In this document: piece by piece, positions 1 through 16,642 of the stretch
Numbering within the stretch: the first letter of the stretch is position 1
Layout: every line of letters begins with the position of its first letter
Program-made: the position numbers and the translations under genes
Source: a virus
Direction: 5' to 3' (one strand)
Length of the DNA: 16,642 nucleotides
Virus genome (UHGV): UHGV-1941890
The notes under the pieces: model-generated
Told to the model about the DNA's origin: nothing
The model's database searches: none
The model's input: only the letters and a program-made list of their open reading frames with translations

Positions 1-372
1 CAATCCGGCGCCATGATAATGGGCAGCCTGTGGAGTGATGCCAATCCGGCCCCCGGCAAAAGCCTGAAAGAAATCGTGGTCAGCGCGCCGGATGGCGCGG
101 TGTTCCGCTACGACGCAGACGCAGGCGCACTGAGCGCCAGCGGCATGAAAACAGCCACCCTGCAGGCATCCGTCAGCGTGACACTGGACACGCCTGTCGT
201 GGAATGCACAGACCTTCTGAGAACAGCGACGCTTGACGTCACAAAAGGGGGAACGATGAGCGGCAATATCACGCACAGCGGCGGCGACTTCACCTCAAAC
301 GGCATCACAGTGCATACGCATAAGCACGGTGGCGTTAAAGGTGGCAGCGATTCGACAGGAGGCCCGCAGTGA
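1..372 (+). CDS. V: Baseplate central spike protein gpV, 5'-truncated by the window edge
   Basis: Reading frame is open from base 1 to TGA at 370-372. The Gly/Ser/Thr-rich C-terminus (...HTHKHGGVKGGSDSTGGPQ) resembles the P2 gpV family as I remember it. Its stop overlaps the GTG start of the next gene (GTGA), and it sits in the V-W-J-I-H-G order. Confidence 0.75.
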   Translation, partial: QSGAMIMGSLWSDANPAPGKSLKEIVVSAPDGAVFRYDADAGALSASGMKTATLQASVSVTLDTPVVECTDLLRTATLDVTKGGTMSGNITHSGGDFTSNGITVHTHKHGGVKGGSDSTGGPQ

Positions 373-719
373 CAACCCGCTACACAGGAATGAATCCGGA
401 CGGGACGGGAAACCTGAACGATATGGAGCACCTGAAACAGTCAGTCAGGGACATCCTGACCACCCCGCTGGCAAGCCGGGTTATGCGACGGGAATATGGC
501 AGCCTTGTGCCTGATTTGATTGACGAACCCATGAATAACACCACGCGTCTGCAATGCATGAGTGCTGCCGTGATTGCGCTGACACGATGGGAACCCCGCA
601 TTGCCCTGGATGCCATCGACGTTGTCTGGAAAGCGGGAGGCCGCGCCGGGGTGACGCTGTCGGGCACTGTCATGCAGACCATGCAGAATGTTGAATTAAC
701 CATCACGCTGAGGGAGTAA
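369..719 (+). CDS. W: Baseplate wedge protein gpW (gp25-like)
   Basis: 116-aa ORF (MTTRYTGMNPDG...TITLRE), the size of P2 gpW (~115 aa). GTG start overlaps the V stop; an alternative ATG lies 7 codons in. Stop is 3 nt before the J start. Confidence 0.75.
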   Translation: MTTRYTGMNPDGTGNLNDMEHLKQSVRDILTTPLASRVMRREYGSLVPDLIDEPMNNTTRLQCMSAAVIALTRWEPRIALDAIDVVWKAGGRAGVTLSGTVMQTMQNVELTITLRE

Positions 720-722
720 ATC

Positions 723-1614
723 ATGCCCGCCGTTGACCTTTCACAGTTACCGGACCCCGCCATCATCGCGGAACCTGACTTTGAGGCAATTCTGGCTGAC
801 ACAAAGGCCATGATGATTGCGGCTTATCCCGCCGAACAGCGTGAAGCCGTCTCCGCCGCGCTGGAGCTGGAATCGGAACCCCTGAACGTTATCGCCCAGA
901 CAACAGCGTTTCGTGAAATGCTGTTACGCCAGCGGGTCAATGAGGGGGCACGCGCCTGCATGTTAAGCCACAGCGCCGGGACAGACCTGGACAACCTCGC
1001 GGGCAATATGAACACAAAGCGCCTGACCATCACTCCGGCAACGGATACCACCGACGCGGTGATGGAGAGTGACACCTCGCTGAGACTGCGGGCGCAGCGG
1101 GCGTACGACGGCCTGAGTGTTGCTGGCCCGTCAGGTGCATACGAGTATTTTGCCCGCAGCGCCAGCGGTCTGGTGCGTGATGCGCGGGCTATCAGTCCGT
1201 CTCCGGCCAACGTGACGGTTTCCATCCTGTCCACTGAAGGCGACGGCACAGCAACGGAGGCGTTGCTTAATACCGTTCGTGCCGTTCTGAATGCAGAGGA
1301 TACCCGCCCGGTGGCCGACCGCCTGACCGTACAGAGTGCCAGAATCGTGACATGGCGGCTGAATGCAAAACTGTACTTTTATCCCGNNNNNNNNNNCTAT
1401 TCGGGCTGCGGCTGAATCGTCGTTCAGGAAGTGGCTGGCTGAGCAGGGGCTTATCGGTCAGGACGTGGCGTTGTCCGCCATTGCTGCCGCACTGCATGTG
1501 CACGGTGTGCAACGCGTGGAGATAATCGAACCCACACAGAATATGGCCATCAGCGACATACAGGCGGCGCGCTGTGAGTCATTCACCATCAGCGAAGGTG
1601 GGCGTAATGAGTAA
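723..1614 (+). CDS. J: Baseplate assembly protein gpJ (gp6-like), interrupted by an assembly gap
   Basis: ORF 723..1415 and ORF 1363..1614 are the N- and C-terminal parts of one ~300-aa protein. They are in different frames only because of the 10-N run at 1387-1396. GGAG sits 8 nt upstream of the ATG at 723; the stop at 1612-1614 overlaps the I start. Confidence 0.75.
1387..1396. other. Run of 10 N: scaffold/assembly gap of unknown true length inside gpJ
   Basis: Literal nnnnnnnnnn in the sequence. The upstream J frame (codon start 1386) and downstream J frame (codon start 1396) differ by 10 nt, so the real gap length is not 10. Confidence 0.95.
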
Positions 1615-2134
1615 TTCACTGTTACCGCCATCAGCCAGCAATTTCATGCGTTGCGCCGAAGCTGTCGGAGCGCGCATTACAGACATTCCGGTAGACCTCA
1701 ACACGCTGTGGTCGCCGGACACCTGCCCGGTGCATCTGCTGCCTTATCTCGCCTGGGCATTTTCCGTTGACCGCTGGGATCGCAACTGGCCGGAAGAGAC
1801 AAAGCGACAGGTGATTCGTGATGCATGGCTGATACACCGACACAAGGGAACCATCAGCGCACTGCGCCGGGCCATTGAGCCGCTGGGATATCTCATTCGT
1901 GTGTCTGAGTGGTGGGAGTTCGACGGCGAACCCGGAACATTCAAGGTTGATGTTGGCGCGCTGGACAGTGGTGTGACCGAGGAAATGTATCTGGAAATGG
2001 AACGGCTGATTGCCGATGCCAAACCCGCAAGTCGCCACCTTATCGGCCTGAACATTATCCAGGACATTCCCGGCTATCTGTATACAGGCGGTGTGGTCTG
2101 TGATGGTGATGTTATTACTGTTTATCCCGGATAA
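1607..2134 (+). CDS. I: Baseplate/tail-fibre attachment protein gpI
   Basis: 176-aa product from the ATG at 1607 (MSNSLLPP...), inside the longer 1574 ORF and overlapping the J stop (ATGAGTAA). Size matches P2 gpI (~176 aa) and the position is between J and H. Confidence 0.75.
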   Translation: MSNSLLPPSASNFMRCAEAVGARITDIPVDLNTLWSPDTCPVHLLPYLAWAFSVDRWDRNWPEETKRQVIRDAWLIHRHKGTISALRRAIEPLGYLIRVSEWWEFDGEPGTFKVDVGALDSGVTEEMYLEMERLIADAKPASRHLIGLNIIQDIPGYLYTGGVVCDGDVITVYPG

Positions 2135-2144
2135 GTGAGAAACA

Positions 2145-4880
2145 ATGAGCACGAAATTTAAAACCGTTATCACTACTGCCGGAGCCGCGAAGCTGGCAGC
2201 CGCCACTGTCCCCGGCGGGAAAAAAGTAACTCTGTCTGCAATGGCCGTGGGTGACGGTAATGGCAAATTGCCGGTGCCGGATGCCGGTCAGACGAAACTG
2301 GTGCATGAGGTCTGGCGTCACGCTCTGAATAAAGTCAGCGTGGATAACAAGAATAAAAACTATATCGTGGCTGAACTGGTTGTACCGCCAGAAGTGGGCG
2401 GCTTCTGGATGCGTGAGCTGGGTCTGTATGACGATGCCGGAACACTGATTGCGGTCGCCAACATGGCAGAAAGCTATAAGCCTGAACTGGCTGAAGGCTC
2501 CGGACGTGCGCAGACCTGCCGCATGGTCATTATTGTCAGTAACGTGGCGTCCGTTGAGCTGAGTATTGATGCCAGCACAGTGATGGCGACGCAGGATTAC
2601 GTCGATAACAAAATCGCAGAACATGAGCAGTCCCGCCGCCATCCTGACGCCACGCTGACAGAAAAAGGTTTTACTCAGTTAAGCAGTGCAACAAACAGCA
2701 CCAGTGAAAGGCTGGCAGCAACGCCAAAGGCAGTAAAAGCAGCCTATGACAATGCTGAAAAACGTATGCAGAAAGACCAGAACGGTGGCGATATTCCAGA
2801 TAAGGACGCTTTTCTGGACAATGTTGGCGTTACCAGCCTGACGTTTATGAAAAACAATGGCGAAATGCCGGTTGATGCCGACCTGAATACATTTGGTCCC
2901 GTTAAGGCTTATCTTGGCGTCTGGTCTAAAGCTACATCCACTAACGCGACGGCTGCTAAAAATTTCCCTGAAGACGGTGCAGTCGGTGTACTGGAGGTAT
3001 TCAATGGCGGTAATTTTTCAGGAATGCAGCGTTATACCACCAGAACAGGCGATGTTTATATGCGCAACCTTTCTGGCACATGGAATGGTTCAGACGGTCC
3101 GTGGAGTTACTGGCGTCAGGTTCAGTCTGCAACACGCCCCCTGAGCACAACCATTGACCTGAACACGCTCGGAGGCGCAGAGCATCTTGGTTTATGGCGA
3201 AACAGTAGTGGCTCAATCGCTTCATTTGACCGCAACTATCCGGAAGAAGGAAGTTATGGTCAGGGACTCCTTGAAGTTCTTGAAGGTGGTGGTTACTCGC
3301 GAACGCAGCGTTACACGACCCGCCGTGGAAATGTTTATGTTCGCTGTCTTTCGGCCTCGTGGGATGCAGAGAACCCACAGTGGGAGCCGTGGTCAAGAGT
3401 GGGCTACCAGTCAGAAAGCCGTTATTACGACGGTGATTTGAATGATGTAACCTCACCAGGTATTTACAGCGTTACAGGTAAAGCGACCAATGGTCCAATA
3501 CTGGACGGAAACGGCGTGACAGTCCTCGGTATTCTGGAAGTGTTGAGGCGCTTTGATGGTGTTAACGTATGGCAGCGTTATACAACTGCCGGAACAGGTA
3601 CAACCCTTAAAGGTCGCACGTTTGAGCGCGTTTTTACCGGCAGCTCATGGAGCGAATGGCGGGAAGTTTACACATCTTATTCACTTTCCCTGAATCTGGG
3701 TATCGGTGGCGCAGTAGCAAAACTCACCAGCCTGGACTGGCAGACCTACGATTTTGTGCCGGGCAGTCTGATAACCGTTCGGCTGGATAATATGACCAAT
3801 ATTCCCGACGGTATGGACTGGGGCGTCATTGATGGCAACCTGATAAATATCGCTGTTGGTCCGAGTGATGATTCCGGTACGGGACGCTCAATGCATGTAT
3901 GGCGCAGCACTGTAAGTAAAGCCAACTACCGCTTTTTTATGGTGCGTATTTCAGGAAATCCGGGAAGCCGCACGATCACGACAAGACGTGTGCCAATCAT
4001 TGACGAAGCACAGACATGGGGCGCGAAACAGACATTCAGTGCTGGCCTTTCTGGTGAACTGTCCGGCAATGCGGCGACAGCAACAAAGCTGAAAACAGCC
4101 TGTAAAATTAATAACGTTTCGTTTGATGGGACATCAGATATTAACCTGACGCCGAAAAATATTGGTGCATTTGCTTCAGGAAAAACAGGAGACACCGTTG
4201 CGAATGATAAAGCCGTTGGATGGAACTGGAGTAGCGGAGCCTATAACGCAACTATTAGTGGGGCATCAACATTAATTCTTCATTTTAATATCGGTGAAGG
4301 AAGTTGCCCCGCCGCCCAGTTCCGCGTTAATTATAAGAACGGCGGTATTTTTTATCGTTCTGCTCGTGACGGTTACGGATTCGAGGCTGACTGGTCTGAG
4401 TTTTATACCACAACGCGAAAACCTACAGCGGGAGATGTCGGTGCACTGTCGTTATCTGGTGGTCAATTGAATGGTGCACTGGGTATCGGAACATCCAGTG
4501 CTCTTGGCGGTAATTCGATTGTTTTGGGTGATAATGACACGGGCTTTAAACAGAATGGTGATGGTAATCTGGATGTTTATGCTAATAACGTCCATGTTAT
4601 GCGCTTTGTTTCCGGCAGCATTCAGAGTAATAAAACCGTAAATATTACGGGGCGCGTTAACCCCTCGGATTACGGCAATTTTGATGGCCGATACGTGAGG
4701 GATGTCCGACTTGGCACACGTGTTGTTCAGACCATGCAAAAAGGCGTGATGTATGAGAAATCAGGCCATGTAATTACCGGGCTTGGCATTGTCGGCGAAG
4801 TTGATGGCGACGATCCGGCAGTATTCAGACCAATACAAAAGTTAATTAACGGAACGTGGTACAACGTGTCACAGGTGTAA
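2145..4880 (+). CDS. H: Tail fibre protein gpH (911 aa), mosaic: P2-like N-terminus, internal tandem fibre repeats, P2-like C-terminus
   Basis: N-terminus MSTKFKTVITTAGAAKLAAATVPGG...FWMRELGLYDDAGTLIAVANMAESYKP and C-terminus ...ALGGNSIVLGDNDTGFKQNGDGNLDVYAN...RPIQKLINGTWYNVSQV match my recollection of P2 gpH. It is the longest + strand ORF and lies directly upstream of the fibre assembly gene. Confidence 0.9.
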   Translation: MSTKFKTVITTAGAAKLAAATVPGGKKVTLSAMAVGDGNGKLPVPDAGQTKLVHEVWRHALNKVSVDNKNKNYIVAELVVPPEVGGFWMRELGLYDDAGTLIAVANMAESYKPELAEGSGRAQTCRMVIIVSNVASVELSIDASTVMATQDYVDNKIAEHEQSRRHPDATLTEKGFTQLSSATNSTSERLAATPKAVKAAYDNAEKRMQKDQNGGDIPDKDAFLDNVGVTSLTFMKNNGEMPVDADLNTFGPVKAYLGVWSKATSTNATAAKNFPEDGAVGVLEVFNGGNFSGMQRYTTRTGDVYMRNLSGTWNGSDGPWSYWRQVQSATRPLSTTIDLNTLGGAEHLGLWRNSSGSIASFDRNYPEEGSYGQGLLEVLEGGGYSRTQRYTTRRGNVYVRCLSASWDAENPQWEPWSRVGYQSESRYYDGDLNDVTSPGIYSVTGKATNGPILDGNGVTVLGILEVLRRFDGVNVWQRYTTAGTGTTLKGRTFERVFTGSSWSEWREVYTSYSLSLNLGIGGAVAKLTSLDWQTYDFVPGSLITVRLDNMTNIPDGMDWGVIDGNLINIAVGPSDDSGTGRSMHVWRSTVSKANYRFFMVRISGNPGSRTITTRRVPIIDEAQTWGAKQTFSAGLSGELSGNAATATKLKTACKINNVSFDGTSDINLTPKNIGAFASGKTGDTVANDKAVGWNWSSGAYNATISGASTLILHFNIGEGSCPAAQFRVNYKNGGIFYRSARDGYGFEADWSEFYTTTRKPTAGDVGALSLSGGQLNGALGIGTSSALGGNSIVLGDNDTGFKQNGDGNLDVYANNVHVMRFVSGSIQSNKTVNITGRVNPSDYGNFDGRYVRDVRLGTRVVQTMQKGVMYEKSGHVITGLGIVGEVDGDDPAVFRPIQKLINGTWYNVSQV
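2880..3668 (+). repeat. Three tandem ~92-aa coding repeats inside gpH (phage tail-fibre repeat type)
   Basis: Units begin at nt 2880, 3156 and 3435 (DLNTFGPV..., DLNTLGGA..., DLNDVTSP...). Each carries G(V/L/I)LEV...QRYTT(R)xG..Y.R......W..W(R)xV. Read directly from the translation. Confidence 0.6.
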
Positions 4881-4883
4881 TTT

Positions 4884-5441
4884 ATGCAGCATTTAAAAAA
4901 CATTGTCGCCGGCAATCCAAAAACCGTTGAGCAATATCAGCTAACAAAAAATTTTAATGTTGCCTGGCTGTGGTCAGAAGACGGAAAAAACTGGTATGAG
5001 GAAGTGAAGAACTTTCAGCCGGACACAATAAAAATTCTTTACGACGAGAACAATATTATTGTGGCCGTAACCAGAGACGCTTCAACACTGGACCCTACAG
5101 GCTACAGCGTTGTCGAAGTTCCCGATATCACCGCCAATCGTCGCGCCGACGATTCAGGAAAGTGGCTGGTTTAGGGCGGGGGCGTGGGGTAAAAGGTTTT
5201 TAAGGACGGAGCTGTGGTTAAACGGATTTATACGGCAGACGAGCAGCAACAGCAGGCCGAATTACAAAAGGCCGCATTGCTTTCCGAAGCTGAATCAGTC
5301 ATCCAGCAGCTGGAACGCGCTGTCAGGCTGAATATGGCGACGGATGAGGAGCGCACACGACTGGAAGCTTGGGAACGCTACAGCGTTCTGGTCAGCCGTG
5401 TGGATACAGCAAAGCCCGAATGGCCACAAAAGCCTGAGTAA
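4884..5441 (+). pseudogene. G: Tail-fibre assembly gene gpG, split by two in-frame stops (TAG 5172-5174, TAA 5190-5192) into a 96-aa N-terminal ORF and a 75-aa C-terminal ORF
   Basis: ORF 4884..5174 ([24 protein letters not shown]...DDSGKWLV*) and ORF 5214..5441 (GTG start; [22 protein letters not shown]...[13 protein letters not shown]) are in the same frame. Together they are the length of an intact ~175-aa Tfa/gpG. The C-terminal half carries the Tfa C-terminal signature (...W..YSVL.SRVDT..PEWP..P). Confidence 0.65.
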
Positions 5442-5654
5442 AAATTAAGCTCCGATATCGGGCCTTCTCTCATTCTGGTTGTTCGGGAAACGTTACTGGC
5501 AGGCCGGAGGTGTCTGTGGATTCGACTTTCTACGCGTAGAGCATCCATTCGGTTAATTTTTGTTTATTCTCGTCGGAAATGATGCCCAGCCGTAGCTGTG
5601 AGCCCCATAGGCGATATACAGACTGAAGAAACAACCAGGCAGACCCAGGAAAAA

Positions 5655-5690
5655 GAAAACCGCTAATCTGAACATTAGCGGTTTTTGCGT
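5655..5690. terminator. Bidirectional intrinsic terminator between the convergent G and U genes
   Basis: Hairpin ACCGCTAAT-ctgaac-ATTAGCGGT (5659-5682) followed by TTTTT on the + strand and preceded by an A-rich run (TTTCTTTTTC on the − strand). Confidence 0.6.
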
Positions 5691-5694
5691 TAAT

Positions 5695-6183
5695 TCAGAA
5701 CAGCCCTTTAACTGAACTGGTTGCGCTGTTAAGAGATGATGTCACCTTATCTTTGAAGCCAGACAGCATATCGCTGAACGATGAGGATTGCAGGCGCTCC
5801 CGCAAATCCTCATCACAGCGTTCAAGGGTCAGTGAAAATTCTATCTTTTTCGCCTTACCGTAGCGATCAAACTCGGAACGGGTCGTATTCGTTTCGGTCA
5901 GAACATACATGCCGTAAATCTGCCCGACGCCATCAATAAGAGGCCAGGGGCGTCCTGTATACGCCTGCGTGGTCAGCAGCGACAGCGACACTTCGCCACC
6001 TGTAATTTCAGGATAAAGCATGCCGGAAAGCACAATGCGATCATCACCTGCACCGATATACTGCCAGCTTGCTGAACGGTTAACGCGTTCATTTTTCACA
6101 TGCCGCCAGTTTTTGTTTTGCTGTAACTGCTGATGCGGCAGTGTGCGCAGCTCAAAAACAAACATGCCGTAGATCATCATCAT
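5695..6183 (-). CDS. U: Tail protein gpU
   Basis: − strand ORF MMMIYGMFVFELRTLP...YPEITGG...WPLIDG..G.IYGMYV...KIEFSL. GAGGAG is 8 nt upstream of the ATG at 6183 (the ATG at 6189 is only 2 nt from it), and the SD overlaps the T stop. Size matches P2 gpU (~160 aa). Confidence 0.75.
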   Translation of the reverse strand: MMMIYGMFVFELRTLPHQQLQQNKNWRHVKNERVNRSASWQYIGAGDDRIVLSGMLYPEITGGEVSLSLLTTQAYTGRPWPLIDGVGQIYGMYVLTETNTTRSEFDRYGKAKKIEFSLTLERCDEDLRERLQSSSFSDMLSGFKDKVTSSLNSATSSVKGLF

Positions 6184-6195
6184 GACCATGACTCC

Positions 6196-9039
6196 TCAAT
6201 CTTTATCGTAAAAACTGCCACGTCCGGCACGGGCGCGCCGTTCCATCTCTGCCCTGACCATTTCACCGACCAGTTTCGCCAGTTCGCGGGGATTCTGCGT
6301 AACAACGTTATGCAGATGGACATGAATTTCACCACCAAATCCGGAGGCAACAGGCTCCCGGTTACGGGAAGTTGCAGGAACTGATGCCACTGGCGATCGT
6401 ATGGCCTCCGCCACCGGGCGGGAGCTGGCCGCAACAACAGGGACCAGCGCCGGAGGCAGCGGAGCCGGGACCACGGGTGTGATATTAATTGCGGGGGCAG
6501 GCTTACTGACATGCGCAATCTTCCGCTCCTGCCATTCCCCACGAACAGCAAGTGCGCGGGGCAGGTTCTTAAAGACAATATCGCCGGGGCCAATGCGTTT
6601 TTTCGTCTCATCAACCAGCTTACCTGTGTTATCAGCAATTTTGCTGAGTCTGCGTAGCGTCCCGGTATTGCTGTCTGTGAGCGGTTTGTTGTCTTTGGGT
6701 TTATCACCTCCGGTGCCATTGCCATTTTCCACAGGCTTCGGCGGATTGATTTTCGCAAGGTCCCCCTGAAGCAAGGCAACCTTGTCCTGAAGAATAGCCG
6801 CACGCTGTGCGTCTTCGATTTTCTTGCGCGCCCTTTCCGCTTCATCCGGAAGGACGCCAAGTTTTTCAAGTATCCACGCCAGCGTATCCAGTAGCATTTT
6901 TGCAGGTGTCAGAACAAGCTGTAACGCACCGCCAAGAACGTTACCGAATATCTCGCCAGCACTGGTACATTTATCCAGCGTTTCCTTGCTGGACTCCATC
7001 GGTGACAGCAGCGATTTAAACCAGTTAAACACCTGGCTGATCCCGCTTCCGATTGCGTCAAAAACAGGACCAAACCGTTCAAAGGTTTCGCGCAACGGGG
7101 TCAGCCTTTCCATAATCCCGCTGAACACCCCGGCAAAAAATGCCCTGATGGGATCCCAGTATTTCCAGATAAGAACGGCAGCTCCGGCAAGCGCAGCCAC
7201 GATAAGACCAACCGGACTGAACAGCGCCCCGATAGCGCCTCCCAGTAAAGAAACGGAACCCGTCACCATTCCCCACAGCGCAGGCAACACCCTGACGACA
7301 TTCATTGACCGGGTAAGAATGTCAAAACCAAGACGCAGGGTGGCCAGCTTCCCGTAAAGCACCCCAATAACCAGCGACAACGAGCCAATCGTTGCAGTCA
7401 TTGCCAGCAACGCACCGCCTGCTATCAGTAGCTGGCGCGTCAGTACCGGATGGGCCTGCGCCAGCGAGGTGATTTTTTCAAGCACCCGCGTGAACCACTG
7501 CGTGACAGAACGCAGCGGACCGTCAACCAGATCACTGATGCGAATACGAAGACCTTCCCATGCGCTGTCGAGATTTTTCAGGTCCCCATCAAGATTATCG
7601 GCCATTACTTTTGCGACGCGATCGGCCTCTCCCCTTGCCCCCTGCAATTCTCTGGTCAGTTTTTGCAGCTCTCCTGAACCAGCCGCCGCAACAAGCGTCT
7701 GCAAACCAACGAACGCCTCTTCTCCGGCGATGTCCTTGAAGAAGGAAACCTGGTCCACCTGTCCGTATTTTTGTGTCGCCTTATAGAGATCAAGCAGCAC
7801 ATCCTCCATCGGGCGCATTTTGCCTCTGGCGTCAGCAACTGACACTCCCAGCTCTTTCAGCGCATCAGCCGCAGCTTTTGGCGGTGATGCAAGGCGGGAC
7901 AGACTTGCGCGCATGGCCGTACCAGCATCGCTTCCGCGAAGACCATTATTGGCAAGCATCCCGGCCATGGCCGCCGCTTCTTCAAGACTGATACCAAGTT
8001 TTGCGGCAACCGGACCGGTATACTTCATGGTTTCGCCCAGCGCGCGTAAATCAGTATTGGTCCGGGTGAATGCTGCTGTCAGCGTATCGCCAACCCGGTC
8101 CATTTGATCGGCTGTCAGGTTGAACTGTGTGAGGATATTGGAGCCTATATCAGCCGTCTCGCCGAGTTCGACGCCACCTGCCAGCGCCATATTAAGAACA
8201 CCGGGCAATGCGGCCTGAATGGCCTGCGGAGTAAAACCAGCCATTGCCAGAAAGCTCTGCCCACTGGCGGCATCACTCGCAGTAAACTGTGTTTCAGAGC
8301 CAAGTTTTAACGCCTGCTCACGCAGCGCCTTAAACTGCGGGCTGTTTTTGTCGATTCGCGTCAGTGCCTGAACGCGGGACATCTCTTTGCCGAACCCGAT
8401 CGCAGGCTGCAAAAAACGCCCGGCAGCATAGCCGCCCGCCGCTGCCGCACCAATTGCCAGCGCACCACCTGTTTTCAGTTTTCCCGCAGTTTCCTGCGCG
8501 CGCGAATACCGCTCACGCGCCCTCGTTACACGCGCAAGCGCCTGCCGTTCGCGTTCAAGCTGGTTGTTGTATTGTTCGGTGCGTCTGATGGCCTGCTGAA
8601 TGGTGTTATCGCTGCCTGTCAGTGAAATGCCGTGGCGTTTCAGCTCTCCGCCAAGCTCCCGCATTTTCTGAATTTCCCGTGTGCGCGATTCATTCAGGCG
8701 TTCAAGCCGGGTGCTTAACTGCTGCATCAGCTTTTGTTGTTTTTCGCTGAGCACTGTACCCGTGCGTTGTAACTGATTAAGGGCGTTAAGCTGGCGTCGT
8801 GCTTTCACGATGCCCGCATCCGCTTTACTGACAGCGTCACGGGCGCGCTCAAATGATCGCGCCTGACGCTCGAGATTTTTGATCGCCCCCTGCGTTCGCT
8901 GGATGGAGTCACCAAACTGCCCCATCAGGCGGCGGGCATTTTCGGCAGGCCGGGTCAGCCTGTCAACGGCGCTGAAAGCGACCCGGATATCAAGAGTCTT
9001 CATTGTCTGCATTCCCGCTGCGAAGTGCCGCCCGCTCAC
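6196..9039 (-). CDS. T: Tail tape measure protein gpT
   Basis: Up to 947 aa, Ala/Gly/Leu-rich with predicted hydrophobic central helices, upstream of U and overlapped at its 5' end by the E' frame. Start is uncertain (GTG 9039, ATG 9012 or ATG 9003). Confidence 0.85.
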   Translation of the reverse strand: MSGRHFAAGMQTMKTLDIRVAFSAVDRLTRPAENARRLMGQFGDSIQRTQGAIKNLERQARSFERARDAVSKADAGIVKARRQLNALNQLQRTGTVLSEKQQKLMQQLSTRLERLNESRTREIQKMRELGGELKRHGISLTGSDNTIQQAIRRTEQYNNQLERERQALARVTRARERYSRAQETAGKLKTGGALAIGAAAAGGYAAGRFLQPAIGFGKEMSRVQALTRIDKNSPQFKALREQALKLGSETQFTASDAASGQSFLAMAGFTPQAIQAALPGVLNMALAGGVELGETADIGSNILTQFNLTADQMDRVGDTLTAAFTRTNTDLRALGETMKYTGPVAAKLGISLEEAAAMAGMLANNGLRGSDAGTAMRASLSRLASPPKAAADALKELGVSVADARGKMRPMEDVLLDLYKATQKYGQVDQVSFFKDIAGEEAFVGLQTLVAAAGSGELQKLTRELQGARGEADRVAKVMADNLDGDLKNLDSAWEGLRIRISDLVDGPLRSVTQWFTRVLEKITSLAQAHPVLTRQLLIAGGALLAMTATIGSLSLVIGVLYGKLATLRLGFDILTRSMNVVRVLPALWGMVTGSVSLLGGAIGALFSPVGLIVAALAGAAVLIWKYWDPIRAFFAGVFSGIMERLTPLRETFERFGPVFDAIGSGISQVFNWFKSLLSPMESSKETLDKCTSAGEIFGNVLGGALQLVLTPAKMLLDTLAWILEKLGVLPDEAERARKKIEDAQRAAILQDKVALLQGDLAKINPPKPVENGNGTGGDKPKDNKPLTDSNTGTLRRLSKIADNTGKLVDETKKRIGPGDIVFKNLPRALAVRGEWQERKIAHVSKPAPAINITPVVPAPLPPALVPVVAASSRPVAEAIRSPVASVPATSRNREPVASGFGGEIHVHLHNVVTQNPRELAKLVGEMVRAEMERRARAGRGSFYDKD

Positions 9040-16642: not shown

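Follow-up and report, generated by a model that had tools for sequence, protein, structure and literature searches.

Gene H of a P88-like prophage, a probable L-413C-type mosaic tail fibre with three predicted pyocin-type knob domains

Gene H of the virus genome UHGV-1941890, which was analysed as a window of 16,642 nucleotides (the whole stretch of DNA), very probably encodes a mosaic tail fibre of the L-413C type, carried by a P2-family (P88-like) prophage and built from a P2 base, a T2/T6-type three-knob shaft, a Mu-S' domain and a P2/Mu tip. The gene is an open ORF (2145..4880, + strand) whose 911-aa product was 100% identical to RefSeq WP_136696031.1 of E. coli M21816 and exceeded P2 gpH (NC_001895, 669 aa) by 242 aa, in line with the sequence-only reading, which had put the difference at about 240 aa. 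It stands in the order J-I-H-G (Baseplate_J, Tail_P2_I, H and Caudo_TAP in sequence), with a GC content of 0.47-0.51 in the H-G cassette vs 0.57-0.60 in the adjacent baseplate genes.

The segments of H were assigned by profile and pairwise comparison. The baseplate-attachment domain (aa 1-151; 2145..2597, +) matched Pfam Phage_tail_fib PF12571 over the full profile (E 9.3e-58) and was 97-99% conserved across 9 other H alleles, and aa 1-204 were 85% identical to P2 gpH 1-204. A single Phage_fiber_2 (PF03406) motif followed at aa 170-210 (2652..2774, +; Pfam E 2.7e-21), with identities for this region of 65% to lambda orf-401 355-394, 74% to K-12 StfR 460-525 and 60% to Mu S 111-172. From there, aa 226-688, a stretch including all three repeats described below, aligned with T6 gp37 105-562 at 53.5% identity (E 1e-169). 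Behind the repeats, this T-even gp37-like block contained a shaft domain, 'D' (aa 521-629; 3705..4031, +), with 54% identity to T6 gp37 399-517 and tblastn matches in T-even gp37 at 50-60%; hhalign detected no relationship between domain D and the knobs, and an AF2 model that took domain D together with the Mu-S'-type domain (aa 515-775, 13-sequence alignment) was unusable at pLDDT 38. A conserved linker motif (SGNAATATKLKTA.KIN.V.FDGT.DI.L) marked the module junction at aa 630-673 (4032..4163, +; 64% to T6 gp37 63-106). The next segment, a Mu S'-type globular domain (aa 675-769; 4167..4451, +; weak Pfam gp37_C), was 82% identical to Mu S' 164-258 and 82-85% to Mu S' and Mu-like phages overall, matched the solved structure 8JU3 at residues 321-418 (i-Evalue 2.4e-48 for that stretch), and resembled P88's alternative fibre segment Sv' (81% identity in DNA) and StfR (53%). 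The distal, receptor-binding tip, which is of the P2 gpH / Mu S type (aa 770-911 plus the stop codon; 4452..4880, +), had P2, Mu or P1-like relatives, being 49.5% identical to P2 gpH 472-669 and 52% to Mu S 427-502, which has been solved with its assembly protein (5YVQ), and the S16 gp37 structure 6F45 matched H aa 785-857.

The view that the fibre is a recombinant was thereby upheld, as the P2 N-terminus, the T6 gp37 block, the Mu S' domain and the P2/Mu tip have their best relatives in discordant lineages, tblastn pointing to the same ones, and uniform identity to one homologue family along the protein was not observed. The accompanying idea that the extra length is an inserted block did not stand: P2 gpH aa 205-471 (267 aa) are unrelated to, and replaced in H by, aa 205-769 (565 aa), and the homologous C-terminal part comprises 142 aa in H vs 198 aa in P2, so that the alignment points to a replacement of the P2 middle region and not to a simple insertion.

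The three tandem repeats proposed earlier at nt 2880-3668 were recovered with significant E values at nt 2874-3698, as knob 1 (aa 244-335; 2874..3149, +), knob 2 (aa 336-428; 3150..3428, +; HMM domain iE 1.5e-46) and knob 3 (aa 429-518; 3429..3698, +; HMM domain iE 2e-32). DLN, G(V/L/I)LEV, QRYTT and W..W were present in all three ~92-aa units, and the pairwise comparisons (R1 vs R2, 43% identity, E 5e-24; R1 vs R3, 34%, E 7e-5; R2 vs R3, 32% over 53 aa, E 0.012) indicate that their similarity exceeds chance. A fourth copy was not detectable in the remainder of the H protein. Homologue searches started from the block and from the unit profile brought back short E. coli fragments for the most part and supplied the alignment and the NCBI names, the label for homologues of the repeats being 'pyocin knob domain-containing protein'; at E<=1e-3 the knob family ran to 1808 representative proteins, each with 1-8 copies. 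Pfam and NCBIfam models gave no match to aa 243-520, and in NCBIfam neither the fibre nor the repeats have a model. PF03406 was found once, upstream of the units, and the 92-aa units themselves went unmatched, which speaks against placing them in the 'phage tail fibre repeat' family.

A profile built from 15 units, searched against the PDB, ranked 6CL5 (E 3.8e-4), 6CL6 (1.6e-3) and 6CT8 (1.9e-3) as its top three, with the conserved motifs aligned and the scores marginal; on the R1/R2 pyocin fibres the aligned positions were consistent with Knob2 (residues 445-528), and Pa193 gp47 was reached at E 0.027. A monomer AlphaFold model of one unit (AF2, 16-sequence alignment, pLDDT 83) predicted an antiparallel sheet of 5-6 beta-strands and covering loops, as in the pyocin knob, and Foldseek placed 6CL5 on top for this model (prob 1.00, TM 0.60). 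Profile, model and names agree in identifying the 92-aa units as predicted pyocin-type knob domains, whose sequences resemble those of the solved pyocin knobs at a marginal level (E about 1e-3).

All three units have the same length and follow one another strictly head-to-tail, as would be expected had they arisen by a recent local tandem triplication in the prophage lineage. Tandem Repeats Finder, however, found no repeat at the DNA level, which marks the copies as old and diverged, and each knob was nearer to its positional counterpart in T6 gp37 (50-65%; 64% for knob 2 and 50% for knob 3) than to its neighbours in H (32-43%). The same three units also occur in the order of H in T6 gp37, L-413C and P24A7b. 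Since T6 gp37 carries three knobs in H's order, the triplication is old, and this positional orthology refutes a recent local origin, to which we attach practically no probability.

As to where the shaft came from, the sequence-only reading had named a lambdoid side-tail fibre or a cryptic-prophage Stf protein as the donor. Some features agree with such a source: lambda Stf and K-12 StfR share the Phage_fiber_2 motif (aa 168-233), StfR also matches the linker and the Mu-S'-type domain (aa 635-760, 53%), and in the peduovirus allele P24A7b the knob array is joined to a distal end whose assembly protein is of the TfaP/TfaQ type. The knobs themselves point elsewhere. The knob HMM, which detected T6 gp37 at E 5e-80, gave nothing significant when lambda stf, Rac StfR, e14 StfP/StfE and Qin StfQ were searched in six-frame translation (best E 0.04), and lambda Stf shared with H only a 40-aa Phage_fiber_2 motif (aa 168-207). 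The 278-aa repeat block matched full-length at 58-63% in peduoviruses and about 200 T4-like gp37 genes, and tblastn with the knob block and the adjoining ~115 aa of the domain behind it retrieved gp37 genes of Tequatrovirus, about 200 in number, at 50-63%. Of the 230 phage records matching the repeat block, an even sample of 60 included no lambdoid coliphage, and the colinear match to T6 gp37 extends over 463 aa. Judged on the reference lambdoid fibres and this sample, a lambdoid donor is therefore highly improbable, and the T2/T6-type shaft of the L-413C-type mosaic remains the reading we adopt. The relation to the T-even phages is itself confined to a module, given that the shaft block is common to both and that the N-terminus (1-62) and distal part (563-994) of T6 gp37 have no counterpart in H; a shared module of this kind does not amount to membership of gp37. 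Identity to T-even gp37 never rose above about 63%, so that no recent transfer took place from a sampled phage.

The linker motif falls inside the stretch of H that aligns with K-12 StfR 775-900, it is overlapped by matches to P1/P7 S, the P7 match overlapping an annotated C-segment crossover site, and in P0001 it lies upstream of the knobs. We infer that module swaps occur by recombination at such conserved linker motifs.

In the structure that we propose, the N-terminal 200 aa would dock the fibre trimer on the baseplate in a P2-like manner, and the middle of P2 gpH would have been swapped for a shaft module common to T2/T6-type gp37 that begins with three 'pyocin knob' domains. Each knob would be a small 5-stranded beta-sheet domain that packs in the trimer round the fibre axis to give one globular bead per unit, by analogy with the R1/R2 pyocins. 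After the knobs would come one more T-even-type shaft domain, the linker motif, the Mu S'-type domain and the P2/Mu-type tip, the latter folded with help from the downstream assembly protein G and binding the LPS core. Judged by the structure of the R1/R2 pyocin fibre, the three knobs may lengthen the shaft, by roughly 10 nm, and stiffen it, and an influence of the knobs on fibre length and host range, suggested earlier, is plausible.

The part played by the knobs in host recognition allows more than one reading. LPS core is the established receptor for L-413C and P2, and both phages need one and the same terminal GlcNAc in the LPS core of Y. pestis (PMC3182234); that knobless P2 and three-knob L-413C share this critical residue argues that the tip, and not the knobs, sets the primary receptor. 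The knobs might accordingly be structural spacers or folding nuclei only, with the tip alone setting host range and the variability a neutral by-product of recombination, a possible reading that we hold to be somewhat doubtful. It is further favoured by variation in the tip itself, which falls to 73% identity between alleles. Against it, knobs 1 and 3 were the most variable parts of near-identical alleles, hypervariable at 46-49% identity (minimum for knob 3, 46%) between alleles whose N-terminus, Mu-S' domain and tip were 95-99% identical, and the knob alleles assorted independently. In R-type pyocins, moreover, Knob2 is the most diverse surface and a proposed LPS binder, and K1F's knob-like beta-prism binds sialic acid (PMC6116203). 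In the proposed L-413C-type fibre, knobs 1 and 3 probably touch surface saccharides through their variable loops, a secondary contact that would modulate host range, and yet the knob variability could be neutral recombination with diverged donors instead of host-range selection.

A more far-reaching suggestion, tentative and in our estimate rather unlikely, is that the knobs are independently exchangeable specificity cassettes, with knobs 1 and 3 falling into discrete, reassorting allele classes that are sometimes nearer to T-even gp37 than to peduovirus knobs. If true, sites that bind saccharides and tune host range would lie in the shaft as well as the tip, and a single knob pool would serve both the temperate P2-like and the virulent T-even phages. 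The per-knob allele classes suggest that knobs could be exchanged one by one, and the value of this would lie in fibre engineering and host-range prediction alone.

We also considered the integrity of the locus. Gene G (4884..5441, +; Pfam Caudo_TAP, weak), encoding the tail-fibre assembly protein and partner of the H tip, carried in the window a 30-bp in-frame insertion (5169-5198) with two stop codons; without it, G would be 175 aa and 87-90% identical to P88 tfa, P2 G and Mu U. The insertion was absent from M21816 and all other complete E. coli genomes, and an exact-match scan of GTDB representative genomes for it returned nothing. Gene J in the window contained an N-run at 1383-1396. Given the stop codons in G and the N-run in J, this copy may not yield an assembled fibre, provided that the sequence is accurate. 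Beyond G lies what is left of a second tail-fibre assembly gene in inverted orientation, tfa' (5530..5613, -), annotated as a partial tfa in M21816. At this position P88 carries tfa', Sv' and a DNA invertase, which are missing here; the remnant is a leftover of a P88/Mu-type invertible fibre segment, and H has a single, fixed configuration. That the inverted FI-U tail operon might be a fibre-linked rearrangement was rejected, since P88-like phages normally have this layout.

P2, Mu, P1 and the T-even phages have reportedly long been known to exchange segments of their tail fibres as modules (Haggård-Ljungquist et al. 1992; Sandmeier 1994), and H adds one more case. For annotation, the 92-aa repeats are best called tandem knob domains of pyocin type, within a mosaic gpH of the L-413C type, and not a lambdoid acquisition. 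The fibre is of an ordinary and already known type, and the earlier implication that the prophage is unusual is not sustained: the allele is common, 28 phage records and 170 complete E. coli genomes share the architecture, and eight further colinear H alleles measured 911-919 aa. For L-413C gpH this architecture had already been described in 2008, as a four-region hybrid with P2-like N-terminal 207 aa and C-terminal 137 aa and a mosaic middle (PMC7460101).

Among the closest known systems, gpH of Yersinia phage L-413C (NP_839867, 913 aa) was colinear with H at 79.8% identity in one blastp HSP (1-911 / 1-913, 2 gaps) and had the same eight segments, including three knobs, a Mu-S'-type domain and a P2-type tip, with a gpG-type assembly gene next to it. 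The two differ in knob alleles (49% identity in knob 1 and 46% in knob 3) and in backbone, L-413C being a Peduovirus and the prophage carrying H being P88-like (Xuanwuvirus). T2/T6-type gp37, the distal long-tail-fibre subunit of Tequatrovirus, resembles H in its three knobs in equal order and the same shaft domain after them, and differs in its N-terminus (gp36-binding), its distal end (gp38 adhesin site) and the position of the linker motif, before the knobs in T6 gp37 and after domain D in H; T4 gp37 does not contain the knob block. The fibre knobs of R1/R2 pyocins (PDB 6CL5, 6CL6, 6CU2; Buth et al. 2018) number two, in contrast to three in H, at about 22-29% identity, and the pyocin shaft and lectin-like foot are absent from H. 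Canonical P2 gpH (669 aa) shares with H the N-terminal 204 aa (85%) and the distal tip of about 140-200 aa (49.5%), as well as the gene order I-H-G and a gpG that is 87% identical, whereas its middle (aa 205-471) is unrelated and without knob domains. Mu resembles the H locus in S' (82% over aa 675-769), in the S tip (52%) and in U (87% to G), and the Mu/P88 invertible modules differ from it in their invertase and complete alternative Sv'/U' segment.

The tail-fibre gene H (2145-4880, + strand) is an intact ORF encoding a P2 gpH-type protein of 911 aa, compared with 669 aa for P2 gpH. Three units lie head-to-tail at aa 244-335, 336-428 and 429-518 (nt 2874-3698, + strand) and share the motifs described in a sequence-only reading, whose account of a 911-aa fibre with three tandem repeats was confirmed by the intact ORF and by pairwise blastp between units (43% identity, E = 5e-24 for units 1 and 2; 34%, E = 7e-5 for units 1 and 3; 32% over 53 aa, E = 0.012 for units 2 and 3). 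No tandem repeat was detectable across the units at the DNA level. The same reading attributed the extra length to an added repeat block; instead, a 565-aa middle region replaces the 267-aa middle of P2 gpH, together with a shorter tip, which rules out a simple insertion.

Pfam assigned H aa 1-151 to Phage_tail_fib (E = 9e-58), aa 170-210 to a single Phage_fiber_2 motif and, weakly, aa 679-754 to gp37_C, all on the + strand, with no match on the repeats, and an NCBIfam search of H returned no match. By local blastp against reference fibres, aa 1-204 matched P2 gpH 1-204 (85% identity), aa 226-688 matched T6 gp37 105-562 (53.5%, E = 1e-169), aa 630-673 matched T6 gp37 63-106 (64%), aa 635-760 matched K-12 StfR 775-900 (53%), aa 675-769 matched Mu S' 164-258 (82%), and the tip, aa 770-911, matched P2 gpH 472-669 (49.5%). 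The only match of lambda Stf (orf-401) was at aa 168-207 (65%), and T4 gp37 gave no match at all. A PDB sequence search placed Mu S/S' (8JU3, 5YVQ) and S16 gp37 (6F45) on segments with corresponding blastp matches. In tblastn of H segments against 50,697 phage records, the knob block was matched by peduoviruses (77-99%), then by gp37 genes of Tequatrovirus, about 200 in number (58-63% across all 278 aa); aa 521-671 by T-even gp37, then P1/P7 S; aa 672-769 by Mu-like phages (82-85%), Xuanwuvirus (78%) and FelixO1-like phages (40-52%); and the tip by peduoviruses, Xuanwuvirus, P1-like RCS47, Mu S and some T-even gp37. Since the relatives differ by segment in both searches, domain-level discordance, the check that the sequence-only reading had itself proposed, is clearly present, and the earlier inference of a mosaic fibre was right in principle.

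Within H, aa 630-673 (window 4032-4163) carry a conserved motif, SGNAATATKLKTA.KIN.V.FDGT.DI.L, which follows domain D (aa 521-629) in H but precedes the knobs of both T6 gp37 and the E. coli fragment P0001. The motif overlaps the matches to P1/P7 S, and the one to P7 also overlaps the annotated boundary of the C segment. It is likely a recombination linker between fibre modules.

The repeats had been assigned to a type found in lambdoid side-tail fibres, an assignment that did not hold: profile matches in PDB and a Foldseek search identified the units, on which Pfam was silent, as pyocin-type knobs. A 15-unit profile searched against PDB sequences ranked R1/R2 pyocin fibres as its top three (6CL5, E = 3.8e-4; 6CL6, 1.6e-3; 6CT8, 1.9e-3), followed by the Pa193 gp47 tail fibre; the aligned positions in the pyocin chains are consistent with Knob2 (residues 445-528, Buth et al.), and the motifs NYP, G.L.V, Q.Y.T, G..Y.R and W..W align between profile and pyocin fibres. 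An AlphaFold model of unit 1 from a 16-unit alignment (pLDDT 83, pTM 0.74) had five beta-strands and returned 6CL5 as the top Foldseek match (prob 1.00, TM 0.60). Homologous E. coli proteins are named 'pyocin knob domain-containing protein' by NCBI. An exhaustive unit-HMM search of 1.84 billion representative proteins yielded 1808 proteins at E <= 1e-3, of which 339 also passed E <= 1e-10; each contains 1-8 units, so tandem arrays of knobs are common components of fibres.

The proposed lambdoid donor of the repeat shaft proved to be misassigned. Run on six-frame translations of each reference region, the unit HMM had no significant match in the lambda stf region or in K-12 Rac (StfR), e14 (StfP/StfE) and Qin (StfQ), nor in P88, the Mu fibre region, T4 genes 34-38 and the P2 H region, but matched T6 gp37 (E = 5e-80) and H of Peduovirus P24A7b (E = 6e-90). 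With lambdoid fibres, H has in common the Phage_fiber_2 motif of 40 aa; with StfR it also shares the linker and the Mu-S'-type domain. Its knobs are absent from the reference lambdoid fibres. In P24A7b (1766-4968), an 874-aa H allele joins the three-knob array to an unrelated distal end and is followed by a TfaP/TfaQ-type assembly gene, so the array does combine with lambdoid-type tips, although the reference lambdoid Stf proteins lack knobs.

The three knobs of T6 gp37 (aa 123-214, 215-306 and 308-399) are 50-65% identical to their positional counterparts in the window, compared with 32-43% between neighbouring window knobs; the triplication is therefore older than the exchange, in which the array was transferred whole. 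Conservation among ten peduovirus H alleles is 94-99% in the N-terminus, in the Mu-S'-type domain and, for the most part, in domain D; mean identities (minima) are 78% (48%), 84% (67%) and 77% (46%) for knobs 1, 2 and 3. Knob alleles assort independently among these fibres: identities to the window knobs 1, 2 and 3 are 91%, 94% and 73% in P24B2, 78%, 82% and 98% in P24C9, and 49%, 71% and 46% in the Yersinia phage L-413C, and the window allele lies nearer to T6 gp37 than to L-413C in knobs 1 and 3. Across the peduovirus H alleles compared with window 2874-3698, knobs 1 and 3 fall into discrete allele classes in fibres otherwise 95-99% identical.

The window is an E. coli P2-family prophage, 99.7% identical to the one adjoining ihfA/pheT in strain M21816, with the gene order V-W-J-I-H-G. 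Downstream of G, the minus-strand genes U, T, E, FII and FI are followed by D, a 1039-aa ORF, ogr and hok. Judged by sequence, its backbone is P88-like (Xuanwuvirus) and not P2 proper: P88 matches 9-2749 (87%) and 5646-12543 (93%). In contrast to this backbone, the H-G cassette (1706-5434) matches Peduovirus vB_EcoM-569R9 at 91% identity, and its GC is 0.47-0.51 versus 0.57-0.60 in the baseplate genes. The tail operon FI-FII-E-E'-T-U (5695-11280, - strand) runs in the opposite direction to its P2 counterpart, with D (11438-12547, + strand) divergent from FI. A local rearrangement was rejected as the source because P88-like phages (Xuanwuvirus) normally have this arrangement, which is present in 13 phage records and in 1356 complete E. 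coli genomes. Between D and ogr lies a 3.5-kb AT-rich island (12544-16010; GC 0.33 versus about 0.55 in the flanks) absent from P88. Its sole protein (1039 aa, ORF 12796-15915, + strand) has hydrophobic N-terminal segments and no match in Pfam, NCBIfam or PADLOC, and may be the product of an uncharacterised moron or defence gene sited in a hotspot of the P2 family.

Phage P88 has an invertible fibre segment of the Mu-like kind (P88 25416-27564), comprising tfa', Sv' and a DNA invertase. At the corresponding position, window 5442-5694 retains only a tfa' remnant, the C-terminal part of an inverted assembly gene (about 5530-5613, - strand); the fibre locus is therefore a fixed, non-invertible derivative. 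The assembly gene G (4884-5441, + strand) contains a 30-bp in-frame insertion with two stop codons (5169-5198, + strand; GTTTAGGGCGGGGGCGTGGGGTAAAAGGTT), absent from the M21816 prophage, from each of the 5,426 complete E. coli genomes and from the GTDB representative genomes; it is an artefact or else a unique insertion that inactivates the gene. In the baseplate gene J, a 10-N run (1383-1396), with five bases missing relative to M21816, splits the gene into ORFs 723-1415 and 1363-1614 and resembles masked sequence or a gap in the assembly rather than a genuine frameshift. Both lesions may be sequence artefacts; if real, they would make fibre assembly from this prophage impossible.

In the proposed mechanism, the N-terminal domain of H would anchor the trimer to the baseplate, knobs 1-3 would form consecutive trimeric beads as in pyocin fibre structures, these knobs and domain D would lengthen the shaft, and the Mu-S'-type domain and P2/Mu-type tip would constitute the distal receptor-binding end, with G helping to fold the tip. 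G is 87% identical to Mu U, and 5YVQ is the Mu S tip solved together with its assembly protein, whose role in tip folding was reportedly described by North et al. in 2019. The variability of knobs 1 and 3, together with precedents from pyocins and K1F (PMC6116203), makes secondary saccharide binding by these two knobs plausible. On Y. pestis, both L-413C and P2 vir1 need the LPS core, in which terminal GlcNAc is the residue that is critical (PMC3182234), and this shared receptor argues that primary specificity is set by the tip.

The architecture of H is already in the literature and databases. The allele was found at full length in 28 phage records and in 170 complete E. coli genomes, and an annotated RefSeq protein matches it at 100% identity. 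According to the summary in PMC7460101, Garcia et al. 2008 described L-413C gpH as a four-region hybrid, P2-like in its N-terminal 207 aa and C-terminal 137 aa, with a middle that in turn combines parts of fibres from other enterobacterial phages, and also showed a gpH fusion binding Y. pestis. This 913-aa protein is colinear with the window H at 79.8% identity.

Follow-up and report, generated by a model that had tools for sequence, protein, structure and literature searches.

A degraded tandem copy of adjacent sequence, probably an assembly artefact, interrupts the tail-fibre assembly gene of a P88-like prophage contig

Tail-fibre assembly proteins and related systems

Tail-fibre assembly (Tfa) proteins of the Caudo_TAP family, such as the U protein of phage Mu (TfaMu, PDB 5YVQ, chain B), gpG of phage P2, and the U and U' proteins of phages P1 and P7, are encoded by single unbroken open reading frames (ORFs) of ∼175 codons. 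In P2, gene G is essential for fibre assembly, and its truncation would give a fibre-defective phage. Proteins of this kind are modular and combine a variable fibre-binding N-terminal domain with a conserved C-terminal helical domain (PMC9608196). The gene described here belongs to the same family, and its product matches Mu U over the full length of the protein, but the gene itself, as written, is broken.

Among the described phages, P88 (Xuanwuvirus, Peduoviridae) has the same gene layout as the stretch of DNA analyzed in this work. The intact counterparts of the broken gene, which encode the Tfa protein WP_001561024.1, are found in P88-like prophages (i.e., those of the Xuanwuvirus type, Peduoviridae) of E. 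coli M21816, RIVM_C040348, and BCE049. In these prophages, all 528 nt that lie outside the insert are identical to those reported below, and the 30 bases after codon 95 that put TAG and TAA codons into the gene are absent.

Two more distant systems also bear on this locus. Draft short-read assemblies can contain small spurious tandem duplications at contig joins, left there by unmerged overlaps and gap-closing errors. Gene 60 of phage T4, which is translated by ribosome bypassing, carries a take-off codon followed by UAG, with an identical landing codon further downstream (PMC7026636).

The tail-fibre assembly gene and its surroundings

The sequence under study, referred to here as the window, is the entire 16,642-nt stretch of the virus genome UHGV-1941890. 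It includes the following gene:

4884 to 5441, plus strand: tail-fibre assembly (chaperone) gene, a homologue of P2 G and Mu U, recognized from its translation, PF02413, and PDB entry 5yvq_B

As written, this gene is broken off after codon 95, and the ORF at 4884-5174 translates into 96 aa. Deletion of positions 5169-5198 produces an intact gene of 528 nt that translates into a 175-aa protein, which supports the statement in an earlier note on this DNA that an intact Tfa should be ∼175 aa long. With the insert removed, the 175-aa product matched the Pfam domain PF02413 (Caudo_TAP) with an E value of 7.6e-36 and the Mu tail fibre assembly protein U (5yvq_B) with an E value of 2.4e-100, residues 1-175 being aligned with residues 1-175. 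The solved structure of Mu U has 88% protein identity to the Tfa encoded in the window. When the pieces were compared separately, the 75-aa C-terminal piece was still recognized by the Caudo_TAP model (1.3e-22), and the 96-aa N-terminal piece scored 21.9 bits, slightly below the cut-off of 22.1.

The tail-fibre gene H (positions 2145-4880; 911 aa, with Phage_tail_fib and Phage_fiber_2 domains) ends 3 nt upstream of the ATG at 4884. Thus, both the profile and structure matches and the position directly 3' of the fibre gene are those of a Caudo_TAP family member of the P2 G/Mu U type, and the earlier assignment of this locus to gene G was correct. What departs from the family is the single unbroken ORF of ∼175 codons, which is here divided by two in-frame stops into 96-aa and 75-aa pieces; as had been noted before, these two Tfa-like ORFs (4884-5174 and the C-terminal one, which ends at 5441) share a reading frame.

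The order of genes in the window is V, W, J, I, H, and G on the plus strand, followed by a tfa remnant, U, T, E', E, FII, and FI on the minus strand, and then by D. The loci encoding WP_001561024.1 have the same neighbours, with V, W, J, I, and H upstream and the tfa remnant, U, T, E, FII, and FI downstream. The remnant (positions 5530-5613, minus strand) is a short inverted piece of a second tail-fibre assembly gene, which is listed as a pseudogene in the RefSeq relatives. In phage P88, G and U are separated by a DNA invertase gene and an alternative set of fibre and tfa genes; these are missing from the window, and the invertible host-range switch seems to have been lost in its prophage. The FI-FII-E-E'-T-U tail block (5695-11280, minus strand) is inverted relative to the segments 1-5441 and 11438-12547 (both plus strand), unlike its arrangement in P2; this inversion is a known feature of the lineage and is found in phage P88 as well. 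Further downstream, a 1039-aa ORF (12796-15915, plus strand) located between D and ogr had no match in Pfam or PADLOC. Related prophages list other cargo, including HxsB/HxsC, GmrSD, a KAP NTPase, an MFS transporter, and YecA; if that cargo occupies the D-ogr slot, the slot would be a hotspot for variable cargo or defence genes.

Extent of the insert

The features of the interrupted region are as follows:

5169 to 5198, plus strand: extra segment GTTTAGGGCGGGGGCGTGGGGTAAAAGGTT, delimited by gap placement against three intact genes
5172 to 5174, plus strand: in-frame TAG, which corresponds to the out-of-frame TAA of the native TTT-AAG with A changed to G, shifted by the extra G at 5169
5190 to 5192, plus strand: in-frame TAA, which corresponds to the out-of-frame TAA of the native GTT-AAA, brought into frame in the shifted copy
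5199 to 5228, plus strand: native 30 nt TTTAAGGACGGAGCTGTGGTTAAACGGATT, the source of the noisy copy, identical to the reference genomes
5214 to 5441, plus strand: 75-aa ORF starting from GTG (a putative restart), with GGAG at 5208-5211, 2 nt upstream; these bases are also present in the intact gene

The earlier note described a G-rich insert of 27 nt and proposed to define it exactly by aligning it to intact homologues. Such an alignment, with the intact genes of near-identical E. coli prophages, placed the gap uniquely at 5169-5198, so the length had to be corrected to 30 nt. In the intact gene, this site reads TGG CTG TTT AAG (W L F K). A search with the 558-nt query retrieved 7 complete E. 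coli genomes at 94.1 to 94.6% identity with 528 nt matched in each record, which shows that the gene in those genomes is without the 30 nt. The positions of the two stop codons given earlier proved accurate, and so did the description of the stretch as G-rich: 16 of its 30 nt are G, compared to 24% G in the window. A 32-nt string that includes the insert occurs once in the window and was found in none of 200 shuffles.

Two other elements pointed out in the earlier note were only partly borne out. The pentanucleotide GGTTT is indeed present at both 5168-5172 and 5195-5199, but these copies are not the junctions of the insert. The intact sequence (TGG CTG TTT AAG) is not recovered when 27 nt and one GGTTT are deleted, which means that GGTTT is not a target-site duplication. 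Likewise, the GTG codon at 5214 and the preceding GGAG are both in place, but the spacing between them is 2 nt instead of the 3 nt stated earlier. Since the GGAG-CT-GTG string is unchanged in the intact gene, no restart signal has been created by the insert.

Origin of the insert

End-to-end global alignment of the insert with the 30 nt that follow it (5199-5228) produced 22 matches, 5 substitutions, and 3 single-base indels. Among the 33,028 30-mers of the window, counted on both strands, this adjacent 30-mer had the single best score, and only 2 of 20,000 shuffled inserts scored as high. The length of the insert equals that of the copied unit (30 nt). Local scores against the upstream flank and the reverse-complement flanks were at background level, a result that rejects template switching, whether the template was upstream sequence or the opposite strand. 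Thus, what interrupts the gene is a degraded and G-enriched copy, in tandem, of the 30 nt that come after it, displaced by a single extra G.

This relationship accounts for the features that made the segment look designed. A single extra G at the start of the copy shifts it by +1, with the result that the native TTT-AAG and GTT-AAA triplets are read in frame as TAG and TAA, respectively. In the same alignment, the first GGTTT is made up of a G of the native gene and the extra G, followed by the beginning of the copy; the second one joins the end of the copy (GGATT minus the A) to the T with which the true sequence opens. A shifted noisy repeat thus accounts for the two stops, the two GGTTT strings, and the designed look. 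Accordingly, the previous description of a real, compact piece of foreign DNA flanked by a direct repeat does not hold: the segment is a degraded copy of the adjacent 30 nt, seen once, in a contig that bears other defects. Adenine mutagenesis of the kind carried out by diversity-generating retroelements was also considered and rejected, as the changes go beyond adenines and the annotation of the region includes no reverse transcriptase.

Occurrence of the insert in other sequences

The exact 22-nt core of the insert had no matches in the GTDB representative genomes, IMG/VR, or the JGI metagenomes. A BLAST search with the insert against 5,426 complete E. coli genomes (E ≤ 10) retrieved no match, and a search of the plasmid collection matched the native flank only. 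The insert was likewise absent from the listed full-length E. coli matches, in which the gene is 528 nt long in 40 of 40 cases; all these 40 copies are unbroken, and no naturally split G was found among the relatives examined. A clean duplication of the 30-nt unit, which would be the expected intermediate, was not detected in the 5,426 complete E. coli genomes either, as the 200-nt test query collapsed to 170 nt in every top match. An exact look-up of the 96-aa and 75-aa products showed that neither is on record.

The fibre protein encoded next to this gene is widespread: the identical 911-aa sequence is indexed in 112 blocks of public assemblies. At both of the 911-aa-fibre loci that were displayed, it is accompanied by the intact 175-aa Tfa, and the other 22 contigs read, in a collapsed listing, have mostly the same neighbouring proteins.

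Other defects in the contig

Outside the insert, the window contains two additional regions that deviate from its relatives:

1 to 21, no strand: noisy contig start, with the first 9 nt unmatched and a window-only T-to-G change at position 21
1383 to 1403, no strand: assembly gap in the baseplate gene J, with ten Ns at 1387-1396 in place of 15 reference nt (net change of -5 nt) and a window-only T-to-G change 7 nt past the gap

Over 16,633 bases aligned with E. coli M21816, the window differs from the reference only at its start, at the N run, at the base after the gap, and at the insert. In two E. coli genomes, the same prophage is identical to it over 16.6 kb, barring the insert and the three blemishes. 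The first 9 nt read like the reference with substitutions and deletions introduced; both window-only G alleles are absent from four independent references. Through the N gap, gene J seems split into two ORFs, 723-1415 and 1363-1614; this split is a scaffold gap and not a frameshifted gene.

The first base of the window lies within gene V, and its last bases are the stop codon of hok. The latter gene, located at the far end of the window (16502-16642, plus strand), encodes a toxin of the Hok/Gef family. Sequences of both V and hok recur within E. coli genomes, and the stop of the contig at the hok stop codon is probably a repeat-induced break. Because both of its ends are in such recurring sequences, and because the N run fits as well, the window has the appearance of an entire scaffold from a short-read draft assembly.

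Evaluation of the possible explanations

The 30-nt insert is probably an unflagged bad join, that is, an assembly or base-calling error with no biological content. We infer this cause from three features that were observed directly: the copy relationship, the singleton status of the insert, and the presence of further assembly defects in the same contig. Two assembled pieces that overlapped by ∼30 nt may have been butted end to end rather than merged, and errors and a G bias at the end of the left piece could have prevented the merge. The outcome would be a garbled copy (5169-5198) placed directly before the true copy (5199-5228). A spurious extra G would then shift the garbled copy by +1, so that stops that are harmless out of frame would be read as TAG and TAA.

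Relative to M21816, the insert accumulates ∼8 differences within 30 nt, as opposed to two bases in the remaining 16.6 kb, a disparity that ordinary divergence after a true duplication cannot explain. Every other difference from the reference sits at an assembly defect. The resemblance to the join errors that assemblers and gap-closers can leave in drafts includes a duplication exactly at the junction, degradation of one of its sides, further gaps and noisy ends within the scaffold (the 10-N run, the 9 unmatched nt, and the two T-to-G changes), and a segment unsupported by other genomes; the difference is that the join in the window is not marked by Ns. The absence of Ns at the insert site, unlike in the gene J gap, is a point against an artefact. 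Another such point is the net gain: at exactly 30 nt, it is divisible by three and also fits a real in-frame duplication.

The position of the insert offers a plausible reason for a break at this very site. At the nucleotide level, the 285 nt of the N-terminal part are 79% identical to Mu U and the 243 nt of the C-terminal part are 93% identical to it, with the insert at the changeover; this step fits the modular build of the Tfa proteins (PMC9608196). The conserved C-terminal half is common to P1, P7, Mu, and P2-type elements and is present in up to 4 copies per genome. At such a repeated module, one would expect the graph of a short-read assembly to branch, and the start of the C-terminal tfa module may be what caused the break.

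Alternatively, the insert could be a real and very recent one-off event in a single isolate, either an imperfect 30-bp tandem duplication or a poorly templated insertion, which would truncate Tfa after residue 96 and disable tail-fibre assembly in an otherwise intact P88-like prophage. This explanation is unlikely, albeit with an appreciable chance of being correct. The insert is, after all, present in the sequence as given, inactivating lesions do build up in prophage genes, and a whole unit of neighbouring sequence, equal in length to its source and adjoining it, is what slippage would produce. However, a fresh duplication is expected to be exact, whereas this copy matches its source at 22 of 30 positions and differs from it in ∼8, including 3 indels. 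The flanking 16.6 kb contains only two base differences, both beside assembly defects, and similar noise is seen at the start and at the N gap of the same contig. In addition, the 5,426 complete E. coli genomes do not contain a clean duplication of the 30-nt unit, nor did any intermediate come to light. To our knowledge, no mechanism in E. coli writes a G-biased, indel-ridden copy in one step. Inactivation of G, which the earlier note put forward as one option, is possible if the insert is real.

A functional coding gap is very improbable. It would require either a ribosome hop from GTT at 5169-5171 to GTT at 5196-5198, producing full-length Tfa with one extra valine, or a two-piece chaperone made by reinitiation at the GTG at 5214. 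As in the 50-nt coding gap of T4 gene 60, the take-off codon is directly followed by a stop (TAG) and an identical landing codon is available downstream, in this case across 24 nt; the break is also close to the boundary between the variable N-terminal and conserved C-terminal domains of Tfa (PMC9608196). The differences from gene 60 are the 24-nt size of the gap, the lack of a predicted take-off stem-loop, the insert not being conserved, and the extra residue in the hop product. Folding of 42 nt and 96 nt gave z-scores of +0.55 and +1.19, respectively, relative to shuffles, and the centroid of the 42-nt fold was unpaired. The peptide upstream of the putative hop site is native Tfa sequence that is found in all relatives without the insert. 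The insert itself is not maintained in relatives, being confined to this one sequence among the three contig collections and the 5,426 E. coli genomes. A shifted copy of the next 30 nt automatically brings with it both the stops and the matched GTT codons, and the resemblance to T4 gene 60 is a by-product of that relationship. As for reinitiation, the spacing of just 2 nt between GGAG and GTG is the same as in the intact gene, and the interrupted region lies inside a single Pfam domain model (approximately profile positions 43-53 of 131). The two-polypeptide Tfa suggested in the earlier note is unsupported, as the gene is unsplit in all relatives examined and no new restart signal is present. 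That a real insert is tolerated, with Tfa split at its domain junction and rescued by the GTT-to-GTT hop over 24 nt or by separate expression of the domains, is hardly to be expected.

Finally, a mobile-element footprint, be it the excision scar of a transposon or IS with a 5-bp GGTTT target duplication or a piece of captured foreign DNA, would explain GGTTT on both sides but is highly improbable: the intact gene is not regained when one repeat and the 22 nt in between are deleted, the sole restoring deletion being 5169-5198, so that the 30-nt gap placement excludes a transposon footprint or target-site duplication, and the insert has no match elsewhere in E. coli or in the contig collections, its best match being the adjacent sequence.

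Implications

Were the insert a real mutation, it would represent an unremarkable private knockout, in a single isolate, of a tail gene that is essential. Were it tolerated through bypassing or domain splitting, it would be the first such case in a tail-fibre assembly gene of the P2/Mu type and of interest to specialists. With the insert regarded as a probable bad join, the organism itself probably has an unbroken tail-fibre assembly gene, and the prophage would then carry a normal tail-fibre chaperone gene, the lesson being one of data quality. Unflagged bad joins in draft scaffolds can look like pseudogenes or like inserts that are full of stops and seem designed; counts of cryptic prophages would be inflated by them, and they could pass for recoding sites.
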